Shown: one piece after another, positions 1 through 64,000 of the stretch
Position numbering within the stretch: position 1 is the first letter of the stretch
Layout of the letters: the number at the start of each line of letters is the position of its first letter
Assembly: GCA_016861085.1 (NCBI GenBank)
Contig: BOKR01000001.1
Coordinates: forward strand, 896,153 to 960,152
DNA: 64,000 bases
Reading direction: 5' to 3'
From: Patescibacteria group bacterium
Lineage (GTDB): Bacteria; Patescibacteriota; Microgenomatia; UBA1400; PJMF01
The notes under the pieces: generated by a model
Told to the model about the DNA's origin: nothing
Seen by the model: only the letters and a program-made list of their open reading frames with translations
Databases searched by the model: none
Program-made: the position numbers and the translations under genes

Positions 1-780
1 ATCGAGTTTCAACATAACCCTTGAATTATCGATCCAAGAACCAAATTCTGTTCCGTTAAAAATTCCAAGGTAACTCACACTTTGATCTTCTACATCTAGC
101 AAGTAAAACCCTGACTCAGGCTGATTTCTATCAAAAGTAATCTGTTTTTCTGGCTCAGCACCAGGGTAACTTGGAAAAACTGACTCATACATCGTTGGAG
201 CATAGGTATAAAAAATTAATCTATTAGAATCAGGAGACCAACCACTGATGAAACTAGCCGCTAATTGGTCAGATACTTTTATATCAACTTTCCCATCTGC
301 AGTAAGTAAATGAAGTTTTGAGTCTTTATCAATATATGCAAGCTTTTTAAAATCTGGCGCACTACTTGGATCGCTACTTCCATATGCTGAAGATCCTGAC
401 CCATAACTAATATCAGAAATGTCTGTCATAATATCTTCGCCATTTTCTTCAAGAGACACCAAAACTAACTGTGAATCATCAACAACAGCATATCTTTGTT
501 CTTGTTGCTCTAAAGTAACTTTCTGAAATTCCGAGAGATCAAGTAAATTCTGTGATAAGTTAGTTGCGTTTGCACCAGAATCTAAGGTTGATACCTTGGC
601 GACAGGTTTTTCAATTTTCTGGCTAATATTTTGTGAAAACAAAGGAAAGTAATTTCTAAGAGCATAAAGTGCAAGTAAAATCGCGATTAACCCCAACGCC
701 TGTAATATATGTAAGACTGGAAGCTTTCTACTCACTTCATTATTTTGAATATTTGATTCATCTGTTTGCATAGGTTTCAT
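1..780 (-). CDS. Partial CDS (N-terminal ~260 aa, continues beyond window): hypothetical exported/anchored protein, possibly beta-propeller (TolB/PD40-like)
   Basis: Open frame on the minus strand from ATG at 778-780 to the window edge. It has an N-terminal hydrophobic segment, and Ser/Gly/Asp-rich stretches of the GWSPD type resemble PD40 repeats. This ORF is not in the supplied track because it is truncated. Confidence 0.4.
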   Translation of the reverse strand, partial: MKPMQTDESNIQNNEVSRKLPVLHILQALGLIAILLALYALRNYFPLFSQNISQKIEKPVAKVSTLDSGANATNLSQNLLDLSEFQKVTLEQQEQRYAVVDDSQLVLVSLEENGEDIMTDISDISYGSGSSAYGSSDPSSAPDFKKLAYIDKDSKLHLLTADGKVDIKVSDQLAASFISGWSPDSNRLIFYTYAPTMYESVFPSYPGAEPEKQITFDRNQPESGFYLLDVEDQSVSYLGIFNGTEFGSWIDNSRVMLKLD

Positions 781-799
781 TATAGCATCTTGGCTAAAA

Positions 800-2206
800 T
801 TAATTCACTTTTTTGTAAATTCTTTGATCACCCTGTTTGTATAGTACTGTGTAATTTGGATCAATCTCCAATGTTTTGATTAAAGCTTCATAATTCTTTA
901 TCCCTAAAAAATTGTTAGGTTCTTGACCTTTACGTGCATCAATAACAATATAATCGGGATTAAAATCTGAGTAATTCTCTCGCAAAAAATACACTTTTCT
1001 ATATGCTAATTTTGCTGCAATATTTGTTTGAGCCATCACCACTCCATCTTCTGGTATATGCTGAATCAATCTATCGAGAAATTCATGATTTTTTGTATTT
1101 TGGTAAAATGCCTTATTTGTAAATAAAAGTGCGGGAGATTTCAAAATTTGTGTACTAAAAATTAGGCTGAAAATGGCTAAAAAAAGTAATGCATATTTAA
1201 AATATTCATTAGGAATTCTTTTTACTTTTGTCAAAATTATTTTTTTAAGTCTTCTGTACCCATATGCTGTTCCTAAAATTAAAGTTGGGGCAATTTCTGC
1301 ATTATAATGCATGCCTAAATCAAAGTTCCCAAATCGTAAAATCCGCAGTAACCAATTAAATAAAACTGGACCTACAGTTTCTGGAGATAAAAGCGGTAGA
1401 AATCCAAAACTCAGCAATGTCTTAACAATTGACTTAAGTGTTAATTGATCAAAGAATGATAGACTCGCATTTTTTGCGCTCGTGTCTGACAAGTAGTAGT
1501 ATCCCTCCCCATTAATTGCGGGTATCACCATAAAAATAATTAATAAACTATACAAAATAGAACCAAAAACAGTGGCTAGTCCAATCTTTCTCCATAACCC
1601 TTTGTTTTTCACTGCAATTAGCAATCCAAACCAAACTGGGATGAAAAAAACTGTTTCTTTTGTAAGAAGAATTCCTGCTAGTCCTAAAACATACCACCTA
1701 AAATGTTTTTTAACCATCCCATACAAAAATATAGTCAACGGCAATGGTAACAATACAATTTCGTGGAACTCTGTGATCAAAGCATTATGTAAACCGATAA
1801 AAGAAAAGTAGATAACTAAAATACAAAAAGCTTCAAACTTATTCTTCAAAATTTCTTTGGCAATTAAATACACAAAAATACCACTTAAAGTTACAAACAA
1901 AGTTTGAAATAGTAATAACACTTCTCCCCCTTTAAACAAAGCCATAAAGGGACTAATTAAAAAAATAATAGGATGAAAATGATCTCCCAAAATATTTTTA
2001 TCTGTAAAAACATAGTGATCAATAATTGGTGGCTGTAGCTGAGAAACTGCAGAGATAGCCTGATAAAAAATACCAAAATCATAGTACCATACGGCATATT
2101 GCCAGTAACGATGTAATGAAACCGTAACAAAGACTAAAAAAAACGCACTTAATAGTGCCAAAAGTGTTATTTTTTCGCTAACTTGCTTTTGCATAATAAT
2201 ACCCAT
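800..2206 (-). CDS. Polytopic membrane protein, DUF2079-like (putative membrane glycosyltransferase)
   Basis: 468 aa with roughly 12 predicted TM helices and a conserved GDHFHP-type motif. The architecture is typical of the DUF2079 / GT-C-like family. Confidence 0.5.
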   Translation of the reverse strand: MGIIMQKQVSEKITLLALLSAFFLVFVTVSLHRYWQYAVWYYDFGIFYQAISAVSQLQPPIIDHYVFTDKNILGDHFHPIIFLISPFMALFKGGEVLLLFQTLFVTLSGIFVYLIAKEILKNKFEAFCILVIYFSFIGLHNALITEFHEIVLLPLPLTIFLYGMVKKHFRWYVLGLAGILLTKETVFFIPVWFGLLIAVKNKGLWRKIGLATVFGSILYSLLIIFMVIPAINGEGYYYLSDTSAKNASLSFFDQLTLKSIVKTLLSFGFLPLLSPETVGPVLFNWLLRILRFGNFDLGMHYNAEIAPTLILGTAYGYRRLKKIILTKVKRIPNEYFKYALLFLAIFSLIFSTQILKSPALLFTNKAFYQNTKNHEFLDRLIQHIPEDGVVMAQTNIAAKLAYRKVYFLRENYSDFNPDYIVIDARKGQEPNNFLGIKNYEALIKTLEIDPNYTVLYKQGDQRIYKKVN

Positions 2207-5200
2207 TTATCATACAATGAGTATATAGTGTCCAGACCAAAAGTAGCTAGCCAGAAATTTCGTATTGTCTCTATTTTATTGTTGATGATTTTTTTGTACT
2301 TAGCCAAACCAGCCCACGCGGTTATCGGTGTCACTCATACTATCTCGACCCCAGCTAATTTCAACTTTCGTATTGACGGAGCTTCAGCTGATCATCAACT
2401 GGGCTATAACGGTGTAAGTGTAAAACAAAAGACCTATCACGATATCAATAACGATGGAAAACTAGATCTAGTCATTGGTGCCACACTTACTGACTATAAT
2501 AGCAAAGCTAATTCCGGTTCTGTTTATATAATTAGTGGGGACATCCTAGATAATTATGCTGGAACTGGAAACACTATCGACTTAGCTGATAGCAGTAACT
2601 ATTCCCTTCGTATCGATGGTCGTGTGGCTGGCGGTACACTTCCAGCTAGTAGTGGTATTATTTTTGCTGACATTAACAATGATGGTCAAGACGATATGAT
2701 TATGAGTGAATCTTTTGCTGATGGCACTCGAGGGAATGTATATATTCTCTATAGTAATCTATACTCTAGTTTCTTGAACTCAACCGGCAACACAATGGAT
2801 TTGGGAATCGATACTAACTATAACCTCTTACTCCAGGGAGCAAGTACAGGTGACTCATTTGGAAATCTCTCGCTGAGTGCAGTTGACCTTGATAATGACA
2901 GCAAGAAAGATATTCTTCTTGAAGCCCATCACGATGATAACAATAGCAGAGGTGAATCTGGATCTGTATTCATCTTTTTTAATTCATTACTTGATGACTT
3001 TTCAGGTACAGGTAACTTACTTAATGTTGGTACTTTGAGCAATTTCAGTGTTCGTATAGACGGAGCTGCAGCCGGTGACACATTTGGTGGAGGTAGTACA
3101 ACTGCAGGCGACTATGATGCTGACGGTGACATTGACCTTATTATAGGATCAGACCTAACTGATTATAATGGTTCTGATACAGGATCTATCTGGATTATTG
3201 ATAATTCAAAAATTTCTTCTTTGGCTGGAACGACTGGGAATCTCATAGATATGGCAACTTCGACTAACTGGGTTGTCAGAATGGATGGCGTTAATGTAGG
3301 TGACAGAATCACCTACGCTAATAGTTTGATTTTTGAGGATATTAACCATGATGGGCTAAAAGATATTGTTGTTGGTGGCTATAATGCAGATAATAATTCA
3401 CGATCAAACTCAGGAAGTCTGTATCTTATTGATAACTCATTTTTTTCGTCACAAACTGGAAGTGGAAATGTCTTGGATATTGACGGAAACTTTATTGCCA
3501 GAATTGATGGGGCTTTAGCTAGCGATAACTTTACCTTCGCAGCACTTGCAGTTGAAGATGTCAATGGAAATGGAAGAAAAGATATTCTTGCCGCATCTAG
3601 ATTATCAAACACTAATGGTACTGACTCAGGAGCTGTTTATGTATTTTTTGACTCATTAATTGATACCTGGTCAAATGGTTCATTGGTTGACCTTGCTACA
3701 ACTACTAATTTTTCTATTCGATATGACGGCAATACCGGTGACAACCTATTTTTTCAAAATGGATATATGGCTGACTTTAATAACGACTCTCAACTAGATT
3801 TCATTTTTAATGCAAGAACAGCCGATTATAATAGCCGGACCAATTCAGGTTCGTACTACTTCTTCTATAATTTCCCACACACAATCGGTACTCCCACTGC
3901 TGTAAACTCAGAAAACACCACTATTACAATTAATGGAGATGTAACTGCACCAAATTCAGTGACGACTATCGCACAAGTTCAGTACTCTGTAGATTCTAAT
4001 GATCCAAATAGTGGTAACTGGCACGATTGTATTGCAAAGGATGGCGCTATGGACAGTCTGAGTGAGGCCTTTGCCTGTACTCTTGATACAGAAAATACAG
4101 GTAATCACACCATTTACATTCGCGCTATTGATGTAGACGGGTTCATGACTGCTCAATCACATTACAAGACTGTTCAGTATAACTTCCAACCAGCAACAAC
4201 AACATGCCAAGATAGTATTTCTTCAGCTGCCCCTGATTTGTTTCAGATTAATACTGATGTAACTTCTGCAACTGTATACTTTACTCCTATTGGCGGCGTT
4301 ACTGATTATTTCATTAGCTTTTCGACCAATCAGAATGCTGAAGAACATGGTGCGGCTGTGACACTTTCTGATTCTGGAGTCCAAAGTTACACTGTTGACC
4401 TTTTGTCACCCAATACCACATATTATTTTAAAGTTCGTGGACAAAGTGGTTGTATGCCTGGAAGCTGGAGTAATATCAAAGAGGCAAAAACACAATCAAC
4501 TCAATCCCTTCCTACAATTTCAAGAATAATCCCAACCGTTACACCTACCCCAATCCCTTCGGTATCGCCAACGCCATCACCTTCTGCAAGCCCTGGTGTT
4601 GAAGCATCACCTGAACCGACTGAAACTTCAAATACCCCAATACTCAGCACTCTCCCAAAACTTGTTGACTCAATAAGGGAAACTATAAACAGTGAAAACT
4701 TACCTGGTACAATCCTGGGTACGATCGTTACAATGGCTGAGGGATTGAAACAATTGATTGCACTCTTAGGTGGTGGTGTTGCAGTTTTTGCTACTACTTC
4801 AGTACTAACAATAGTAACAGTTACCACTCAAGTCATTAGGCTTGGCAGAAAACACATTCGTGACGTTTTTGATAATGTGTTACATGCACTTGGTTTCATC
4901 CAACATAATCATCCGCAAGGAATGGTCTATGATGCTCTAACAAATGATCCCATACCATTTGCTGTAATTACAATTACATCAACTCAAAATGTTGCAAATC
5001 AACGAATCCAAGAAACAGTTGTTACTGATGTCAATGGGGTATACCAAGATGTTCATTTATTAGTCGGTAGCTTCGCTATGAACGTTGGCCATCAGGATTT
5101 TAACTTTCCAACGAAAAAACAAAGACCTCAATTCTTAACGCAAAAACAATTTTATAAAGGTGAACAGTTTGACGTAACTTCTGAGTCATCCTCACAATTA

Positions 5201-5716
5201 TTTATGGTACCTATGGATAAAGTTATACCTGCAAGCACCATGAAGAAGTTAGGAAAATCAGTAAAACGATCAATCGATCAGATCAATATTATTAATTTAT
5301 TTTGGCCTCTTTTTATTTTCTCAGTAGTTTCAACAGCACTGTATCCAACCACTCTCAATGCAGCTATTCTTGGTATTCAGGCAGTCGTAGTGTTAAAAAA
5401 ATCGAATACATTTTTGAAGAAGCCAACAATATCAGGTCGCATAATAAATACAAAAAATAGACCCATTCAAAACGCGATTATTCGTGTTACTGATCCACAA
5501 AAAAGTGAACTAATAGCTCTGACTGTTTCAAACAAAAATGGATTTTACAAAGTATTCGCTAAACCAGGAATATATCAATTCGAAGTTATTAAACAAGGTT
5601 ACTTCTGGAAAAAAACCACAGGACAAATGAGTTTAGAACTGATTGATGTTACCAAAGAATCTAAGACTCAAAACGTCACTCTTTCTGACATCTCTAAAAT
5701 CGGGCCTCTTGTATAG
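2183..5716 (+). CDS. Large surface protein: 7x FG-GAP (integrin-alpha-like beta-propeller) + FN3/Ig-like region + Pro/Thr/Ser linker + TM segments + C-terminal CarboxypepD_reg/Cna-B-like domain
   Basis: There are seven D-x-N/D-x-D-G-x-x-D calcium-loop repeats (DINNDGKLDLVIGA, DINNDGQDDMIM, DLDNDSKKDILL, DYDADGDIDLIIG, DINHDGLKDIVVG, DVNGNGRKDILAA, DFNNDSQLDFIF). A PTPIPSVSPTPSPSASP linker, hydrophobic TM stretches and a C-terminal ISGRIINTKNRPIQNAIIRV...NGFYKV block follow. The track start (2183) is a TTG. A better start is GTG 2228, which gives the signal peptide (M)SRPKVASQKFRIVSILLLMIFLYLAKPAHA. Confidence 0.8.
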   Translation: MLLHNNTHLSYNEYIVSRPKVASQKFRIVSILLLMIFLYLAKPAHAVIGVTHTISTPANFNFRIDGASADHQLGYNGVSVKQKTYHDINNDGKLDLVIGATLTDYNSKANSGSVYIISGDILDNYAGTGNTIDLADSSNYSLRIDGRVAGGTLPASSGIIFADINNDGQDDMIMSESFADGTRGNVYILYSNLYSSFLNSTGNTMDLGIDTNYNLLLQGASTGDSFGNLSLSAVDLDNDSKKDILLEAHHDDNNSRGESGSVFIFFNSLLDDFSGTGNLLNVGTLSNFSVRIDGAAAGDTFGGGSTTAGDYDADGDIDLIIGSDLTDYNGSDTGSIWIIDNSKISSLAGTTGNLIDMATSTNWVVRMDGVNVGDRITYANSLIFEDINHDGLKDIVVGGYNADNNSRSNSGSLYLIDNSFFSSQTGSGNVLDIDGNFIARIDGALASDNFTFAALAVEDVNGNGRKDILAASRLSNTNGTDSGAVYVFFDSLIDTWSNGSLVDLATTTNFSIRYDGNTGDNLFFQNGYMADFNNDSQLDFIFNARTADYNSRTNSGSYYFFYNFPHTIGTPTAVNSENTTITINGDVTAPNSVTTIAQVQYSVDSNDPNSGNWHDCIAKDGAMDSLSEAFACTLDTENTGNHTIYIRAIDVDGFMTAQSHYKTVQYNFQPATTTCQDSISSAAPDLFQINTDVTSATVYFTPIGGVTDYFISFSTNQNAEEHGAAVTLSDSGVQSYTVDLLSPNTTYYFKVRGQSGCMPGSWSNIKEAKTQSTQSLPTISRIIPTVTPTPIPSVSPTPSPSASPGVEASPEPTETSNTPILSTLPKLVDSIRETINSENLPGTILGTIVTMAEGLKQLIALLGGGVAVFATTSVLTIVTVTTQVIRLGRKHIRDVFDNVLHALGFIQHNHPQGMVYDALTNDPIPFAVITITSTQNVANQRIQETVVTDVNGVYQDVHLLVGSFAMNVGHQDFNFPTKKQRPQFLTQKQFYKGEQFDVTSESSSQLFMVPMDKVIPASTMKKLGKSVKRSIDQINIINLFWPLFIFSVVSTALYPTTLNAAILGIQAVVVLKKSNTFLKKPTISGRIINTKNRPIQNAIIRVTDPQKSELIALTVSNKNGFYKVFAKPGIYQFEVIKQGYFWKKTTGQMSLELIDVTKESKTQNVTLSDISKIGPLV

Positions 5717-5731
5717 CTACTGTGTTATAAC

Positions 5732-5764
5732 AAAAAATCGCGCCTGTTTTTTTTACAGGCGCGA
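5732..5764. terminator. Rho-independent terminator (bidirectional hairpin between convergent genes)
   Basis: A perfect 9-bp stem tcgcgcctg/caggcgcga with a T8 loop. It is flanked by an A6 run on the + strand, which becomes a U-run after the stem on the minus-strand transcript of the 5794-6765 gene. Confidence 0.6.
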
Positions 5765-5793
5765 AGTAATTCCTATTTAAAAAATGAAAAATA

Positions 5794-6765
5794 TTATTTT
5801 CTAAATTTATTCACTATTTTGCTGACAATCCAAACCACTGGGGCCCAAACAACTGAGTAAACAGCTACCCAAATACCAAATACCCCAAGAACTTTAAGAA
5901 AAGATTTGAGTGATTCCCATGCTCGTTGCAATTCATACTCAAAATCACCTGTTGTACCAGGATTAAAGTATTTCTCATTACTTGCTGCGGTAACACTTAA
6001 CGAAGCATACTTAGTTCTAGTTGTAACAGACTCTTGGGCTTTTTGAGCTGCCTCAATTTGTCGCGTTAAACGATCAATTTCTATTTGAATTTTTGCCTTA
6101 GCGGCTTCTGTTTTGGCATCCTTAAGTTGTGCCTCTTTTAAGGTCTTTTGTTCTTGTAAATAGGTTACCGTTTCTTCAGTATTTACAACTTGCCCAGTAA
6201 TATCTGAAGCATTTAAAGACTCGTCAATCACTTTTTTGACGTCTTCTGTTACTCTTGTAGTTGCTTCATCAAATTTCTCGACTGGAACTTTTACGTATAA
6301 GGAAGCACTTTCATACTTTGAACTCGAGTTCACAGAAGAACTCAAAATCACTCCATTAATACTAGAAAAATATTCTTTCAAGCCACGCATGTATTTTGTA
6401 ACGTCACTAACAACTACTGAGTGATACGATGACTTCTCGTATGAGCGCTCTTCCATGTAGAGCACATCGTCACCGTAATAATACGGTGGCATAATCTCGA
6501 CCGGTTGCACCATCATTCCTGAGTCAATACCAACTGAATCTACTGCAAGCTTAGTCTCCATCACCGGAGTGGCGGTAACACCACCATACATCATTGGTTC
6601 AGGTACTGCATACCCTCCACCAACACCATCCATCATGTAATCTCTACCCATCATTTGGCTAAGCAGGTTGTATCCCATGTTGCTTCTGCCAACAAAGAAA
6701 ACGGTTGTGAGAAGGGCAAGACTAACTACTACCAAAAGGAAGTGTTTTTTTTGCATATGCTTCAT
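5794..6765 (-). CDS. DUF4349-like membrane-anchored coiled-coil protein
   Basis: N-terminal TM, a Met-rich segment, a central coiled coil (KEAQLKDAKTEAAKAKIQIEIDRLTRQIEAAQKAQ) and two C-terminal TM helices. This is the typical DUF4349 architecture. Confidence 0.45.
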   Translation of the reverse strand: MKHMQKKHFLLVVVSLALLTTVFFVGRSNMGYNLLSQMMGRDYMMDGVGGGYAVPEPMMYGGVTATPVMETKLAVDSVGIDSGMMVQPVEIMPPYYYGDDVLYMEERSYEKSSYHSVVVSDVTKYMRGLKEYFSSINGVILSSSVNSSSKYESASLYVKVPVEKFDEATTRVTEDVKKVIDESLNASDITGQVVNTEETVTYLQEQKTLKEAQLKDAKTEAAKAKIQIEIDRLTRQIEAAQKAQESVTTRTKYASLSVTAASNEKYFNPGTTGDFEYELQRAWESLKSFLKVLGVFGIWVAVYSVVWAPVVWIVSKIVNKFRK

Positions 6766-7157
6766 TATAGCAGATCAGAATCTAGGGTGTGTTTCACGCA
6801 ATCAAACACAAGATCCTCAAGGCTTTCATGAATCCTATGATCCTGTCTAATTTGTTCTCGAACTTCATTAAGTTCAACATAATTTGGGGCTGCAACTTGC
6901 GACTCCAATTCTTTTAGAGCTGCAAGCAATCCAGCCAATCGCTCATGAGCAAAATCAACAGAACCAATAATTGAAGCTATTTCTTCGGTCACATTGTGTT
7001 CAATTTCTTTTATAAGTCGTTGCAGTCGTACTGCCCCAGGAAACAAACGTTTTAATAACGCCTTATGCTCCTCTCTCATATGCTCAACTTTTGGCAACTC
7101 CAGAACGGGAAATCTAATCTGTGTATCCAACTGTGTAAAGACAGGTGCTTCTGTCAT
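6765..7157 (-). CDS. Hypothetical protein, possible hemerythrin-like HHE cation-binding domain
   Basis: 130 aa with spaced H/E motifs (HMREEHKALLKRL, FAHERL, IRQDHRIHESLED) compatible with a hemerythrin-like four-helix bundle. The similarity is weak. Confidence 0.3.
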   Translation of the reverse strand: MTEAPVFTQLDTQIRFPVLELPKVEHMREEHKALLKRLFPGAVRLQRLIKEIEHNVTEEIASIIGSVDFAHERLAGLLAALKELESQVAAPNYVELNEVREQIRQDHRIHESLEDLVFDCVKHTLDSDLL

Positions 7158-7237
7158 ATCGTCACCTCCTTTTAGTTATTTCAGTAAGAATAACAAAAAG
7201 AAGTATCATTTGTCAAACGTAAAAAAAAGGAAAGCTA

Positions 7238-9430
7238 CTACTCCCCATGAGAAGTTTCTCTATTTCTGAAATACTCCATAATCTTAGCAGTATGGACATC
7301 ACGAGGCTTAGCTCCCTGTGCTTCACCAACCAAACCTGCATCTTCAAGTTGATCTAAGATTCTGGCCGCTCGATTGTAACCAACTGAGAATCTTCTTTGA
7401 ATACTTGATGAAGAACCTTTACCCATTTGTGCCACATATTTCACCACTTCATCAAAGAGCTCATCTTTATCATCTCCGCCGCCAGAGGCACTACCTGATC
7501 CGCCACTAATAGTACTTGATTGATATTTTTCGGTAATATCATCTGAGTACTCTGGTGATTGACCTTGCGATTTGATAAAGTCAATTAAGTTTCTAATTTC
7601 TGGTTCAGATACAAAAGTTCCTTGTACACGGCTTGGTCGTGCTTGATCTGGTGGAATATACAACATATCACCTTTTCCAAGCAATTTTTCAGCACCTGGA
7701 GTGTCTAGCACAACGCGTGAGTCAGTCATACTTGAAACATTAAACGCAATTCTAGTTGGGATGTTGGCCTTAATCAAACCAGTAATCACATCAACAGATG
7801 GTCTCTGAGTAGCCAAGACCAAGTGAATGCCAACAGCACGAGCCATTTGAGCAATCCTAGTCACACTCTCCTCAACCTCACTTGGAGCAAATAACATAAT
7901 ATCTGCTAATTCATCAATCACAATCACTATGTTTGGCATGGCAGCATGACCTGCTAGTTCGTTATACCCTTCAATATTTTTAACTCCAACTTCAGCTAAC
8001 TGCTTGTAACGGTTTTCCATCTCTTTTGTTGCCCATTTAAGAGCAGAAACAACCTTCTTTGGATCAACAATCACTGGAGTTAATAAATGTGGGATGTTGT
8101 TATACGCAGTCAACTCAACACGTTTAGGATCAACAAGAATAAACTTGACCTCATCGGGACTTGATCTAAACAAAATAGAACACATAAAAGTATTGATACA
8201 AACTGATTTACCTGAACCAGTTGAACCCGCAATCAATACATGTGGCATCTTGGCTATATCTGCCACCAACGGCTGACCAGCTACATTAATACCAAGCGCC
8301 ACCGCTAATTTTGATTTCTGTTTTTTCATTAGCGGGCTTGCTAGTAATTTGCGCAAAGTCACAAACTCACTGGTGTGGTTTGGAACTTCGATACCAACCA
8401 AAGAACGACCCGCAATTGGCGCTTCAATTCTGATTTGACCACCAGGAGCAGCCAAAGCTAATGCTAAGTCTGTTGAAAGTGCTGTTATTTTAGATAATTT
8501 TGTACCACGAGTAATTTCAAGTGCATATTGAGTAACCGAAGGGCCAAAATTAACTTCTTTTACTTTGGCTCTAATTCCAAATGATTCGAGTGTATTTTCA
8601 ATAGTTGAAGCATTGTGCTTCACATCACCGCGGTCAGCTTCTCCACCGTCGGAGTTAGACAATAGAGACAAAGGAGGATACTCCCAAATAACTTTTTTGG
8701 AACTTGGTGACAAATTGCCAGATAATGCATCTGGAAGTTCTGTTTCGCTATCGTTTCCTTTACCAACAGGCTCTCCAGACACTGCAGTACCAGTTGCGTG
8801 TTCAGGATGATCTTCTGGAATAGAGGCACCTTTGTTAATACTGAATGTCTTTTCAGCTGTTTTTTTCAATGAAAATCCAAGTTTAGGTAGTTTGAATCCT
8901 CTGGCCTTTTTAATTTCATCTTCTGAGATAAGAGCTTCCTGCTTATCCCCAACTTCTTTCTTTCTTATTTTTAATTTATTGAGTAACTCAACAATTTCAT
9001 GAATTGAAAGCTGCGTGATAATCAGTGCTCCAATACAAAGGAGACTAAAGAAAACAACATACGTCCCAGCCGGACTGATTAGTTGTGAAGTGTTTAAAAA
9101 GGTTTTCAGACCTACTTCACCAGTCTGAAACACTCCCAAAAAACCAAACATGAGCAGTATTGTTCCAAGTAATACATGTGGTTTTGACCAAAGCCATTTG
9201 GTGCGAAACATGACCATACCAGAAGAAATAAACACAAAAGGCAAAAATAAGAGCGATGCACCAAGTTTTGCTGTTAGAAAATTATTAATTGCAGAAAGAA
9301 AAGCTCCCTGCCCTGAAAGTGAAACAATAACTAATAGTCCAAAACTAATCAGGATAACTGCAACAATTGAATGAATCGTTTCAGTTCTAATATTCAGTTT
9401 CAGTGGTCTTAATTTCTTTTTTCTACCCAT
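7238..9430 (-). CDS. ftsK: DNA translocase FtsK/SpoIIIE
   Basis: N-terminal TM helices, Walker A GSTGSGKS, VIVIDELAD (Walker B) and a C-terminal gamma winged-helix domain (QRRFSVGYNRAARILDQLEDAGLVG). Confidence 0.9.
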   Translation of the reverse strand: MGRKKKLRPLKLNIRTETIHSIVAVILISFGLLVIVSLSGQGAFLSAINNFLTAKLGASLLFLPFVFISSGMVMFRTKWLWSKPHVLLGTILLMFGFLGVFQTGEVGLKTFLNTSQLISPAGTYVVFFSLLCIGALIITQLSIHEIVELLNKLKIRKKEVGDKQEALISEDEIKKARGFKLPKLGFSLKKTAEKTFSINKGASIPEDHPEHATGTAVSGEPVGKGNDSETELPDALSGNLSPSSKKVIWEYPPLSLLSNSDGGEADRGDVKHNASTIENTLESFGIRAKVKEVNFGPSVTQYALEITRGTKLSKITALSTDLALALAAPGGQIRIEAPIAGRSLVGIEVPNHTSEFVTLRKLLASPLMKKQKSKLAVALGINVAGQPLVADIAKMPHVLIAGSTGSGKSVCINTFMCSILFRSSPDEVKFILVDPKRVELTAYNNIPHLLTPVIVDPKKVVSALKWATKEMENRYKQLAEVGVKNIEGYNELAGHAAMPNIVIVIDELADIMLFAPSEVEESVTRIAQMARAVGIHLVLATQRPSVDVITGLIKANIPTRIAFNVSSMTDSRVVLDTPGAEKLLGKGDMLYIPPDQARPSRVQGTFVSEPEIRNLIDFIKSQGQSPEYSDDITEKYQSSTISGGSGSASGGGDDKDELFDEVVKYVAQMGKGSSSSIQRRFSVGYNRAARILDQLEDAGLVGEAQGAKPRDVHTAKIMEYFRNRETSHGE

Positions 9431-9513
9431 ACTCCCTTATGGTCTTAGTTCTAATTAAATATTATAGGATATTTTATAATTGCGCAAGAGGCAAATCCTA
9501 TCTACATACAATA

Positions 9514-11178
9514 CTACACCTCAAAAATCTCGGCAACAATCATTGGCTCTCGGCGAATGACTTTGTACAGTTTTCGTGATAACCGCTTTTCAAGCATTGC
9601 CTTAAGTTGTGAATCTGGGGTCTTTTTTCGTAGCTCCTCTGTAACCAGTGCCGCCACTTCAGTTTTGATAAACTGCACAACTTCATCTGCTTCCTTCATG
9701 AATACAAACCCTCTTGAGACAATTTTGACATTGCGCAAATCATATTCACCTTTTGATTTTGGCACCAAAACCATAACAATTCCAGCTTGCCCTAAAGTTC
9801 TTCTGTCAGATAAAACCATTGGTCCAACGTCACCAATGCCAAGACCATCAACTATTTGAGGTCGTAAGTTGAGTGAGCCTTCGTTTGAAACAGTTCGATT
9901 CTCAAAACCAATAATCTCACCGCTGTCTGGAATTAAAACATGTTCTTCATCATATCCAAGTTGTGAAGCAACCAATTCAAAGAATTTATATCTATGTCTG
10001 TCTTGTCCACCAACCGGCATCACATACTTTGGCCTGACTAAACCGAGTAGTTCCTGTTGTTCTGGAGCTGAAGCATGGCCAGACTTATGTAAGTCAGGCA
10101 TCACATCTGGATATAAAACATGTACCTTGTTTCTGCAAAGTTCATCAATGGCTCCAAAGTAAGCTTGTTCATTGCCTGGAATAGCATCTGCTGAAAAAAT
10201 TACTGTATCTCGAGCGTTAATTCGCAAAATTCTATGCTCGCCGTACACGGCTCGCATTAATGACGAACCTTCCTGACCTTGAGCACCAGCAACAATGACA
10301 CATAACTTTTTGTCATCTACCTCTTCCATATGGCGCTTGTCTACCTTCATGCCTTCTGGCATTTTCAATTTACCAAGTCTGAGTGCGATCTCTACATTTT
10401 GTTCTACAGACCTGCCAATAAACACTACTTTGCGACCTAGTTTCTCGCAAGCATCAATAGTCTGCTGAATTCTGTGGATATGAGAACTCATTAGTGTCAT
10501 CACAATTTTGCCCTCAGTTTCTTGCATGGCTTGCAAAATTGCTGGACCAGCCTTGGCTTCACTTTCCACCCAATCTCTGTATTCAACACGCAAACAATCT
10601 ATTAACATACAAAGTACATTTTCCTCTTTGAGCTGAGAAATGTGCTCAATATCTGTGAGTACCCCGTCAACTGGACTTGGATCTAGCTTAAAATCGCTCC
10701 CATGGTAGATAATTCCCTCTGGGGTAGTAATAACAATGTGACGAGTATCTGGAACAGAGTGCGTTACTGGTAATAATCTAAATGAAAAATGTTGCCCTAA
10801 TTTGATTGTATCGTTGTCACCAGCCACCATAACAGTTCTTGGATCTTCGCCGTCACGCATCCGCTGTTCTGCAAAACCCGCTGTTAAAGCTGAAGCATAA
10901 ATTGGAAATTGAGGTAACACTGGCATGATGTATGGTGTTGCTGCAATATGGTCATCGTGACCGTGACTTAAAACCATTCCAACAACATGTTTACCAGCCT
11001 CCAACTCCTGCAGTAGATATTCAATATCTGGGATCAGCACGTCAACACCTGGCATATAAGAGTCAGGAAATCCAATTCCACAATCCACAATCAGTATTTC
11101 GTTCTCGTACTCATACAAAAACATATTCTGCGTAACATTTCCTAATCCACCCAACGGAACAATTTTTAACTTTGACAT
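9514..11178 (-). CDS. rnj: Ribonuclease J (metallo-beta-lactamase/beta-CASP RNase)
   Basis: LSHGHDDH metallo-beta-lactamase motif, N-terminal KIVPLGGLGNVTQNM, and a length (554 aa) and domain order typical of RNase J. Confidence 0.9.
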   Translation of the reverse strand: MSKLKIVPLGGLGNVTQNMFLYEYENEILIVDCGIGFPDSYMPGVDVLIPDIEYLLQELEAGKHVVGMVLSHGHDDHIAATPYIMPVLPQFPIYASALTAGFAEQRMRDGEDPRTVMVAGDNDTIKLGQHFSFRLLPVTHSVPDTRHIVITTPEGIIYHGSDFKLDPSPVDGVLTDIEHISQLKEENVLCMLIDCLRVEYRDWVESEAKAGPAILQAMQETEGKIVMTLMSSHIHRIQQTIDACEKLGRKVVFIGRSVEQNVEIALRLGKLKMPEGMKVDKRHMEEVDDKKLCVIVAGAQGQEGSSLMRAVYGEHRILRINARDTVIFSADAIPGNEQAYFGAIDELCRNKVHVLYPDVMPDLHKSGHASAPEQQELLGLVRPKYVMPVGGQDRHRYKFFELVASQLGYDEEHVLIPDSGEIIGFENRTVSNEGSLNLRPQIVDGLGIGDVGPMVLSDRRTLGQAGIVMVLVPKSKGEYDLRNVKIVSRGFVFMKEADEVVQFIKTEVAALVTEELRKKTPDSQLKAMLEKRLSRKLYKVIRREPMIVAEIFEV

Positions 11179-11205
11179 ATAACTTTCAATTAACTACTAT
11201 TATTT

Positions 11206-12012
11206 CTACTTCTTTTTTTTACCTGCAAACAAATCTATCCCCTTATTGTCTCCCCAACCAATGTGGATGAAGAAATTTAATAATCTATTTGTCTTCTCAT
11301 ATCGTTCAAAAAATGATGCACACAACGTTGCTGAAAAAAAGTTTGCAAACACAAACCAATAGCCAGCATTTGTCATATTGAAAACTGGATCTAAGACAAA
11401 ATAGACTAATACGTGTACCAATAAGAAGACTGCCAGAATTAACTTCATAAGTCGCATAAAGTTGCCTTGCTTAGCATCAGACATCCAGATTGCAAAGAAA
11501 GTAAGTGGACCTAAAATAAGGCCAATTGTCAGTAATGAATAAAACTGCAGTTTTGTTGCTGCCACAATCTGAAATGGGATCAGTACATTTGAAATAGATA
11601 CAAACGTGGCCAATAGCATTGCTCCTCCCCAGATGACAATGTGGGTCCACCAGAGATGAAAATATTCGGAAAGATGATAGATATCAAATTCAGGGTCATG
11701 ATGCCGTTTCAGCCAAAATGTTTTAGTAAGTGTATGCATAGCAATAGCTGCCATAACGATAAATGCTAAGACACTAAATGTAGTATCGACAACAAACAAG
11801 TCTGTAACTGAAAGCCTAAATTCAAGTTCATTACGTAGAATGTAAAATAAGAAAGACTTTAACCAAACATACATCGTTGGAGCCAGCAAGAACATATATA
11901 CAAACTGAACAAAATCTAAACGAAAAATTTCAATTCTTTTGTCCTGAATTTTATAGAGAGCAACTCCAAAAAGTGAAGTAAAGAGAGGTATTAAGAGTAA
12001 GAAATATTTCAT
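11206..12012 (-). CDS. Hypothetical polytopic membrane protein
   Basis: 268 aa, roughly 8 hydrophobic helices, no recognisable catalytic motif. Confidence 0.4.
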   Translation of the reverse strand: MKYFLLLIPLFTSLFGVALYKIQDKRIEIFRLDFVQFVYMFLLAPTMYVWLKSFLFYILRNELEFRLSVTDLFVVDTTFSVLAFIVMAAIAMHTLTKTFWLKRHHDPEFDIYHLSEYFHLWWTHIVIWGGAMLLATFVSISNVLIPFQIVAATKLQFYSLLTIGLILGPLTFFAIWMSDAKQGNFMRLMKLILAVFLLVHVLVYFVLDPVFNMTNAGYWFVFANFFSATLCASFFERYEKTNRLLNFFIHIGWGDNKGIDLFAGKKKK

Positions 12013-12094
12013 ACAAGCTATTCTAAACAGCGATCAAACCTCTATATAATATCATAAAAAAGTACCCTCTTATATCTGGAAATAAAGAAAACAG

Positions 12095-12835
12095 TTAAAA
12101 TAAGTGTTCAATCACTGATGCCTGTAGTGCATCAAGAGTTTTATCAGATTTTGCAAATTCTTTTTGTAGAGGAGTTAACTCGGGTTCTGGCTCAGGTTTT
12201 TGCTTTGCTGCTACTGCTTTTTGTTCTTTTATCCATGCAATTATCTTAGGAATTTTTTTAAAGTCAGTGGTAAACGCTTGCTTTGTTGCAGTTGATCGAA
12301 GTGCTGCAGCCGGATGATACATTGGTAGCACAAAGCTGGTAAAGCCATCCCATTTTACTTTGTGAAGCTTACCGTGCACTTGGGAAATTTTTGCCGATGG
12401 CAAAAATTTCCCCATACTAAACCGGCCAAGTGTCACAATTAGTTCTGGTTTTAAAATTTCAATCTCCGCATCTAAATACTTCTTGTATGCAGCTAATTCC
12501 TCAATACTTGGATCTCGGTTGTCTGGAGGTCTTACTTTCACAATGTTACTAATATATACCTGTTCTGGCTTAATTCCTGATTCTGTTTCTAGGATTTTGC
12601 GAAATAACTGTCCTGACTTCCCAACAAACGGCCGACGTTCTACCGACTCAAAATATCCTGGTGCTTCACCAATAAATAAGACTTCAGCACTTGATGGCCC
12701 TTCTCCTGGAACAATGTCAGTAGCAGTTTTTGCCAGCGGCAAATGAGGAGCATCTTTCTCTAATTGCGCGTACAACACTTCCAAGTCATGCGACTTTTGT
12801 TGAGTATTTCTATCCATATCAAAAGGATACCACAC
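12095..12835 (-). CDS. Uracil-DNA glycosylase, family 4
   Basis: GEAPGYFE...RPFVGKSGQLF and YISNIVKVRPPDNRDP motifs of family-4 (UdgA) UDGs, with a C-terminal KPEPEPE low-complexity tail. Confidence 0.8.
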   Translation of the reverse strand: MWYPFDMDRNTQQKSHDLEVLYAQLEKDAPHLPLAKTATDIVPGEGPSSAEVLFIGEAPGYFESVERRPFVGKSGQLFRKILETESGIKPEQVYISNIVKVRPPDNRDPSIEELAAYKKYLDAEIEILKPELIVTLGRFSMGKFLPSAKISQVHGKLHKVKWDGFTSFVLPMYHPAAALRSTATKQAFTTDFKKIPKIIAWIKEQKAVAAKQKPEPEPELTPLQKEFAKSDKTLDALQASVIEHLF

Positions 12836-12838
12836 TAG

Positions 12839-13900
12839 CTAGTACTGTGGCAAGAAAATATTTTTATTTTCTAAAGTAATGACAACCTCTGGATATCCGC
12901 GTTCAACAATAATGCGTACTGCTTTTCGAACAGCTCCCTGCAACGTTCTTTGTAGTGTACGGATACCCGCATCAAACCCGAGTGGTCTGGTTACAACCGC
13001 CCATACTTCATCTTTGATAATAAATTGTTCAGGTCTTAAACCAGCGTCCTTTAGCAAACCAGGTAATATATATTTTTGAGCAATCACAATTTTTTCTTGG
13101 TCTGTATAAGAAGGCATGGATATCTTTTCCATACGGTCCATAACTGCTGTGGCAATTGCTGTTGTATTGTTTGCAGTTGCCAAAAATATTGCATGTGACA
13201 AATTGACTGGGTAGTCAATATAGGTATCTCTAAATGAATGATTTTGAGCAGGATCAAGTAACTCAACCAGTACACCCATAATGTCTTTGTTTGCGTCTTC
13301 ACTGCTTCTATCAATTTCATCAAGTAAAATGATTGGATTCCTCACGCCAGCTTCACAGATTCCCTTGATAACTCTCCCTGGTTCTGAACCAAGGATTAAG
13401 CGAGAATTTCCACGAAGTTCAGTTGCTGAACCCATACCTCCAAATGGAATACGGACCAATTTTCTATCTAACGCCTCAGCTAAAGAAATAGCAAACGTTG
13501 TCTTACCCGTTCCTACCAAACCCACTAAAAGTAAAATCGGAGCACGGAAATCTCCTGCAACATCAGGATTTTGTGAACGTAACTTCAAAACAGAAACATA
13601 CTCAAGAAATCGATTCTTAACATCATGCATGCCATAATGGTGCTTTTCAAAAATTTCTCTGGTTTTGTTGATGTCTAAAACGTCTTGAGTTTCTGCCTGC
13701 CATGGTACTTTTAACACCCAATCAATATATTTAGAAACTTTCTCATATTTTTCGTCATAACTACCAAGCGCTACACTCCGCTCGAGGGCAACAATATCTT
13801 TATCAACTTTTCGTCTAAGTTCGTCAGGAATCTGAGAGCCATTAACCTTTGATTTTAGCTCCTGAATTTCTTGTTCGAGGATTTGATTATAATCGTTCAT
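12839..13900 (-). CDS. Lon-like AAA+ ATPase lacking a protease domain
   Basis: Close to the LonA ATPase module: LLLVGLVGTGKTTFAISLAEAL (Walker A), ILLDEIDRS (Walker B), ELLDPAQNHSFRDTYIDYPVNLSHAIFLATAN. The ORF ends after the alpha-helical lid. No S16 protease domain (Ser-Lys dyad) follows and the next gene is UDG. Confidence 0.7.
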   Translation of the reverse strand: MNDYNQILEQEIQELKSKVNGSQIPDELRRKVDKDIVALERSVALGSYDEKYEKVSKYIDWVLKVPWQAETQDVLDINKTREIFEKHHYGMHDVKNRFLEYVSVLKLRSQNPDVAGDFRAPILLLVGLVGTGKTTFAISLAEALDRKLVRIPFGGMGSATELRGNSRLILGSEPGRVIKGICEAGVRNPIILLDEIDRSSEDANKDIMGVLVELLDPAQNHSFRDTYIDYPVNLSHAIFLATANNTTAIATAVMDRMEKISMPSYTDQEKIVIAQKYILPGLLKDAGLRPEQFIIKDEVWAVVTRPLGFDAGIRTLQRTLQGAVRKAVRIIVERGYPEVVITLENKNIFLPQY

Positions 13901-13915
13901 ATTGTTCTTCCAGCG

Positions 13916-14200
13916 TTATTCAAAATCAGCGAACACTTGTTTTGCACCATTTAAAGCAGTGATCCCTGCAACCAAAAAGATGACTCCAGCGGCAAATAAT
14001 ATCAACACATCGTGAGCGCCCGTCTGTGGCAAAGTTGTTACTGTTCCCGAACCAGTAGCGGTCCCAGAACTTGTGGCAGTACCAGAAGGAGTTGCAGTCC
14101 CTGAAGTAGTTGCAGATTGAGCAAACGTTGGGCGAGCGAACGACAACAGTACCACAAGCAACAAAACAACAAAAGGCAGTTTTCTAGTCATGTGTATCAT
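13916..14200 (-). CDS. Small LPXTG-motif cell-wall-anchored protein with SGTAT repeats
   Basis: Signal peptide (MTRKLPFVVLLLVVLLSFARPTFA), repeats TSGTATPSGTATSSGTATGSGT, then LPQTG followed by a hydrophobic helix and a charged tail, which is a canonical sortase sorting signal. Confidence 0.6.
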   Translation of the reverse strand: MIHMTRKLPFVVLLLVVLLSFARPTFAQSATTSGTATPSGTATSSGTATGSGTVTTLPQTGAHDVLILFAAGVIFLVAGITALNGAKQVFADFE

Positions 14201-15122
14201 TATGGCTTTCTATTTGGTTGATTGTCAACAACCCAGGTTTTGCTCCAATCACAGAGATGACTGATTCAGCATTTCGCTTTCCCCAATTACATGAGTCAAT
14301 TATTGTGTTCCCCTTTAGTTGACTGGTAACATAGCCAACAATAAAAGAATCTCCTGCTCCTGTTTCATCAACAATTTTTTTCTCGCGAGCAAAGAATTTT
14401 GTATGAGCTTTGCCTTCGACAAATACTTCTCCACCATATTTACCATTTGTAACAACAATCTGCGGGATGGCTTCTAAAATTTGGCTTCTAACTTCAGAAA
14501 TTGAATCCCATTCGTGTTTATTTACAAAAAGTATATCTATAGGGAGCCGGTTGAGATTAATTTTTCCAGTCGCTAATAGTTCAAGTTCTTTATTACCCGG
14601 ATTCCAAGACATCTTTGTATCTGCGTCTCTGACTACTTCAAAAATAAATTTTAATGTAGCTTCTTGACCAGCTATGCTTGAGAGGTGAACCCATTTTGCT
14701 CTTGAGAGCTGTGCTGAAGGAATATCTTTAGGGTCAAGTTGTGCAGCTGCCCCTCTATGCACCATAATTGTTCTATTCCCATCTTCTCCAAGCAAAATAA
14801 TTGATCCACCGGTTTTTTCATTTTTTTCAGCAACAACCATATTTGTTGCTACAAACTCTTTTCTCAACTCATCAAGAATAAACTGCGCCCATACATCTTT
14901 TCCTAACTCAGTGACAATTCCAGCGCGAAAGCCCATTCGCGCAAAACCAACAGCAGTGTTACTACCACCTCCACCAGATCTAAGAATGTATTCATCAACA
15001 TCGATTTTTTCACCATACATCTGGCACAAAAAAGTACCTTCAGCACTCTTTTTAACTGTAAATGCTTTGGAAATGATAAAACTATCAACAACACTGGAAC
15101 CAATTGAGATTATGTCATACAT
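14184..15122 (-). CDS. PfkB-family carbohydrate kinase (ribokinase-like)
   Basis: GGGGSNTAVGFARMG N-terminal motif and DETGAGDSF C-terminal ATP-binding motif of the ribokinase/PfkB family. Confidence 0.8.
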   Translation of the reverse strand: MYDIISIGSSVVDSFIISKAFTVKKSAEGTFLCQMYGEKIDVDEYILRSGGGGSNTAVGFARMGFRAGIVTELGKDVWAQFILDELRKEFVATNMVVAEKNEKTGGSIILLGEDGNRTIMVHRGAAAQLDPKDIPSAQLSRAKWVHLSSIAGQEATLKFIFEVVRDADTKMSWNPGNKELELLATGKINLNRLPIDILFVNKHEWDSISEVRSQILEAIPQIVVTNGKYGGEVFVEGKAHTKFFAREKKIVDETGAGDSFIVGYVTSQLKGNTIIDSCNWGKRNAESVISVIGAKPGLLTINQIESHNDTHD

Positions 15123-15150
15123 GGGCAGTTATTTCTTACTCTATTCTACG

Positions 15151-15777
15151 CTACGGCCTTGGTTGAAGTCCACAACGATCTGCCAGTTCTTTTTCAAAAG
15201 AATCAAAAGCTTCGATTAACTCCTTTTCGTCTTTAACAATCTTGTAGATGCTTCGTTCTTTATCACCAATAAAAAAGTGATCATTAACTACCTTCATCAA
15301 CTCATGCCAGAACTCACCATATAAAATAATCGGTTTATGGTTTCCGTAGTACAGATGTGCTAAAAGCCAAGCAGTGGACCACTCACTTAAAGTTCCAGTT
15401 CCACCTTGCATGCAGATAAATGCATCAGCATGTTCCATTAATCCAAACATGCGTTCAACATAGTTTGCTGTCTTAATTTCTTTATCAACTAAGTTATCAT
15501 GAAATCTGCCTTCAAATTCAGGCATATCTTTAGGATAAAAAGTAACAGCTATTGTTGTTCCCCCGGCTGCCTGAGCACCTTTGGTAGCTGCATCCATACA
15601 CCCAGGCCCTCCACCATCAACAATAACCTTGTCATTATATGCCAAGTGCCGCGCAACATTGAACGTTTCAAGATACAATGGGTGGTGTTCGTCTACATCA
15701 GCACTACCAAAAATTGCAACATTCTTAATCGTGCAGTGTAAGTTTGGTGCTGGAATCTTAATTTGTGTTTTTAACAT
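15151..15777 (-). CDS. LOG-family protein (TIGR00730; cytokinin riboside 5'-monophosphate phosphoribohydrolase-like)
   Basis: GGGPGCMDAATKGA and MQGGTGTLSE motifs characteristic of the LOG/lysine-decarboxylase-like family. Confidence 0.8.
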   Translation of the reverse strand: MLKTQIKIPAPNLHCTIKNVAIFGSADVDEHHPLYLETFNVARHLAYNDKVIVDGGGPGCMDAATKGAQAAGGTTIAVTFYPKDMPEFEGRFHDNLVDKEIKTANYVERMFGLMEHADAFICMQGGTGTLSEWSTAWLLAHLYYGNHKPIILYGEFWHELMKVVNDHFFIGDKERSIYKIVKDEKELIEAFDSFEKELADRCGLQPRP

Positions 15778-15804
15778 AATTGCTTTTTCACTCTTTAAAC
15801 AACT

Positions 15805-16470
15805 TTACAAAACTTGTGCTTCTAACTCCTGCAATTTTTCGGCAAAATTTTCTGCTTTCCACAAGGTACTACCAACACCAACTGAAGTGACTCCATGCAT
15901 CTGAAGTTTGGCAATATTTTCAACAGTCACGCCTCCATCTACTATTACTTCTAAAGTAAGATCGCGCTGTGACATCATAGTTCGCAATTCTTTGAGTTTT
16001 GTGTACACTTGATTTTCTAACTCTCTACCTTGAAAACCAGCTTCTATTGCCATTAGTTGGATGATATTGATTCTGTCCCAAAGATCTGGTTCAACAGCTT
16101 CTAATGGAGTATGCAAATTGAGTGAAAATCCAACATTCCAGCCATATCTTCTCACTTCATCAACAAACAGCTCTTGGCTGGACATCTGCTCAATCTGCCC
16201 AATAACACTGCGTACCGGCAACTCCTCTTGGTAATCTACAATGTCTCTCACAAAATCAATTGGCTCCTGGGTTTGCAAATGAAAATCTAATTCCATTCCA
16301 CCAAAATCCATACCCACCAAATCACTGGGGGCAACAGTAATGTTATCTACAAAATAACCATCAATGATGTCTATTTGAACTGTATGTACTAAGCCACTCT
16401 CATTACATAAATCGAGTTGTTTTTGTACTAAGTCGAGTTGATCAGTCAGGATTGTTGGATAAATATTCAT
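15805..16470 (-). CDS. Ribulose-phosphate 3-epimerase family TIM-barrel protein
   Basis: N-terminal IYPTILTDQLDL...VHTVQIDIIDGYFVDNITVAP matches the Rpe pattern (I-x-P-S-I-L-x-A-D...H-x-D-x-M-D-G-x-F-V-P-N) and a C-terminal DGG is present. Confidence 0.6.
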   Translation of the reverse strand: MNIYPTILTDQLDLVQKQLDLCNESGLVHTVQIDIIDGYFVDNITVAPSDLVGMDFGGMELDFHLQTQEPIDFVRDIVDYQEELPVRSVIGQIEQMSSQELFVDEVRRYGWNVGFSLNLHTPLEAVEPDLWDRINIIQLMAIEAGFQGRELENQVYTKLKELRTMMSQRDLTLEVIVDGGVTVENIAKLQMHGVTSVGVGSTLWKAENFAEKLQELEAQVL

Positions 16471-16476
16471 AACAAG

Positions 16477-16956
16477 TTAAGAGTGTTCTGCTTCAAACTT
16501 TTTAATCTGTGCAATTCTTCTTTCATGTCTAGTATCTTTTCTGTAAATCGCAGTAAGAAACACCTGCACAATTTCTTTTGCCCGCTCTGATGAAATCCAA
16601 TCTCCAGACAAAGTGATAATATTTGCATTGTTGTGTTCTTTTGCATGGATTGCACTGCGTTCATCAAATACACAGACAGCACGAGCACCTTCTACTTTAT
16701 TTGCTGCAATAGTAACTCCACCAGCAGATCTACAGATTATAATTCCAACTGCCCCTGGTTGGGTAACTTGAGCTTCGTTTTCAACTACACGCTGAGCAAC
16801 CCCAAAGGCAACTTGTGGATAATCGTCAGTTGGATCAAGCGTATGTGCACCGACATCTTCTACTTGATATCGTTCACTTTCTAGCCAGGCTTTTAAAACT
16901 TGCTTCTGCTCAAAACCACCATGGTCACTGCCAATGATAATAATTGGTTTTTCCAT
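16477..16956 (-). CDS. rpiB: Ribose-5-phosphate isomerase B (RpiB/LacAB family)
   Basis: IIIGSDHGGFEQK...GIIICRSAGGVTIAANK is diagnostic of the RpiB/LacA/LacB family, and the length (159 aa) fits. Confidence 0.85.
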   Translation of the reverse strand: MEKPIIIIGSDHGGFEQKQVLKAWLESERYQVEDVGAHTLDPTDDYPQVAFGVAQRVVENEAQVTQPGAVGIIICRSAGGVTIAANKVEGARAVCVFDERSAIHAKEHNNANIITLSGDWISSERAKEIVQVFLTAIYRKDTRHERRIAQIKKFEAEHS

Positions 16957-17003
16957 ACTCCTATCTTTACACGCGAACTGTACTTAATCAAGTGAAGACA
17001 AGC

Positions 17004-17504
17004 TTACTCGACGATCAGTGTACCCTTCATACCCATTTGCCTGTGTTGACCTACACTACAATAGTACTCATACGTACCTGGTTTATCTGTTGGAATTTCC
17101 AACTCCATTGTCTCTCCTGCTGGGATCATACCAGAGTTTACTGCCAGCTCATCAATAACAAAATCGTGGAATCCTTTTTCGTTTGTAACTGATACTGTCA
17201 ACTTTTCTCCTTGTTTGACTCTTATTTCTTTGACATCAAAACTAAAATCGTCAGCGATCATAGCGATTAGTTGACCTTCAGAGGTTGCCTCTTCAACAAC
17301 TTTTTCCATAACCGACTCATCACCATTAGCAGGGACTTCTTGGGTCGTAGCTTGCTCTACTTGCACATCTTTTAGTTGCTCTGGTGCTGTTTCCTGTTTT
17401 GGCTGACGCAGAGCGCTATAGCCCAAAAAGACAGCTCCTAAAACGAGAACTCCTATAATTGCATACTTTGATTGCATGTATCCCTTTCTTGCGTGTTTTG
17501 ACAC
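17004..17504 (-). CDS. Membrane-anchored cupredoxin (plastocyanin/azurin-like blue copper protein)
   Basis: N-terminal TM anchor and a C-terminal cupredoxin fold carrying type-1 Cu ligands: H (GFHDF), C-x-x-H (YYCSVGQH) and M (QMGM). Confidence 0.6.
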   Translation of the reverse strand: MSKHARKGYMQSKYAIIGVLVLGAVFLGYSALRQPKQETAPEQLKDVQVEQATTQEVPANGDESVMEKVVEEATSEGQLIAMIADDFSFDVKEIRVKQGEKLTVSVTNEKGFHDFVIDELAVNSGMIPAGETMELEIPTDKPGTYEYYCSVGQHRQMGMKGTLIVE

Positions 17505-17519
17505 ACTTTTATGATTATT

Positions 17520-17852
17520 CTAGTACCCCAACTCAGCTCTAGCTTCTGGAGTCATCATATCGATCATCCAAGGAGGATCAAACGTCAATTCAAGATCAAT
17601 GTCTTCCTTTGGATTGATTCCTTCTAGATCTGACAACTCAGAAACCACCATTTCTCTAAACACCCCTGCCAGTGGACACCCAGGAGTGGTTAAGGTCATA
17701 AGAATGTGAATCTTGGGCTGTGGGCCTGTTTCTTTTTGGACTGTACCAATGGTTACGTCATAGACTAGCCCCATGCTCACAATATCCACATGTAACTCCG
17801 GGTCGATCACTCGCGATAAACAGTGATAGATGTTTTCTTTTGTGGGCTTCAT
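17520..17852 (-). CDS. DUF59/MIP18-family Fe-S cluster assembly protein (SufT-like)
   Basis: DPELHVDIVSMGLVYDV...MTLTTPGCPLAG motifs. The track start (17897) adds a 15-aa hydrophobic extension, so the start is more likely at MKPTKEN (17852). Confidence 0.65.
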   Translation of the reverse strand: MKPTKENIYHCLSRVIDPELHVDIVSMGLVYDVTIGTVQKETGPQPKIHILMTLTTPGCPLAGVFREMVVSELSDLEGINPKEDIDLELTFDPPWMIDMMTPEARAELGY

Positions 17853-17895
17853 ACTACGGTACATAATAGTTATAAATGCAAAAGAAAGCAACCAC

Positions 17896-17936
17896 AAAAA
17901 AACCCCTCTTCAACCTAAAGTCGATAAGGGGTTTTC
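17896..17936 (-). terminator. Putative rho-independent terminator downstream of the 17958-18167 ORF
   Basis: A 6-bp stem acccct/aggggt with a long loop. The A7 run on the + strand gives a U-run after the stem on the minus transcript. Confidence 0.35.
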
Positions 17937-17957
17937 TTAATTCGATCTAATCAGAGA

Positions 17958-18167
17958 TTATTTTGATCTCTTCAAAACAGGCATGTTGGTTCTTTTGGTT
18001 TCCATGACTTCATAGCCTGCTGGAACCTTGTCTAATGCACCTGGTCTGACGTCTCTTGCGAAGAAGTAAATCCTTTGAACTCTACCGTTCTTAAGGGTGA
18101 CTTCTTTGGTGTGCAAGTAATAAACTTGACCCTTTGCATTGGTGTATGAGAAAGCGTTTGCTGCCAT
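17958..18167 (-). CDS. Small hypothetical protein (69 aa), basic
   Basis: An ORF with coding-like composition that fills the gap between conserved genes. No motif was recognised. Confidence 0.35.
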   Translation of the reverse strand: MAANAFSYTNAKGQVYYLHTKEVTLKNGRVQRIYFFARDVRPGALDKVPAGYEVMETKRTNMPVLKRSK

Positions 18168-18311
18168 ACTTGTACTCCTTTTCTTGCCTATTTTCAGGCT
18201 TCAAATACTTACTTTTATACTGAACACGTCTTTACGTATCTTTTCTAAGCTTATCATACTCGGCGATCACTTCAAGAAGCAAATTATAGTTATTGTGATC
18301 TTATCCTGTTT

Positions 18312-18848
18312 CTAGTTAAGCTCTTCGTTCAAAACTTCTACTTCTAGATCATTTTCTACCTCAAGTGTGCCTCTTAAAACATAGTTTTCATCGGCTACTT
18401 CTGCCTGTGCACTTTCACTGATAATCATTTCGAATGGTAATAGTTCACTTGGGAGTGCAGCAGAACCAATATAGCCACCTTTTCCAGCTACCAATGTGAA
18501 GACTTCTCTCATAGCAGTTCCGTCTATGGAACGAAGCCAAACATGATATTCTGTTGTTGGCTCTGGGAGATTTGCCATAACTGAAAATCTAACTTTATCA
18601 TCTTTTAACTCATATCTGACGACACCATTATTCTCTGGGTCCTGTGAGGTTAAGTCGATGCTTTCATAGTCACCAACACCCTTGATAGATTTGACCATTT
18701 CTTCTTGACTGAGGTTTTCAATTTCTACACCTTCACCCAGTAATGCATATTCGCTTCTTTCAGCACGTAACGTGTACCATCTGAAAACCAGCATAAAAAT
18801 GATACCTAACACTACTAACGGGAAAATGTATGGTGTATATTTTTTCAT
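18312..18848 (-). CDS. Hypothetical membrane-anchored protein
   Basis: 178 aa with a single N-terminal TM helix and an acidic C-terminus. Function unknown. Confidence 0.4.
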   Translation of the reverse strand: MKKYTPYIFPLVVLGIIFMLVFRWYTLRAERSEYALLGEGVEIENLSQEEMVKSIKGVGDYESIDLTSQDPENNGVVRYELKDDKVRFSVMANLPEPTTEYHVWLRSIDGTAMREVFTLVAGKGGYIGSAALPSELLPFEMIISESAQAEVADENYVLRGTLEVENDLEVEVLNEELN

Positions 18849-18930
18849 TCTGCCCTATCTACTTTCTTATACTTAAACCTAGTTATAGTTATACGTTATA
18901 ACATGGTTTCGTCAAGAGCAAGACGTTGAC

Positions 18931-19659
18931 TTACTTACTTAATAACGATTCTACAGTCGCTTGCAACTGAGGGGCAGATGTTTTAATTCCGTTGACATAA
19001 AAAGTTGGTGTAGCGTTCACCCCAAGCTGAGTGCCTGCGGAGACGTCTAGGTTAACTAGGTCTGCAAGAGAATTATCTTCCATTTTCTCTAAGAATTGAG
19101 ATCTGTCAAGGCCTAAGTCTGCTGCATACGTAGCAAATGTGTCTTTTAGTTCTTGGCGATCGATTGTGTCTGACCACTTTTGTTGCTCTGCGAACAACCG
19201 GTCATGCATTGGCCAGAACTTAGCTGCGTCTAGGCTTGAAGCGGCCTCTGCTGCAATCGCAGCCAAACGAGCATTTGGGTGAATCGAGTCGAGTGGAAAA
19301 TGTCTGTATATAATTTGAATTTTGCCAGGATATGCACGTTTTACATTTTCAACTGCAGGCTGAGCAGCTCTACAGGCAGGACACTGGAAGTCTGAAAATT
19401 CGACTATTGTGATGAGCTCTTGGTTTTCTTGAGTGGAAGCACTTTCAGTTGAGGTCTGGGCACTTGGGGTTGCGTCTGCTGAAACTAAATCTGCTGCGAC
19501 TGTATAGACATGGCGCGCATCGCCTATAGCGAGAGTTTGGTCCACAATTTGTTGGCCTTGATCGGTAGTTTGTGAGCTACTGGATGAAAAAAATGCGACC
19601 GCAATTATTAAAATGAGTGTGCCAACTATCGTGCCAATTAAGAGTGGGAGGTTTTTCAT
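18931..19659 (-). CDS. DsbA-like thiol:disulfide oxidoreductase (thioredoxin fold), membrane-anchored
   Basis: N-terminal TM, CPAC active-site motif (FSDFQCPACRAAQP), and a length and fold consistent with DsbA/BdbD. Confidence 0.75.
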   Translation of the reverse strand: MKNLPLLIGTIVGTLILIIAVAFFSSSSSQTTDQGQQIVDQTLAIGDARHVYTVAADLVSADATPSAQTSTESASTQENQELITIVEFSDFQCPACRAAQPAVENVKRAYPGKIQIIYRHFPLDSIHPNARLAAIAAEAASSLDAAKFWPMHDRLFAEQQKWSDTIDRQELKDTFATYAADLGLDRSQFLEKMEDNSLADLVNLDVSAGTQLGVNATPTFYVNGIKTSAPQLQATVESLLSK

Positions 19660-19772
19660 AGTGTGCTCCTAGGTGTAATTTGTACCCAACATTTTATGCA
19701 GGGTTCTAGCATACCATATTTTATTCTGATGCCAAGGTTGTATTACGGGGGGTAGTAGGAAAATTTCAACTT

Positions 19773-20588
19773 TCACCTAAAATAGAGATCTATTAAAGTC
19801 TTTAGAGAAAATCCCGTAGGAATATACATTGCTTTTAAAACATCAGGTGGAATACTTGGACTTGGCCTTGATCCTGTCTTAAGTGATTCTTGATAAATTC
19901 TTTTAAAGTAGATGGCTTTCTGAGGAATAAATTTTGCAAGCAATAACAAACAGTTTCTTGCAACCGTCATTTCTTGATAACTATTCTCATATACATCTGA
20001 AAAGATAACCCCCTTCTTTTTACGAGTGTTAATGTACCTTTGATTAACCGCTGCGTCATTCTCTATTGTTTTAGCCATACAAAATAGCTTTGCATGATAC
20101 AACTCTTCAGTTAACATCCAAAGTAAAAACTCGCGAGTAGAATCCATTCTACAAGACAAGTTGCCAGAATATGGAATCCGTGGGCTTGACTGCTTAGCAG
20201 TAGTCTTTCTCTTTTGTTGATTTTCTAGCTGCATGTTGAATGCTTTTCTCGAACGATTAATTATTATCGTACATCTTGATAATTGGTGAATACCATTTGC
20301 TAAAATGTCAAAATGTGGAAATGCAGTCGCTATAGCAACTTGTCCCGTTGGTTTTGGTTTACAATCAGCGAACACCACAGATATTTTCTTCGCCTGTTCA
20401 TTGGTAATCCCAATTTCTATCGCAATCTGAGCTACTAAATCTACTAATGATTTTCTGTCATAACCTATCCAAAAATCCTTTGGATTTGCCCAATCAAACT
20501 GGATTTGACGAGTCAATATCTGAGCAACTTCTTTTTGAGCCTCTTTTTTATTTTTTGTGATTTCCTCTAGGTGAGATCCCTTCAGCAT
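19773..20588 (-). CDS. Hypothetical protein, tandem paralog B of unknown family
   Basis: Shares blocks with the upstream ORF: I/VVFAD, EEL-x-H-x-KL...MAKT, and YE(N/D)SYQEMTVAR-x-CL...Y(F/Y)(K/R)(R/K)(I/V)Y(Q/E).S(L/V)K.G.RP.P. No match to a family I recognise. Confidence 0.5.
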   Translation of the reverse strand: MLKGSHLEEITKNKKEAQKEVAQILTRQIQFDWANPKDFWIGYDRKSLVDLVAQIAIEIGITNEQAKKISVVFADCKPKPTGQVAIATAFPHFDILANGIHQLSRCTIIINRSRKAFNMQLENQQKRKTTAKQSSPRIPYSGNLSCRMDSTREFLLWMLTEELYHAKLFCMAKTIENDAAVNQRYINTRKKKGVIFSDVYENSYQEMTVARNCLLLLAKFIPQKAIYFKRIYQESLKTGSRPSPSIPPDVLKAMYIPTGFSLKTLIDLYFR

Positions 20589-20591
20589 AAT

Positions 20592-21314
20592 CTATTCATT
20601 ATAACCAGTATTCACAAATGTGCTAGATTTTGCTTGATCAGTTACATATGGAATTGGACGATTCCCACGCTTCACAGAATATTCATAGACTTTCCTATAA
20701 TAAGCAGCATTTTCAGGAACCAACTTCATTAACACTCGTAAACATTGCCGTGCAACTGTCATTTCTTGATAAGAATCCTCATATAAACATTCAGATATCT
20801 GTCTTTTTTTTCTACGAATTTCTTGGTATCTACTGTTTCTTGTTCTGTCATTTTGCCTTGTTTTTGCCATATATACTAACTTTGAATGAGCGAGTTCCTC
20901 CGCAAGTATCCAAATAACACACTCTAGCGGAGTTTCTAAAACACAGACTAATGATTCTTCTTCAATACCCTTTTGTGAGTGGCTCTTTTGGCCATACGAT
21001 TCTTGAACACCAATTCTTGATTTAAAAACTTCCATTGATCTATTAACTATAATTGCTAGTGACTCTACATATTTTAGAGTTTTGGTGTATTTTGCAAGAA
21101 GTACTGCTACTTTAACATCTCCTTTACCTGATGCCTCATGATCTGCAAAAACGATTCTTAATAACTCTGCATTCTCATTTGTAATTCCTAGTAGAAGAGC
21201 TATGTTTTGAACTAATTCTAATATTTGTCTTTGTGAAAAACCTGCCCAACTATCTTTTGGTTTTGCTTGCCAAAAAAAAACAGTCCGTTCAGCTATCAAA
21301 TCGGGTACTAACAA
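20592..21314 (-). CDS. Hypothetical protein, tandem paralog A of unknown family
   Basis: See the 19773-20588 ORF. The two genes are separated by 3 nt, are collinear, and have the same motif order. Confidence 0.5.
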   Translation of the reverse strand: MLVPDLIAERTVFFWQAKPKDSWAGFSQRQILELVQNIALLLGITNENAELLRIVFADHEASGKGDVKVAVLLAKYTKTLKYVESLAIIVNRSMEVFKSRIGVQESYGQKSHSQKGIEEESLVCVLETPLECVIWILAEELAHSKLVYMAKTRQNDRTRNSRYQEIRRKKRQISECLYEDSYQEMTVARQCLRVLMKLVPENAAYYRKVYEYSVKRGNRPIPYVTDQAKSSTFVNTGYNE

Positions 21315-21490
21315 CTGGGAGAGTTCTTTTCTTCTTGTATGAATTGTAATTTAGAAGGGAATGCTTCTTTGTTGATCGGAGAAATAGATCTTTTCATGGT
21401 ATTATTTTGATACAGTAATTAAAACCTGACAGAGTTTACCTTAGATTAGCAGAAATGCAAGCTAAAATTGTTTTATTTCCTTTAGGAGGG

Positions 21491-21519
21491 TTGACTTTAA
21501 TTAATATTAAACCTATAAT
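21491..21519 (+). promoter_or_regulatory. Consensus sigma70-type promoter TTGACT-N17-TATAAT
   Basis: ttgact (21491-96), a 17-nt spacer, then tataat (21514-19). It overlaps an 8-bp inverted repeat ggttgact/agtcaacc and lies ~300 nt upstream of the 21828 CDS. Confidence 0.4.
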
Positions 21520-21827
21520 AGTCAACCTTGAGATTTAGTTAAATAAATCTAGTTCTTTAACAAACGAATAACGATTTGTGGGAAGGAACAAGCGGGTATT
21601 TTTTTTGCCTATTTTAGGATTTTTACCCCTTTGCTCCTTTCCACAAAAGAATCTTCACCTAGTTATTAGGTGGAAAGGATTATGACCAGCATGTTGTGCA
21701 AATTTGCATCACGATGTTGGCAAAGGTGATTGCCTATACGTTTCAGAAAAAAAACAAAAAAAGCAGAAATGAAATCGCACAGATTAAACTCCTTTAGTTC
21801 AATAATTTGACCATCTACTCGATATAG

Positions 21828-22373
21828 GTGGTCACAAACACGATAAAGATGCGTAAAAACAAGTGGCTACTCGTGAAAATTCTAGCGATCTTGGTGGGTT
21901 TGGCAATACTGCTTTGCTTAACTACACCTTCGACCAGTGCCCAGGGTGCATCTCAATGTGTCCATGCCCCAAACTGCGTCGAACTGCCAGGACAACAGAC
22001 TGGCACCTACACTGCGGCGAATACCGTCATTCAATTTACCATCAAAGCAGGACAGAACCGCTTTGATTTTGACCCGTCCCAGGGTCTAACCTTTGATGAT
22101 GGGTGTTACCGCGGGAGTTTCTCCACAAGCGAAGGCGGTCAGCCTAACAACACTGTGGCCTGGGAACGCTACGGCGAACCCGGACCTGGATGTCAAGAAA
22201 TCAGCCATTTGGAGGTCTGGTATTACCAAGCCCCCACGGCCGTGACACTGAAAACCTTCACCACAACCGATTCCTACTCCCCGCCCTACTGGTTGCTGGG
22301 TGTAGCCATTGTCCTCTTGATCATCGGTATTGCTTTACGTCGCCGCTGGATCAAAAAGGGTTGGCTGAAGTAA
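21828..22373 (+). CDS. Horizontally acquired (GC-rich) secreted, C-terminally TM-anchored Cys-containing protein
   Basis: 181 aa with a signal peptide (…LAILLCLTTPSTSAQGA), four Cys and a C-terminal TM helix plus an RRRWIKKGWLK tail. GC is ~53% and codon usage (CGC, CTG, GCC) is unlike the flanks. Confidence 0.55.
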   Translation: MVTNTIKMRKNKWLLVKILAILVGLAILLCLTTPSTSAQGASQCVHAPNCVELPGQQTGTYTAANTVIQFTIKAGQNRFDFDPSQGLTFDDGCYRGSFSTSEGGQPNNTVAWERYGEPGPGCQEISHLEVWYYQAPTAVTLKTFTTTDSYSPPYWLLGVAIVLLIIGIALRRRWIKKGWLK

Positions 22374-22446
22374 TTCGTTATTTGTTTACTCACACATAAC
22401 TGCCTCCGGGGTGTAACCCCAAAAGGCGGCTATGAGTGATACTATC

Positions 22447-22477
22447 AAGAAGCGTGTTGAAAAACACGCTTCTTTTG
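22447..22477 (+). terminator. Rho-independent terminator
   Basis: A perfect 11-bp stem agaagcgtgtt/aacacgcttct with a gaaaa loop, followed by TTTT, immediately after the 21828-22373 CDS. Confidence 0.6.
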
Positions 22478-22503
22478 CATCTCAATCTAAAAAATGGAAA
22501 CTA

Positions 22504-22800
22504 TTATTTTGGCCAAACTTGCTCACCAGTTTCGGTATCAATGACAGTAATTGCATTGGTTGGGCAACTCTGAGCAGCCAAAAGTTTTTCTGCGTCAGTA
22601 TTTCCATCCTGGCTGATAACTACTGCAATATTCTGTTCATCAAGCTTAAACACATTAGATGCAAGTGCCTCACAGGAACCAGCCCCAATGCATTTTTCTC
22701 TTGTCACAGAGACTTTATACTTTCCCACTTGTTTTGTCTGAGTCTTGCCATCTGCACTTACTTGCACATCATTCATATATTTGCCTTTCTTCTGCTTCAT
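22504..22800 (-). CDS. Small ferredoxin (single [Fe-S] cluster, CxxAxxC…CP type)
   Basis: KVSVTREKCIGAGSCEALASNVF...AAQSCPTNAI resembles Pyrococcus/Thermotoga-type single-cluster ferredoxins. The start may instead be at MNDVQV (22776). Confidence 0.65.
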   Translation of the reverse strand: MKQKKGKYMNDVQVSADGKTQTKQVGKYKVSVTREKCIGAGSCEALASNVFKLDEQNIAVVISQDGNTDAEKLLAAQSCPTNAITVIDTETGEQVWPK

Positions 22801-22806
22801 ATGCTA

Positions 22807-23517
22807 CTAAAAAAATTTCTCAAAATGGATATTCTCTATTACCACACCCTTTTGAGGTAATAGTGTATTTACCTCTTCTATCATCTTGGCGTTTCCACAT
22901 AAGTAGTAGGCAGCATTTACTGGGACTTCGTGCATACTCAAACAGTCAGTAACTCTACCACGACAAAGCGGCCACTCTTCGACCGCTTTAGAAATCACCG
23001 GATGAAACTTAAAGTTAGCAAAACTCTCTGCCAAATCCTGCCATTCATCAAGCCAAAACAGCTCTTCAACATAGCGCATACCCCAATACAAGGTCATGGG
23101 TCGTCGTTCGGTACCTTCCTGAAGCAAAGACATAATCATTGACCGAAACGGAGCAATACCTGAACCAGTTGCCACAAATACCAACTCTTCCTCAGTGCCA
23201 CCAGCCTGAAAAATAAATCTACCCATAGGACCAAGCAAATCAACTTCCTGGCCAATCTGTAAATTCTGCAAAAATTGCGAACCAACTCCCCCTGGAGAAA
23301 TATCCACTAAAATATCAAATGCATCTTTATTTTCAGGTTTACTGCAAATTGAGTAACTGCGTCTATCTCCAGTTGCATCAACAACAATAGAAACATATTG
23401 GCCGGGATCAAAAACTAAAGTATGTGGATGAGTCAACACAAAAGAATATTGAATAAATTTCTCATTAAATGCCAATCTGTCAGCCAACTTGGCCTTCATT
23501 TGTTGTGGAGGGTTCAT
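22807..23517 (-). CDS. Ferredoxin-NAD(P)+ reductase-like FAD/NAD(P)-binding oxidoreductase
   Basis: RSYSICS (RxYS FAD motif), GGVGSQFL, and VFVATGSGIAPF / LYWGMR NAD(P)-binding motifs. Confidence 0.8.
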   Translation of the reverse strand: MNPPQQMKAKLADRLAFNEKFIQYSFVLTHPHTLVFDPGQYVSIVVDATGDRRSYSICSKPENKDAFDILVDISPGGVGSQFLQNLQIGQEVDLLGPMGRFIFQAGGTEEELVFVATGSGIAPFRSMIMSLLQEGTERRPMTLYWGMRYVEELFWLDEWQDLAESFANFKFHPVISKAVEEWPLCRGRVTDCLSMHEVPVNAAYYLCGNAKMIEEVNTLLPQKGVVIENIHFEKFF

Positions 23518-23530
23518 GTTGTCCTTGTCT

Positions 23531-24142
23531 TTATTCTTTGTAATTATAATCTTTTAGCCAATCTCTGCCATACCACAATCCAATTGCTAGCTTAGCTAAA
23601 GCCTGGTATTCTTCTGTTCTATCTACGAAGCCTTTTGTAGTAATTCCGATCATCCCCTGTTTCTTACGCACATCAGATTCTCCTACAACACTAGAAATAA
23701 TAGGACCCATTTCACCACCAGCTCTGATTTGCTCAGCAACAATATCAGGAACTTTAAATCGAGCACCATTGGCAAATTCCATTAAACCATTTTTGTCTAC
23801 AACTACAGCCCAAACTGTGGACCACATTTGACCTTCTGGGTCTTCAAAAACACCCCCCTCAAGGCCAACACCTAAAACTTCTTCTGGATCAAACTCAAAC
23901 CCATCAACTTCATACTTTGCCAAGCCATCATACAAAGTAGCTTGAGCCCTATTCATGGCTCCCTGTTTTGTTTCTTGGTCACCCATGGGCTGTTCGTTAA
24001 TGCCACTAGGCACATCAAAACCTTCAACAATGGCATCCGGCCAAGTTTCACTTACAGCACCAACTACGGAGTTAATCTTCACAGGGTTATGTGATCCAAC
24101 AAAAATATGCATAACATCATTGAGTGTAACAAATTGAATCAA
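23531..24142 (-). CDS. Non-canonical purine NTP phosphatase (inosine/xanthosine triphosphatase, YjjX/DUF84 family)
   Basis: N-terminal VGSHNPVKI and the overall Maf/Ham1-like pattern, at ~200 aa. Confidence 0.6.
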   Translation of the reverse strand: MIQFVTLNDVMHIFVGSHNPVKINSVVGAVSETWPDAIVEGFDVPSGINEQPMGDQETKQGAMNRAQATLYDGLAKYEVDGFEFDPEEVLGVGLEGGVFEDPEGQMWSTVWAVVVDKNGLMEFANGARFKVPDIVAEQIRAGGEMGPIISSVVGESDVRKKQGMIGITTKGFVDRTEEYQALAKLAIGLWYGRDWLKDYNYKE

Positions 24143-24151
24143 GATTGGGAA

Positions 24152-24517
24152 TTACAAAATCTTTTTAACTGCACTCAATCCCAATAACAAACACTTCACC
24201 CTACCCATAGAAATTTGGGGAAGACCAAGTTCTTCAAGAATTTGTTCTTTTGTTAATTCTTGCAATTTCGATGTGTCATATCCTTTGATTTTTTCAGAAA
24301 GAACACTCATAGCGGCTTGAGAAATAATACAGCCATGACCTTTCCATTTCACTTCTTCGATCTTTGTTTTATCCGCACTCAACTTAATTGCAACGGTGAT
24401 AACGTCACCACAGCTGGCATTAAACTGTGTTGTGGTCACATCGGCACCTACAAGGTCACCATAGTTGTTGGGGTTCTTTGCTTCATCAAGCAAATCCTCA
24501 TGATACATGTCGTACAT
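24152..24517 (-). CDS. sufU: SUF-system Fe-S cluster assembly scaffold/sulfur acceptor SufU (NifU-like)
   Basis: HYGDL...NASCGD...GHGCIISQA conserved Cys motifs. The start is probably the internal Met just after the sufS stop. Confidence 0.8.
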   Translation of the reverse strand: MYDMYHEDLLDEAKNPNNYGDLVGADVTTTQFNASCGDVITVAIKLSADKTKIEEVKWKGHGCIISQAAMSVLSEKIKGYDTSKLQELTKEQILEELGLPQISMGRVKCLLLGLSAVKKIL

Positions 24518-24518
24518 A

Positions 24519-25814
24519 TTACAATAAAACTTCCCGTACTTTTTTAAGTGCCAATACCAAAGCATCTACATCTTCTTTTGAGTTGTACACCTGAAAACTT
24601 GCCCGTGTTGTTGCAATCCAATGTTGTGAAGTGTGCAGCGGCATGGTGCAGTGGTGACCAGACCGTACAGCGATTCCTTGACTATCTAAAACTTGGGCAA
24701 CGTCGTGAGCGTGGACTCCTTTATATAAAAATGAAACAGAGCCAACTCTCTCTGGGTTTTTAATGTCGCTATTTAACAGGGAATTGCTTTCAAAGTTTGG
24801 CCCAACTAGTATCACATTCTCAATTTTTGCAAGTTCTTGCACAGCGTAGTTAACTAAAGATATGTCATGTTCAAGTACAGCCTGCATTCCCAAGTTTTCT
24901 AAATATTCACAAGCTGCTGCTAGCCCGACGACAGAGGCAACATCTGGAGTTCCTGCCACAAATCGCTCATTGATATCATCATGAAATACTGTGTGAGATT
25001 CATGTACTTCTGCAATCATCCCTCCACCAAAAAACCAAGGTTGCATTTCGTTCGTTTTGAGAAGTTCCTCACGAACCAAAAGTCCACCTATACCCATTGG
25101 ACCAAGCATTTTATGTCCGGAAAACGCCAAAAAATCGATTCCTATTTTGGTAAAAGTAATTGGTATATGTGGTGCAGATTGTGCACCATCAACCAAAATT
25201 CTAGTTTGTGAATTAGCACGCTTCACCAATTCCACCACTTTTGTAACCGGAACAACAGTTCCTAATGCATTTGAGACATGTGGTAGAGCTACTAATTTTA
25301 CTTTTTCACCAAATTGCTCTAACTTTTTTTCTAAATCAATCAAATCCAAAGTACCAGAGTCAGTAACTCCGACAAAGATAAGTTGTGCAGATTTTCTTTT
25401 TGCAAGTTCCTGCCAAACAACAATATTTGAATGGTGATCCATGACCGTAACTAAAATCACGTCTCCGGCAACTAGATTATGCTCACCCCACCCGTATGCA
25501 ACGCCATTAATTGCTTCTGTGGTATTGCGCACAAAAATAAGTTCTTGTTTTTTTGCTCCAAAAAAGTGAGCAATTTTTGTTTTCCCATTTTCAAATAAAT
25601 GAGTGCTCTCATCTGAAAGTGTATGTACTCCACGGTGCACGTTGGCTACATGATTCATGTAGTATTCTGTGATCGCAGTAATTACAGTTTGAGGTTTTTG
25701 GCTAGTTGCGGAATTATCTAGATAGACCAAACCTTTCCCGTTCATTTGACGAGATAAAATTGGAAAATCCAATTTGATTTTGGATGTATCTAACATATCT
25801 GTATATTGTAACAC
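24519..25814 (-). CDS. sufS: Cysteine desulfurase SufS (class V aminotransferase)
   Basis: YLDNSATSQKP, the SGHKMLGPMGIGGL PLP-Lys motif and an RSGHHC active-site Cys loop. Confidence 0.9.
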   Translation of the reverse strand: MLQYTDMLDTSKIKLDFPILSRQMNGKGLVYLDNSATSQKPQTVITAITEYYMNHVANVHRGVHTLSDESTHLFENGKTKIAHFFGAKKQELIFVRNTTEAINGVAYGWGEHNLVAGDVILVTVMDHHSNIVVWQELAKRKSAQLIFVGVTDSGTLDLIDLEKKLEQFGEKVKLVALPHVSNALGTVVPVTKVVELVKRANSQTRILVDGAQSAPHIPITFTKIGIDFLAFSGHKMLGPMGIGGLLVREELLKTNEMQPWFFGGGMIAEVHESHTVFHDDINERFVAGTPDVASVVGLAAACEYLENLGMQAVLEHDISLVNYAVQELAKIENVILVGPNFESNSLLNSDIKNPERVGSVSFLYKGVHAHDVAQVLDSQGIAVRSGHHCTMPLHTSQHWIATTRASFQVYNSKEDVDALVLALKKVREVLL

Positions 25815-25819
25815 TTGGC

Positions 25820-26383
25820 TTATATTTTCAGAAAACCATCAATAATCAAATCTTCTGCCTGTTTTTTTGGTAACCCGCGAGACATTAAATAGAAAAGTTG
25901 TGGCTCAGGAATTTGTGTTATTGAAGCAGCATGTGAACATTTAACATCGTCTGTAAGAATTTCTAATTCAGGAACAGCCTCAGCAGAAGCTTGATCTGAA
26001 AGTAACAAAACTCGTTCCGTCAAAAAAGAATTACTCTCACCACAACCTTCGGCAATTATAATCCGGCCAAGAAATCTTATTTTTGATTGGTCACGTGCAA
26101 CACCTCTCAGCGTAGTATTTGCAACTGTGTTTTTAGCTTTGTGATGTATTGTTACGTTTACAGCAACTTCTTCATTACTTTCAGTTAAAAAGGCACCGAC
26201 AATTTCAACTTCAGCGCCCTGCCCAATAAGCTCAACAATATAATCACCCTGTTGAGTGATTTTTATTGTTTTCTTTTCGTTTTTCAAAATTTTATATTTT
26301 TTCATATTGGGTGATGTAAATTGCAAATGTATTCGTGAATTATGCTTCTTGAAGTAAAACGTAATTGATGAATACATTTGCAA
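25820..26383 (-). CDS. sufD: Short SufD-like protein (SufB/D C-terminal beta-helix fragment)
   Basis: C-terminal ...ITQIPEPQLFYLMSRGLPKKQAEDLIIDGFL mirrors the SufB C-terminus (DDQLFYLMSRGVDEEQARKLIVNGF). Only 187 aa. Confidence 0.6.
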   Translation of the reverse strand: MQMYSSITFYFKKHNSRIHLQFTSPNMKKYKILKNEKKTIKITQQGDYIVELIGQGAEVEIVGAFLTESNEEVAVNVTIHHKAKNTVANTTLRGVARDQSKIRFLGRIIIAEGCGESNSFLTERVLLLSDQASAEAVPELEILTDDVKCSHAASITQIPEPQLFYLMSRGLPKKQAEDLIIDGFLKI

Positions 26384-26392
26384 GTATTTTAT

Positions 26393-27820
26393 TTATCCAA
26401 TACTTCCCTCCATCTCATGATCAATCAACCGATTCATTTCAACCGCATATTCAAGTGGCAGTTTTCGCACCAAGTCATCAATAAAACCATTCACAATTAA
26501 TTTCCGCGCCTGTTCTTCATCAACTCCCCGAGACATCAAGTAAAATAATTGATCATCGCCAATTTTAGAAACAGTTGCTTCATGCTGGATCTCAACTTGT
26601 TTGTTATAAATTTTATCGATTGGGTATGTATCAGAACGAGAATCTCCATCTAGTAGCAACGCGTCGCAAATAACCGTATTTTTACTGTGGTGAGCTTTAG
26701 GACCAACATTTATCAATCCTCTATAACTGGTTCTCCCACCACTCTTACTAATTGATTTAGCAACTATGGTTGAACTCGTGTAAGGTGCCAAATGAATTGC
26801 TTTTGAACCAGTATCTTGGTGTTGCCCAGCTCCAGCCATCGCCATAGAAAGTGCCTCTCCCTTGGCACCCTTCCCAGCAAGCACAAACCCAGGATACTTC
26901 ATGGTTAGTTTTGAACCCATGTTGAAATCGGTCCAAATCATTTCAGCTTCTGCTTCTACATACGCACGCTTGGTAACTAAGTTATAAATATTTTTATACC
27001 AATTTTGTACTGTAGTATATTGGCAGCGAGCACCACGTTTTACATAAATTTCAACAACTGCAGCATGTAAAGATCCGGACGAAAAACTTGGAGCAGTACA
27101 GCCCTCGATATAGTGAACACTTGCCCCTTCATCAACAATAATTAACGTTCTTTCAAACTGTCCAGCGTTGGCAGCATTGATTCTAAAATACGTTTGCAAT
27201 GGCATTTTCACATGGACACCTTTGGGGATATATACAAAAGAACCACCAGACCAAGTAGCAGTGTTTAATGCCGAAAACTTGTTATCTCCAAACGGGATAA
27301 CTTTGCTGAAATATTCTCTTACTAATTCTGGGTACTGTTGCAGTCCCTCATCCATAGACAAAAAGATAACCCCATCTTTTGCCCATACGTTTTTGAGCGA
27401 GCCATACACAACTTCAGAATCGTACTGTGCTTTCACACCAGCTAGAACATCACGCTCAGCTTGTGGAATTCCGAGACGATCAAATGTTTCTTTCACTTCT
27501 TTGGGAACGTCGTCCCATGTTTTGCCTGCTTGATCGGTCGGCCGTAAGTAATAGCGAATTTCATCATAATTAATTTGTGACAAATCACCACCCCAAGCTG
27601 GAGTTGGTTTTGCTCTAAAAGCCTGGTAAGCCTCTAGCCTCAATCTTAGCATCCATTCTGGCTCTTGTTTGATCGCAGAAATCTCTTTCACTGTTTCTTC
27701 AGTTAGGCCCGGTTTCAAAATGTGAGCGTATCCTTCTGTTGGGTATGAAAAACCGTACTCATAAGAATCAATCTCAGTACTTTCAAAAGCGCTGGTTTTT
27801 TTTTGTGCAAACCTTGACAT
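26393..27820 (-). CDS. sufB: Fe-S cluster assembly protein SufB
   Basis: 475 aa with conserved SufB blocks (YIEGCTAPS, GAGQHQDTGSKAIH, FYLMSRG). Confidence 0.9.
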   Translation of the reverse strand: MSRFAQKKTSAFESTEIDSYEYGFSYPTEGYAHILKPGLTEETVKEISAIKQEPEWMLRLRLEAYQAFRAKPTPAWGGDLSQINYDEIRYYLRPTDQAGKTWDDVPKEVKETFDRLGIPQAERDVLAGVKAQYDSEVVYGSLKNVWAKDGVIFLSMDEGLQQYPELVREYFSKVIPFGDNKFSALNTATWSGGSFVYIPKGVHVKMPLQTYFRINAANAGQFERTLIIVDEGASVHYIEGCTAPSFSSGSLHAAVVEIYVKRGARCQYTTVQNWYKNIYNLVTKRAYVEAEAEMIWTDFNMGSKLTMKYPGFVLAGKGAKGEALSMAMAGAGQHQDTGSKAIHLAPYTSSTIVAKSISKSGGRTSYRGLINVGPKAHHSKNTVICDALLLDGDSRSDTYPIDKIYNKQVEIQHEATVSKIGDDQLFYLMSRGVDEEQARKLIVNGFIDDLVRKLPLEYAVEMNRLIDHEMEGSIG

Positions 27821-27836
27821 ATTACTAACTTAAAAT

Positions 27837-28310
27837 CTAAAATGCACCTCGAATAATATCTTTTACAAAATCACCCTTTTTACCACCAAAATCAAACTGG
27901 TGTATTTCATCTGCCGCAATCCATTTGTGGTCAATATGTTCATCACTCAGTTTTACTTGAGTCCGATCAAAATCTCCTGGCAACTCAACTCTCCAACCGA
28001 CAATTATCGAATACAGTTTTTTTTCAGCTTCAAAAAAAGTTCTAAACAGTGTCATATTCTCAAAGGTGAAATGCTGATCAAAAACGGTTAGACCGGTCTC
28101 CTCTTTTATTTCTCTGGCAATATCGGTTTGATGCATGTTTTCAAGATTCTCTGTAGCACTTTCTGGCCATTCAGAATTCCCCCCCGGCAGATCCCAACAC
28201 AAAGGCCTCGACTTTGAACTTTCATCCCTTTGCAGAATTAAAACTTTTCCGTTATGCAACAACACTGCTTTTTGTAACAATTTAACATTTTGAGTTAACT
28301 GATGTTTCAT
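27837..28310 (-). CDS. NUDIX hydrolase (embedded in the suf operon)
   Basis: NUDIX box GGNSEWPESATENLENMHQTDIAREIKEETGL (G-x5-E-x7-REUxEExGU). Confidence 0.75.
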   Translation of the reverse strand: MKHQLTQNVKLLQKAVLLHNGKVLILQRDESSKSRPLCWDLPGGNSEWPESATENLENMHQTDIAREIKEETGLTVFDQHFTFENMTLFRTFFEAEKKLYSIIVGWRVELPGDFDRTQVKLSDEHIDHKWIAADEIHQFDFGGKKGDFVKDIIRGAF

Positions 28311-29062
28311 ACTAAATCCTTATATCCACTAGCTTCTAGCGTATCAACAAGTTCCTCACCACCACTTTTGACTATTTTGCCCTTTACCATCACATGCACA
28401 TAGTCTGGCTTAAGATACTCTAAAATTCGTTTATAATGTGTTATTACTAATACGCCAGTGTTATATTTTTTGATAATTTTTGAAACACCTCTCGCGACTT
28501 TTTTAATTGCATCAATATCAAGCCCAGAATCAGTTTCGTCCAAGATTGCAAATTCAGGTTCTAGCAAAGCCATCTGCAAAATTTCTAACTGTTTTTTTTC
28601 ACCGCCAGAAAAACCCTCGTTTAAGCCACGAGTTAAGAAAAGAGGATCAATATCTAGTTCCTCAGCTAACGATTTTAAGTGGTTTCTAAAATCTAGTGCT
28701 TTTGCAAAAGTCTTTTCTGGCCTGTCAGCAAAACGAGCCTCGTAGGCCAACTTCAAAAAGTTTTGTACCCTTACTCCTGGAACTTCTACTGGATACTGAA
28801 ATGCAAGAAATAATCCTTTTTGAGCTCTTTCGTCTGGAGAAAGCTCCAACAATTCTAAGCCATTAAGCAAAACTGAACCTCCTGTCACAGTATATTCAGG
28901 ATGTCCAGCTAATGTCGCGGCAGTTGTTGATTTACCAGACCCATTTGGACCCATAATTGCATGTACTTCTCCCGGCTTTACTGTTAAGGAAATCCCGTTC
29001 AAAATTTGCTTGTCTTCTATTGAAACGTGTAAGTTTGAAATACTCAGAGATTTTTTTACCAT
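28307..29062 (-). CDS. sufC: Fe-S cluster assembly ATPase SufC
   Basis: Walker A GPNGSGKST, ABC signature FSGGEKK and Walker B ILDETDSGLD. Confidence 0.9.
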   Translation of the reverse strand: MVKKSLSISNLHVSIEDKQILNGISLTVKPGEVHAIMGPNGSGKSTTAATLAGHPEYTVTGGSVLLNGLELLELSPDERAQKGLFLAFQYPVEVPGVRVQNFLKLAYEARFADRPEKTFAKALDFRNHLKSLAEELDIDPLFLTRGLNEGFSGGEKKQLEILQMALLEPEFAILDETDSGLDIDAIKKVARGVSKIIKKYNTGVLVITHYKRILEYLKPDYVHVMVKGKIVKSGGEELVDTLEASGYKDLV

Positions 29063-29124
29063 ATAATCCTAAATTTAATTGTTCGAAGGGCTTATTTTAA
29101 CACATATTGCGCCTCTGATAACCT

Positions 29125-29736
29125 CTATTGTATACCAGAAATTGCAAAGCCTAATTTGATTTCAGCACGAATATTATCTCGCGTTTCAAGTTCATCAATG
29201 TCAGCTAATCTAAACCAAGCAATCCCGTCGGTTTCTTCTTGGTTTTGAGAAAATGTAACCCCATCTACTGCCTGTAAGAGATAAAAAAATCCAACATGTT
29301 GCTCACAACCTCTCTTCCACCTAGCAGTTGGGTAGCGTTTATCTGGGTTATCAGACTTCAAACGCAGTTGATAACTCTCTTCATTCACCCAGTGTAAATT
29401 AGTAGTCATTGGATTAGGCTGGAAACCAAAGTTCTCACCATATGGAAACGCAGTCTTTGATTTCCCGACAAGCGAATATTTTTTTTCAACTCCCGGAAGA
29501 CTAAACACATCAACCGCCTTGACCTTCACCCCTGTTTCTTCAAAAAATTCGCGCTCCGCTGCTTCATGAGGCAATTCTCCTTCATCAATATGCCCACCAG
29601 GATTCAACCAAATGCCCAATTTTTTATGCTTAACCAGTAAAACTTTATTTGCATGGATCAACATTCCACCTGCTGTATAACAAATCTTTGGTGCCTTAAC
29701 ATCTCTGTGTACATTTTGTTCAAAAGTATCGTTCAT
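29125..29736 (-). CDS. NUDIX hydrolase
   Basis: NUDIX box GGHIDEGELPHEAAEREFFEETGV. Confidence 0.75.
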   Translation of the reverse strand: MNDTFEQNVHRDVKAPKICYTAGGMLIHANKVLLVKHKKLGIWLNPGGHIDEGELPHEAAEREFFEETGVKVKAVDVFSLPGVEKKYSLVGKSKTAFPYGENFGFQPNPMTTNLHWVNEESYQLRLKSDNPDKRYPTARWKRGCEQHVGFFYLLQAVDGVTFSQNQEETDGIAWFRLADIDELETRDNIRAEIKLGFAISGIQ

Positions 29737-30317
29737 AGCAAACTCATTTGCACTCCGGCATCCTTTTTTGGAGTGAAACTAAAATCTACTGGACATTCAA
29801 TTAAGCGATTCCATTTATTCTTAAACTTAACATGACCTTTTTGCAGACCAAAGTCATAAATATCTCTTGTGACAGCAACATCTTGTAAACAATATTTTTC
29901 TAACTTATCCCACTGCTGGGTCTGATAGTATTTTATTGCATCAAGCCCATCCCCTGACTTACCAATTCCTAAAGTTTCTTGAGCTACTGCGTCTAATCCA
30001 ATTCTATGACCAGCACTGTCTTTAATCTTTACCAGTAAATCTAGTGTTGGTATCTTGGTGATATCTGCGGAATAATATGGCACAAATGTTTGCATATCAA
30101 AGTTATCAACATTAAACCCAACTACTAAATCCGCCTTTTCAAGCAAGGGGAACAGTTCAGGCAAATCCTTTTCCCAATAACTGCGCATTTCACCTTTACC
30201 GCTTGTTCCCTCTCTCACACAAACTCCAACGAAAGAAATGCCCAATCTATCAGGAAAAAAGCCACCAACTTCGTCAAAAGTTTTTTTTGTTTCTACATCT
30301 AAGATCACTTGAAGCAC
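29733..30317 (-). CDS. RNase H-like/DnaQ-like 3'-5' exonuclease domain protein
   Basis: DEDD-type motifs: ILDVETKK (Exo I), GFNVDNFD (Exo II) and YCLQDVAVTRDIY (Exo III, Y-x3-D). Confidence 0.45.
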   Translation of the reverse strand: MLQVILDVETKKTFDEVGGFFPDRLGISFVGVCVREGTSGKGEMRSYWEKDLPELFPLLEKADLVVGFNVDNFDMQTFVPYYSADITKIPTLDLLVKIKDSAGHRIGLDAVAQETLGIGKSGDGLDAIKYYQTQQWDKLEKYCLQDVAVTRDIYDFGLQKGHVKFKNKWNRLIECPVDFSFTPKKDAGVQMSLL

Positions 30318-30397
30318 AAAACTCCCCTTCTAATAACAGAACACACAGAGGACTATGATAACCAAATAAAAAAATATTGTCTAAAATACCAATGCTA

Positions 30398-31006
30398 TCA
30401 AACTGCAGCGTCAAAACGTCTTTCAACTTCAGCCCAATTTACAATATTCCAAAAAGCTGCAATATAGTCTGGTCGTCTATTTTGATAATTTAAATAGTAT
30501 GCATGTTCCCAAACATCTAACCCTAATAACGGTGTTTGACCGACTGAAAGTGGACTATCCTGATTTCCTGTTGAAGTAATCGCCAATTCTCCATTCTCAT
30601 CAACAACTAACCAGGCCCACCCAGAACCAAATCGTTTTGTTGCTGCATCAGAAAAAGCTTGTTTAAAAGCATCAAAACTCTCAAACTTAGAAATTATCGT
30701 CTCTTTTAATTCCCCAGTTGGCTCATCACCACCGTTTGGCGAAAGATTTGCCCAAAATAAGTTGTGATTGTAAAATCCACCACCGTTGTTAATAACTGCC
30801 TGTCTGATTGAACCCGGAACTTTATCTAGATCTGATAAAATCTCCTCAATCTTCAATGAGAGTAAGTCATCTTGGCCTTCTAATGCTGCATTCAAGTTGT
30901 TTGTGTAGGCTTGATGATGTTTTGTGTAATGAATTTCCATAGTTCGAGCATCAATATGTGGCTCAAGGGCGTTAAACTCATATGGTAATTGTGGAAGTTG
31001 AAACAT
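30398..31006 (-). CDS. sodA: Fe/Mn superoxide dismutase
   Basis: [34 protein letters not shown] and DVWEHAYYL signature motifs. Confidence 0.9.
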
Positions 31007-31020
31007 TAGGACCTTTCAAA

Positions 31021-31329
31021 CTATTTTCTTCTGTTTTCTCTATCAAAAAGATTCAGCACTTCTTCAATCAAATAACTGACGAAGGCATATACAAATATCG
31101 CAAAAAGTGTCGTAAATTCAATTACAAATCTGCCGCTAATACTTGGCGTTGGAAAAGCAAACAGAAATGGTGCCAAAAGCGGTTGGGTATTCTGGTAAAC
31201 AAACGCCACAAATGGGCTATTTGGGTTGGCCCCTAAAAACTTGAGGCCAAATCGGAACATAAGCAGTATACCCACTAAAGAAAAGATTAATACAGTAAAG
31301 TTTTTTAGTATTTTTCCCATAAGCACCAA
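31021..31329 (-). CDS. YggT-family membrane protein
   Basis: ~100 aa with two TM helices and a conserved YggT-like arrangement (…FVYAFVSYLIEEVLN). Confidence 0.5.
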   Translation of the reverse strand: MVLMGKILKNFTVLIFSLVGILLMFRFGLKFLGANPNSPFVAFVYQNTQPLLAPFLFAFPTPSISGRFVIEFTTLFAIFVYAFVSYLIEEVLNLFDRENRRK

Positions 31330-31394
31330 CAGTTAAACATATTCCCTAAGGTAAGTCAACCGTTTATATTGACTTATCTTGTATAATCCTATCC

Positions 31395-31757
31395 ATGCAA
31401 CGGAGAAAAAATGCCGAATTCTCAAAAAACACAATGGAGGAAGTTGTTCATCTCCAAAAAAGCCGTTGTGAACACTGCAAACGGAAATTAACTCCAGAAG
31501 AGTATACATTTCATCACATACTACCGCTTTGGTATGCTACTATTTTTTTTCCAGATTTATCTTGTGCTGCTTTAAAAAATGTTCTGAACTGCCAATTGCT
31601 CTGTAGAGCCTGCCATGATCTGGAACATGGTCAAGAGTTTCCAAAAAGTAAATATACACCAAAAAAACACCAATATCGAGAAAAAGCTGAAGAACTAAGA
31701 AAATATGATAAAAAAGTAAGTAGTTTGTCCGGACTCAAAAGGTTGCTATCATCTTAA
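31395..31757 (+). CDS. HNH endonuclease
   Basis: CEHCKRKL…FHHILP…N…LCRACHDLEH: an HNH motif with two flanking Cys pairs (zinc finger). Confidence 0.75.
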   Translation: MQRRKNAEFSKNTMEEVVHLQKSRCEHCKRKLTPEEYTFHHILPLWYATIFFPDLSCAALKNVLNCQLLCRACHDLEHGQEFPKSKYTPKKHQYREKAEELRKYDKKVSSLSGLKRLLSS

Positions 31758-32614
31758 ACAACTGCTGTTGTTTGTTCATTGGCGATTCTCACTGCCTCAA
31801 TCACTTTGTCTCTGATCTCTGTTTTGATGTATTCTTCGTGTTCTGGACCATGATTTAAATTAGATAAGATCTGAGAAGTTTGAGCTCCAGCCCAAAATGG
31901 ATCACCTGCCATAAATCCCCTTGCCCCACTATCTATACAAGCTCTCAGGTTTTGCTTAAATTCCTCGTACCCGATTTCCCGAGCATTGTAAATCCATGGA
32001 GTATCAATCTCTGCAGTGATTGTTACGGCCGAAAGAGAGCTCCCAAGGTATTCAAGTGCGAGAATATCACTTGTATTTGTAAACTCTCTTGCAGCTTGGA
32101 GTTGTGCCTCAAACAATACTTCTGCTACTGGAGGTTCAGAAGATGGGTGGTACACCATCAGCTCTAACAACAAATCTATGCCCTCATATTTACAATAATC
32201 ATGGACTTCTGCTACGAATTGCTTCTTACGCATGGCTTCTGGTTCTTGGGGATGATAATACAATTCCAACTTCGCGAGAGCATAGTTATTACTAATATGC
32301 TCAATACCCCAACTATCTGCCATTCTGGGCATAGAAAAAGGATCAGTTGCATCTGATTTTTTTTCCAAAGAAAGCAATAATCCTGTTCCATTTGCTTTTT
32401 TTGAAATGATAGAGAAGTCAAAATCTGGATCAACCACAACCCCTGAGACTTCAGGTGATAAATATTGCATCATTTTGCCTGAAATAAATGATAAATGCTC
32501 CTGGTGCTCAAGATGATCAATATCAAGCCCTATTGCTTGCGCCAGAGTTGCAATTCTAGAAAAATCTAGCAGTGCGAAATTACCCAATGAATTTTTGATA
32601 TTTGCAAGCTTCAT
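31754..32614 (-). CDS. Class I aldolase, tagatose-1,6-bisphosphate aldolase (LacD)-like
   Basis: Blocks collinear with LacD: GLLLSLEK, AKLELYYHP, IDLLLELMVY and GARGFMAGDPFWAG (versus LacD GVLCGRATWAG). Confidence 0.55.
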   Translation of the reverse strand: MKLANIKNSLGNFALLDFSRIATLAQAIGLDIDHLEHQEHLSFISGKMMQYLSPEVSGVVVDPDFDFSIISKKANGTGLLLSLEKKSDATDPFSMPRMADSWGIEHISNNYALAKLELYYHPQEPEAMRKKQFVAEVHDYCKYEGIDLLLELMVYHPSSEPPVAEVLFEAQLQAAREFTNTSDILALEYLGSSLSAVTITAEIDTPWIYNAREIGYEEFKQNLRACIDSGARGFMAGDPFWAGAQTSQILSNLNHGPEHEEYIKTEIRDKVIEAVRIANEQTTAVV

Positions 32615-32691
32615 ACCTCTTGAGTATGAAGTATTGTCTCTAGCTTTTCAATGATATAATGCAACCCATAATTTTTACTACATGAATTTAC

Positions 32692-33648
32692 ATGAAAAAA
32701 AATATTGTAGAACAAGAGTCACCAAAAAACCTAGCAGAACAAGTGTACTTAGTGAGAGAAAACGAGCTTGTTCTTGCTGAAGTCAGAAAGAGAACCAACT
32801 TCGGTATTAAAAGACTTGTCTTGGGAACTGCTGATCCTGAAAAGGTTAGAATAATCGTGAGAAAAAAAAGATCTAGAGAACTTAAAAAAATTGAAAGACT
32901 TTTAAGTGACATGAGTAAAAACTTATTCGTTATCGAGAGACAAGCGCATGTAGTTGCTCAAGAACTTGCCCAATTTCTTAGAATTAAATTCCCAGAATAT
33001 GATCTACAGATAATTCTAACTGGGAGTAACACTTCTGGGGGAGCCGTCCTCAAAAAAGAACTTGCGATTGAACCAAGCAAAGCATCTGACTTTGATTGTG
33101 CAGTTTTAGTCAAAGGTATACAAGACCCACGGGTCAGAAAAATTGATCCATACCTTTATTTCGAACAAACAAAACTACTTAATACCATTGCAAACTCTAT
33201 TGAATCTTTTCTTAGTGGTAAGGGCTTCATTTTATGCAGCCTAATACAACCTTCTTATGGTCATACTGCACCAACGTTACAATCAGTTGAAGATGCCCTC
33301 AATATGTTAACTGATTACTTTGGAGATAAAGCTATCGAACATGGTATATACTATTTTTACCCGACTTACCCACTTTTAAATTGGGAACGAAACACTAAAT
33401 TAATACAATTAGCACTTGAAAAACTCAGAAGAAATCCCCGGCTGTTTTCAGCAGTAACTATGAATATTCAACAAACTTTTAGTAAAAAAATTCTCATTAA
33501 GCATTCACACCTTTCTGGAATAGCATCCAGTGATATTAATAGTGAGCAACATAGACTTTCGAAGAAAACAGCTGCTACTATAACGGATCAAGTTAGAGAA
33601 AATAGGTCTGGAAAAATACTAAAAGAAGCCAGCCATATTATTCGATAG
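32692..33648 (+). CDS. Hypothetical protein with polymerase-beta-superfamily nucleotidyltransferase-like core
   Basis: LTGSNTSGGAV…ASDFDCAVLV fits the hG[GS]-x(9-13)-Dh[DE]h NTase signature. 318 aa, so larger than a minimal NTase. Confidence 0.35.
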   Translation: MKKNIVEQESPKNLAEQVYLVRENELVLAEVRKRTNFGIKRLVLGTADPEKVRIIVRKKRSRELKKIERLLSDMSKNLFVIERQAHVVAQELAQFLRIKFPEYDLQIILTGSNTSGGAVLKKELAIEPSKASDFDCAVLVKGIQDPRVRKIDPYLYFEQTKLLNTIANSIESFLSGKGFILCSLIQPSYGHTAPTLQSVEDALNMLTDYFGDKAIEHGIYYFYPTYPLLNWERNTKLIQLALEKLRRNPRLFSAVTMNIQQTFSKKILIKHSHLSGIASSDINSEQHRLSKKTAATITDQVRENRSGKILKEASHIIR

Positions 33649-33675
33649 GCTGGCTTCTACTATTCTTTAATTCAT

Positions 33676-36030
33676 TTAGTCTTCTTGTCGTCTGACAACT
33701 GGGCGTCTTTGAAACCCACCACGATCGCCGCCTCTTTTATCATCTCTTCGGTCACCACCACGACCACCTCTGAAGTCACGTCCGCCGCCACGGTTTCCAC
33801 CACGACCACCTCGGTCTCCTCCACCGAATCCACCTCTATCGCCACCGCGATCACCTCGTTCTGCTCGCTTTGCAGCAACTTCAGCCTGTTGCTCAGGAGT
33901 TAACATAGTAAGACCAATTTTGCCGTCATCTTTGATCTCAGCAATCCTAACAGTAACTTTGTCTCCGACTTTGACTAAATCACTTGCATCTTTGACAAAT
34001 TCAGTACTCATTGCTGAGACATGTACTAAACCTTCTCGTTGTGGCAAGTATTCTACAAATGCCCCGTAGCTTTCAACTCGAGTTACGAAGCCTTCAAATT
34101 CTTCACCGACTTCAACTCTTCGCATCATGTTACTAATGAATGTGTAAGCTGCATCAATCTTTGACTGGTCGTCTGAAGAAATGTTAACGATACCAAGCCC
34201 TTGATCTTTGTCTTCATCCACACTGATTTCTGCACCAGTTTCTTCAATAATACTCTTAATCATCTTGCCACCTGGGCCGATCAACTCACCAATCCTATCT
34301 TGTGGAATTGTCAGTTGTTGGACCTTTGGAGCATATACGGAAAGCTCAGTTCTTGGCTGAGAAATTGCTTCCATCATTTTGCCCATGATGTGCATTCTGC
34401 CAACTCTTGCTTGTTCTAAAGCTTCTTCTAAAACTGCTCTTGGAATACCCTTGAGTTTGATATCCATTTGAATTGCAGTTATACCAACTTCTGTTCCGGC
34501 AACTTTAAAGTCCATGTCACCAACGTGATCTTCAAGACCTTGAATATCTGACAGCACTACAAAATTGGTACCATCACTCATCAAACCCATTGCAATACCT
34601 GCAACTGGACGCTTGATTGGGACACCTGCAGCCATCAATGATAATGTTGAACCACACACAGAAGCCTGAGAAGTAGAACCATTTGAACTCAAAATTTCAG
34701 AAACTACTTGAATTGTGTATGGAAACTCTGCTTGAGAAGGGAGCATTGGAACCAAGGCTCTTTCTGCCAATGCACCATGACCAATCTCACGTCTACCAGG
34801 ACCCATAAATCTACCAGCTTCACCAGAAGCATATGGAGGCATGTTGTATTGGTGGAAATAGAATCTGTCTTCTTCACCATTAATGCTTTCAATCAACATT
34901 GATTTGGACGGATCACCAAGAGTAGTGATAGTAACTGCTTGAGTCGCACCGCGCTTGAACATTGCTGAACCATGAGTTCTTGGGAATACATCAACTTCAC
35001 ACCAAATTGGTCTAATTTCATCTTTTGCTCTGCCGTCTGGACGAATGCCATCTTGCAAGATCATTTCTCGAGCAACACGTTTAGTTAAATTGTAAACTGC
35101 AGTGTAGATCTCCTCTTGCGGAACTTCAGTTGTCTCTCCAGCACCAACATTAAATTCAACAACGAGCTCAGCTTGCAATTCCTCAAGACCAGCATGTTCT
35201 TCCATTCTGCCTTTTTTCTCAACAATAGTTTTAAGCTGTTCTCTCTTAGTAGCGTAAATCTTTTCTTCAAGATTTTTGATTCTTTCTGCGACTTCTTTTT
35301 CAGCTTCTGAGATGAGGTCTCGTTTTTCCTTACCAATCTCTGACACAACTGTGTCAATAACGTCGCAAATCTTACCCATCTCTGCTTGAGCTCTTACCAA
35401 AGCCTCAACCATAACTGCTTCTGAGACTTCCTTCGCACCAGCTTCTACCATCACAACGGTTTTACCGGTACCAGCAACAATCAAATCCAAATCTGAGTTG
35501 TCTCTTTCGTCATGAGTTGGATTGGTCATGAATTGACCACTTTCTTTGTTATAACCAATTCTCAAACCAGCAATTGGACCCTCAAACGGAATTTCACTAA
35601 TACTGAGTCCAATGGCACTGCCTAAAAGGCCGAGCATGTCTGGATCATTCTGACCATCGTATGAAAATACTGTATTAATAATCTGTACCTCATGGGTTAA
35701 ACCTTCTGGGAACATTGGCCTGAGCGAACGATCAATAACACGTGCTTTTAAAATGACATCGTCTAAAGGACGACCGTCTCTTTTTACCCAGCGAGAACCC
35801 TTGATGATTCCTGCTGAATACAGCTTTTCTGCAAACTCTACAGAAAGTGGGAAATACCCTAAGTTTACTTTTCTGCCAAGTGCAACAGTGCTATGAACTA
35901 CTGTGTCACCACAAGTCACCAAGACTGCAGCGCTTGCTTGTTCCGAGAATTTACCGACTTCAACAGTAACTGTTTTGTCACCAATCTGGAACTCTTTTTT
36001 ATACGTATTTGGATATGTTGGATATGACAT
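33676..36030 (-). CDS. pnp: Polynucleotide phosphorylase (PNPase) with C-terminal RGG/GGDRGG low-complexity tail
   Basis: Two RNase PH-like domains, then KH and S1 domains (…GKVVRIADFGAFVE-type block VEVGEEFEGFVTRVESYGAFVEY). A ~70-aa Arg/Gly/Asp-rich repeat tail is appended. Confidence 0.95.
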   Translation of the reverse strand: MSYPTYPNTYKKEFQIGDKTVTVEVGKFSEQASAAVLVTCGDTVVHSTVALGRKVNLGYFPLSVEFAEKLYSAGIIKGSRWVKRDGRPLDDVILKARVIDRSLRPMFPEGLTHEVQIINTVFSYDGQNDPDMLGLLGSAIGLSISEIPFEGPIAGLRIGYNKESGQFMTNPTHDERDNSDLDLIVAGTGKTVVMVEAGAKEVSEAVMVEALVRAQAEMGKICDVIDTVVSEIGKEKRDLISEAEKEVAERIKNLEEKIYATKREQLKTIVEKKGRMEEHAGLEELQAELVVEFNVGAGETTEVPQEEIYTAVYNLTKRVAREMILQDGIRPDGRAKDEIRPIWCEVDVFPRTHGSAMFKRGATQAVTITTLGDPSKSMLIESINGEEDRFYFHQYNMPPYASGEAGRFMGPGRREIGHGALAERALVPMLPSQAEFPYTIQVVSEILSSNGSTSQASVCGSTLSLMAAGVPIKRPVAGIAMGLMSDGTNFVVLSDIQGLEDHVGDMDFKVAGTEVGITAIQMDIKLKGIPRAVLEEALEQARVGRMHIMGKMMEAISQPRTELSVYAPKVQQLTIPQDRIGELIGPGGKMIKSIIEETGAEISVDEDKDQGLGIVNISSDDQSKIDAAYTFISNMMRRVEVGEEFEGFVTRVESYGAFVEYLPQREGLVHVSAMSTEFVKDASDLVKVGDKVTVRIAEIKDDGKIGLTMLTPEQQAEVAAKRAERGDRGGDRGGFGGGDRGGRGGNRGGGRDFRGGRGGDRRDDKRGGDRGGFQRRPVVRRQED

Positions 36031-36278
36031 CCGATTCCTTTCACATGGTCAGCAAACAAACCCCGTTTAACTTCTACGGGTTCCTTGTATTGTTTGTTTG
36101 ATCTGATTCATGATCAAATATTGGATACAAAAGTGATTATTGTGAGTATTCCCTGAGAAAAGATAAGTTTCTATGAGATTTTCCTCTCCCTTATCGCCTC
36201 TCTTGAATCCTCAATAAACACTCTTAGTATCGCAAGTAATTTTTACTAGATACATTATAGCACGAAAACGACCAGAGT

Positions 36279-36905
36279 TTATAATCGTTTAAGCAGTCTG
36301 TCATACAAAATGACATATGCTAATGTTCCAATTGGAATAGTTACGATTAAACCAACAAACAGTGCCAAAATACCAGAATACATCAAGACAACTGTTGCAG
36401 CCATAAATCCAAAAATATCCCATTTAACTCCATCAGTCATCTTAGCACTTGCCTTGAGGGCTTCAATTGGGCCCATTCCTTTATCAACGATTAAGTATGG
36501 GGTAAACATGAACTTGATCGAAAAGATAATTCCAGGAATGATGAAAAGTAAGAACCCGCCAAAGATAATGAGCATCATGAGTATTTGGGCTACGATAAAA
36601 TTGATGGCTTTTGGAGCAACTGAGGTAATCATATCCATAGTTACTTTTTTGCCTCTGATCAACTCAACATAAGCTTTGATCACACCCATTGAAACTATGA
36701 ATTGAATTACAAGATAGGCCAATCCCCAAATCATGGCAAAAGCTGAATTTTCATTTGTTTCACTTATGAGCATGTTGTAGACAATAGCAACGACAATCGG
36801 CAGTAGTTGAACTGCATACACCACAATCCACTCTTTTTTGAAAATTTCCCAGGCTGACCTAAATGAGTCACTGATAATAAAACCTTCTGTAGATTTGAGT
36901 AGCAT
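36279..36905 (-). CDS. Hypothetical polytopic membrane protein
   Basis: 208 aa with 5-6 TM helices and no catalytic motif recognised. Confidence 0.4.
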   Translation of the reverse strand: MLLKSTEGFIISDSFRSAWEIFKKEWIVVYAVQLLPIVVAIVYNMLISETNENSAFAMIWGLAYLVIQFIVSMGVIKAYVELIRGKKVTMDMITSVAPKAINFIVAQILMMLIIFGGFLLFIIPGIIFSIKFMFTPYLIVDKGMGPIEALKASAKMTDGVKWDIFGFMAATVVLMYSGILALFVGLIVTIPIGTLAYVILYDRLLKRL

Positions 36906-36980
36906 AGTATCCTTGAGTCTATTTTTTTACTTACCTAGTAGCATACATCACTTTTATTTATTTTGCTAGATATGCCAAAA

Positions 36981-37020
36981 TAAAAGGGCCTTAGTTTTAC
37001 CAAGGCCCCTTTTGAAAATC
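36981..37020 (-). terminator. Rho-independent terminator downstream of rpsO
   Basis: A 7-bp GC-rich stem gggcctt/aaggccc with a 9-nt loop. On the minus transcript it is followed by a uuuuauuuu tract. Confidence 0.5.
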
Positions 37021-37036
37021 TAAAATTTTGAACAAA

Positions 37037-37306
37037 TTATTTACTTAACCCTAATCTATCAATTAAAGTTCTGTATCTTTCTTCACTTCGAGAAAGCAAG
37101 AAATTTAATAATCTTCTTCTTTTCGCGACTTGTTTTAAGAGACCTCTTCTTGAGTGATCATCTTTTTTGTGTGAACTCAAGTGCTTGGTTAACTCTTGGA
37201 CAGAAGCAGTCAGCAATGCAATCTGTACTTCTGGAGAACCAGTGTCACCTGCAAACAGCGCAAAATCTGTAATAATTTGTTGTTTTTGAGCTTTTGATAA
37301 AGCCAT
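37037..37306 (-). CDS. rpsO: 30S ribosomal protein S15
   Basis: MALSKAQKQQIITDF…HLSSHKKDDHSRRGLLKQVAKRRRLLNFL is the canonical S15 sequence. The start was taken at the internal Met, giving 89 aa. Confidence 0.9.
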   Translation of the reverse strand: MALSKAQKQQIITDFALFAGDTGSPEVQIALLTASVQELTKHLSSHKKDDHSRRGLLKQVAKRRRLLNFLLSRSEERYRTLIDRLGLSK

Positions 37307-37504
37307 GGTATTCCTTTCGCTTCTTTTATGAAGCATCCCTTACTTCAAAAGTCTGAGGCGCCTAGATGACGATTTACAAACCTTTTACAAGTAAAGTAAC
37401 CAATTTATTTTTACTGTTCTGTATTATATCACAATTATACTCTTTTTATCTACTGATATACATAAATATGTTTATATTTTTTATTATTATGATAAAATAT
37501 ACAG

Positions 37505-38878
37505 ATGAGAAGCAAAGAACAACAAAGAATAGAACCCCAAGAAATAAAAAGTGCTCTTTTAGTCGCCGACTATACCGTAGTTGGCGGTGGTATCTCTGGG
37601 TATGCAACAGCTATTGAATTGGCAAAGCAATCAAAAAGTGTTGTTCTCATTGAACCACGAAAAAAACCAGATGATAGATCATTGTTTGTTAGAGGAGATG
37701 TTTTAGTTCTAGCTAGGAACTATCCAGCAGATATTGAAACTTCTATCAATTCCTGGCAATATGAAGCAGACGCATCAAAAACCCATATAAAATTTGATTT
37801 GCCCAATCCTGAAAGTGTTGATGAGGGCTATTTTATGGTTGGTCATGACACAATTATTACTGCCTTGAAAACAAATTTTGAGAGTTTGGGTGGAAAAATA
37901 ATTTGTGAAGGAGCAAAAGGTCGAGTAAAAACGGTGCTTGATCTTCCAGATCAAGTCGTTTTAAGACTCACGGACGGAACACTACTAAAAACCGGAAGAA
38001 TCGTTGATGCTACAGGTAAAGATAGTGTCGTTTTAAGAAATACACATGACTCTTCAGAACAGCAGATATTTAACGAAGGTGATCCAATCGTGATGTGGGT
38101 TTTTGGAAAGTGCTATTCTTCAGGCTGGCCTGATTCACTAGAAAGAACAATATTCACTCCAGTTTCGACAAACGCTGGAAGAGTTTCTTGGGCAGCACCA
38201 TACGGAGATGGAAGATTTGATATTGTTGCATCAGATTACTGCAGGCTATCAGATCTTAGAAAACCTTCACATATTAAAACAATGAAGAAAATGTTTGCTA
38301 ATCTCCTTGATATGTGTAAAAAATATGACATTTATCCTCAAGATACTGGAAAAGCTATTTTTGGAGCAGTTCGCGTCATACCTATGAAAAGCAATCAATC
38401 CAATAATGTTTTTGCGGTTGGAGAAGCAGCTGGATACCCTTCTCCGTTCATGGCTGAATCAATAACTCCAGCTCTCATGCATGCTCAACCGACTGCAACT
38501 ATGATGACCTCAAACCAATCGCCAGAACAACATCTTAATTATTGGAAAAAACAAAAACCATTATTTCCATATACACTTGAAACAGCACTTCTACAACGGA
38601 GGTTAACGAATACAGAAGCTGGAAGAAATGCTCCTTTTTATGCCAAAGCAACTGCTCGATTAAATGAAAAAGAACAAAGAATGTTGCTACATAATAGAAG
38701 ACTAGACGCACAAACTTTACTTAGAAGAGCCCCACAGCTACTTCTAGATAAAAGCTTTCTCTTCTGGACAATGAGGACTGGTGTAACGTTTTTAGAACTA
38801 CTTGCAAATGGTGGGCAACTTTCAGAATCACAAAAAGAAAAACAGCTATTTCCAGGAATCAACTACGAAATTGAATGA
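37505..38878 (+). CDS. FAD-dependent oxidoreductase (geranylgeranyl-reductase/halogenase-like fold)
   Basis: N-terminal dinucleotide-binding motif VVGGGISGYATAIELAK…VVLIE and a GD-x6-P-like segment (VGEAAGYPSPF). Confidence 0.6.
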   Translation: MRSKEQQRIEPQEIKSALLVADYTVVGGGISGYATAIELAKQSKSVVLIEPRKKPDDRSLFVRGDVLVLARNYPADIETSINSWQYEADASKTHIKFDLPNPESVDEGYFMVGHDTIITALKTNFESLGGKIICEGAKGRVKTVLDLPDQVVLRLTDGTLLKTGRIVDATGKDSVVLRNTHDSSEQQIFNEGDPIVMWVFGKCYSSGWPDSLERTIFTPVSTNAGRVSWAAPYGDGRFDIVASDYCRLSDLRKPSHIKTMKKMFANLLDMCKKYDIYPQDTGKAIFGAVRVIPMKSNQSNNVFAVGEAAGYPSPFMAESITPALMHAQPTATMMTSNQSPEQHLNYWKKQKPLFPYTLETALLQRRLTNTEAGRNAPFYAKATARLNEKEQRMLLHNRRLDAQTLLRRAPQLLLDKSFLFWTMRTGVTFLELLANGGQLSESQKEKQLFPGINYEIE

Positions 38879-39319
38879 TCATCTAATACTTCTTAACCTA
38901 CGACTACCGCGTTTTAAAAGGTTACGTTTACTTCCTTCTTCTAAAATAACTATGATTTCTTTTGTCAAAAGAGAAAGAACTTTCGTTGCATACGGAAGCG
39001 ATGTAATCCCGTCTAGGTGGTCAGTTACTAACTTGTCCAAGCGAAACTGGAGTATTTTTATGAGCCTGTTGTATTGAGAACCCAATTCTGCAATATCATG
39101 AATCTTTTTCTGAGCAACACCAACCCCAACCACAAAAATAACTTTTCTTTCTTCAGGGGGTATTGATTCAAACGCACCAAATTCAAAATCTCTGCAAAGC
39201 GAAGCATATTCTATCAGCCTCTCTTGCGGTAAAGATGCAAGATCTACCCCAAGCCGTTCTGAAAGTGTTTGAGGCACTTGACTTTGAAACCTGCGTTCTA
39301 CTTGTATTAAGGTTTTCAT
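38879..39319 (-). CDS. Hypothetical protein downstream of infB
   Basis: 146 aa at the position where rbfA normally sits, but there is no recognisable RbfA motif. Confidence 0.35.
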   Translation of the reverse strand: MKTLIQVERRFQSQVPQTLSERLGVDLASLPQERLIEYASLCRDFEFGAFESIPPEERKVIFVVGVGVAQKKIHDIAELGSQYNRLIKILQFRLDKLVTDHLDGITSLPYATKVLSLLTKEIIVILEEGSKRNLLKRGSRRLRSIR

Positions 39320-39341
39320 AAGTAAATTCCTTATATACTAC

Positions 39342-40817
39342 CTACTCCTCGTCTTCATCCTCAACTTTGTATGCAACCAAAACGTCACCAACCCTAAAAT
39401 CGAGTTTTTTGTTTTTGAAAGTCATCCCAAATTCGTTCTTAGCTTTGACCTCAGTAATTTCTTCCTTGCCATGCATCAAACGCTTTGGAGTTGGATCCAT
39501 AACGATTTCTTCATCTCGTTTTAGATGAAATCTATCATTCTTCTTGATTTCCCCTGTTTTGACTCTACAACCAGCAATCTTTTCGCCATTCATCTCGAAA
39601 ATCTGCATAATTTCGGCCTCACCAAGTACAACTTCATCAATGGTTGGTTCCATGAGCCTAAGCATCTGTTTTTGCAAATCTTCAATTAATTTATAGATGA
39701 CATCATACGATTTGATTTTAATACCAGCATCTTTTGCTAAACGTTTAATTTTTCCTGGAACCTTGTTGTGAAATGAAATAATAAATGCACCACTTGAGGT
39801 GGCCATATCAACATCTTGTTCAGTCACTTCACCTACACCAGAGGAAATGAGGTTTGTGCTTTCATCATCAATAACTTGCAAAATTGCTTCTAGAGTTCCT
39901 TCAACGTCAGCCTTGATAATGATATTAAGTTTTGGTTTGTCTACATCACCAACTAACTGTGAAAAATCAATATCACCCCATGGATTTGTTGGAGCTTCTT
40001 CTTCAACCAGAGCTTCAACTTCTGGATATTTTGCAGCCGCATCATACACTTTAGAGCCAACAGCTGGAACATCTTTAAAACCGATAATTTCAGCTGCGAA
40101 CCCTGGTTTGACTGCTTGCAAACTTTCTCCAGTTGCTGAAGTTAATAATTTTACTCTTCCTTCAGTTGTGTCAGTATAAATATCTTGTCTTGGAGCGAGT
40201 GTGCCTTGCTTGACAATAACGGTTGCCACAATGCCACGCTTACTCTCTTTTGAAGATTCTATTACCACCGCTTCAAGAGGCGCCTGAGGGTCTGCTTTGA
40301 GTTCTAGTAACTCAGCCATAACTGCAATTGTCTCCAAAAGTTTGTCAACATTTTTCCCAGTTTTAGCCGAGATTTCGACTGCCTCAATATCTCCACCATA
40401 ATCTGTAACAACAAGTCCATGCTCTGCAAGACCTGACTTGGCGATATCAAGATTTACATCTGCCAAATCAATTTTATTGATTGCAATAACAACAGGGACG
40501 TTTGCAATCTTAATGTGACGAATTGACTCAATCGTCTGAGGTTTCACACCATCATTGGCAGCAACAACTAAAATAACGATATCTGTAATCTTAGAGCCAC
40601 GTTCTCGCATCTTGTTAAATGCAGCGTGACCTGGAGTATCAATAAATGTAATATCTTTTCCGTTGTGCTGAATACTGTATGCACCAATATGCTGTGTAAT
40701 ACCGCCAGCTTCACGGGCAGTTACATTGGTATGGCGAATGTAATCCAATAGGGTCGTTTTACCGTGGTCAACATGGCCCATAATCGTAATAATTGGTGGT
40801 CGAGTTTGTAGTGCCAT
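39342..40817 (-). CDS. infB: Translation initiation factor IF-2 (short form lacking the N-terminal extension)
   Basis: G-domain GHVDHGKTTLLD, DTPGH and NKID, plus the C-terminal beta-barrel domains. Only 491 aa. Confidence 0.9.
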   Translation of the reverse strand: MALQTRPPIITIMGHVDHGKTTLLDYIRHTNVTAREAGGITQHIGAYSIQHNGKDITFIDTPGHAAFNKMRERGSKITDIVILVVAANDGVKPQTIESIRHIKIANVPVVIAINKIDLADVNLDIAKSGLAEHGLVVTDYGGDIEAVEISAKTGKNVDKLLETIAVMAELLELKADPQAPLEAVVIESSKESKRGIVATVIVKQGTLAPRQDIYTDTTEGRVKLLTSATGESLQAVKPGFAAEIIGFKDVPAVGSKVYDAAAKYPEVEALVEEEAPTNPWGDIDFSQLVGDVDKPKLNIIIKADVEGTLEAILQVIDDESTNLISSGVGEVTEQDVDMATSSGAFIISFHNKVPGKIKRLAKDAGIKIKSYDVIYKLIEDLQKQMLRLMEPTIDEVVLGEAEIMQIFEMNGEKIAGCRVKTGEIKKNDRFHLKRDEEIVMDPTPKRLMHGKEEITEVKAKNEFGMTFKNKKLDFRVGDVLVAYKVEDEDEE

Positions 40818-40853
40818 ATATATTCCTTATCTGTTATTGTACGTCTTTCGAAT

Positions 40854-42122
40854 TTACTCTTTTAAGAGATTCATAGTGCTGTCTCTTTGTGCCATCTCTG
40901 CTTCAAAAGCATCAACTCTTTCTGAGAGCAATTTTTCCTGGTCTTCACCAAGCTCTGCTTCCATCCATTTGTTCTTGAATCGAGATAAATCACCAAGAGT
41001 GGTAAGTTTGTTTTCAACCAAATATGCTCTAGCGTCTTGTGATAATCCTTTGAAAGTATCAATCTCGTACTCTTCTTCACCAGTAACTTTGGATTTAACT
41101 TCACCCGATGCTGATTTGATTGTGATCTTGTATCCAGTTAGTTTGGCAGCTAAGCGAACATTTTGTCCGCCACGACCGATTGCTAATGAAAGTTGATCAT
41201 CTGGAGCAGTAACTTCAACAAGCTTTTCTGCTTCTTTAACATCAATTTTTAAACCCTCAGCTGGAGCAAGTGCACCTTGAATTAAAAGTTTGTTGTTGTC
41301 TGAAAATGGAATAATATCCAATTTTTCATTATTTAACTCTCTAATAACTTCTTGTACACGAACACCACGTTGTCCAACACAAGAGCCAACCGGGTCAACA
41401 CCATCTTGGGTAGATCGAACGGCTAATTTAGTTCTCACACCAGCTTCACGGGCAATCAATGCGATTTCAACTGTGCCTGCTGCAATTTCTGGAACTTCGC
41501 GTTCAAACAGCTTTGCAACCAATTGTTTGTCTGCTCTGGAAACAATAATTCGTTTGCCTTTGTGAGAATCACGAATTTCTTTAATTAGAACAGTAATACG
41601 GTTGTTCATTCTATAGAATTCACCACGCATTTGTTCTTCTGGTGGCATGTATCCTTGGCCTCTGCCAATATCTAAAATAACAGCTCTGCCATCCATTCTT
41701 AAAATTTGAGCATTCACCACTTCGCCAACTCTAGCTTCAAAATCTGCAATCACTTTGTCTTTTTCTGATTCTCTGATTTTTTGCAAAATAACCTGTTTTG
41801 CAGTTTGAGCAGCAATACGACCAAACCCAGCTGGTGTTACGTCTTGAGCCTTCTTTTCATCCCATTTGGTGATTTCACCAGTTTCTTCGTCTTTTTCAAT
41901 GATTGGGCATTTGAAAATTCTTGACTCACCAGTATCTTCGTCTAATTCGACAAAATAATATGACTCTTCTTCAAGATGTCCAAATTGCTTTCTGTACGCA
42001 GAAACTAAAGCCTGCTTGATTGCAGAGTAGATTGATGCTGGATCAATTTGTCTTTCATTAGCAATTTGATTAATTGCTGCAGCAAATTCAGTACGAACAA
42101 CATTTGAGCTTTGAGCTGACAT
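40854..42122 (-). CDS. nusA: Transcription termination/antitermination factor NusA
   Basis: N-terminal NusA domain, S1 and two KH regions (GRGGQNVRLAAKLTG), in the usual position upstream of infB. Confidence 0.9.
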   Translation of the reverse strand: MSAQSSNVVRTEFAAAINQIANERQIDPASIYSAIKQALVSAYRKQFGHLEEESYYFVELDEDTGESRIFKCPIIEKDEETGEITKWDEKKAQDVTPAGFGRIAAQTAKQVILQKIRESEKDKVIADFEARVGEVVNAQILRMDGRAVILDIGRGQGYMPPEEQMRGEFYRMNNRITVLIKEIRDSHKGKRIIVSRADKQLVAKLFEREVPEIAAGTVEIALIAREAGVRTKLAVRSTQDGVDPVGSCVGQRGVRVQEVIRELNNEKLDIIPFSDNNKLLIQGALAPAEGLKIDVKEAEKLVEVTAPDDQLSLAIGRGGQNVRLAAKLTGYKITIKSASGEVKSKVTGEEEYEIDTFKGLSQDARAYLVENKLTTLGDLSRFKNKWMEAELGEDQEKLLSERVDAFEAEMAQRDSTMNLLKE

Positions 42123-42262
42123 ATGTATTTCCCTTTATTTTTTGTTTCTTATAGTACTAATATTAATTAAACGTCAAGTTAAAAAAAAGAACCCGTTTTG
42201 CTTGAGTCCTTCCCGTTCAATCGATATAGGTGCATTATAACATACCTTTTGACTGAATTCAA

Positions 42263-42916
42263 TTAAATGCGCTTTTTTGCCAAGACACAATAATAGTCTC
42301 TTGAATCTTTCCAAAACTTTATTTTTATGAAGTTTGCTAAGTCAGAAAACAACAACTTTTTATTATAAATAAAATGTATAAGTCCTGTTTCGTCACCAAT
42401 CGTTGGTACATATGTATTTTCGGCAATCTTATCTGCTGTTTTGACTAAACAATATCTTACTTTTCCTTTAGAATATCTGCCACAAACTGTAATAAACAAA
42501 AAACCACCAGGTTTGAGAATCCTGTGAATCTCTGCAAGTGTCTTTTGAATTTGTTCTCTTTTATTATGTTGCAACACCTGGATACTAATAATCGCATCGA
42601 ATGAATTTTCAGCATATGGTAAAGACTTATAAATATCTCCAAGTGTCACTGTTAATTTAACCTTTTCTTTTTTTGCTTGATCTTTTGCAACCAATAAACC
42701 TTCTTCAGCGTTATCCATACCCCAAACTGAGAATCCCTCCTTAGCCAAAAAAAGTGCATTTCTGCCTGCGCCACATCCTAAATCGAGAATGTTTTTAGCT
42801 CCGTTCTCCTTGAAAAAGGTACTTAACCATGCCATATCTTCGTGAGGCTCAAGTATATCGTAGTAACTATATTTTTTTATTTTATTTTTATAAATCTTAT
42901 TCCATGCTGTGTTCAT
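42263..42916 (-). CDS. Class I SAM-dependent methyltransferase
   Basis: Motif I ILDLGCGAGRNALFLAKEG and motif II/post-I (VWGMDNAE…). Confidence 0.8.
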   Translation of the reverse strand: MNTAWNKIYKNKIKKYSYYDILEPHEDMAWLSTFFKENGAKNILDLGCGAGRNALFLAKEGFSVWGMDNAEEGLLVAKDQAKKEKVKLTVTLGDIYKSLPYAENSFDAIISIQVLQHNKREQIQKTLAEIHRILKPGGFLFITVCGRYSKGKVRYCLVKTADKIAENTYVPTIGDETGLIHFIYNKKLLFSDLANFIKIKFWKDSRDYYCVLAKKRI

Positions 42917-42950
42917 ATGTATATTATACGCCCCTTTTCCTGTCTTAAAC

Positions 42951-42990
42951 CAAAAAAAGCCGCAGGTTCATGAGTTCATGACCTGCGGCT
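42951..42990 (-). terminator. Strong rho-independent terminator closing the GC-rich operon
   Basis: A perfect 10-bp stem agccgcaggt/acctgcggct with a palindromic loop tcatgagttcatga. The A7 run on + is a U7 run after the stem on the minus transcript. Confidence 0.7.
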
Positions 42991-43024
42991 TACCACAGTA
43001 ACATCATTGGTCTTCGAAACTTCG

Positions 43025-44182
43025 CTATTGCATCTGAGTACGGAACTCACGAGCATTTTGAGCCATGCTTAATGGCCGAGCAAAATTTCGATCACCTCCT
43101 AACTGAATATTCACATGAATTAGGCTGAGTTTTCTTTCAGCTAACGCATGCGTAACTGCCCAACTTAACTTCTGAGCAGAATTGACTTGATAAACGGACT
43201 GGTAACCCATCAAAGCCGCGGTTTGAACGAAATGGGCCGACTGAGAAATTGAAGGCTCTTCAGAACAAGAGCCGTACGCACCGTTGTCAATGACGACATG
43301 CACCAGGTTGTTTGGACCATGGTGCCCGATGCTAACCAAGTTGCCGAAGTTTGTCAGGCAACTTGAATCGCCTTCAACTACTATGATCTGCTTTTCAGGC
43401 CGGGACACCGCAAAGCCCATTCCAATTGCGCTGGTAAGGCCGAAGCCGCCAGCATTGTAGAACTGATTTTGCGAATGGTGTCGGGCAAACAGCGAGCGAC
43501 TGATCAAACCCGTTGAAGAAATTAAGCCAACTTGCGCGGGTACTACTTGCCAGACGGCGCTCAAAGCTTCTTCTCGTAACAGCGTAGCATCGGGTTGGCG
43601 AAGGTCAACGATTTGGCCTGGAGCTTTGGTTTCGACTGAAGCAGACGTTGACACCTCTCCAGCAATTCCTTTGCTTTGTGTCCAGCCACGCTTTACCAAG
43701 ATCACTCCCGGTTTCTGCGTTGCTGACATTCCAGTTAGGCACTCACCGTACAAAGTTTCAGCATTGCTTTCAGCCAACACGCCATGCCACATACCGTACG
43801 CATTCAGCAACGGGATTGTTGCCGCACCTGTTGCGAAATGCTGAGGAGCTGTTTCGCCTTCAGCCCCGCGGTAGGTCACCAAAAACGGGATATCCATACC
43901 GCATGGAATGAGTAACGAGCCAATGTCATTGGATGCTACTAACATCCCGCTATTTTGCATGTAGACCAACGGTTTCTTTCCCGCCAGCCACATGCCTGCC
44001 GCGATACCAACTGCTTCCCGCTCATTAAGGCCAGGAGTGTGTAAAGGCATTTGCGACAATTGGTGGATAAAATGGCGTAACACCCCGCAGGGGACGCCTG
44101 TTGAGCAATCAATTCGGGATGCCCAACTTTGGATGAACCATTTGACTGGCCCATCTTGGACAATTTTGGTAAGGTCGTTCAT
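43025..44182 (-). CDS. ThDP-dependent decarboxylase of the phosphonopyruvate/sulfopyruvate decarboxylase (Ppd/ComDE) family, fused alpha+beta
   Basis: Pyr-domain block EREAVGIAAGMWLAGKKPLVYMQNSGMLVASN and PP-domain block VVEGDSSCLTNFGNLVSIG…VIDNGAYGS (GDG-x24-NN-like ThDP motif). GC is ~50%, against ~39% in the flanks. Confidence 0.7.
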   Translation of the reverse strand: MNDLTKIVQDGPVKWFIQSWASRIDCSTGVPCGVLRHFIHQLSQMPLHTPGLNEREAVGIAAGMWLAGKKPLVYMQNSGMLVASNDIGSLLIPCGMDIPFLVTYRGAEGETAPQHFATGAATIPLLNAYGMWHGVLAESNAETLYGECLTGMSATQKPGVILVKRGWTQSKGIAGEVSTSASVETKAPGQIVDLRQPDATLLREEALSAVWQVVPAQVGLISSTGLISRSLFARHHSQNQFYNAGGFGLTSAIGMGFAVSRPEKQIIVVEGDSSCLTNFGNLVSIGHHGPNNLVHVVIDNGAYGSCSEEPSISQSAHFVQTAALMGYQSVYQVNSAQKLSWAVTHALAERKLSLIHVNIQLGGDRNFARPLSMAQNAREFRTQMQ

Positions 44183-44191
44183 GGTTCACCT

Positions 44192-45259
44192 TTAGATTGG
44201 GTTATTGATCTTCACTCCAGCGTACTCACTGTACCAGGGGCTACGATAGTTGTCATAACCCAACGGCCGCAGTGTGGGACTGAAAATGCCTTCGACAATT
44301 TGACGCGCTTGCAGGTAATAATCCAGTGAATGCGCGTCTTGATGACGCAGTGCCACTTGATGTGGCTGATATACCTGCATGAGGTTAATCAGCGGATGCC
44401 GCGTTAAAACAGGCAGAAATTCACGAAAATGGGTGTCAATCGCAGGCAACCCATCAAGACCCAGGATATAGAGCATCGAGGTATTGAGCCCCTTTGCTTT
44501 CGCATGTCCCAGGATATCAATGTGTTGTTGCAACGAAACGCCTGACTTCCGACGCTTCATCAGCATTTCCCGGCGCTCGAAGCACTCAACGGTCTGGTAT
44601 AAGCTGAATTTGCCAGCTTCGGCTAATTGGTCCACAGCTTCAGTTGTTCTGATCTGTGAGCCAATGTACCGAATTTCTCCGGCAAAACCGAACTCGCCAA
44701 AAACCTTTTGCACCATGAGCAGATGTTGCAAACAGAGTTCATCTGTCCGAAAGCAACCGGTAACAACACCTATGCTTTCCATCTCGATATAGCTCTTGAC
44801 TAACCCTTCACGCAAAAACCCTTCTGCCGCCTTGCGAAGGTTCTCTTCCAAAAGAAGATTACTGAATTCTTCTGGAATTAACGAAAACGTTCCACAAAAC
44901 TTGCAACCGCGGCAACTGCTTCTGCTGTTAGAGTTGAGCGTCATTGCCCGGCCACTGTTTCTGATGTAAGTCTCAGAACAGGTATCCGGATGAATCGGAC
45001 TCGCACTTCCAATCAACTCGCCGCTCAGCCACACTTGTTCACCGTCATGGTGGAAAGGTGACTCTGGGTCAATTGTCAACGCAAAGAAAAAAGGCCAGTT
45101 GTGAATCGCGGGCACCAACCGAAACCGCCCACGACTCGTAATTGAGGTGTCAAACCCAGATGTTCCCATCAGGTTCAGACCCATCATTAAAACATCTACC
45201 AATGGCACATTGTGCCGACGAGCGTACACTTCAGCTTCTTGGATTGTTTGGAAAAACAT
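44192..45259 (-). CDS. Cys-motif protein, putative non-canonical radical-SAM/Fe-S enzyme (CX2CX2C)
   Basis: SSCRGCKFCGTF (confirmed in the DNA: tgc cgc ggt tgc aag ttt tgt). A downstream ILGLDGLPAID segment resembles the radical-SAM G(I/L)xxGxPGE element and additional Cys are present (GCFRTDELC). GC-rich like its neighbours. Confidence 0.4.
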   Translation of the reverse strand: MFFQTIQEAEVYARRHNVPLVDVLMMGLNLMGTSGFDTSITSRGRFRLVPAIHNWPFFFALTIDPESPFHHDGEQVWLSGELIGSASPIHPDTCSETYIRNSGRAMTLNSNSRSSCRGCKFCGTFSLIPEEFSNLLLEENLRKAAEGFLREGLVKSYIEMESIGVVTGCFRTDELCLQHLLMVQKVFGEFGFAGEIRYIGSQIRTTEAVDQLAEAGKFSLYQTVECFERREMLMKRRKSGVSLQQHIDILGHAKAKGLNTSMLYILGLDGLPAIDTHFREFLPVLTRHPLINLMQVYQPHQVALRHQDAHSLDYYLQARQIVEGIFSPTLRPLGYDNYRSPWYSEYAGVKINNPI

Positions 45260-45273
45260 GTTGCACCTTTGCT

Positions 45274-45843
45274 CTACTGAGCCAGAATAATTTTGCCTTC
45301 TAGCAATAGGATTTCAAGCGCTTCCTCGAGGACACGCTTATACGATTTTTCGTGGTCAAAGCCAAACTCGAGAGCTTGACTCAGATATTGCTGCAACCGT
45401 GGTTGAGTAACGACTCTTCCACAGTTACAATCCAATAAGATTTGGGCAATCAGAACTGTTTTACCAGTCCTGTTTGCTCCAGCACTGCAATGTATGTAAG
45501 TCGGGCCTTCGAGGCCAATTACCGTCTGGGCAGCAACAATGAATGAAGAAGCACTTTGCACTTCTAAGTCATAATGACGCATTCCTGCAGGTAACTGACT
45601 TCTAAGAAGTGCCAACTTCCTCGGCTCTTCCCCATACTTTGAATGTAGAGTCACTACGGTTTTCAAACCGAGTTTATTCCCCATTCTATTCAGTTGTTCT
45701 GCATTTGGCCAGGAGCCTCGATATAGAGTATCATTTACCATCCCAAAATTTCTGGGGAATTGGCCGCTAGAATCAGATCTCTGGCCGCTTGGTTCTAATA
45801 CTTGGATTGAGACTCCACCGATAAGAAACTCTACTGTTTTCAT
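45274..45843 (-). CDS. Protein-tyrosine/dual-specificity phosphatase-like protein (CX5R)
   Basis: P-loop IHCSAGANRTGK (HCxxGxxR[ST]) preceded by an aspartate-containing loop, at 189 aa. Confidence 0.65.
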   Translation of the reverse strand: MKTVEFLIGGVSIQVLEPSGQRSDSSGQFPRNFGMVNDTLYRGSWPNAEQLNRMGNKLGLKTVVTLHSKYGEEPRKLALLRSQLPAGMRHYDLEVQSASSFIVAAQTVIGLEGPTYIHCSAGANRTGKTVLIAQILLDCNCGRVVTQPRLQQYLSQALEFGFDHEKSYKRVLEEALEILLLEGKIILAQ

Positions 45844-45998
45844 AGTTTTACCTCTGTCTCCTCTGGAGGAGGAAAAGTTTCTTCAACAACACCATCCTCG
45901 AAGACTATTATTTTGTCTTCTTCTGGACCAGGTATTGTGTAAGAAATAAGTAGAGAAATCAACAAAAAAACAATCATTAAGGGGTCATTAAGGTTCAT
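45840..45998 (-). CDS. Small hydrophobic peptide (52 aa) translationally coupled to the phosphatase gene
   Basis: MNLNDPLMIVFLLISLLISYTIPGPEEDKIIVFEDGVVEETFPPPEETEVKL. One TM helix and an acidic tail. Its stop overlaps the next start in an ATGA arrangement. It is below the ORF-track size cutoff. Confidence 0.3.
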   Translation of the reverse strand: MNLNDPLMIVFLLISLLISYTIPGPEEDKIIVFEDGVVEETFPPPEETEVKL

Positions 45999-46123
45999 AG
46001 TTCTCACCTTCAACTAAGTTTTCAATTAGGATGTTAAAGAGCAATACATACTTAATATGTATTACCAACCTATAATTATATAACTAAGTACCTTAATTGC
46101 AAGTGAACAGTCTGGAAAATCAG

Positions 46124-46636
46124 TTAAACAGTTTTACTTCTAAGTTGAAACGCAGCTAATGAAAAAATCGTTTTTCTAATCCAAGTGAAATTACTCAAAA
46201 GAATATAGGTATATCCAAAAAACAAATCCCCTATTAAAGTTCTTGAGTAAAAAGGGATCGCTACCGTATAGCAGAGCAACAAATCAGCAATAGTATGGCC
46301 ATACCAGTACCACCACACACCTAAGTTAGAAATCAAAAAAAATAAAAATGAAGCAAATGGAAGAAAAACCAATTGTCGTTTCAAACTATTCTTTGATAGT
46401 TTTCCTAAAACTGCATAACACGCAAATCCGATATACGTTAACCAAAATCCTGGATACATACCCTTAACTAACACATCAAAAGCAACAATGGATACGGCAA
46501 ATAACAATGAATTGCCAAAAAAACCATAACTACCAAGTGGACTTATATTTGCCGGCAGAACATTCAAACGGGATACAAACACCAAAACAGCCGTGGGGAT
46601 TTGTCTTAAAATGTTAGTTCGCTGAAATTGCTTCAT
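46124..46636 (-). CDS. Small polytopic membrane protein, possible ECF-type S-component/vitamin transporter
   Basis: ~170 aa with 5-6 TM helices and a Trp/Tyr-rich segment (VWWYWYGH). Encoded immediately downstream of a DUF4430 gene. Confidence 0.3.
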   Translation of the reverse strand: MKQFQRTNILRQIPTAVLVFVSRLNVLPANISPLGSYGFFGNSLLFAVSIVAFDVLVKGMYPGFWLTYIGFACYAVLGKLSKNSLKRQLVFLPFASFLFFLISNLGVWWYWYGHTIADLLLCYTVAIPFYSRTLIGDLFFGYTYILLSNFTWIRKTIFSLAAFQLRSKTV

Positions 46637-47009
46637 ATACAAATTTGATCGTATCACCTTTTTCTAATATTGTTTGACTTACGCCTTGTTCTGCATATTC
46701 ACCATTTAGGTAAAATGCCCAATAATTCTGACTATTCCCAGCTAATCCATTAATGCTTGTTACAAATTTTCCAGCATCACCAAAGTCTTGTGTTTCAATT
46801 GTTGCGTTTGCTTCAATCAACTCTAAGGCTATCTGCCCACTTTGGGTGGCACTAAACTCAAATTCAGTTTGTTGAGCAACTGCAGAATCAATGTCTTCAT
46901 TTACAGATATTCGCGTTTGTGCTGGTCTATTTGAAACTAAAATAAAAGCTGTAAATAACAGCAGAGCACTGATTGCTACCGTTGTTACCAGTAAAAATTT
47001 ACTTTTCAT
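46614..47009 (-). CDS. DUF4430-domain secreted protein
   Basis: Signal/TM anchor followed by GKFVTSINGLAGNSQNYWAFYLNGEY, which is the DUF4430 hallmark. Confidence 0.5.
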   Translation of the reverse strand: MKSKFLLVTTVAISALLLFTAFILVSNRPAQTRISVNEDIDSAVAQQTEFEFSATQSGQIALELIEANATIETQDFGDAGKFVTSINGLAGNSQNYWAFYLNGEYAEQGVSQTILEKGDTIKFVYEAISAN

Positions 47010-47030
47010 ATTGTTCCCTACAACTTTTCT

Positions 47031-47903
47031 TTATAACCCGGCTTTTCTTAACTCTTCAACTGCTTTTTTTTGCTGGCGATTCAATTTTTCTGGCAACTCA
47101 ACAATAAATCGGACATACAGATCACCTTTACCATGACCTTGCACCTGTTGCACCCCTTCACCTCGCAATCGCACCATGGTGTGTGATTGTGTCCCTGCTC
47201 TCACTTTTAGTTTCAGTGTTTGATCAACAGTTTCAACTTCTGTTGTCCCACCTAAAAGCGCAAGTGAAATCGGTATTAGCTCATCAACAAATAAATCATA
47301 ACCTTCGCGTCTGAATCTTGGATGAGTCTTTACATTTATAGAAACATCAAACTCACTAAACCTAATCCTAGTGCCGTCATTTGCTCCTGCTGGAACTTTG
47401 ATTTTGTGTCTTTTACCTTCGATCTCGACTTCTTTTGTTACACCCTTAATTGCTTCTAAAAATTCAATTGTTAGAGAATATCGTGGACGCGCCTGAGCTG
47501 CTCTGCCAAATCCACCCATACCGCCACCAAAAAATTGTTCAAAAATATCAAATGGATCACCAAAATCCATGTTTTCAAATGGATTTGCGCCTCCTGAAGA
47601 ATACGTGTATGTAAATGGCCCACTCTGCCTTGCACCACCAGCAAATGGATTACCGCCCATTCCACCAGATGGATCAAAAGCCGCGTGGCCAAACTGATCA
47701 TACGTTTTACGTTTCTGATCATCGGACAATACTTGGTAAGCCTCGTTAATTTCTTTGAATTTAGTCTCAGCTTCAGCTTTATTGCTCTGATTTTTGTCTG
47801 GGTGCCATTTTAGTGCAGCTTTACGATATGCAGACTTAATATCGGCTTTTGTTGCACCTTTTTTTATCCCTAAAATCTCGTAGTAATCTCGTTTGGTTGC
47901 CAT
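47031..47903 (-). CDS. dnaJ: DnaJ-family co-chaperone (J domain + G/F region + C-terminal domains, no Zn-finger; CbpA-like)
   Basis: J domain [33 protein letters not shown], a G/F-rich segment and C-terminal beta domains. No CxxCxGxG repeats. Confidence 0.85.
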
Positions 47904-47963
47904 AACAGTACTTGATTTTACCAGTAACAATTGGAATTGTTAAGCAGACAATTAGTGAAACTG

Positions 47964-48791
47964 CTAATAAATTTTGAGCACTTCAATAATGCCGTCATTT
48001 TCCTGATTTGCAACTACAAAATCAGCGATTTCTTTTAGTTCAGTTGGTGCATTAGCCATGGAAATTTTTAGTCCACATGCAGAAAGTAAAGGGTAATCAT
48101 TATAACTATCACCAACTCCAATAATTTCTTGAGGATCGAAGTCCATTATTTTTGCATATGCCAAAAGAGCCATGTGCTTACCGGCTCCCCCTTCATTGAT
48201 ATCAATTCCAACTCCCTTTTTGCTCGAAGTTTTAACAACATGTAAGTCAGGAAATAGATTGATGATTTTTTCAAGAACTGGCTCAACTAATTCCAAAGGA
48301 TACAGTGGCGGAATTACTGCTTTTGGAACGCCATCTAACGGCATATCCTTGATATCTAGAAAGTCTGCTCCTGCACCGAATTCTGCGTCCACTTTTCCGT
48401 CAATGGAATACACGTATTGGCCGCGTTCTGCAGCAAAGAAAAAATCTAGTTCACTAAGATGTTCGATAAGCCTTGCGAGTGTGTCAGGGTTGATATGTTT
48501 TGCCCACAATATTTCATCAGTCTCTGTTGAAATAATCTCAGAACCTCCTCTAACAATAACTGGATGTTTTAAACCTAATTCTTTACAAGTTTTTTCCAAG
48601 ATTCCAGGGTAACCTCTCCCTGTTGCTATAGAAAACACGCCGCCATTTTTTACAAATTCCCGTATCGCATCTTTGGCTGCTTGTGTCATTTGCTGACTGT
48701 GGTCAACCAGAGTCCCATCAAAATCGGAAACAATGGCTTTATATTTTTGCATATGGTCCTTTATACCAAAAACTCGCAGTGTTTGAAACAA
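47964..48791 (-). CDS. HAD-superfamily Cof-type hydrolase (sugar phosphatase)
   Basis: Motif I VSDFDGTLV, motif II SIATGR and motif IV GDSYNDYPLL. Confidence 0.8.
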   Translation of the reverse strand: MFQTLRVFGIKDHMQKYKAIVSDFDGTLVDHSQQMTQAAKDAIREFVKNGGVFSIATGRGYPGILEKTCKELGLKHPVIVRGGSEIISTETDEILWAKHINPDTLARLIEHLSELDFFFAAERGQYVYSIDGKVDAEFGAGADFLDIKDMPLDGVPKAVIPPLYPLELVEPVLEKIINLFPDLHVVKTSSKKGVGIDINEGGAGKHMALLAYAKIMDFDPQEIIGVGDSYNDYPLLSACGLKISMANAPTELKEIADFVVANQENDGIIEVLKIY

Positions 48792-48820
48792 CCGCGAGTT
48801 TTTTCGAGTCTTAATAAAAT

Positions 48821-50749
48821 TTACTCGTTTACAACTTCACCTTCTTCAGCGCCTTCTGTTTTCTTTGCGTTTTCAGAGGATTCATCTTGTGAACCAGCTT
48901 GCGAGCCGGCTGCTCCACTTTGAGCTTGAGCTTTTTGCATAGCTTCACCGATTTTTTGAGCTGATTTGAACATCTCATCAGTTGCTTTGTCTAACTCTTC
49001 TTTGGTGACATCATCTTTGGCAGCCAACTCTTTGAGTTTCTTTGCGTTTTCAGCAATTTCTTCTTTGTCTTTGGCTTCAAGCTTATCACCATATTCTTCA
49101 AGTTGCTTCTCAATCTCAAAGGCAACAGAGTTGGCATGGTTTTTAGCTTCAATCAACTCTTTCTTCTTCTTATCTTCTTCAGCATGAGCTTCCGCATCTT
49201 GCTTCATTTTTTCAACTTCTTCGTCAGACAAGTTAGTTGAGTTTTGAATGCTAATTTTCTGCTCTTTGCCAGTGTTTTTCTCTTTTGCAGTTACATGCAA
49301 AATACCATTCGAGTCGATATCAAATGTCACTTCAATCTGTGGCATACCTCTTCGTGCTGGTGGGATTCCATCAAGAATGAATCTACCAAGAGACTTGTTA
49401 TCAGCAGCCATTTCGCGCTCACCTTGTAGCACATTGATTTCAACTTGAGTTTGGTTGTCTGCGGCAGTAGAAAATACCTGAGATTTACTGGTTGGAATTG
49501 TTGTGTTTCTCTCAATTAGCGGAGTTCTGATTCCACCTAAAGTTTCAAGTCCAAGAGTTAATGGAGTCACGTCTAACAAGACAACATCAGTCACATCTCC
49601 ACCAATCACACCTGCTTGGATTGCAGCACCAACAGCCACAACTTCGTCTGGATTCACACCTTGATGTGGTTTCTTGCCAAAGAATTTTTCAACTTCGCTG
49701 ACCACTTTTGGCATACGGGTTTGACCACCAACCAAAACGACTTCGTTAATATCTTTTGCAGAAATGCCAGCATCTTTGAGTGCTTTTTCGACTGGCTTGA
49801 AGGTTTTTTTGATTAAGTCATCAACAATTTCTTCAAGTTTTGCACGAGTCAAAGTCATAGTTAAGTGCAAAGGACCGTCTGACCCTTGAGTAATGAAAGG
49901 CTGATTGATTTCGGTAGATGCAGCACTTGAAAGCTCAATTTTAGCTTTTTCTGCACTGTCTTTTACCCGTTGCAAGGCCTGAGGATCTTTGGAAAGATCA
50001 ACGCCATTTTCTTTTTTGAACTCAGCAATAATCCATTCAATAATTTGACTGTCGAAGTCATCACCACCAAGGAATGTGTCTCCATTGGTTGATTTGACTT
50101 CAAAGACACCATCGCCAATTTCTAAGATAGAAATATCAAAAGTACCACCTCCAAGGTCATACACCGCGATAGTACTACTGCCTTTTTTATCAAGGCCGTA
50201 AGCAAGGGCTGCCGCAGTTGGCTCGTTGACAATTCGTTCAACTGTTAAACCAGCAATTTCACCTGCTTGCTTGGTTGCTTGTCGTTGGGCATCATCAAAA
50301 TATGCAGGAACAGTGATAACGGCTCTGGTTACTTTGCCACCCAAATAACTTTCAGCATCAGCTTTTGCCTTTGCTAGAATCTTGGCGGAAATTTCTTGTG
50401 GAGTGTATTGTTTGCCATCAATCTTAACAACAGCCATGCCGTCTTTGCCTTCTGCAACTTCGTAGGCAACATGTTTAATAGCATTTTGAACACCTGCTGC
50501 TCTGAGTTTACCACCCATAAAACGTTTCACAGAGTTGACAGTTTTCTTTGGATTTAAAACCATTTGGCGTTTGGCAACATCACCAACAGAAACATCACTA
50601 CCTTTGAATGAAACTATAGAAGGGAATGTATTTCTACCTTCTGCGGTAGGAATAACTTTGGCAGTACCACCTTCCATAACAGCAACTGCTGAGTTGGTGG
50701 TACCTAAGTCGATACCAATGATTTTACCTGTAGAATTTGAATTAGACAT
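48821..50749 (-). CDS. dnaK: Molecular chaperone DnaK (Hsp70)
   Basis: [28 protein letters not shown] and a C-terminal EEVD-like acidic tail. Confidence 0.97.
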
Positions 50750-50854
50750 TGTCTGCTCCTTTTTCTAAATTTGATTTTGTACTTATTTTGGCCACATTGT
50801 TAGTGTTACACTGCGCTTGTGCAGACACTTGATGCACCGTTTCGACTTCCAATT

Positions 50855-50881
50855 TTAGCAAACAATTAATTAGACTGCTAG
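50855..50881. promoter_or_regulatory. Weak CIRCE-like inverted repeat between grpE and dnaK
   Basis: TTAGCAaac-N9-GAcTGCTAg against the consensus TTAGCACTC-N9-GAGTGCTAA, with 4 mismatches. Confidence 0.2.
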
Positions 50882-50952
50882 TAGCAATTTAACCTGGAGA
50901 CTGCTAATCGGTGAAAAATTATGAACTGACTAGCAACTCCTGAAGACAATAC

Positions 50953-51465
50953 CTAGTCCAAAATTACTTTTGCGTGTTGGATAACTTCGTCATTGAGGGT
51001 GTACCCATCCTTGACGATTTTGACAACCTTTTGACCCTGTTCCCCTTTGTCTGCGACTTCCATTGTGGTAACATCAAATTCTTTTCCAAGTGCTTCAATT
51101 TTTTTGAGTCCATTTTGTTCTAGCGCCTGCCAAAGTTGGGAGACAACCATTGATAAGCCAGCATCCTTGAGTTGTTCACTAGCCAAAGTTAAGTGGCCCA
51201 AAGGCTGTAGTAAATCTTCAACAAAATTGCGAGCCGCTAGGCGAGCAACTTTGCTTCGCTCTTCATTAGTACGACGTACTAAGTTTTGATAATCTGCCAA
51301 AGCCAATTGCTCTTTACGCTTCGCGTTAGCGAGCTGATTTGATAAATCTAAAACCTGTTCAGAGAGCTCACTAATCGTTTGCTCCATCTGTTCAAAATTG
51401 TGCTCAATTTTTTCGACTGGATCTTCATTCAAATATTGTGTTTGCTTTAGCTTTGAGTCTTTCAT
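50953..51465 (-). CDS. grpE: Nucleotide exchange factor GrpE
   Basis: Coiled-coil N-terminus and a C-terminal GrpE beta domain, positioned between hrcA and dnaK. Confidence 0.9.
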   Translation of the reverse strand: MKDSKLKQTQYLNEDPVEKIEHNFEQMEQTISELSEQVLDLSNQLANAKRKEQLALADYQNLVRRTNEERSKVARLAARNFVEDLLQPLGHLTLASEQLKDAGLSMVVSQLWQALEQNGLKKIEALGKEFDVTTMEVADKGEQGQKVVKIVKDGYTLNDEVIQHAKVILD

Positions 51466-51474
51466 ATGTAAATT

Positions 51475-52197
51475 TTATTCAACAATTTCTTTGATTAAAT
51501 TTCGCACATATTTCATCATTGGAATTATGTATGCATAGTCAAATCTACTTGAGCCAAGTAAGGCAATATGTACAGGCTGACCATCAACAGAAAAAGACAT
51601 ATAAATAATTCCAATTGGTAGTAAATCTCGGTTTCCAAGCTCTGGACCATACACAACTTGAACTAAGTTCTCATTTGTGCTTGAATCAAAAATCTCTTCA
51701 AGCATTTTCTCCTCTTCAATTAATCGTAGTACATTGCGCATTACCTTAATATCAAAAAATTCTGGCATTTGAAGCAAATTTGCATATCCAGAATGGTACA
51801 AATGGTATTCATCTGACAATGTAATTGCTAAAGCTTGGGATTTATCTGCTAAAACCTTGGTTATTTGAAACAGCATTTGATCTAACTTGTCTCTACTATT
51901 CCATATTTTTTCTTTTGCTGAAACTTCATCAGCTACGGAAAGGTCGCGCTCTTTCATGAGTTCATTAACATACAGCTTCATAGCTACCGAAGTTGGTACA
52001 CGACCAGCACTACTATGACTCTTGTTAAGATATCCCTGCTTGGTCAGCTGTGCCATCTCATTACGAATTGTTGCAGGAGAAACACCAATTGAGTACTTTT
52101 TGTCGACAGTTTCCGAACCAACTGGTTCGGCAGTTGAAATAAACTCTTCGATGACTGCACGTAAGATTTGTACTTGGCGGGCGGTTAAATCTATCAT
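51475..52197 (-). CDS. hrcA: Heat-inducible transcription repressor HrcA
   Basis: N-terminal winged helix LTARQVQILRAVIEEFISTAEPVGSETV. The start was taken at the second Met so that the CIRCE operator lies upstream. Confidence 0.8.
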   Translation of the reverse strand: MIDLTARQVQILRAVIEEFISTAEPVGSETVDKKYSIGVSPATIRNEMAQLTKQGYLNKSHSSAGRVPTSVAMKLYVNELMKERDLSVADEVSAKEKIWNSRDKLDQMLFQITKVLADKSQALAITLSDEYHLYHSGYANLLQMPEFFDIKVMRNVLRLIEEEKMLEEIFDSSTNENLVQVVYGPELGNRDLLPIGIIYMSFSVDGQPVHIALLGSSRFDYAYIIPMMKYVRNLIKEIVE

Positions 52198-52201
52198 GGT
52201 A

Positions 52202-52228
52202 TTAGCAATCATATCTGTAGTGTGCTAA
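52202..52228. promoter_or_regulatory. CIRCE operator (HrcA binding site)
   Basis: TTAGCAaTC-N9-GtGTGCTAA, with 2 mismatches to TTAGCACTC-N9-GAGTGCTAA, immediately upstream of hrcA. Confidence 0.55.
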
Positions 52229-52265
52229 GTTGTCAACTATATTCATAACTGCTACACTAAGAACT

Positions 52266-53672
52266 ATGCATCGACCGATTAAAAAAGCCAAACTCATCAC
52301 GCAATTTATTATTATTGTCAGCTTGCTTATCGTAGTCTTAATTGGAGCCAGTCAAATAGGAGTGTTACGAGAATTTTTTGGGAAAGCTGCTGGGGAAAAC
52401 GCGAACATTCATGTCTATACTTCAAAAGTTTTGGGCAATTATAAAAAACCGTGGAGAAATTTGGCTCAAGGTGGAGAAGACCACGAGTGGCGAATGGGTT
52501 CACTGGTTGGAGCTGTGAAAGCACTCAATCCTGAATATATCAGGATTGATCATATCTATGATTTTTATGACGTTGTGGGTGGTTCAGACGGAAGCTATAC
52601 CTATGATTTTTCTAAACTTGATTTAGTTCTGAACGATATAATAGCTACGGGAGCAAAACCATATATTGCTCTCTCCTACATGCCGACTCAATTTGGCAAT
52701 GGTGATTTGGTGGGTAAGCCAAATAATTATGGTGATTGGCAGGCTGTAGTACAGCGTACAATTCAACATGTAAGTGGTACTCGCGGAATTTCTGATGTGT
52801 ATTATGAAGTCTGGAATGAACCGGATCTTTTTGGAGGCTGGAAATATTATGGTGACAAAAATTATCTAGATTTATATAGGTATGCCTCAAACGCTGCCCG
52901 AAATGTCTCTGGAGTTCGGGCATTCAAGCTTGGTGGACCTGCAACTACAGGATTCTATAAAAATTGGGCAGAAGCGCTAATAAAGTTTGCAAGTACCAAC
53001 AACCTCAAACTTGATTTTATTTCTTGGCACCGATATTCAAACGATTTGGATGCTTACAAAGATGACATGCTGGCAATTAGAACTCTAGTTCAAAATTACC
53101 CTCAATATGAGGGGCAACTGGAGTTTCATATTACCGAATGGGGTCATGACAGTGATGTTAATGCTGGATATGACACTGCATATGGGGCCGCTCATACTGT
53201 TGCTGGAGCCATTGAAATGGTTGGTGTGGTTGAACGAGCGTTTGCCTTTGAAATTCAAGACGGTAAAGACCCAAATGGGCAAGAGTATTGGGGTCGCTGG
53301 GGACTATTCACACACAATGATTTCGGGGCAAAAGCCAAACCTAGATATTTTGCCTTAAAAATGCTGGATCGTATTTCTGACCAAAGAGTGCAATTACTTG
53401 GCAAAGGTAGTTGGGTAAAAGCCCTGGCAGCAAAAAATAGTACAAATGGAAATATTGAAGTCGTATTGTCTAATTTTGATGCTAGAGGACAACATGGTGA
53501 GAATGTTCCAATTACTTTTGAGGAAATTGAGCCAGGAAGTTACACAATCAAAAAAGAGTTAACAACTGGACAGGTGGTAACTGAAAATGCCGCAACTACA
53601 GAGGCACGATTAAAAACAAACCTTTATATGCCAACTAATACTGTAGGCTTCGTCACGTTACAAAAACAGTAA
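52266..53672 (+). CDS. Secreted glycoside hydrolase, clan GH-A (GH39/GH5-like)
   Basis: Signal peptide, VWNEPD (acid/base Glu) and ITEWG (nucleophile Glu) on a TIM barrel. The start is probably at MHRPIKK (52266). Confidence 0.6.
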   Translation: MHRPIKKAKLITQFIIIVSLLIVVLIGASQIGVLREFFGKAAGENANIHVYTSKVLGNYKKPWRNLAQGGEDHEWRMGSLVGAVKALNPEYIRIDHIYDFYDVVGGSDGSYTYDFSKLDLVLNDIIATGAKPYIALSYMPTQFGNGDLVGKPNNYGDWQAVVQRTIQHVSGTRGISDVYYEVWNEPDLFGGWKYYGDKNYLDLYRYASNAARNVSGVRAFKLGGPATTGFYKNWAEALIKFASTNNLKLDFISWHRYSNDLDAYKDDMLAIRTLVQNYPQYEGQLEFHITEWGHDSDVNAGYDTAYGAAHTVAGAIEMVGVVERAFAFEIQDGKDPNGQEYWGRWGLFTHNDFGAKAKPRYFALKMLDRISDQRVQLLGKGSWVKALAAKNSTNGNIEVVLSNFDARGQHGENVPITFEEIEPGSYTIKKELTTGQVVTENAATTEARLKTNLYMPTNTVGFVTLQKQ

Positions 53673-53673
53673 A

Positions 53674-54147
53674 CTATCTTTGTTTTGCCAACAAATAGCC
53701 TTGATATGAATAAGTATCCCAATTGTCAAAAATATAGTTGACCCAATCAAATTGGTCACTTGTTATTGCAAAAAATAAATCACTGGTTCGTTCCAAACCA
53801 GAACCTTTCTGGGATTCATTTCTGAGAGCGTCGCAAATTTGGGCTTTAATTTTGATGTCCTTTTCTTTGGCAAAGTATAGATCTGCAAGCATACCTACAC
53901 TTTTTCTCTTCCCCCAAACTCGAGCTAGTACTTCTAGTAAGTGAACAGCTCTTGGTCCATACATCCTTGCTGGTGCTTCTTGCATGTATACAATAAGAAT
54001 CTTCCACTCACGCACAGTAAGGTCATTCAAAACAATTAAAATTGCTTCTGCCTTTTGATCCGGAGTTTTCTCAATATTGGAAGTAGCATCCAACATAACT
54101 TGATTAGCTGTTAGACGACCTTCCCCCTCTAGTAGTTTTTTTTTCAT
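53674..54147 (-). CDS. Hypothetical protein
   Basis: The start was chosen at MKKKLLEG because a GGAGGTGGAT Shine-Dalgarno lies 4 nt upstream. No motif was recognised. Confidence 0.4.
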   Translation of the reverse strand: MKKKLLEGEGRLTANQVMLDATSNIEKTPDQKAEAILIVLNDLTVREWKILIVYMQEAPARMYGPRAVHLLEVLARVWGKRKSVGMLADLYFAKEKDIKIKAQICDALRNESQKGSGLERTSDLFFAITSDQFDWVNYIFDNWDTYSYQGYLLAKQR

Positions 54148-55306
54148 ATCCACCTCCCATAGGTGGATTATAGCACTCAAGTATAAAAGCACTTATTTCT
54201 TTTTTAAACCGTCCTTTGCTAAATTGCAAAGCATAATCATATATTTTTTGTTTATTCCACTTGGTTTTCAATAATTTTTCTATAACTGATCCTAGACTTT
54301 CAATAGTAAATGCATCAAAAAAATATCCATTTTCACCTTCTCTAATAGTTTCAAGTGGACCTCCTGACCGGTGGGCAATCACCGGAACTCCATGACCCAT
54401 AGCTTCGATTGGAACCATACCAAAATCTTCATCTTCTGCAGGATATAAGAGTGCTGTAGCATTTTCGTACAGATCTGATAATGTCTTATCGTCAACTCCA
54501 CCCAAAAATTCAACTGTTTCCCCCGCAATTGACCTAAGATACTCTATTCCTTTTCCTGAACCAACTACTTTCAGAGAGAAACCTAGTTTAGTTGCTGTTT
54601 TAACTGCTAGATCTACGTGTTTACTCGCAGCAATTCTTCCTACTATCAAAAAATATCCATTTTTTTCTGGCAACTGCGCAGTATTTGAAAATTTTTTGTT
54701 TTCGTCAATCTCAATCGGTGGATATATCACTGTTGAATCTAATCGATAAAATTTTTCAATTCGGCGTTTTGTTTCTTGTGAGTTAGCGATAAAAAAATCA
54801 ACATTATTTCGAGCAATTTGTACATCTATAATTCGTAAATAGTAATTAATGAGCATTCCAGCAACTCTAGTAATTGGATTGCTTTTCCAGTCGGTCATGG
54901 TTGTGTAACCATACAGCGAACGGGCTGGAGTGTGACAATACGTTATGTGTAGGGCTTTTTTATTTCCTTTTTTGACTGTCACAGCCTTAGAAAAATATGC
55001 GTTAGTTGAAGAGATAACAACGTCATAGTCACTCAGATCAAAAGATGAAAAATAGTTTGGAGCAAAAATTCGCAGTGGCGAAAATAATTTTTTATACAAT
55101 GGAACTTTTGTAAGCCAGCTTTCGCGAATATCCCAGCCCAAAAATTTTTTTGCATGAATTCCTGTTACTGTAAAATCAGTGAAAGAAACAAATACTGGAG
55201 CATCAGAAAATAATTCGTGCAAAGCTTCAACAACTCGCTCAGCTCCTCCATACTCCCGTAAATAATCATGAACCAATGCTACTTTTAATTCTTTAATCTG
55301 TTTCAT
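54104..55306 (-). CDS. Glycosyltransferase family 4 (GT-B, retaining)
   Basis: E-x7-E motif region EDFGMVPIEAMGHGVPVI and a GT4 C-terminal Rossmann domain. Confidence 0.8.
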   Translation of the reverse strand: MKQIKELKVALVHDYLREYGGAERVVEALHELFSDAPVFVSFTDFTVTGIHAKKFLGWDIRESWLTKVPLYKKLFSPLRIFAPNYFSSFDLSDYDVVISSTNAYFSKAVTVKKGNKKALHITYCHTPARSLYGYTTMTDWKSNPITRVAGMLINYYLRIIDVQIARNNVDFFIANSQETKRRIEKFYRLDSTVIYPPIEIDENKKFSNTAQLPEKNGYFLIVGRIAASKHVDLAVKTATKLGFSLKVVGSGKGIEYLRSIAGETVEFLGGVDDKTLSDLYENATALLYPAEDEDFGMVPIEAMGHGVPVIAHRSGGPLETIREGENGYFFDAFTIESLGSVIEKLLKTKWNKQKIYDYALQFSKGRFKKEISAFILECYNPPMGGGYEKKTTRGGRSSNS

Positions 55307-56274
55307 TAGAATAATGCTTCCTGCACAGCTTCTTCAAATTCGTCTTTTGGTAGTAAACCTTTGAGGGAATTAAATTTGTATTTTTCAAACAGTGCCGAAA
55401 CCATATCTTTATCATAATTTTTTGTAACACATTTTTCTAATTCAAAACTAACCGGAGCGTCATGCTGGATCGTTGCCAGTTTTTTACTTAAAAAAGCCAT
55501 ATCTTTATCAGCAATTAATTTTTTAAGCACAGCACCTTTGACGAGTGAGTTTGTCGACGATTGACCAGCTGTTTCTTGTTTCTCTAGTTCCTCAACCACC
55601 TCATACAAATGATCTAGAGTTTTAAATTCTTGGATTAGCTTTACTGCAGTCTTTTCGCCAATACCTTTTACTCCTGGAATGTTATCAGATGGATCTCCCA
55701 TTAAAGCTTTTAGGTCAGGGATCTGTTCTGGGGTTACTCCCATTCGTTGAGCTACTCCTGCCTCATCGTACTCTCTATCTTTGCTAAATTTCCCTCTTCC
55801 GGGTATAAATACATGAGTACTATCATCTTCAACCAGCTGCAAAATATCTTTATCACCGGTGACAATTATTGTTTGGACACTTCCTTGCTGTTTGACCTCA
55901 TCTGCAATAGTACCAAGTAAGTCATCGGCTTCAAATCCATCAATTTCAAATTGTGGAATATTAAATGCGGTAACCAAATCTTTGATAATACTTATCTGTG
56001 GAACAAGGTCATCAGGCATTGGTGGTCTCTGGGCCTTATACTTATCAAAGTCAGCCACGCGCTTAGATTTGCCATTTTTATGGTCAAAGGCCACGGCTAT
56101 ATATTTGGGGTCGTAATCGTTGATAACTTTAAGCAAGATTTTGGCAAAACCGTATACTGCGTTAATTGGCATCCCAGTTGGATCAGTCAATTCTTTTAAT
56201 GCATGGTACGCCCTATAAATAATGGCGTGACCGTCAAGGATAACAAACTTTTCTTTTGTCTTAAACTCTTCCAT
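55306..56274 (-). CDS. Stand-alone 5'-3' exonuclease (Pol I N-terminal FEN-like domain)
   Basis: FVILDGHAIIYRAYHAL…, PIN-like/H3TH motifs, and a length of 322 aa. Confidence 0.85.
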   Translation of the reverse strand: MEEFKTKEKFVILDGHAIIYRAYHALKELTDPTGMPINAVYGFAKILLKVINDYDPKYIAVAFDHKNGKSKRVADFDKYKAQRPPMPDDLVPQISIIKDLVTAFNIPQFEIDGFEADDLLGTIADEVKQQGSVQTIIVTGDKDILQLVEDDSTHVFIPGRGKFSKDREYDEAGVAQRMGVTPEQIPDLKALMGDPSDNIPGVKGIGEKTAVKLIQEFKTLDHLYEVVEELEKQETAGQSSTNSLVKGAVLKKLIADKDMAFLSKKLATIQHDAPVSFELEKCVTKNYDKDMVSALFEKYKFNSLKGLLPKDEFEEAVQEALF

Positions 56275-56278
56275 TGGT

Positions 56279-58192
56279 CTAGTGTTTTGCTTTTTTAACT
56301 CCCATTAATTTTTCGAACTCATCACCATCAAGTGATTCAACTTCAATGAGTTTTTCAGAAAGTGACTTGAGTTGTTTAGCATATTTTTTCAAAATTGCTT
56401 CAGCACGAGTTTGACCTTCTGTAATAAATTTTTGGATTTCACCGTCAACTTTTTCTTGCAATCTTTCCGAGAGTTTCGTGTAGTCGCCAAAGTATGAGTC
56501 ATACGATTGATCAATATCAGGGTGGAAATTCATTGGGCCCAACTCGCTCATACCATAATCCATTACCATAGCACGTGCAATTTGAGTTGCTTTTTGAATA
56601 TCGCTGCTTGCACCAGCAGTTAGTTCTGAGAAAACTTGCTTTTCGGCAGATCTACCACCAAGCAATACTGCGATATCATCAAGTAATTCTGATTTTGTTG
56701 TTTGAAGTTTATCTTTTTCAGGTGGAGTGAGAGTGAACCCAAGTGCACGACCTCGAGAAATAATAGAAACTCTATGCACTGGATCTGCATGTGGAGAAAC
56801 ATGAGCAACAATTGCATGACCAATTTCATGATAAGCGGTCATTTCTTTTTCTAACTCATCTTGTAGACGCTTTTTACTTGGCCCAAGTTTCACTTTAAGA
56901 GCTGCTTCTTCAATATCCTCAGAGGTAATCTCTTCTCGAGCTTCTCGGGCAATAGAAATTGCAGCTTCATTAAGCATATTTTCTATATCAGCACCCGAAA
57001 ACCCAACTGTTCTTTTGGCAACACGATCCCAATCTAAGCCCTTCACAAAAGGTTTTCCTTTTGCATGAATCTTTATGATAAATTTTCTCTCTTCTAAATC
57101 CGGTAAGTTAACCATTACACGTCTGTCAAACCTCCCTGGACGAATCAGTGCAGAATCTAACATGTCCCCGCGGTTGGTGGCGGCCATGACAATAACATTG
57201 TCGTTTTGTGAAAAGCCGTCCATCTCAACTAAAATCTGATTTAAAGTTTGCTCACGCTCATCATGGCCGCCACTCATACTACCTCGACCACGGGCGCGAC
57301 CAATCGCATCAATTTCATCAATAAAAATAATTGCTGGAGCAAGTTTTTTAGCTGTTGTAAATAAATCACGAACTCTGGAAGCACCAACACCAACTAACAT
57401 CTCCATAAATTCTGAACCAGCAATAGACAAAAATTGCACACTTGCTTCCCCGGCGACTGCACGTGCCAAAAGGGTCTTCCCTGTTCCCGCTGGACCAACC
57501 AACAACACACCTTTTGGAGTTCTAGCTCCAACTTTTTTATATTTTTTTGGATTTTTCAAAAAGTCCACAACTTCTTCAAGCTCTTTTTTTGCTTCATCCA
57601 TGCCACCAACATCTGCAAACTTAGTATTTTGCTTTCCTTTAACAAACAGTTTTGCCTTGCTCTTGCCAATTCCCATAATATCTGGGCCACCTTTAGCACC
57701 TCTAAATATAAACAGAAAAACACCAATCATTAAAATAACTGGTAAAAATGAAAGCAATAATTCCCACAGTAACTGTCCAAAAGAAACACTTTTAACCTCA
57801 AGGTCAGTTGCTGCCAAATCTATATCAGCAGCTTGCAAGATACTCACTAAGTCTTGACCTTCTTCCTTCAATGAAATTTTTTCAGCACCATCTTTATAGG
57901 TAACACGAAGTTCATCACCAGCAACTTTAACACTAGCAATTTTCTCATCTCTAATATCCTTAACCAAGGTCGTCATCGAAATTTCTTTATCTAAGTCTGT
58001 GGTAAACAATGAAACGATAAATGGCAAGAACAAAAGACCTAATAAAATATACAAAATAGCCTTATTCATCAAGTTTTTTGGTGACATATCTATAGTAAAA
58101 GATTTCACAACCACTTTTTTTGCTGGTTCTGCTTGCCCAGGCTTTGTTTGTTTTGGTTCTGGAGTTTGGTTTTCTGGTTTGTTTTCAGCCAT
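56279..58192 (-). CDS. ftsH: ATP-dependent zinc metalloprotease FtsH
   Basis: Two TM helices, AAA Walker [22 protein letters not shown], and HEIGHAIV zinc motif. Confidence 0.95.
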
Positions 58193-58269
58193 ATTTCCTC
58201 TAGTCTACATCGTTACTAAAAATATTTACGTTTCTCAACAGATTTAAAAAAGTATTGTAACACGATCAA

Positions 58270-58614
58270 TCAGCGAACCACAGTTCCGGCTTCACACTCT
58301 GCTTCAGGTGTTAATAAGATAGCAGTTTCTGCCCCGGCAGCAATAATCATGCCTTGACTTTCAACCCCACGAAGATTTCGTGGTGCTAAATTCGCCAAAT
58401 ACACTACTGTTTTTCCAACTAACTCTTCTGGAGCATACCACTGTTTAATTCCTGAAGCGACTGTTCGCTGCCCCAATTCACCCACATCTAACGTTAGTTT
58501 TAACAACTTGTCAGCCCCTTCAATTGCTTCTGCTGCAAGAACTTTAGCGATCCTTAAATCAAGCTTTGCAAAATCATCATACTGAATAACATTGTTTTGA
58601 TTTTCATCTGTCAT
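58270..58614 (-). CDS. tRNA-binding domain protein (Trbp111/CsaA/EMAP-II-like OB fold)
   Basis: [15 protein letters not shown]…[18 protein letters not shown]…GMIIAA matches the Myf/Trbp111 domain. The start was taken at MTDENQ so as not to overlap trpS. Confidence 0.65.
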
Positions 58615-58627
58615 ATATTCCTTGCGT

Positions 58628-59653
58628 TTATCGTAACCCCATCTTCTCTCGTACTTCTCTGACTGTACCTTCTGCAATAATTCTTGATTTTTCTGCTCCC
58701 TCAAGTATCATCCTGTCAACAAATTCTGGATCTAACTCCAGTTCTTTTCGTTTTTCTTGGATTGGTCGTAGCTCTTCAAAGATAGCCTGAGCCAGTTCTT
58801 TTTTCAAATCTCCATATCGTACACCATTGCCTGTATATTGTGATTCATATTCTGCCCGCTTTGGTGAACCTTGGAACAGTTCTACAAATTGGAACAAATT
58901 AGCAACTCCACCGGTAGTCGGAACCACTTCACCCTGTCCGCTATCAGTTGGTGCCTTGCTTAACTTTTTCAAAATTGTATCTAGGTCATCATTCAAATCT
59001 ATTGCAGACCCTTCAACTGTTTTGCTCATTTTGCCTTCACCAAGCAATGAGGGAACATACTCCGCCTTTGTAGAGAATCGTTTTGGTTCTGGAAAATCCA
59101 TTCCAAACCGATCATTCATTCTGCGGGCAACTTCACGGGCCACTTCAAGGTGCGGCTCTTGGTCTATCCCAACGGGCACTAAACTAGCTTTGTAAATCAA
59201 AATATCTGCCGCCATAAGTAACGGATAGTTCAATAAGGCCATCGTCACATTATGTGGGTGTTGTCTTACTTTTTCCTTAAATGTAGGTAAATCCTGCATT
59301 CTGGCTACCGATTCCACAGAAGAAAAATAAAATGACAGCTGAGTAATCAAATCGGCCAAATCAGATTGAATTGTAATACCGCTTTTCTCTGGATCAAGTC
59401 CAACCGACAAATAATCAATATACACATCACGCGCGCTTTGTCGTAGAGTCTTTGCGTCATATGGAGTTGTAGTCGCGTGAATATCAACCACAGTAAAATA
59501 GGTTTCATACTCTGGATTATTCTGGAGTTCCAACATGCCTTTGGCAGCACCTAAGTAATTCCCCAAGTGCAAGCGTCCAGTTGGCCTCATTCCTGACAAC
59601 ACTCTTTTTTTCATAATAATTTCCTGTAGTTCGCAGTATGATTCAAAAACCAC
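58628..59653 (-). CDS. trpS: Tryptophanyl-tRNA synthetase
   Basis: HIGH-type [17 protein letters not shown] and KMSKT motifs, at 341 aa. Confidence 0.9.
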
Positions 59654-59714
59654 ACAACTCCTTTATTCTACCAGGAGTTTTTCGTTTAATCTAAGGGAGA
59701 TTGATGTAGTTAAT

Positions 59715-60521
59715 TTAGTAATATTCGGGCATATCGACACTGGTTTGGTCGATTTGGAGATCTTGTACTTCCAAGTTGTCGCCGGTAATAGTAATTTCGT
59801 AAGATTTTGGCCAAACAACTCCAGTATCCGTGGCAGTTGCGGTGCCAACCCGTACCAAACGAATATTTTGACCATCTTTATTTTTTTGCTTCAAATCTCT
59901 ATCAACTGGTTTATGTAAATGACCCGCAAAAATATGAGTAATTCTTGAATTATCCAAAGGCAAATGTTTGATGACTTGGGCCTCTTCATGTGCAAGAACT
60001 GCTATCTTTTTCCCGGATTGTAAAGCCTCTTGAATTAATTCATTTTGTCTTTTTTCTTCAGATTCAATCCTGCCAAAAAAATCAACATATCTTTCAATCT
60101 GTACGTCAATTTGTGGATCAACCTCACCAACAACACTATCTCTTTTCTCCTTGAGCTTGTCAAATTTTTGTCTTTCTAAAGAAACGTTGTACCTCCAGAA
60201 ACTACTATAAAAATTAGTATTGATTGCTAAAACAGCATATCCTCCAACATATTGTAAAAAGATCGGTTTTCCAAATAGCTCCCTTTGAAAAAGTTCTGAC
60301 TCAAAGCTGTGATTATTGATATCAGCATCGTGGTTTCCGGAGAGCATAGCCATTATAGTCTTAAACTTATCTTTTGCTTTTCCAGCAACTTGCTTGGCAC
60401 TACCAATAAGTTCTAGTGTAGTCAGAGCAATATCACCCATGTTTGATTCAGTGTCACCCCTATCTCCAAAATCAACCAAAACATGTGGAGCAGTTACTTC
60501 TTGTGTCACCTTTTCCCTCAC
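59715..60521 (-). CDS. Calcineurin-like metallophosphoesterase
   Basis: GNHD (LSGNHDADI) and a GH-containing C-terminal motif (IFAGHLH). An N-terminal GDRGD-like element is also present. Confidence 0.6.
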   Translation of the reverse strand: MREKVTQEVTAPHVLVDFGDRGDTESNMGDIALTTLELIGSAKQVAGKAKDKFKTIMAMLSGNHDADINNHSFESELFQRELFGKPIFLQYVGGYAVLAINTNFYSSFWRYNVSLERQKFDKLKEKRDSVVGEVDPQIDVQIERYVDFFGRIESEEKRQNELIQEALQSGKKIAVLAHEEAQVIKHLPLDNSRITHIFAGHLHKPVDRDLKQKNKDGQNIRLVRVGTATATDTGVVWPKSYEITITGDNLEVQDLQIDQTSVDMPEYY

Positions 60522-61159
60522 CCTTGCAGAATTGAACCCATAGTTACTCTCAACGCATCAACCTGCATCTTTGGTTTTTTCTCCAAACTCCAGTCTTCAT
60601 GCTCTTCCATGAGTGCCACAACTCTTTCTTCTCCTAATCTACCAAGTAGCTTATTTTTTGCGAAACTTTTTATTCCTTTTTTAGTGTTAATTTCCTCGAC
60701 GAGAGCTTTGTAATCTCTTCCCAGAAAACCAATAATCATTGACTCAACTAAGTGTTTTTTAGGCTGAAAAGCTAACGCTTCAATATACTTGTACGGAAAC
60801 TTATTTCTATGATAGATAGAATTTTCTGGGTTACTACCCAATTGGTGAACATCTCCAAAAGCAAACATGACTAGCTCCTGTAAATCATCACCAAATGGAT
60901 TGATTTCTTTTGAGACTAATAAACCTGCTTCTCTTGCCGCAGCAGTCTCATTTCGAGCTTCTTGAACTACAGCTAAATCTTGTTCCAAAGTAGGGATATC
61001 TGATTCACCCTTATCTGGTCTGGTTAGGGTAACATTTTTTGTGAATTGCTCTGGAGGTTGGCGATTTCTTTGCAGATATTTCACTTGCCACTCAATAATT
61101 CTATCACTGAGTGTCTTTTTCACCTTTGTTTGCGGTGATTGTTCTGCCCTGAGAATCAT
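60518..61159 (-). CDS. Hypothetical protein (possibly the N-terminal part of the adjacent phosphoesterase gene)
   Basis: Contains a GDVHQ (GDxHG-like) element. Its stop overlaps the next start in an ATGA arrangement. Confidence 0.35.
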   Translation of the reverse strand: MILRAEQSPQTKVKKTLSDRIIEWQVKYLQRNRQPPEQFTKNVTLTRPDKGESDIPTLEQDLAVVQEARNETAAAREAGLLVSKEINPFGDDLQELVMFAFGDVHQLGSNPENSIYHRNKFPYKYIEALAFQPKKHLVESMIIGFLGRDYKALVEEINTKKGIKSFAKNKLLGRLGEERVVALMEEHEDWSLEKKPKMQVDALRVTMGSILQG

Positions 61160-61208
61160 ATTCCTCTATTGTAACAAAAAACTCCCCTTTCAGGGAGTTT
61201 AACAATAT

Positions 61209-61589
61209 TTATCGCTTTTTGGAAAAATATGCGTTATTTGGTGTTAAATCTTTGTTGAACCAAGGAGGTATAACTAACTTAATTCCCGCCCTTTGTAAAG
61301 CATCTACAATAACTTGTCTTTGAGATTGAGTTGCAGCTGACGCACCATCGCATCTTGGGATACCATATTCCTCAGCGTAACTTCTGCTGGGAACTACACC
61401 AGCAGCCATTAGTATTGCAGGAAAAGTGAAATATGATGTTTCAACACCACAATATCCATTGTCTACATCCCCGAGAGCATCCAAAATTCGAACATAGTGC
61501 GGAATACCAAATGTTGTTTTCAACATCCGCTCAAAATAACCAAAAATCAGTTCATTACGTTCGGCTGTCTCAATTAACATTCGCTTCAT
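61209..61589 (-). CDS. Hypothetical protein
   Basis: 126 aa, no motif recognised. Confidence 0.3.
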   Translation of the reverse strand: MKRMLIETAERNELIFGYFERMLKTTFGIPHYVRILDALGDVDNGYCGVETSYFTFPAILMAAGVVPSRSYAEEYGIPRCDGASAATQSQRQVIVDALQRAGIKLVIPPWFNKDLTPNNAYFSKKR

Positions 61590-61610
61590 ATGAAAAGATA
61601 ATGCTATTTA

Positions 61611-62477
61611 TTACAACTCTTCAATACGAATTGTTGGTTCCATTTCTGGAGCCTCAATCAGTTTGAGATATTTTTCAGTTGTAGTAATGCGTTTGTGACC
61701 TACTAATTGGGAGACATACACTAAAGGTGTGCCAGCACGGAGCTGTTCAACAATAAAGGTGTGACGCAAGTCATTAACTTTTGCACCTTTAATGCCCGCT
61801 AGTCTAAAATATCTATCAATAGCAGTTCTGATGTTACGAACTAAAAATGGTCTGCAAGTTTTGGTCAAGAACACAGTCTTTTCTCGAGCTCTTGGTCTTG
61901 CTTGCATATAATCCGTAATTGCATTTTTTGCTGCAGTATTCAAAGGAACTTTTCGAGCACCTCTGGAATTTTGCGCTTGAATGGAAATGACGTTACGTTC
62001 GAAATCAATATCAGTTAATTGCAAAGAAGCAAGTTCAGAAATTCTCATGCCAGTTTGAAGTAAGACTTCAACAACAGCTGACATACGAATATCGCCTCTA
62101 CATGCATCTCTTAAAGCTCTATATTCAATTTTTGATAGAACTCTTGGAGGAGCTTGATCATATTTTGGATGAGAGATGACTTCAGCAGGGTTGCTTGCAA
62201 TTTCACCTTCACCAATTAAGAATCTGAAAAAAGCTTTAATAGAGTTAATTTTTCTTGAGATTGATTTACCAGTATATCTTTGTTTGTTCAATAATACCTT
62301 GAACTCATCAATATCTTCAGAAACGATCTCATCAATTTGAGATTTTCCAAGTTTAGTTACAAAATCAATTAGTTGCTCTACGTCTTTACTATACGCAATG
62401 ACGGTAGCATTTGCTTTGCCCGCCTTTTTAAGACTATCAGTAAAGAGCGCTTGTGCGTCCAATAATGTTTTACTCAT
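61611..62477 (-). CDS. Tyrosine site-specific recombinase (XerC/XerD family)
   Basis: N-terminal SAM-like core-binding domain and a C-terminal catalytic R…HxxR…Y (LRHTFIVEQL…GHKRITTTEKY). Confidence 0.85.
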   Translation of the reverse strand: MSKTLLDAQALFTDSLKKAGKANATVIAYSKDVEQLIDFVTKLGKSQIDEIVSEDIDEFKVLLNKQRYTGKSISRKINSIKAFFRFLIGEGEIASNPAEVISHPKYDQAPPRVLSKIEYRALRDACRGDIRMSAVVEVLLQTGMRISELASLQLTDIDFERNVISIQAQNSRGARKVPLNTAAKNAITDYMQARPRAREKTVFLTKTCRPFLVRNIRTAIDRYFRLAGIKGAKVNDLRHTFIVEQLRAGTPLVYVSQLVGHKRITTTEKYLKLIEAPEMEPTIRIEEL

Positions 62478-62576
62478 ATAAACCTATGTATTCTAACGTT
62501 CTCACGATATACTTGATATGTTCGTAAGCACTGAATTTTGATTACTAATGTCTTATAATATCATAAGTTTGGATTT

Positions 62577-62963
62577 ATGACAATAACCAAGATACTCACT
62601 CATCCCATTACCATTGTAAGTATTACTATTATAGCTACCATGTTTTTCTTTTCTCTTGATAAAAGTGGAAAAAAAACACAAAACTCTTCTGAGAATATTC
62701 GCGTCCTAGAGCATGAAGTAAATCAGGTGTCGCAAGAAATTATAGAACTCGAGAAAAAAATTGAACAAACACAGTCCGAACAGTTTAAAGAAAAAGTTGT
62801 ACGCAACGAACTTTTACTACAAAAACCGGGAGAATATGTTCTCCAAATATCTGAAATTAAAGAAAGTGGGCAAAGCCAAGATTGCGCCTCACTCGATTGC
62901 AAAACTGAGTCTAATTCAAAAAAGGAGTCACCCGCTTCCGCCTGGATAGAACTTTTGTTCTAG
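62577..62963 (+). CDS. FtsB/DivIC-like septum formation initiator (TM + coiled coil)
   Basis: N-terminal TM, a coiled coil (VLEHEVNQVSQEIIELEKKIEQTQ) and VVRNELLLQKPGEYVL, which resembles the FtsB ELG(Y/M)xKPGE box. Confidence 0.5.
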   Translation: MTITKILTHPITIVSITIIATMFFFSLDKSGKKTQNSSENIRVLEHEVNQVSQEIIELEKKIEQTQSEQFKEKVVRNELLLQKPGEYVLQISEIKESGQSQDCASLDCKTESNSKKESPASAWIELLF

Positions 62964-63028
62964 TTATATTTCCACACACTAGAGAATTATTATTGATATA
63001 AACTATATCTTGAAGCTGATACTCATTG

Positions 63029-63102
63029 TACCAGGGGTGAGAGTTGAACTCACGACCTTGGGTTTATGAATCCCATGCTCTAACCAACTGAGCTACCCTG
63101 GC
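63029..63102 (-). tRNA. tRNA with CAT anticodon (Met elongator, initiator or Ile2/lysidine)
   Basis: Reverse complement is GCCAGGGTAGCTCAGTTGGTTAGAGCATGGGATTCATAAACCCAAGGTCGTGAGTTCAACTCTCACCCCTGGTA. This folds as a cloverleaf with a canonical D-arm and T-loop and a uuCAUaa loop. No CCA is encoded. Confidence 0.8.
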
Positions 63103-63252
63103 ACGTTTCTGCGTCATTTATTGAGCGCTAGAGGACATTATTATACCAGATTTTTGACTTTTGCCTATAAAAAGTTTATAATACAAGCTTGTTGTTGGTA
63201 AAGAGAAAATAATTTTCCCTAAACAAACGAAACATTTAACATAACAACACCG

Positions 63253-63321
63253 CGCGGGGTAGTGTACGGTGCACGTGAGGCTCATAATCTCACAGGCCGG
63301 GTTCGACTCCCGGCCCCGCAA
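63253..63321 (+). tRNA. Atypical tRNA with CAT anticodon, C1·A72 mismatch (initiator-like) and reduced D-arm
   Basis: CGCGGGGTAGTGTACGGTGCACGTGAGGCTCATAATCTCACAGGCCGGGTTCGACTCCCGGCCCCGCAA. The acceptor and T-arm are near-identical to E. coli tRNA-fMet. The anticodon loop is cuCAUaa. The D-arm has a 3-bp stem and a 7-nt loop, for a total of 69 nt. Confidence 0.55.
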
Positions 63322-63331
63322 CACTAAAAAA

Positions 63332-63363
63332 AACACACTTGGTAAAACAAGTGTGTTTTTTTT
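63332..63363 (+). terminator. Rho-independent terminator after the tRNA
   Basis: A 9-bp stem aacacactt/aagtgtgtt with an 8-nt loop, followed by T8. Confidence 0.6.
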
Positions 63364-63379
63364 GAGCTATACTAGAACA

Positions 63380-64000
63380 ATGCAGATCAAAATAAATTTT
63401 GTTTTTCTTTTCTTTTTTGCATATTTTCTTCTTGGAACTTCGCTTTTTACACAATATGGAATTTCCTGGGACGAGCCATACCAAAGACAACTTGGCTATG
63501 TAAATTTTGAATATATTCGAGGTGATCAATCATTGTTAACATTTACCGACAGATACTATGGACCTGCCTTTGAACTGCCACTCGTTATTATTGAGCGTGT
63601 ACTAGGAATAACTGATACTCAAACTATTTATTACCTGAGACACTATTTCACATTTTTGCTTTTTTTTGGTTCAACAGTTATCTATTATTTTCTCAATAAG
63701 AAGCTATTTAAATCAAGAAAGATAGCAATACTTGGGGCTTTCTTTCTTATTCTCAACCCCAGAACTTTTTCTGATAGTTTTTACAACTCAAAAGATATTC
63801 CACTCCTGGCCATGTTCATTATTTCTAGCTACTCCATGGTACTTTTTCTTGAAAGAAAGGACAAAAAATCACTTTTTTTTCATAGCCTGGCATCCGCACT
63901 TGTAATAGCTACAAGAATAATTGGTGGTCTTATTCCAGTCATAACTGTTTTAGTTTTTTTAGCTACGAAGAAAAAAACAAAGAGCAACTTATTTCGACTC
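63380..64000 (+). CDS. Partial CDS: GT-C family membrane glycosyltransferase (ArnT/PMT, GT39/GT83-like), N-terminal 207 aa
   Basis: MQIKINFVFLFFFAYFLL…YGPAFELP…RHYF…SKDIPLLAMFI, with multiple TM helices and the conserved first periplasmic loop of PMT/ArnT-type transferases. It runs off the window end. Confidence 0.55.
   Translation, partial: MQIKINFVFLFFFAYFLLGTSLFTQYGISWDEPYQRQLGYVNFEYIRGDQSLLTFTDRYYGPAFELPLVIIERVLGITDTQTIYYLRHYFTFLLFFGSTVIYYFLNKKLFKSRKIAILGAFFLILNPRTFSDSFYNSKDIPLLAMFIISSYSMVLFLERKDKKSLFFHSLASALVIATRIIGGLIPVITVLVFLATKKKTKSNLFRL

What the first reader, a model, noticed from the sequence alone, without database searches (positions are those of the whole stretch)
2183..5716. 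1177-aa integrin-like (7x FG-GAP) surface protein with C-terminal CarboxypepD_reg/Cna-B-like domain after TM segments
Seven calcium-binding FG-GAP loops would form an integrin-alpha-type beta-propeller. They are followed by FN3/Ig-like modules, a PT/S-rich stalk, hydrophobic membrane segments and a C-terminal beta-sandwich domain. In an organism with reduced metabolism (likely an epibiont or symbiont) such a protein is a prime candidate for host-cell attachment. The use of a non-ATG start (TTG 2183 or GTG 2228) is also notable.
Basis: partly seen in the sequence, partly recalled or inferred. Interest (0 to 1): 0.6.

Follow-up and report, generated by a model that had tools for sequence, protein, structure and literature searches.

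The report
Integrin-like surface protein with shared anchor
This gene from an ultra-small Patescibacteria (CPR) bacterium encodes an exported protein with a calcium-loop, integrin-like seven-blade propeller head on a stalk; the head is an ordinary family in these bacteria, but it is tethered by a conserved ~300-residue C-terminal membrane-anchor cassette, found at the end of hundreds of other CPR surface proteins, for which I found no family model or paper.

Summary
The ORF 2183..5716 (+) is real. Its likely start is GTG 2228, giving 1162 aa and a canonical signal peptide. It is 100% identical to a hypothetical protein of the MAG 'Patescibacteria group bacterium BroJett025'.

The head has seven ~75-aa FG-GAP repeats, each with a DxNxDGxxD calcium-loop motif. 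AlphaFold2 folds them with pLDDT above 90, and the best solved-structure matches are integrin alpha chains. A disulfide-bearing Ig-like domain, an FN3 domain and a P/T/S-rich stalk follow.

That region is actually a conserved ~300-aa module: TM helix, transthyretin-like sandwich, two-helix membrane hairpin, second sandwich. Related modules occur in 264 protein clusters (E<=1e-10). In 134 of 135 representatives the module sits at the extreme C-terminus, on passengers of 261-4586 aa. The commonest carrier lies next to Pam-pilus-like genes.

Flanking charges place both sandwiches in the cytoplasm, but this is inferred. Host attachment is plausible and untested. The non-ATG start is unremarkable. 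The head is a new member of a known kind. The anchor cassette appears undescribed.

The parts
2228..5716 (+). Coding sequence from the preferred GTG start to the stop codon (1162 aa). The ORF extends upstream to TTG 2183. NCBI annotates ATG 2285 (1143 aa).
   Evidence: The GTG start gives an n-region (K5, K10, R12), an h-region and AHA|V. The ortholog P0002 has a signal peptide of matching length. The ATG 2285 start would leave a 12-aa leader with no charged n-region.
2228..2320 (+). Sec-type signal peptide (residues 1-31, predicted cleavage after AHA).
   Evidence: Hydropathy peak of 1.92 at residues 5-36. AF2 predicts a helix at 8-25. No dedicated signal-peptide predictor was available.
2360..3877 (+). 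Seven-blade FG-GAP beta-propeller (residues ~45-550). Each ~75-aa repeat carries a DxNxDGxxD calcium-loop motif.
   Evidence: Pfam. Motif count 7 against 0.06 expected. AF2 pLDDT above 90 with 4 strands per repeat. Foldseek hits to integrin alpha.
3881..4192 (+). Ig-like beta-sandwich (residues ~552-655), conserved across the whole FG-GAP head family. W598, C601 and C617 are nearly invariant, which suggests a disulfide.
   Evidence: Alignment A1 consensus and near-invariant columns. AF2 pLDDT 93-97.
4205..4492 (+). FN3 domain (residues ~660-755; Pfam match 669-749) with Cys660 and Cys742.
   Evidence: Pfam fn3 E 3.6e-6. PDB sequence hits to neogenin FN3. AF2 pLDDT ~80. The Cys pair recurs in P0002, P0003, P0004 and P0121.
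4493..4693 (+). P/T/S-rich low-complexity stalk (residues 756-822).
   Evidence: 55% P+T+S. AF2 pLDDT below 50, i.e. disordered.
4769..4837 (+). TM1 of the C-terminal module (residues ~848-870), a stop-transfer helix. A juxtamembrane helix follows at 873-887 (family motif LQALGL).
   Evidence: Hydropathy. AF2 module model helices 26-48 and 50-64, equal to residues 849-871 and 873-887. Family conservation.
4916..5227 (+). Module sandwich 1 (residues ~897-1000): a transthyretin/CnaB-like domain with family motifs ETVVTD..G.Y, HQDY.FPT, DFY.GE and IP.DP.
5288..5401 (+). Membrane helical hairpin (residues ~1021-1038 and 1042-1058), with a conserved Pro and Asn at the turn and K/R-rich flanks on both sides.
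   Evidence: AF2 predicts two helices in both models. The Pro is conserved in >=90% and the Asn in >=80% of 135 sequences. K+R is 3.66 and 3.48 per ~17 aa on the two flanks.
5423..5692 (+). Module sandwich 2 (residues ~1066-1155): CarboxypepD_reg / transthyretin-like domain.
   Evidence: Pfam PF13620 E 3e-13. Profile hit to a NOMO2 sandwich at 1.5e-11. AF2 pLDDT 94-97.
5738..5764 (.). GC-rich 10-bp-stem hairpin in the 77-bp gap between this gene and the convergent DUF4349 gene. It is terminator-like.
   Evidence: This is a consensus scan only, and the number of such sites does not exceed the shuffle expectation.

Best explanation
This is a Sec-exported, membrane-tethered surface receptor or adhesin of a Patescibacteria (CPR) bacterium. 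It is built from two cassettes that circulate independently in this group.

Cassette 1 (residues ~32-800) is the ligand-binding head. It is an integrin-alpha-like seven-blade FG-GAP propeller with a calcium-loop motif in every blade. A disulfide-bearing Ig-like domain, an FN3 domain and a flexible P/T/S stalk hold it away from the cell.

Cassette 2 (residues ~848-1162) is a conserved anchor module. A stop-transfer helix takes the chain into the cytoplasm. A transthyretin-like sandwich follows, then a two-helix hairpin that dips back into the membrane, then a second sandwich.

The most likely working model is as follows. The head binds a surface component of a partner cell in a Ca2+-dependent way, either protein or glycan. 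The three-helix, two-domain anchor holds the protein in the membrane far more firmly than a single helix could. It also offers cytoplasmic surfaces for clustering or for a partner protein.

Shown here: the domain architecture, the fold, the export signal, the mosaic origin, and the distribution and C-terminal position of the module. Inferred: the topology of the module, the Ca2+ and ligand binding, and the adhesin role.
For: Architecture and fold.

Organism: one search gives 100% identity to BroJett025_08930 on a 1.17-Mb contig. The neighbouring genes are housekeeping.

Head family: 155 relatives have E<=1e-5, and those that carry a name are mostly Microgenomates, Roizmanbacteria, Woesebacteria or Patescibacteria. 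The propeller plus Ig unit is conserved.

Mosaic origin: residues 1-800 are 60% identical to P0004, which ends in a plain TM anchor. Residues 664-1156 are 37% identical to P0121, which has a DUF5122 propeller head. Only the syntenic ortholog P0002 among 79 head relatives carries the module.

Module family: 264 clusters at E<=1e-10 and 55 at <=1e-30. The module is at the extreme C-terminus in 134 of 135 representatives, on proteins of 261-4586 aa. Passengers include Big_13, SpaA, Big_6, DUF5122, NHL, BNR, TSP3 and Calx-beta domains. 88 of 116 carriers have an N-terminal hydrophobic leader.

Topology: the passenger is exported, so TM1 must run out-to-in. Both flanks of the second hydrophobic region are K/R-rich across 135 sequences. 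AF2 splits that region into two helices at a conserved Pro/Asn turn.

Anchoring role: the commonest carrier (~690 aa) is the fourth gene after a chaperone-like / Pam-pilin-like / chaperone-like trio in 13 loci. In the Pam pilus model a FnIII protein with a C-terminal TM, PamR, anchors the filament (bioRxiv 10.64898/2026.03.03.709456).
Against: There is no binding, localisation or expression data of any kind. The cytoplasmic placement of the sandwiches rests only on the positive-inside rule and the AF2 helix break. CarboxypepD_reg and CnaB-type domains are usually extracytoplasmic. TM1 is only moderately hydrophobic (mean Kyte-Doolittle hydropathy 1.53). The module model has pTM 0.46, so the relative arrangement of its domains is not defined. 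No dedicated topology or signal-peptide predictor could be run. The Pam-pilin hits of the neighbouring genes are below the NCBIfam cutoff (18-34 bits against 55). The window gene itself is not in such an operon.
Confidence: 0.6

Rival explanations
1. The protein is the same, but the module faces outward. One or both transthyretin-like sandwiches are extracytoplasmic and bind peptidoglycan, the S-layer, or pilus chaperone-subunit complexes, rather like the C-terminal sandwich domains of a chaperone-usher usher. The second hydrophobic region would then be a single long span, or a re-entrant loop entering from outside.
Against: K/R enrichment on both flanks of the second hydrophobic region (3.66 and 3.48 per ~17 aa, against 0.3-0.6 D/E) across 135 sequences contradicts an outside location for either flank. 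AF2 predicts two helices of 18 and 21 residues with a conserved Pro/Asn turn. TM1 follows an exported passenger, so sandwich 1 must begin inside.
Confidence: 0.25
2. The head does not attach the cell to a host. It is a lectin-like or enzyme-scaffold propeller used to capture nutrients or polymers, or to organise the cell's own envelope. Bacterial and fungal FG-GAP propellers include lectins and lyase-associated domains.
For: The window has no partner or host-interaction genes next to the gene. The neighbours are DUF2079, DUF4349, FtsK and RNase J. FG-GAP propellers also occur in free-living bacteria such as Jiella, Calditrichaeota and Burkholderiales. The comparison with a fungal integrin-like lectin rests on my own knowledge and was not tested here.
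Against: The head family is greatly expanded and diversified in Patescibacteria, with variable C-terminal decorations and tandem paralogs (L001). This is the pattern expected for surface recognition proteins. No catalytic domain was detected.
Confidence: 0.25
3. The long ORF is an artefact. An assembly chimera or a missed stop or frameshift joins an FG-GAP gene that has a plain TM anchor to a separate downstream gene encoding the module.
For: Close relatives P0003 and P0004 (60% identical) end right after a single TM. Some database entries consist of the module alone, at 261-350 aa.
Against: The frame is uninterrupted across 1162 codons. An independent ortholog from another sample (P0002, 59% identical, 1162 aa, syntenic locus L002) has exactly the same architecture. 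P0121 shares the contiguous FN3-linker-module cassette. At least one short entry, P0129, belongs to a cluster that also holds a 612-aa member, so it is probably a truncated gene call.
Confidence: 0.02
4. It is a true integrin-alpha homolog that works as a heterodimer with a beta-like (VWA / beta-I domain) subunit.
For: The best structural matches are integrin alpha chains over 700-890 alignment columns.
Against: Sequence identity is ~12%. All seven blades carry Ca loops, whereas by my recollection only the last three or four do in integrins. There is no GFFKR motif and no single-pass short tail (direct reading). The 19 neighbouring genes scanned contain no VWA or beta-I domain protein.
Confidence: 0.03

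Closest known systems
Eukaryotic integrin alpha subunits (e.g. alphaIIb 8t2v_A / 3fcs_A, alphaV, alpha5)
   Same: Both have a seven-blade FG-GAP beta-propeller head with DxDxDGxxD-type calcium loops, followed by beta-sandwich leg domains, a membrane span and a cytoplasmic portion. Integrin alpha chains are the top Foldseek hits, E 3e-20.
   Different: Identity is ~12%. The repeats are ~75 aa, and all seven blades carry the Ca-loop motif. There is no GFFKR motif and no evidence of a beta subunit. The anchor is a 3-helix, two-domain ~300-aa module rather than one helix plus a short tail.
Patescibacteria FG-GAP head family (e.g. P0012, Candidatus Roizmanbacteria A3I56_02470; P0014, Microgenomates 'FG-GAP repeat protein'; P0004)
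   Same: They share the seven-repeat propeller, the conserved YNFPHTI junction and the Ig-like domain with the W/C/C signature, at 30-60% identity over residues 1-650/800.
   Different: Those proteins end in other domains or a plain C-terminal TM helix. Only the syntenic ortholog P0002 among 79 relatives carries the anchor module.
The ~690-aa 'FnIII/Big_13 + module' proteins of Pam-pilus-like gene clusters (P0122, P0123, L003-L014), and PamR of Ca. Mycosynbacter amalyticus (bioRxiv 10.64898/2026.03.03.709456)
   Same: The C-terminal module is 40% identical over ~350 aa to that of P0122. Like PamR, these proteins combine FnIII-type domains with a C-terminal membrane anchor and sit in a chaperone/pilin operon.
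   Different: PamR as described has a single C-terminal TM helix, and the preprint does not mention this module. The window gene is not in such an operon and has a propeller head.
Short C-terminal sorting/anchor signals of surface proteins (LPXTG-sortase, PEP-CTERM, PGF-CTERM) and plain C-terminal TM tail anchors
   Same: All are position-specific C-terminal elements shared by many otherwise unrelated exported proteins of one lineage.
   Different: Those signals are 20-40 aa and are often cleaved by a dedicated enzyme. This module is ~300 aa with two folded domains and three helices. No LPXTG-type motif is conserved: 'LPGTI' at 825-829 is absent from the ortholog.
CarboxypepD_reg / transthyretin-like domains (carboxypeptidase D 5aq0, NOMO2 9c7v_B, SdrD B, CnaB)
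   Different: The similarity is at domain level only (about 80-120 residues aligned). No solved structure matches the TM-sandwich-hairpin-sandwich arrangement.

Membership tests
Pfam FG-GAP (PF01839) repeat proteins | Whole-protein score above the gathering threshold, with multiple repeats | tested here: met
   87.6 bits against a cutoff of 22.1, with 6 stretches. Seven Ca-loop motifs in register.
Integrin alpha subunit | Seven-blade beta-propeller fold of the FG-GAP repeats | tested here: met
   AF2 pLDDT above 90 over residues 35-550, with seven four-stranded units. Foldseek top hits are integrin alpha chains, E 3e-20.
Integrin alpha subunit | Single-pass TM followed by a short cytoplasmic tail with the GFFKR motif | tested here: not met
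   There are three predicted helices and ~290 residues after TM1. No GFFKR motif is present in the sequence.
Integrin alpha subunit | Obligate heterodimer with a beta subunit (beta-I / VWA domain) | tested here: inconclusive
   The 19 neighbouring genes scanned contain no VWA or beta-I protein. The rest of the genome could not be searched.
Integrin alpha subunit | Detectable sequence homology beyond the FG-GAP repeat motif | tested here: not met
   phmmer against PDB sequences finds no integrin, only neogenin FN3 at E~3e-3. Structural alignments show ~12% identity.
Pfam CarboxypepD_reg (PF13620) | Score above the gathering threshold | tested here: met
   50.2 bits against 32.3, with two stretches, the best at 1067-1125.
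Pfam fn3 (PF00041) | Score above the gathering threshold | tested here: met
   27.5 bits against 25 (marginal), residues 669-749. Supported by the AF2 beta-sandwich.
Patescibacteria C-terminal anchor module (unnamed; defined here) | Located at the extreme C-terminus of an exported protein | tested here: met
   The module ends 6-10 residues before the stop codon here. The same holds for 134 of 135 representatives.
Patescibacteria C-terminal anchor module (unnamed; defined here) | Order TM1 - juxtamembrane helix - sandwich 1 - two-helix hairpin - sandwich 2, with the motifs ETVVTD..G.Y, HQDY.FPT, DFY.GE, IP.DP and P...N in the hairpin | tested here: met
   The query shows ETVVTDVNGVY, HQDFNFPT, QFYKGE, VPMDK and YPTTLN. 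AF2 secondary structure agrees. Module HMM E 8e-103.
Sortase (LPXTG) substrates | LPXTG motif followed by a hydrophobic segment and a basic tail at the extreme C-terminus | tested here: not met
   Only 'LPGTI' is present, at 825-829, more than 330 residues from the end. It is not conserved in the ortholog P0002.
Pam pilus system component | Encoded in an operon with Pam pilins and membrane-anchored PapD-like chaperones | tested here: not met
   The window neighbours are DUF2079, DUF4349, FtsK and RNase J. There is no second module or head copy in the 64 kb. Only relatives of the module lie in such clusters.

The most novel reading that the evidence does not exclude
The ~300-aa C-terminal cassette would be a previously unrecognised, CPR-specific class of load-bearing transmembrane coupler. 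It would be a three-helix anchor whose two cytoplasmic transthyretin-like domains link surface adhesins, giant surface proteins and Pam-type pili to an intracellular partner or to each other. Ultra-small epibionts would then have an integrin-like way to connect outside and inside.
Probability: 0.2. Interest if true: 0.8.

Novelty: new variant of a known kind. Interest (0 to 1): 0.5.

Why it matters
How Patescibacteria (CPR) cells recognise and hold on to their hosts is largely unknown beyond type IV pili and the newly described Pam pili. This gene gives a concrete, well-modelled candidate receptor head that could be expressed and tested. More generally, it exposes a conserved C-terminal anchor cassette shared by hundreds of CPR surface proteins, including giants of over 4000 aa and likely pilus-base proteins. 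An HMM for that cassette would be a simple way to list the anchored surface proteins of any CPR genome. It would also point to possible cytoplasmic partners. If the head is just one more FG-GAP protein and the cassette is only a bulky anchor, the finding is a useful annotation but not a surprise.

Tried and rejected
1. LPXTG/sortase anchoring: 'LPGTI' at 825-829 is neither C-terminal nor conserved, so rejected.
2. Word-indexed homology search with the C-terminal 340 aa found nothing, not even the protein itself. The same search with the module alignment found only 6 proteins and no names. The exhaustive HMMER scan was needed.
A 7-sequence alignment worked, but it reaches only close relatives.
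5. Sequence search of the PDB with the full protein found no propeller relative.
6. Second copies of the head or the module were sought in the 64-kb window: none.
7. Cluster look-up of ten module proteins for organism names returned none.
8. Literature searches for Patescibacteria with FG-GAP, or CPR with CarboxypepD_reg, returned nothing.
9. The assembly-chimera idea was rejected, because an independent syntenic ortholog has the same architecture.
10. The promoter scan around the start gave no more sites than shuffles. The start codon choice therefore rests on signal-peptide logic and comparison with the ortholog.
Full report
**1. The observation**

The window has a single long ORF on the + strand from 2183 to 5716. 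It translates without interruption. Three starts are possible.
- TTG 2183 overlaps the divergent DUF2079 gene, whose start codon is at 2206.
- GTG 2228 gives MSRPKVASQKFRIVSILLLMIFLYLAKPAHA|V, a textbook signal peptide with n-, h- and c-regions.
- ATG 2285, the start used in the NCBI record (1143 aa), would leave a 12-residue leader with no charged n-region.

The 59%-identical ortholog P0002 has a leader of the same length as the GTG version. I therefore take GTG 2228 as the start (1162 aa), and residue numbers below follow it. A GTG start is common in bacteria and is not notable.

**2. Organism and context**

The protein is 100% identical to 'hypothetical protein BroJett025_08930 [Patescibacteria group bacterium]' on a 1.17-Mb contig. 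The neighbouring genes are housekeeping or of unknown function: DUF2079, DUF4349, FtsK, RNase J, UDG, PNPase, DnaK, FtsH, SufB, IF-2 and NusA. The gene is one of the few on the + strand in this window. A GC-rich hairpin sits in the 77-bp gap to the convergent DUF4349 gene. The ortholog locus L002, from a different sample, is syntenic.

**3. The head**

- Pfam finds FG-GAP (E 4e-25, six stretches) and FG-GAP_3.
- The motif D-x-[DN]-x-[DN]-[GS]-x-x-D occurs exactly seven times at 72-76-residue spacing. Shuffled sequence gives 0.06 matches. Every blade therefore carries a calcium-loop motif.
- AlphaFold2 with 77 homologs gives pLDDT above 90 for residues ~35-655, with seven four-stranded units.
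- Foldseek against the PDB returns integrin alpha IIb, V, 5 and 4 chains as the top 50 hits, E 3e-20 to 5e-15. Alignments span 700-890 columns at ~12% identity.
- phmmer against PDB sequences finds no integrin, so the relationship is at the level of fold and repeat motif.
- After the propeller comes a conserved junction (YNFPHTI). An Ig-like sandwich follows, with W598, C601 and C617 nearly invariant across 77 relatives. Then comes an FN3 domain (Pfam E 3.6e-6) with a second Cys pair (660/742), and a 55% P/T/S disordered stalk.
- All four cysteines lie in this exported part.

**4. How common the head is**

155 proteins match at E<=1e-5. Those that carry a name are mostly Microgenomates, Roizmanbacteria, Woesebacteria or Patescibacteria. 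More distant FG-GAP proteins come from other phyla. 'Integrin alpha FG-GAP' annotations on large exported CPR proteins were noted in 2016 (PMC4736985). The head is therefore a new member of a known kind.

**5. The tail is a conserved module**

An exhaustive HMMER scan of 1.84 billion representatives with the last 359 residues found 1798 hits at E<=1e-3, 264 at <=1e-10 and 55 at <=1e-30. Of 135 representatives that cover the module, 134 carry it at the very C-terminus, with 1-64 residues after it. The host proteins range from 261 to 4586 aa. The passengers are diverse: Big_13 (27 of 47), SdrD_B, SpaA, Big_6/7/1, DUF5122 propeller, NHL, BNR, TSP3 and Calx-beta. FG-GAP appears in only 1 of 47.

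Family-wide conserved motifs are LQALGL.P..PQG.V.D..T..PVPFA, ETVVTD..G.Y, HQDY.FPT..RP, DFY.GE.F and IP.DP in the first half. Then comes a hydrophobic stretch with a conserved Pro and Asn. The classic CarboxypepD_reg pattern follows.

With a 36-sequence alignment AlphaFold2 models the module at mean pLDDT 83.9. The elements, in protein numbering, are:
- TM1, 849-871
- a short helix, 873-887
- sandwich 1, 898-998
- a basic helix, 1004-1018
- two helices, 1021-1038 and 1042-1062
- sandwich 2, 1068-1154

**6. Topology (inferred)**

The passenger has a signal peptide and disulfide-type Cys pairs, so it is outside and TM1 must run out-to-in. Across 135 sequences both flanks of the second hydrophobic region are strongly basic: 3.66 and 3.48 K+R per ~17 residues, against 0.6 and 0.3 D+E. 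Two independent AF2 runs break that region into two helices at the conserved Pro/Asn.

The consistent reading is a helical hairpin with both sandwiches in the cytoplasm. This rests on a statistical rule and on a model with pTM 0.46. The outward-facing alternative is kept as a rival at 0.25.

**7. Mosaic origin**

- Residues 1-800 are 60% identical to P0004, which ends in a plain TM tail.
- Residues 664-1156 are 37% identical to P0121. P0121 carries a DUF5122 propeller head on the same FN3-linker-module cassette.
- Among 79 head relatives only the ortholog P0002 has the module.

The gene is thus a fusion of two independently circulating Patescibacteria cassettes. The fusion is conserved in at least two genomes, which rules out an assembly artefact.

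**8. A functional clue for the module**

A scan of GTDB species genomes returned 15 loci. All are from Patescibacteria-type MAGs, although several are oddly titled 'Pseudomonadales'. In 13 of them the carrier is a ~690-aa FnIII/Big_13 protein. It follows three conserved genes:
- a ~320-aa protein with a signal peptide and a C-terminal TM
- a ~490-aa T/S-rich exported protein
- a ~360-aa paralog of the first

Seven of nine ~490-aa proteins tested hit NCBIfam 'CPR_Pam_pilin_C', at E 3e-8 to 2e-3. These scores are below the curated cutoff. The layout mirrors the pam operon of Ca. Mycosynbacter amalyticus. That operon has membrane-anchored PapD-like chaperones, donor-strand pilins, and PamR, a tandem-FnIII protein with a C-terminal TM proposed to anchor the filament (bioRxiv 10.64898/2026.03.03.709456).

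By analogy, module carriers include likely pilus-base anchors. This supports reading the module as a robust membrane anchor for structures that bear load. It is an inference. The window gene itself is not in such an operon.

**9. Verdict**

'Integrin-like' is correct for the fold and the general logic. Membership in the integrin family fails on the tail motif and on sequence homology, and no beta partner is in view. Host attachment is the most reasonable function for a surface propeller in an epibiont lineage, but it is untested. A lectin or nutrient-capture role cannot be excluded. The most valuable outcome is the recognition of the C-terminal anchor cassette as a widespread, apparently undescribed module.

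- Interest: 0.5
- Novelty: new variant of a known kind

Noticed in passing
L003-L014 and L017 (e.g. L005: 222-1175, 1255-2718, 2771-3934, 3897-6038): There is a conserved four-gene cluster in Patescibacteria MAGs. Two paralogous exported proteins with C-terminal TM anchors flank a ~490-aa T/S-rich protein that weakly matches NCBIfam CPR_Pam_pilin_C. A ~690-aa FnIII/Big_13 protein carrying the same C-terminal module follows. It looks like a divergent Pam-pilus operon in which the anchor protein has the large module instead of a single helix.
   Followed up: partly
L003, L005, L008, L010, L013-L017 (record titles): Several GTDB records that carry this CPR-type cluster are titled 'uncultured Pseudomonadales bacterium' or 'Pseudomonadales bacterium HK-STAS-PATE-15' (a 1.08-Mb contig). 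This is probably a taxonomic label artefact for Patescibacteria MAGs.
   Followed up: no
window 800-2206 (-) and 5794-6765 (-); L002 1542-3158 and 3163-4119: A DUF2079 membrane protein and a DUF4349 protein stay next to the FG-GAP gene in both this genome and the ortholog locus, although their order differs. From memory, DUF2079 belongs to the GT-C glycosyltransferase-like clan. If so, it might glycosylate the P/T/S stalk.
   Followed up: no
window 2206-2228: Only 21 bp separate the annotated start of the divergent DUF2079 gene (ATG at 2206, minus strand) from GTG 2228. Either the promoters lie inside the neighbouring coding sequences, or the DUF2079 start is further downstream. Its Pfam match begins at residue 41.
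   Followed up: no
L001 6001-8562 and 8601-12428: Two FG-GAP head-family genes (853 and 1275 aa) lie in tandem in a related Patescibacteria contig, next to polysaccharide synthesis genes (Polysacc_synt, GT2, Wzy_C). This suggests local paralog expansion of these surface proteins.
   Followed up: no
window 63028-63102 (-) and 63253-63322 (+): Two divergently oriented tRNA-Met (CAT) genes lie 150 bp apart. The second scores lower against the tRNA model (45.5 against 67.9 bits).
   Followed up: no
P0124, P0125, P0171, P0185, P0224, P0235, P0240, P0263 (representative proteins): Giant proteins of 2500-4586 aa carry the same C-terminal module. These are candidate giant surface proteins of CPR bacteria, all anchored in the same way.
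   Followed up: no

Follow-up and report, generated by a model that had tools for sequence, protein, structure and literature searches.

Organization and mobility of the gene island

The window, i.e., the whole 64,000-nt stretch of DNA analyzed here, carries a compact block of genes for a TPP-dependent enzyme, a radical-SAM-like protein, and a phosphatase, which raises the question of what chemistry these enzymes could carry out together and whether they belong to a pathway already known. A sequence-only reading of this DNA had proposed a self-contained, transferred module in the form of a four-gene operon. The four ORFs, at 43025-44182, 44192-45259, 45274-45843, and 45840-46013, are all on the minus strand, as are the other cassette features below, with intergenic spacers of 9 and 14 nt and an ATGA overlap at the junction of the small ORF and the PTP phosphatase gene. 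The genes at 43025-45843 had a GC content of 0.44-0.50 and a GC3 of 0.39-0.52 (TPP gene, 0.495; radical-SAM gene, 0.517; PTP gene, 0.389), compared with a GC3 of 0.21-0.30 in the IF2, NusA, DnaJ, DnaK, DUF6580, and DUF4430 genes. Likewise, the 1-kb windows across 43-46 kb had GC contents of 0.499, 0.484, and 0.443 against 0.31-0.45 elsewhere and a background mean of 0.385 (sd 0.025, maximum 0.46), and GC peaked at 0.52 inside the island in 500-nt windows, confirming the proposed GC-rich, tightly packed island. The small ORF (GC3 0.31) and a methyltransferase gene next to the island (GC3 0.28) were host-like.

The cassette runs in the order small ORF, PTP phosphatase, radical-SAM enzyme, TPP decarboxylase, internal terminator, and methyltransferase. 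The cassette and its regulatory DNA recur together in three different genomic contexts (the window and two relatives), the GC island being present in all three copies, and relatives of the cassette are borne on plasmids; the cassette of five genes is therefore likely to be horizontally mobile. Thus, the idea of a transferred module holds as far as mobility is concerned, but the module is not self-contained as drawn, since the methyltransferase gene belongs to it too.

The radical-SAM protein and its TPP partner

The gene at 44192-45259 encodes a 355-aa protein for which a radical-SAM fold with the partial (beta/alpha)6 TIM-barrel core was predicted confidently. Its Cys triad (C116-x2-C119-x2-C122) is positioned in the cluster loop of the predicted fold, in agreement with the earlier description of a CX2CX2C radical-SAM-like protein, and is invariant in A1; C94 and C169 are also invariant. 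The protein does not carry the CX3CX2C motif that the radical-SAM superfamily has in the loop after beta-1, and no description of the CX2CX2C spacing for radical-SAM enzymes was found in the literature searched. CX3CX2C occurs at the equivalent place in the family members P0177 and P0197 and in more distant relatives, indicating that the cluster loop tolerates either spacing. The PF04055 score of the window protein (21.9 bits) was below the gathering score of 29.5, with relatives scoring 17-41 bits, and no sequence match was obtained in PDB or NCBIfam. The closest structural neighbor was lipoyl synthase, and viperin was also among the neighbors. Compared with the small-molecule radical-SAM enzymes of the LipA/BioB/HydG/ThiH/NosL/PylB/MqnE group, the first Cys is one residue closer in the window protein, 'TGCF' occupies the usual place of the GGE motif, and there is an extra N-terminal domain of ~100 aa, which is rich in Arg and contains invariant RGRF and DTC motifs. 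Six Arg residues of the protein are invariant. Domain searches detected no SPASM/twitch, RiPP-recognition, or B12 domain. Judging from the structural model and from the interchange of CX2CX2C and CX3CX2C among relatives, the enzyme looks active.

The gene at 43025-44182 encodes a 385-aa protein with fused PYR and PP domains, which its profile scores and motifs identify as a probable TPP-dependent 2-oxoacid decarboxylase. The PF02775 score (51 bits; GA cut-off, 21.9) places it in the TPP superfamily, its best PDB sequence match was RhiEF (9iz3), and alignment with RhiF and RhiE shows both the TPP/Mg-binding motif of the PP domain (GDSS...DNG) and, in 'NEREAVG', the activating Glu of the PYR domain; this enzyme looks active as well. 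It shares its length and two-domain PYR + PP TPP fold with Ppd/Fom2/AepY, RhiEF, and ComDE, and both fused and split forms occur in its clade, as in Ppd versus RhiEF/ComDE. The top NCBIfam match, over the full length, was TIGR03297 (Ppd) with 244.2 bits, below the equivalog cut-off of 312.5, and six other clade members also stayed below it (216-300 bits), whereas canonical Ppds from the same search scored 320-425 bits. Identity to the window protein was 38-94% in the clade and then fell sharply to 26-31% for the canonical Ppds. The ComDE models TIGR03845 and TIGR03846 gave 70.5 and 109.9 bits, about half their cut-offs of 147.95 (alpha) and 221.5 (beta), respectively. By these sequence comparisons, the 385-aa protein is assigned to a sister clade of the phosphonopyruvate/sulfopyruvate decarboxylases. 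The earlier assignment to a Ppd/ComDE type thus stands as a likeness but not as an equivalog of either, so that a phosphonate or sulfonate pathway is a lead rather than a finding. Unlike Ppd and ComDE, no clade member was found beside PEP mutase or ComA-C, and a radical-SAM gene is almost always next door, an exception being P0133, which has no such neighbor.

Conservation of the pair in archaea and bacteria

Co-occurrence of homologues elsewhere was a check set by the sequence-only reading, and the survey of relatives upheld it strongly. Among 58 non-redundant loci, a TPP-family gene was located within 3 kb of the radical-SAM gene in 57 and within 150 nt in 50, and the two genes often overlap by 17-35 nt. 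The identities of the radical-SAM, TPP, and methyltransferase proteins co-vary among loci (Pearson r = 0.67-0.83). In 27 loci, most of them with DPANN or CPR organisms in the record title, the TPP partner is Ppd-like; in 31 loci (Firmicutes, Treponema, and plasmids, including those of actinomycetes), it is phosphoketolase-like. Transporter, NRPS-like, and nucleotide-enzyme genes surround the phosphoketolase-like versions: the pair is beside an ABC-2 exporter, a BtrH_N protein, adenylating enzymes, and an ACP on C. perfringens plasmids, beside an ABC-2 exporter in Treponema, and beside enolase-like, creatininase, PhyH, Sua5, and APH genes in Streptomyces. The window version of the cassette holds no transporter, regulator, or 2-oxoacid-making enzyme.

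Phosphatase, methyltransferase, and small ORF

The gene at 45274-45843 encodes a 189-aa Cys-based phosphatase (PTP/DSP fold), bearing out the CX5R phosphatase proposed earlier: its PF03162 (Y_phosphatase2) score of 31.7 bits exceeds the GA cut-off of 27, and its P-loop, HCSAGANRTG, keeps the HCX5R loop intact and conforms to HCX5R(S/T). Its PDB sequence matches were TpbA and Siw14, and the phosphatase looks active on the strength of these motifs. Orthologues were found in five loci (L009, L014, L019, L023, and L067), while at other loci the PTP is replaced by non-homologous phosphoesterases, namely two HAD types, a metallophosphoesterase, or a PHP protein, so that a phosphoesterase is present in 28 of the 33 loci having at least 4 kb on each side.

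Beyond the terminator that follows the TPP gene, a class I SAM-dependent methyltransferase (TehB-like; PF13649, 85.5 bits) is encoded at 42263-42916; with its GCGAG SAM-binding motif present, this enzyme looks active, too. It scored 49-70 bits with the NCBIfam TehB equivalogs (cut-offs, 219-303), which leaves only a generic class I assignment. A methyltransferase gene occurs in 21 of the 23 informative type-A loci, with products 42-57% identical to the window copy. Therefore, this AT-rich gene, although located past the terminator, counts as a conserved part of the cassette, and the notion of a four-gene operon ended by the terminator has to be abandoned. Two loci (L018 and L066) carry three tandem copies, and in two others (L025 and L028) the methyltransferase is fused to a PanS-like DAC domain. 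The methyltransferases of different cassette types are not orthologous, so methylation may represent tailoring rather than core chemistry.

The small ORF at 45840-46013 encodes one TM helix followed by an acidic tail, with 57 aa when read from TTG or 52 aa from the ATG at 45998. Its proposed place in the operon is matched in the closest relative, L067, which has a similar 45-aa ORF with the same ATGA overlap, but not in L009 or the remaining loci compared, where no counterpart was found; its membership in the cassette is thus uncertain.

Regulatory DNA

Three regulatory features of the sequence-only reading were confirmed to be present: a promoter-like site, a hairpin in the leader, and a strong terminator. 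The promoter-like site TTGCAA-N16-TATAAT (46075-46102) matches 10 of 12 consensus positions; as the scan returned 13 sites with 9.8 expected, one such match alone is not above chance, but both hexamers and their spacing are kept in L067, and TATAAT is kept in L009. It is followed by a leader (46020-46066), consisting of a hairpin at 46040-46066 (-11.1 kcal/mol, z = -3.8), retained in L067 and L009 despite changes on both arms, and then a TTTAACATCCTAA box that is nearly invariant in the three copies; hairpin and box may act at the RNA level or serve as an operator for a protein.

The terminator between the TPP and methyltransferase genes (42950-42991) folds into a stem of 15 pairs that has a single bulge and precedes a T7 run. 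Its folding energy was -25 kcal/mol (z = -5.8), and none of 200 shuffled sequences folded equally well. The stem CCGCAGG/CCTGCGG and the T-run are kept in L067 and L009, whereas the inner stem varies. A consensus scan overlooked this terminator. Furthermore, a TATAAT lies at 42923-42928. Since just 6 nt separate it from the methyltransferase ATG downstream, the transcript may have a very short leader or none at all. The window, L067, and L009 share GTATAAT and the ATG that follows without any change; the terminator and this TATAAT, whose function is predicted, are conserved internal features of the cassette.

Proposed function and alternative explanations

The combination of genes had not been recognized as a described pathway, and no description of it was found in the literature searched. 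On balance, it probably represents an uncharacterized, horizontally mobile cassette for the biosynthesis of a small molecule; that the enzymes share one pathway, and the order of steps and the nature of the substrate given here, are what we infer from their folds, motifs, and linkage. The core would be an obligate pair of a variant radical-SAM enzyme and a translationally coupled TPP enzyme. The CX2CX2C triad of the former would hold the SAM-binding [4Fe-4S] cluster, and its substrate is expected to be anionic, most likely phosphorylated given the six invariant Arg residues. The TPP enzyme would cleave a C-C bond next to a carbonyl and, in the window version, may decarboxylate a 2-oxoacid whose C3 bears an anionic group, as the analogy to phosphono- and sulfopyruvate suggests. 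The product would then be methylated by the class I methyltransferase and the phosphate handle taken off by the phosphatase, yielding a small methylated metabolite. Similar logic is known from pathways that contain a radical-SAM enzyme and a phosphatase, i.e., fosfomycin (Fom1-Fom2-Fom3-FomD), oxetanocin (OxsB/OxsA), and polyoxin/nikkomycin (PolH/PolJ), in which the radical-SAM enzyme works on a substrate tagged with a phosphate or a nucleotide, the tag being cut off later by a dedicated phosphoesterase; a Ppd takes part in fosfomycin biosynthesis as well. To our knowledge, none of these pathways uses the radical-SAM family of the window or couples it to a TPP enzyme. Moreover, Fom3 and OxsB are cobalamin-dependent, unlike the window protein with its lack of a B12 domain.

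A bolder form of this proposal, which we consider improbable, is that the radical-SAM and TPP enzymes form a complex for radical-TPP chemistry not yet known in nature. In one version, a SAM-derived radical (e.g., 5'-deoxyadenosyl) would form a C-C bond with the TPP enamine (Breslow) derived from a 3-phospho(no)-2-oxoacid (Ppd-like partner) or a ketose phosphate (phosphoketolase-like partner); in the other, a C-P or C-S compound would be made without PEP mutase. Under either version, the tie between the radical-SAM gene and a TPP enzyme of whichever family would make sense.

Alternatively, the cassette could be a nucleotide-modifying or -signaling module, possibly for anti-phage defense or inter-microbial conflict, in which the radical-SAM enzyme acts on a nucleotide, like viperin (among its structural neighbors), MoaA, or OxsB, and the other enzymes process the product. 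In eight loci, a ~150-aa protein adjoining the radical-SAM gene is a close homologue (E = 5e-26) of PanS (PDB 37jy), the minimal diadenylate cyclase of Panoptoo (bioRxiv 10.64898/2026.08.10.743927), with which it has HDGFH and G-x-R motifs in common, and the methyltransferase fusions in L025 and L028 point the same way. Consistent with this are GGDEF/Cas10-palm proteins in seven loci and on Nocardia and Mycobacterium plasmids, a GrpB domain (nucleotidyltransferase fold) fused to the radical-SAM domain in P0172, P0182, and P0184, PHP proteins similar to nucleoside-bisphosphate phosphatases, a nucleoside hydrolase and pyrF in the Nocardia cluster, UvrD helicases close by in nine loci, and the patchy, mobile distribution. 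The nucleotide-cyclase-like genes and the helicase/CRISPR proximity in some relatives fit signaling or defense as well as they fit biosynthesis. However, the PanS-like genes of relatives have radical-SAM, TPP, and methyltransferase genes as partners instead of the S2TM-beta effector of Panoptoo, and the Panoptoo pair of PanS and PanE was not found. The window cassette has neither cyclase nor effector (no PanS homologue in the surveyed region at 34-54 kb), PADLOC (PADLOC-DB v2) matched none of the radical-SAM, TPP, and PTP proteins and gave only the generic model mad2 for the methyltransferase domain, and the family is absent from phage records. The LysR/GntR regulators, exporters, and NRPS-like genes of relatives point to metabolism instead, and we know of no TPP-dependent decarboxylase or ketolase in nucleotide immune signaling, making this explanation unlikely.

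Ordinary biosynthesis of a phosphonate (AEP-type, possibly N-methylated) or of a sulfonate of the coenzyme-M type, with the 385-aa protein as a divergent Ppd/ComDE and PEP mutase or ComA-C encoded elsewhere in the genome, agrees with TIGR03297 as the best NCBIfam match and with the name 'phosphonopyruvate decarboxylase' given to clade members by several sources; the three tandem methyltransferases of two loci also resemble AEP N-trimethylation. It is nevertheless quite unlikely, considering that all seven clade members tested score below the Ppd cut-off and that the ComD and ComE models reach about half of theirs. As reported earlier, PEP mutase, ComA/B/C, and aminotransferase were not found, a whole-window motif search and Pfam scans being in agreement: PEP_mutase had no Pfam match in 8 annotated neighborhoods or in the 10 window ORFs of PEP-mutase size, and the EDK..PK motif was absent from the window and from every locus ORF. 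In addition, half of the family has a phosphoketolase-like partner, which speaks against phosphonopyruvate as the compound that defines the pathway; the HADs of relatives had no match to phosphonatase models, and the AEP pathway has no role for a radical-SAM enzyme or a phosphate phosphatase.

That the radical-SAM protein is a maturase modifying its partner TPP enzyme, as activases and anSME-type enzymes do, with no shared small-molecule pathway, would suit the strict adjacency and translational coupling with whichever TPP family is the partner and the protein-bound substrate of lipoyl synthase, but is very unlikely because SPASM/twitch and RiPP-recognition domains are missing, Ppd-like and phosphoketolase-like partners share little sequence that could be modified in both, the recurrence of a methyltransferase and a phosphatase finds no explanation, and the invariant Arg-rich N-terminal domain looks suited to a small anionic ligand.

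With the small-molecule cassette as the favored explanation, a radical-SAM family whose Cys spacing was not found described is genetically tied to TPP enzymes in archaea and bacteria alike, which points to an unexplored enzyme partnership and an uncharacterized metabolite. This metabolite would come from DPANN/CPR organisms (the labels of most type-A records), hosts with very few biosynthetic genes, as well as from gut Firmicutes, Treponema, and plasmids of Clostridium perfringens and actinomycetes, and the link to a PanS-like cyclase raises a possible connection to nucleotide signaling. The question is directly testable, since the cassette occurs in cultured strains, including Sellimonas intestinalis BR72, Treponema lecithinolyticum ATCC 700332, C. 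perfringens, Nocardia farcinica IFM 10152, and Streptomyces.

Gene content and composition of the cassette

This feature is best read as a mobile small-molecule biosynthetic cassette built around an invariant pair of radical-SAM and TPP enzymes, and it is real and more widely spread than sequence alone could show. ORF calling placed on the minus strand a small ORF (57 aa, 45840-46013), a phosphatase (189 aa, 45274-45843), a radical-SAM protein (355 aa, 44192-45259), a TPP enzyme (385 aa, 43025-44182), and a methyltransferase (217 aa, 42263-42916), the last lying just outside the interval (42951-46123) that the sequence-only reading had described as a GC-rich, self-contained four-gene operon. 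The tight packing noted there was borne out by intergenic gaps of 14 and 9 nt and one ATGA overlap, which joins the small ORF to the next gene. The GC-rich island was also evident, with GC of 0.499, 0.484, and 0.443 in the 1-kb windows at 43-46 kb versus a background mean of 0.385 (sd 0.025, maximum 0.46). GC3 was shifted as well, reaching 0.50, 0.52, and 0.39 in the TPP, radical-SAM, and PTP (Cys-based phosphatase) genes compared with 0.21-0.30 in the IF2, NusA, DnaJ, DnaK, and two DUF genes of the window, and the composition of the small ORF and the methyltransferase gene was host-like. The IF-2 of the window was only 491 aa long (39342-40817), a short form that, like the low GC, points to a bacterium with a reduced genome.

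The 189-aa protein contained the HCX5R(T) loop and passed PF03162, in agreement with the proposed CX5R phosphatase, and the 217-aa protein was a TehB-like class I SAM methyltransferase, under every equivalog cut-off. For the small transmembrane peptide, the ORF and its ATGA overlap are present, but a recognizable counterpart was detected only in L067, the locus with the closest radical-SAM relative.

The radical-SAM protein and its TPP partner

The 355-aa protein matched Pfam Radical_SAM weakly (21.9 bits versus a GA of 29.5), NCBIfam gave no match for the radical-SAM, PTP, or small protein, and the radical-SAM family profile retrieved nothing beyond noise from PDB sequences. An AlphaFold2 model built on an alignment of 22 homologues (pLDDT 90.4, pTM 0.89) had exclusively radical-SAM neighbours in Foldseek, namely LipA (E = 2.5e-7), SkfB, AprD4, MqnE, LAM, viperin, and BioB. 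The confidently predicted fold, with the C116-x2-C119-x2-C122 triad modelled in the loop past the first barrel strand, supports the earlier description of a radical-SAM-like CX2CX2C protein. The Cys triad, C94, C169, and six arginines were invariant. An exhaustive profile search yielded 352 clusters at 50% identity, and among 185 checked sequences 134 carried CX2CX2C, whereas 14 had the canonical CX3CX2C in this position, including the close members P0177 and P0197 as well as more distant relatives, indicating that CX2CX2C is a radical-SAM loop one residue shorter rather than a different type of site. This spacing was not found described for radical-SAM enzymes in the literature. Domain fusions were also observed: a GrpB (nucleotidyltransferase-fold) domain was N-terminal to the radical-SAM domain in P0172, P0182, and P0184, and in P0293, a 1443-aa protein, a methyltransferase domain was joined to a radical-SAM domain of distant relationship.

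The 385-aa protein matched the Ppd (phosphonopyruvate decarboxylase) model over its full length with 244 bits, below the 312.5 cut-off, and reached about half of each cut-off of the two sulfopyruvate decarboxylase (ComDE) subunit models. The TPP/Mg motif and activating Glu were found, and among solved structures its best relatives were RhiE and RhiF, which make up a Ppd in split form in the rhizocticin pathway. A homologue search recovered ~105 proteins (38-94% identity, 233-828 bits), beyond which identity fell abruptly to 26-31%. This distant group scored 320-425 bits on the Ppd model, compared with 216-300 bits for clade members, and thus represents the true Ppds. Together, the identity gap and the sub-cut-off Ppd scores place the window protein in a sister clade of Ppd/ComDE. 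The suggested Ppd/ComDE-like decarboxylase therefore holds as a full-length likeness, with RhiE/RhiF nearest, but not as membership, given the scores below both cut-offs and the separate clade. One protein of the Ppd-like clade, P0133 (L065:10001-11143, Desulfobacteraceae MAG; 299 bits on the Ppd model), lacked a radical-SAM neighbour within 10 kb, and the same stretch harbored an anti-Pycsar-like MBL protein and a UvrD helicase.

Neighbourhoods and distribution

The ORFs of 58 non-redundant loci with a homologue of the 355-aa protein were surveyed. A TPP-family gene lay ≤150 nt from the radical-SAM gene in 50 loci and ≤3 kb away in 57, the two genes frequently overlapping, so the co-occurrence elsewhere that had been proposed as a check was found for this pair. 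Two main architectures were revealed. Type A, to which the window belongs, combined the radical-SAM gene with a fused or split Ppd-like decarboxylase, a TehB-like methyltransferase (21 of 23 informative loci; 42-57% identity to the window copy, at times in three tandem copies), and a phosphoesterase whose kind varied between PTP, two sorts of HAD, and metallophosphoesterase. Its record titles, from which the organism names are taken, included Nanoarchaeota, Woesearchaeota, Parvarchaeota, Saccharibacteria, Jorgensenbacteria, and Falkowbacteria. A protein without annotation, u233 (~200 aa; L002:9229-9948, with homologues in L014, L018, L022, L026, L028, L029, L031, and L042), accompanied type-A cassettes in 10 loci and was missing from the window. 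It had no Pfam or PDB sequence match, and its invariant Cys (GSCSxKH), His, and Asp (TWD) suggest a possible transglutaminase/papain-like triad.

Type B, carried by gut Firmicutes/Bacilli, Christensenella, Sellimonas intestinalis BR72, and Treponema lecithinolyticum ATCC 700332, paired the radical-SAM gene with a shortened phosphoketolase-family protein below NCBIfam cut-offs, together with PHP phosphoesterases, GrpB, HAD, and a LysR regulator; some loci added a ~150-aa protein, a GGDEF-like protein, or a UvrD helicase. Orthology of the methyltransferases across the cassette types was rejected, their likeness being that of the class I fold only.

Furthermore, the radical-SAM family was plasmid-borne in cultured bacteria, with 30 C. 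perfringens plasmids carrying it. On the one examined, pCPCPI53k-r1_2, the pair was located amid ABC-2 exporter, BtrH_N, adenylating-enzyme, and ACP genes, with HAD, PHP, and methyltransferase genes around it. In Streptomyces, Nocardia farcinica pNF1, and Mycobacterium intracellulare plasmids, the family was accompanied by enolase-superfamily, HAD, GGDEF, phosphoketolase, and methyltransferase genes, some of these clusters containing further tailoring genes. The family was unmatched in the phage collection. The pairing of a Ppd-like or phosphoketolase-like TPP enzyme with a radical-SAM enzyme was not found described in the literature, and the cassette, which is assembled from known superfamilies, is as far as could be found previously undescribed, with a modest chance of concealing new chemistry.

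Putative function

In the proposed biosynthetic cassette, methylation and dephosphorylation would be recurrent steps supplied by non-orthologous enzymes. The substrate may be anionic or phosphorylated, the order of the pathway steps is putative, and any direct radical-TPP coupling would be hypothetical.

A nucleotide-signalling or defence role is also possible. The ~150-aa accessory protein was a close homologue of PanS (PDB 37jy, E = 5e-26), which serves as the minimal diadenylate cyclase in Panoptoo, an anti-phage guard system (bioRxiv 10.64898/2026.08.10.743927). PanS-like proteins were located at L025:10157-11257, L028:2613-3728, and L042:2289-2738, PanS-like small genes adjoined the radical-SAM gene in L004, L005, L035, L037, L045, L050, and L055, and two loci with Saccharibacteria in their titles encoded the domain as a fusion with the cassette methyltransferase. 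The partners of the PanS-like protein, whether linked or fused, are thus radical-SAM, TPP, and methyltransferase genes in place of an S2TM-beta effector. Besides this cyclase homologue beside the radical-SAM gene in some loci, the relatives showed GrpB-radical-SAM fusions, GGDEF proteins, a nucleoside hydrolase, and PHP proteins resembling nucleoside-bisphosphate phosphatases, which together make a nucleotide substrate a possibility. However, none of these accessory genes was present in the window, and PADLOC returned only a generic methyltransferase match. A maturase role of the radical-SAM protein is likewise possible.

A phosphonate or sulfonate pathway was weakened as an explanation by the separation of the 385-aa clade from Ppd, the use elsewhere of a phosphoketolase-like partner in place of the Ppd-like one, and the consistent absence of PEP mutase. 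In line with the sequence-only reading, Pfam scans of ten suitably sized window ORFs turned up neither PEP mutase nor ComA-C nor an aminotransferase, all annotated neighbourhoods likewise lacked them, and the whole window contained no match to a PEP-mutase motif. The published phosphonate inventory, centred on PEP mutase, does not cover the radical-SAM/TPP pairing. Assignment of the HADs as phosphonatase was rejected, these being generic HAD-IA proteins with no PhnX match. A RiPP reading was dropped because no SPASM or RRE domain was present and the small ORF was not conserved past L067.

Mobility and non-coding elements

The closest relatives by radical-SAM protein identity, L067 (84%) and L009 (70%), shared the PTP, radical-SAM, TPP, and methyltransferase genes in the window's order, in contexts unrelated to its dnaK-dnaJ/nusA-infB surroundings. 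In all three copies the PTP, radical-SAM, and TPP genes were GC-rich and the methyltransferase AT-rich, while GC equalled the flanks in most other type-A loci. These unrelated contexts, the conserved non-coding DNA, and the plasmid-borne members make the horizontal part of the transferred-module claim likely.

The non-coding elements reported earlier were all present on the minus strand: a promoter-like TTGCAA-N16-TATAAT (46102-46075, motif scan), a leader hairpin (46040-46066; -11.1 kcal/mol, z = -3.8), and an intrinsic terminator (42950-42991; -25 kcal/mol, z = -5.8). Both promoter hexamers were kept in L067 and the TATAAT in L009, and all three copies retained the minus-strand leader (46020-46066; L067:5680-5730, L009:3070-3125), comprising the hairpin, with changes in both arms, and a TTTAACATCCTAA box. 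This leader may act as an operator or as a cis-regulatory RNA. Rfam detected only two tRNAs in the whole window at gathering thresholds. The terminator stem CCGCAGG/CCTGCGG was also common to all three copies, and GTATAAT (TATAAT at 42923-42928, minus strand) was invariant in them, separated by 6 nt from the downstream methyltransferase ATG (42914-42916), suggesting a leaderless or near-leaderless methyltransferase transcript starting directly past the terminator. The conservation of promoter, hairpin, terminator stem, and GTATAAT across copies indicates that the terminator is internal rather than closing a self-contained operon, as had been claimed, and the methyltransferase appears to be a physically linked but separately transcribed member.

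No convincing flanking direct repeats or att-like sites were found around the island. An 18-nt inverted repeat (94% complementary, 42282-42299 versus 45902-45919) lies near both cassette ends, with one arm in the 3' end of the methyltransferase gene and the other in the small ORF, and may be a chance product of AT-rich DNA. In addition, a tyrosine recombinase gene (XerC/D or phage-integrase family) adjoins two divergent tRNA-Met genes (61611-62477 and 63028-63322), ~16 kb away from the cassette.

Follow-up and report, generated by a model that had tools for sequence, protein, structure and literature searches.

Can a protein whose cysteine triad is one residue shorter than the canonical CX3CX2C loop be a radical SAM enzyme, and what might such an enzyme do in its operon? 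The question is raised by an open reading frame in a stretch of 64,000 nucleotides from a Patescibacteria group bacterium (contig BOKR01000001.1), referred to here as the window. The CX3CX2C loop is the signature by which the radical SAM superfamily is defined and mined, and motif- or threshold-based mining misses enzymes of this kind. A first-pass annotation of the sequence had claimed a 2/2 spacing of the three cysteines and read the protein as a radical-SAM-like partial TIM barrel, offering a wholly different Fe-S fold as the alternative.

The shortened cysteine loop and its distribution

The reading frame, its triad and its putative ribosome-binding site are located as follows:
44192..45259, minus strand: ORF of the radical-SAM-fold protein (rSAM-like protein), 355 amino acids, ATG start, uncharacterised family
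44894..44914, minus strand: Cys triad C116-R-G-C119-K-F-C122, CX2CX2C, read from the sequence
45264..45270, minus strand: Shine-Dalgarno-like AAAGGTG, 5 nt upstream of the ATG

The claimed 2/2 spacing is confirmed by codons 116-122 (TGC CGC GGT TGC AAG TTT TGT for C-R-G-C-K-F-C, positions 44894-44914, within NSNSRSSCRGCKFCGT) as well as by the homologue alignments described below. The triad stands in the context NSNSRSSC116RGC119KFC122GT, with GTFSLIP following C122, and the protein ends in GVKINNPI. Seven cysteines are present in total (94, 116, 119, 122, 169, 176 and 226). Judged by sequence, a site-differentiated [4Fe-4S] cluster is presumably bound through C116, C119 and C122.

The family comprises 354 clusters at 50% identity. 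Conservation was assessed in an alignment of 37 homologues from independent assemblies (A1, 34-100% identity), in a representative set of 110 full-length proteins, one per 50%-identity cluster, and in a wide alignment that includes CX3CX2C relatives (A2). In A1, C119 and C122 show no exception, and C116 a single one (36/37 sequences). Among the 110 representatives, 93 carry CX2CX2C (hosts are CPR, DPANN, Firmicutes and Treponema) and 12 carry CX3CX2C, while each single triad cysteine is present in 107-108. The residue before the third cysteine, F121 in this protein, is aromatic as in the CXφC pattern (F in 101/110, Y in 2/110). The three triad cysteines are the sole invariant Cys columns of A2, and the only other residues invariant family-wide are E225 and G267.

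The first-pass annotation had reasoned that canonical spacing in the homologues would imply a sequencing indel; CX2CX2C is instead kept in close and mid-distance homologues. Apart from the rarity of the motif, nothing speaks for an indel introduced into a CX3CX2C gene by sequencing or assembly, or for a decaying pseudo-enzyme. The 93 representatives with this spacing come from independent metagenomes and genomes, and the identical protein was found on 6 contigs. The ORF is intact and preceded by a ribosome-binding site. In addition, 29 columns of A1 are invariant and 32 nearly so, even at 34-100% identity, which points to purifying selection. The homologue census rules out a sequencing indel, and for this explanation as a whole we see practically no chance.

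CX3CX2C occurs only in the deep-branching sister lineages and in two nested proteins (P0058 and P0078). Comparison of the CX2 clade with the CX3CX2C sister clade by hhalign gave a probability of 100% (E 9e-51, 339 columns). In this comparison and in A2, the two types differ by a single one-residue gap, which lies between the first two cysteines. On the evidence of these alignments, the CX2CX2C loop is derived from canonical CX3CX2C by the loss of one residue. In a rough, midpoint-rooted NJ tree, a second CX2 clade appears among CX3 lineages, and P0058 and P0078 are nested in the main CX2 clade. The tree suggests that loop length has switched several times. This apparent switching and the nested CX3 members suggest that both lengths serve the same role. 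A large natural short-spacer clade with canonical members in the same family offers a system in which to study how loop length affects the geometry of the cluster, the orientation of SAM and the tuning of redox properties.

We found no precedent for a shortened CX2CX2C loop, and every variant that we found in publications has a longer first spacer (CX4 to CX11). QueE has the motif CX14CX2C. As in this protein, only the length of the first spacer changes in the known variants and CX2C is kept; the change there, however, is an expansion and here a contraction. RadicalSAM.org is restricted to CX3CX2C and gives only longer first spacers as variants, with clusters of CX4, CX6, CX7, CX8, CX9 and CX11 (PMC9477430); CX5CX2C is the motif of HmdB/HcgA. 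A literature search for radical SAM proteins with CX2CX2C or CxxCxxC returned only ferredoxin or unrelated uses of these terms and no report of a contraction.

Predicted fold and candidate positions of other SAM-binding motifs

Outside the triad loop, four segments of the protein are of importance:
44945..45259, minus strand: N-terminal helix and β-sheet domain, residues 1-105, from model secondary structure and conservation counts
44750..44761, minus strand: T167-G168-C169-F170 at the C-terminal end of β-2 (strand 162-166 in the model), putative 'GGE' position
44570..44593, minus strand: T223-V-E225-C-F227-E-R-R230 at the end of β-4, E225 invariant and R230 nearly so
44453..44470, minus strand: Y264-I-L-G267-L-D269 on and after β-5 (strand 259-266), GxIxGxxE-like

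The predicted fold of the 355-residue protein is that of radical SAM enzymes, whose core is a partial (β/α)6 or full TIM barrel. The model therefore supports the proposed radical-SAM-like barrel and lends no support to a wholly different Fe-S fold. In the model, the triad loop follows directly on β-1 (strand 105-108), and loop residues 111-135 are its lowest-confidence part (pLDDT 57-60). The ILGLDGLP element that had been noted earlier corresponds to residues 265-272, on and after β-5.

The GGE, ribose and GxIxGxxE motifs have positional equivalents in the model, namely TGC(F), E225 and YILGLD, none of which is an exact match to the consensus. T167-G168-C169-F170 appears to lie where radical SAM enzymes carry their 'GGE' SAM-amino motif and is well conserved among the 110 representatives (T 99, G 99, C 85, F 96). 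The T223-R230 segment sits at the position of the ribose motif and may have the corresponding function. Y264 is present in 103/110 representatives. The N-terminal domain, which we presume to bind the substrate, carries conserved R43, R45, D92, Y98 and R100 as well as the subfamily cysteine C94, and is also found in the CX3CX2C sister clade.

The suggested check against PF04055 gave a divided answer. This protein reaches 21.9 bits, below the cutoff of 29.5, in an alignment that begins at profile position 10, whereas its CX3 relatives P0129 (42.5 bits), P0181 (34.2 bits) and P0183 (41.4 bits) exceed the cutoff. Among the 37 close homologues, 20 match PF04055 at E <= 0.01, and the Sellimonas homologue carries the automatic label 'radical SAM protein'. 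No NCBIfam model matches the rSAM-like protein at E <= 1. Sequence searches of the PDB, with the single protein and with a profile, returned only adenylate kinase 7 and uL23 at E ~0.1, and fold comparison alone was informative. Going by its predicted structure, the protein belongs to the radical SAM superfamily as a very divergent representative and falls into no curated family.

With canonical CX3CXφC enzymes (PF04055 / IPR007197) it shares the predicted fold, a three-cysteine loop directly after β-1, the aromatic residue before the third cysteine and conserved residues of polar or acidic type where β-2, β-4 and β-5 end; its sister clades carry the canonical motif itself. It differs from them in a first spacer of 2 instead of 3, in TGC in place of GGE, in a score under the Pfam gathering threshold and in a family-specific N-terminal domain of ~105 residues. 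Sequence identity to the group of LipA/LIAS, BioB, HydG, ThiH, NosL, PylB and MqnE is 10-16%, and N-terminal domain and gene context are different. The auxiliary-cluster motif of LipA, CX4CX5C, is absent among the seven cysteines, and no match to the NCBIfam models of LipA, BioB or ThiH was observed. ThiC (CX2CX4C) and Dph2 likewise depart from CX3CX2C; in the present protein, by contrast, the loop lies in the canonical place of a predicted canonical fold. The cluster ligands of ThiC and Dph2 are reported to lie outside the canonical β-1 loop, and the fold of Dph2 to be different (PMC4389238).

The operon and its pairing with ThDP-dependent enzymes

The gene belongs to a four-gene operon in the order PTP-like phosphatase, rSAM-like protein, Ppd-like ThDP enzyme and methyltransferase. 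Its neighbouring features are:
46075..46102, minus strand: promoter-like TTGCAA-16-TATAAT upstream of the operon, 10/12 matches, by consensus match only
45274..45843, minus strand: operon gene 1, Cys-based phosphatase, PFA-DSP/Siw14-like, with HCSAGANRTG (CX5R signature); PF03162 31.7 bits
43025..44182, minus strand: ThDP-dependent decarboxylase related to phosphonopyruvate/sulfopyruvate decarboxylases; matches TIGR03297 (244.2 bits) and PF02775
42263..42916, minus strand: last operon gene, class I SAM-dependent methyltransferase, TehB-like

The phosphatase has TpbA and Siw14 as PDB sequence matches, and homologues of it occur in loci L009, L014 and L018. The Ppd-like gene begins 9 nt past the stop codon of the rSAM-like gene, and its start codon is preceded by the same heptamer, AAAGGTG. 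The score of its product against TIGR03297 lies under the equivalog cutoff of 312.5, and the nearest PDB sequences are the putative Ppd alpha/beta subunits of 9iz3. The protein is publicly annotated as 'phosphonopyruvate decarboxylase' (GIK84314.1). This label is probably an over-annotation, because no PEP mutase is encoded nearby: the PEP-mutase motif EDKx5NS was found neither in the window nor in the 59 related loci scanned, and a classical phosphonate cluster was rejected on the same grounds. The arrangement nevertheless resembles a PEP mutase/Ppd pair, in that a Ppd-family ThDP gene lies immediately downstream of a presumed substrate supplier, with a methyltransferase and a phosphatase in the vicinity. 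The two differ in the upstream gene, which here has a radical SAM fold and, in CPR/DPANN, takes the exact position of PEP mutase, and in the phosphoketolase-like partner that is present in Firmicutes.

Coupling to a ThDP enzyme recurs in essentially every related locus, in bacteria and archaea alike. In all related loci with sufficient flanks, a Ppd-like or phosphoketolase-like gene was found within 8 kb of the rSAM-like gene. It is usually the next gene after it, with an overlap of 4-35 nt or a gap within 6 nt. CPR/DPANN loci have a Ppd-like partner, those of gut Firmicutes and Treponema a phosphoketolase-like one. Since the two types belong to separate ThDP families whose known chemistries differ, it is not easy to see one substrate logic for both. 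The TehB-like methyltransferase is syntenic in most CPR/DPANN loci and missing from the Firmicutes loci. Phosphatases of the PTP, HAD and PHP types occur in related operons, and neighbours are linked by the fusions GrpB-rSAM, DAC-MTase and Ppd-beta-DAC. The neighbourhoods of the sister clades (unknown proteins, another radical SAM gene, GyrA) give no functional clue. Carriers of the module are ultra-small CPR bacteria, DPANN archaea, Firmicutes of the human gut and an oral Treponema, with KYG86271.1 of Sellimonas and WP_021687687.1 of Treponema among the family members, and the strict pairing points to an undescribed pathway in organisms of otherwise minimal metabolism.

Two further assignments were considered and rejected. 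The ThDP partners suggested a thiamine biosynthesis or salvage operon. No thi genes were seen in the neighbourhoods, and Rfam detected no TPP riboswitch or other family in positions 41000-48000 of the window or in seven Firmicutes/Treponema loci. With respect to anti-phage defence, PADLOC gave no match for the rSAM-like, Ppd-like and PTP proteins and only a generic match for the methyltransferase. Relatives of the rSAM-like protein were absent among 2.9 million viral contigs.

Proposed chemistry and rival readings

It seems likely that a divergent radical SAM enzyme with a loop shortened by one residue, paired with the adjacent ThDP enzyme, is the best explanation of these data as a whole. C116, C119 and C122 would bind three irons of a [4Fe-4S] cluster, with SAM on the fourth iron and F121 packed against its adenine. 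Other contacts to SAM could come from T167-G168-C169, E225 and Y264-x-x-G267-x-D269. Once reduced, the cluster would cleave SAM and so initiate a radical reaction of a strongly anionic substrate. The anionic character is suggested by conserved R43, R45, R100, R113, R230, K238, R319 and R339 and by the phosphatases of the operons. The substrate would probably be phosphorylated, possibly a nucleotide or sugar phosphate, and held by the Arg/Lys-rich N-terminal domain together with the barrel. The enzyme would form an obligate, translationally coupled pair with the ThDP enzyme of the adjacent, usually immediately downstream, gene.

The scaffold might also carry an Fe-S cluster that does not generate a 5'-deoxyadenosyl radical, possibly with C169 or C94 as a fourth Cys ligand. 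In that case the protein would assist the ThDP enzyme by electron transfer or polar chemistry, by analogy with the oxidation of a hydroxyethyl-ThDP intermediate in PFOR-type enzymes or the TsrM-like non-radical use of the fold. C169 occurs in 85/110 and C94 in 65/110 family members, C169 falls at the expected GGE position, the ThDP gene is tightly coupled, often with overlapping reading frames, and the PF04055 score is under the threshold. Moreover, 2x[4Fe-4S] ferredoxins (CX2CX2CX3CP) have the same CX2CX2C spacing, which can wrap three irons of a cubane. However, this protein lacks the CX3CP continuation, and with it a Cys-Pro fourth-ligand element after the triad, has no Fer4 Pfam match and is predicted to adopt a wholly different fold. 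Unlike the invariant triad, C94 and C169 are not kept in the CX3 sister clades, nor in part of the second CX2 clade. An aromatic residue ahead of the last cysteine and acidic or polar residues where β-4 and β-5 end are retained, as expected for SAM binding, and CX3 and CX2 loops occur in one homologous family that, in the rough NJ tree, apparently switched more than once. We consider a non-radical role unlikely, but the most serious of the competing explanations.

Less probable still, and in our view a long shot, is that the short loop re-orients SAM so that another C-S bond is cut, which would lead to methyl chemistry or to the 3-amino-3-carboxypropyl radical known from Dph2 and ArsL. Loop geometry is known to set the orientation of SAM in Dph2 (as cited in bioRxiv 10.1101/2024.02.01.577332), and the pairing with a TehB/ArsM-like methyltransferase in the CPR/DPANN operon recalls ArsL with ArsM. 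On the other hand, the Firmicutes loci have no methyltransferase partner, and the presence of CX3 members inside the CX2 clade speaks for a loop length without functional consequence. Identity as an ArsL-like arsinothricin enzyme was rejected: ArsL combines the canonical CxxxCxxC motif with an RCCLKC tail, and this protein has neither and matches no NCBIfam model, NF040542 included.

Returning to a radical SAM enzyme paired with its ThDP partner, we tentatively favour, on the basis of gene neighbourhood, that radical chemistry introduces or unmasks a carbonyl group, that the ThDP enzyme cuts the adjacent C-C bond, and that the methyltransferase and phosphatases finish the product. A bolder reading, and a long shot, is a new two-enzyme module that would provide a PEP-mutase-independent radical route to a 2-oxo-acid nucleoside or a 3-heteroatom-substituted pyruvate (C-P, C-S or C-As). 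The 5'-deoxyadenosyl radical could, for instance, add to an enolpyruvyl group in the manner of MqnE, and decarboxylation, methylation and dephosphorylation of the product would follow; in Firmicutes, the module would instead supply the phosphoketolase-like enzyme. As the module is present in the cultured strains Sellimonas intestinalis and Treponema lecithinolyticum ATCC 700332, it is directly testable.

Conservation of the CX2CX2C spacing

The rSAM-like (radical SAM-like) protein is encoded by the second of four closely packed genes on the minus strand. The features of this operon in the window are:

46102-46075, minus strand: promoter-like site upstream of the four-gene operon (consensus match)
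45843-45274, minus strand: gene 1, Cys-based PTP/DSP-like phosphatase (HCX5R)
44192-45259, minus strand: gene 2, rSAM-like ORF of 355 aa with ATG start (read from the sequence)
44894-44914, minus strand: Cys triad, codons 116-122 of gene 2, TGC CGC GGT TGC AAG TTT TGT = C-R-G-C-K-F-C (read from the sequence)
44182-43025, minus strand: gene 3, ThDP decarboxylase of the phosphonopyruvate/sulfopyruvate decarboxylase family, hereafter Ppd-like (TIGR03297 below cutoff)
42916-42263, minus strand: gene 4, TehB-like class I methyltransferase

Re-reading of the ORF and of codons 116-122 showed that the first-pass annotation had given the coordinates and the transcription of the Cys motif exactly. The ATG is preceded at 5 nt by AAAGGTG, a ribosome-binding-like sequence, and the triad sits within NSNSRSSCRGCKFCGT. 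A consensus scan also reported a terminator-like hairpin at 44903-44919 (minus strand), inside the triad coding sequence. It results from the repeated TGC/GCA codons, and a functional role is very unlikely.

A word-indexed search of 5.8 billion proteins yielded 37 homologues with 34-100% identity, nearly all of them metagenomic proteins without annotation. When aligned with one another (A1), all 37 share C119 and C122 and 36 also have C116; the triad is embedded in the almost invariant stretch T-L-N-S-N-x-R-S-x-C-x-G-C-x-F-C-G-T. Searching 1.84 billion cluster representatives exhaustively with a profile gave a family of 354 members at E ≤ 1e-3, 114 of these at E ≤ 1e-30. Of 110 full-length representatives, 93 have the CX2CX2C form, and the canonical radical SAM loop, CX3CX2C, is found in 12. 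The homologue alignment proposed in the first-pass annotation thus finds the 2/2 spacing conserved. Its retention in 36/37 and 93/110 sequences rules out a sequencing error or indel as its source and shows that the spacing is a conserved, selected trait of a sizeable family. One close homologue in A1, P0027, has Tyr at the first-Cys position; both it and its sister P0026 read FCRT instead of FCGT after the triad. P0027 may be a decaying copy or contain a sequencing error in its contig.

Predicted fold and relation to the canonical loop

An AlphaFold2 model built on A1 is confident (mean pLDDT 89.8, pTM 0.89). It comprises an N-terminal domain of two helices and a beta-sheet (residues 1 to ~105), after which strands and helices alternate. 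Confidence drops only in the Cys loop and the stretch behind it (residues 111-135, pLDDT 57-60), as expected of an apo cluster loop. PDB sequence searches returned no meaningful match and NCBIfam holds no model for the protein; a Foldseek search with the predicted model retrieved M. tuberculosis LipA (E 7e-8), in agreement on the fold. The prediction shows a radical SAM fold and supports the radical-SAM-like core suggested earlier. Given this predicted fold and the Foldseek match, the other reading offered then, a different Fe-S fold, is unsupported.

The SAM-binding anatomy was assigned by position and conservation rather than from coordinates. In the model, the triad comes right after strand 105-108, and F121, conserved as F in 101 of 110 representatives, corresponds to the aromatic position of CXphiC. 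T167-G168-C169-F170, at the end of strand beta-2, would take the position of the GGE motif, and the invariant E225, at the end of beta-4, that of the ribose motif. Y264-I-L-G267-L-D269, on and after beta-5, appears to resemble GxIxGxxE; the ILGLDGLP element of the first-pass annotation maps to this stretch. In the wide alignment (A2), only C116, C119, C122, E225 and G267 are invariant family-wide. The three universally conserved Cys fit a putative site-differentiated cluster in which one iron is left open for SAM. Further Cys are clade-specific (C94 in 65/110, C169 in 85/110), and C169 could alternatively supply a fourth cluster ligand in the main clade. The conserved residues R43, R45, R100, R113, R230, K238, R319 and R339 suggest a polyanionic substrate.

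CX3CX2C carriers are mostly the most distant family members (P0129, P0139, P0145, P0150, P0159, P0160, P0162, P0166, P0179 and P0181). In the joint alignment, the Cys of both loop types share the same three columns, and the CX2 loop has a gap of one residue after the first Cys-x. Profile-profile comparison of A1 with an alignment of ten CX3CX2C relatives (A3) gave a probability of 100% and an E-value of 9e-51 over 339 columns; the match takes in the N-terminal domain and places the same one-residue gap in the loop. These alignments show the CX2CX2C loop as a contracted homologue of the canonical one. The Pfam profile PF04055 scores 42.5, 34.2 and 41.4 bits against the CX3 relatives P0129, P0181 and P0183, and 21.9 bits against the window protein, below the cutoff of 29.5; the latter alignment begins only at profile position 10, past the first Cys. 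At E ≤ 0.01, PF04055 matches 20 of the 37 close homologues. In a rough, midpoint-rooted neighbour-joining tree, CX3 lineages form deep branches, among which a second, independent CX2 clade (P0148-P0173) is found, and two CX3 members, P0058 (CIGKCTFC) and P0078 (CKGGCRFC), are nested in the main CX2 clade. This rough tree indicates that loop length switched more than once, which argues that both loops serve the same role.

CX2CX2C is the classical ferredoxin spacing, where it wraps three irons of the cubane, and contraction of the loop is therefore chemically unproblematic. We predict, with high plausibility, that the triad holds a [4Fe-4S] cluster at which SAM is bound and cleaved. The protein lacks the canonical spacing and stays below the Pfam threshold, while structure prediction and homology place it in the superfamily; it is best described as a member of a radical SAM clade whose loop has the CX2CX2C form. 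RadicalSAM.org is limited to CX3CX2C enzymes and leaves out ThiC, Dph2 and PhnJ; the variants described with it (CX4, CX5, CX6, CX7, CX8, CX9 and CX11, each followed by CX2C) are all expansions (PMC9477430), whereas the first spacer is shorter here. Since expansions are already known, the contraction alone is a modest surprise. ArsL, a non-canonical radical SAM enzyme that is paired with a methyltransferase, combines the canonical motif with an RCCLKC tail; our protein lacks this tail. Automatic annotation calls some of the family 'radical SAM protein' (e.g. Sellimonas KYG86271.1), and others are labelled 'hypothetical' (e.g. Treponema WP_021687687.1 and Nanoarchaeota MAGs). Together with the PF04055 matches in 20/37, such labels mean that databases partly recognise the superfamily relationship. 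In the full-text literature searched, all co-occurrences of CX2CX2C and 'radical SAM' concerned ferredoxins or other, unrelated uses. Open-access full text gave no description of the contraction, the family or the ThDP pairing; an earlier mention elsewhere is possible.

Genomic coupling to ThDP enzymes

We gathered 59 related loci from GTDB species genomes and metagenome assemblies. Wherever the flanking DNA was long enough, a ThDP enzyme gene lies no more than 8 kb away, and in most of these loci it is the immediate next gene (gap -35 to +6 nt); in the window the gap is nine nt. The rSAM-like gene is thus obligately coupled to a ThDP enzyme gene. Sister-clade loci have no ThDP partner.

In DPANN/CPR hosts (including Nanoarchaeota, Woesearchaeota, Parvarchaeota, Saccharibacteria, Jorgensenbacteria and Falkowbacteria), the rSAM-like gene is followed by the Ppd-like gene, sometimes split into alpha and beta subunits. 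The TehB-like methyltransferase is nearby in most of these loci, and PTP, HAD phosphatases and a ~200-aa protein without Pfam/NCBIfam match are frequent. The last, a conserved protein, accompanies the pair in nine CPR/DPANN loci (L004 7229-7948, L017 2954-3559 and seven others) and is absent from the window; by eye, the order Cys...His...Asp in its sequence recalls transglutaminase-like enzymes.

Loci of gut Firmicutes/Bacilli MAGs, Christensenella, Sellimonas intestinalis and Treponema lecithinolyticum ATCC 700332 carry no Ppd-like gene. Here the next gene encodes a 650-750-aa phosphoketolase-family ThDP enzyme and usually overlaps the stop codon of the rSAM-like gene; further members of these loci are two PHP phosphoesterases, GrpB, a HAD phosphatase and a LysR regulator. 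The position directly upstream is often taken by a small DAC-domain protein or by a GGDEF protein that stands alone. The ~150-aa domain, called 'DAC domain-containing protein' in UniProt and without a Pfam match, directly precedes the rSAM-like gene in several Firmicutes loci, and the GGDEF protein takes its position in others; examples of the domain are L020 12157-13257, L023 2613-3728, L017 2011-2895 and L050 9512-9970. Fusions of this domain occur in CPR loci, with the methyltransferase in L020 and L023 and with Ppd-beta in L017. GrpB (UPF0157, nucleotidyltransferase-fold), also a conserved stand-alone operon member in Firmicutes loci, makes up the N-terminal part of an rSAM-like fusion protein in P0052, P0062 and P0064.

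Both ThDP classes require a carbonyl beside the bond that they break; groups of exactly this kind are made by radical SAM dehydrogenases and dehydratases (BtrN, anSME, AprD4, viperin). With low confidence, we propose that the radical enzyme would act on a phosphorylated, perhaps nucleotide-derived, substrate and yield a carbonyl compound, which the ThDP enzyme might decarboxylate (Ppd-like) or cleave (phosphoketolase-like) before the product is methylated and dephosphorylated. Alternatively, the radical step could be an MqnE-type addition to an enolpyruvyl group, or the enzyme could be a PEP-mutase-independent source of the Ppd substrate; the PEP mutase signature EDKx5NS occurs neither in the 64-kb window nor in the 59 related loci scanned. 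The ThDP enamine could also be a dedicated reductant of the cluster. The rSAM-ThDP module, conserved in CPR and DPANN as well as in gut and oral bacteria that can be cultivated, poses a directly testable question.

Neighbourhood in the window

Public records of the neighbours (Patescibacteria MAG BroJett025) include NusA (GIK84312) and DnaK (GIK84322). The Ppd-like protein is labelled phosphonopyruvate decarboxylase (GIK84314.1), which is probably too specific, because it scores 244 bits against TIGR03297 (cutoff 312.5) and the PEP mutase motif is missing from the window and from the 59 related loci scanned. PADLOC gave no match for the rSAM-like, Ppd-like or PTP protein, 2.9 million viral contigs contained no rSAM-like relative, and an Rfam scan found no riboswitch in window 41000-48000 or in seven Firmicutes/Treponema loci. 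Directly upstream of the operon, genes for a DUF6580 membrane protein (46124-46657, minus strand) and a signal-peptide DUF4430 protein (46614-47009, minus strand) overlap by 44 nt and look like a coupled membrane/secreted pair. A heat-shock block, hrcA-grpE-dnaK-dnaJ, spans 47031-52212 (minus strand), with a Cof-type HAD phosphatase (47964-48791) between dnaK and dnaJ. Outside the window, the second CX2 clade adjoins another radical SAM gene, which follows P0148 and P0164 (L063 2422-3819, L064 3489-4454); the neighbour in L063 belongs to the B12-binding type, and the one in L064 has a weak Fer4_12 match.
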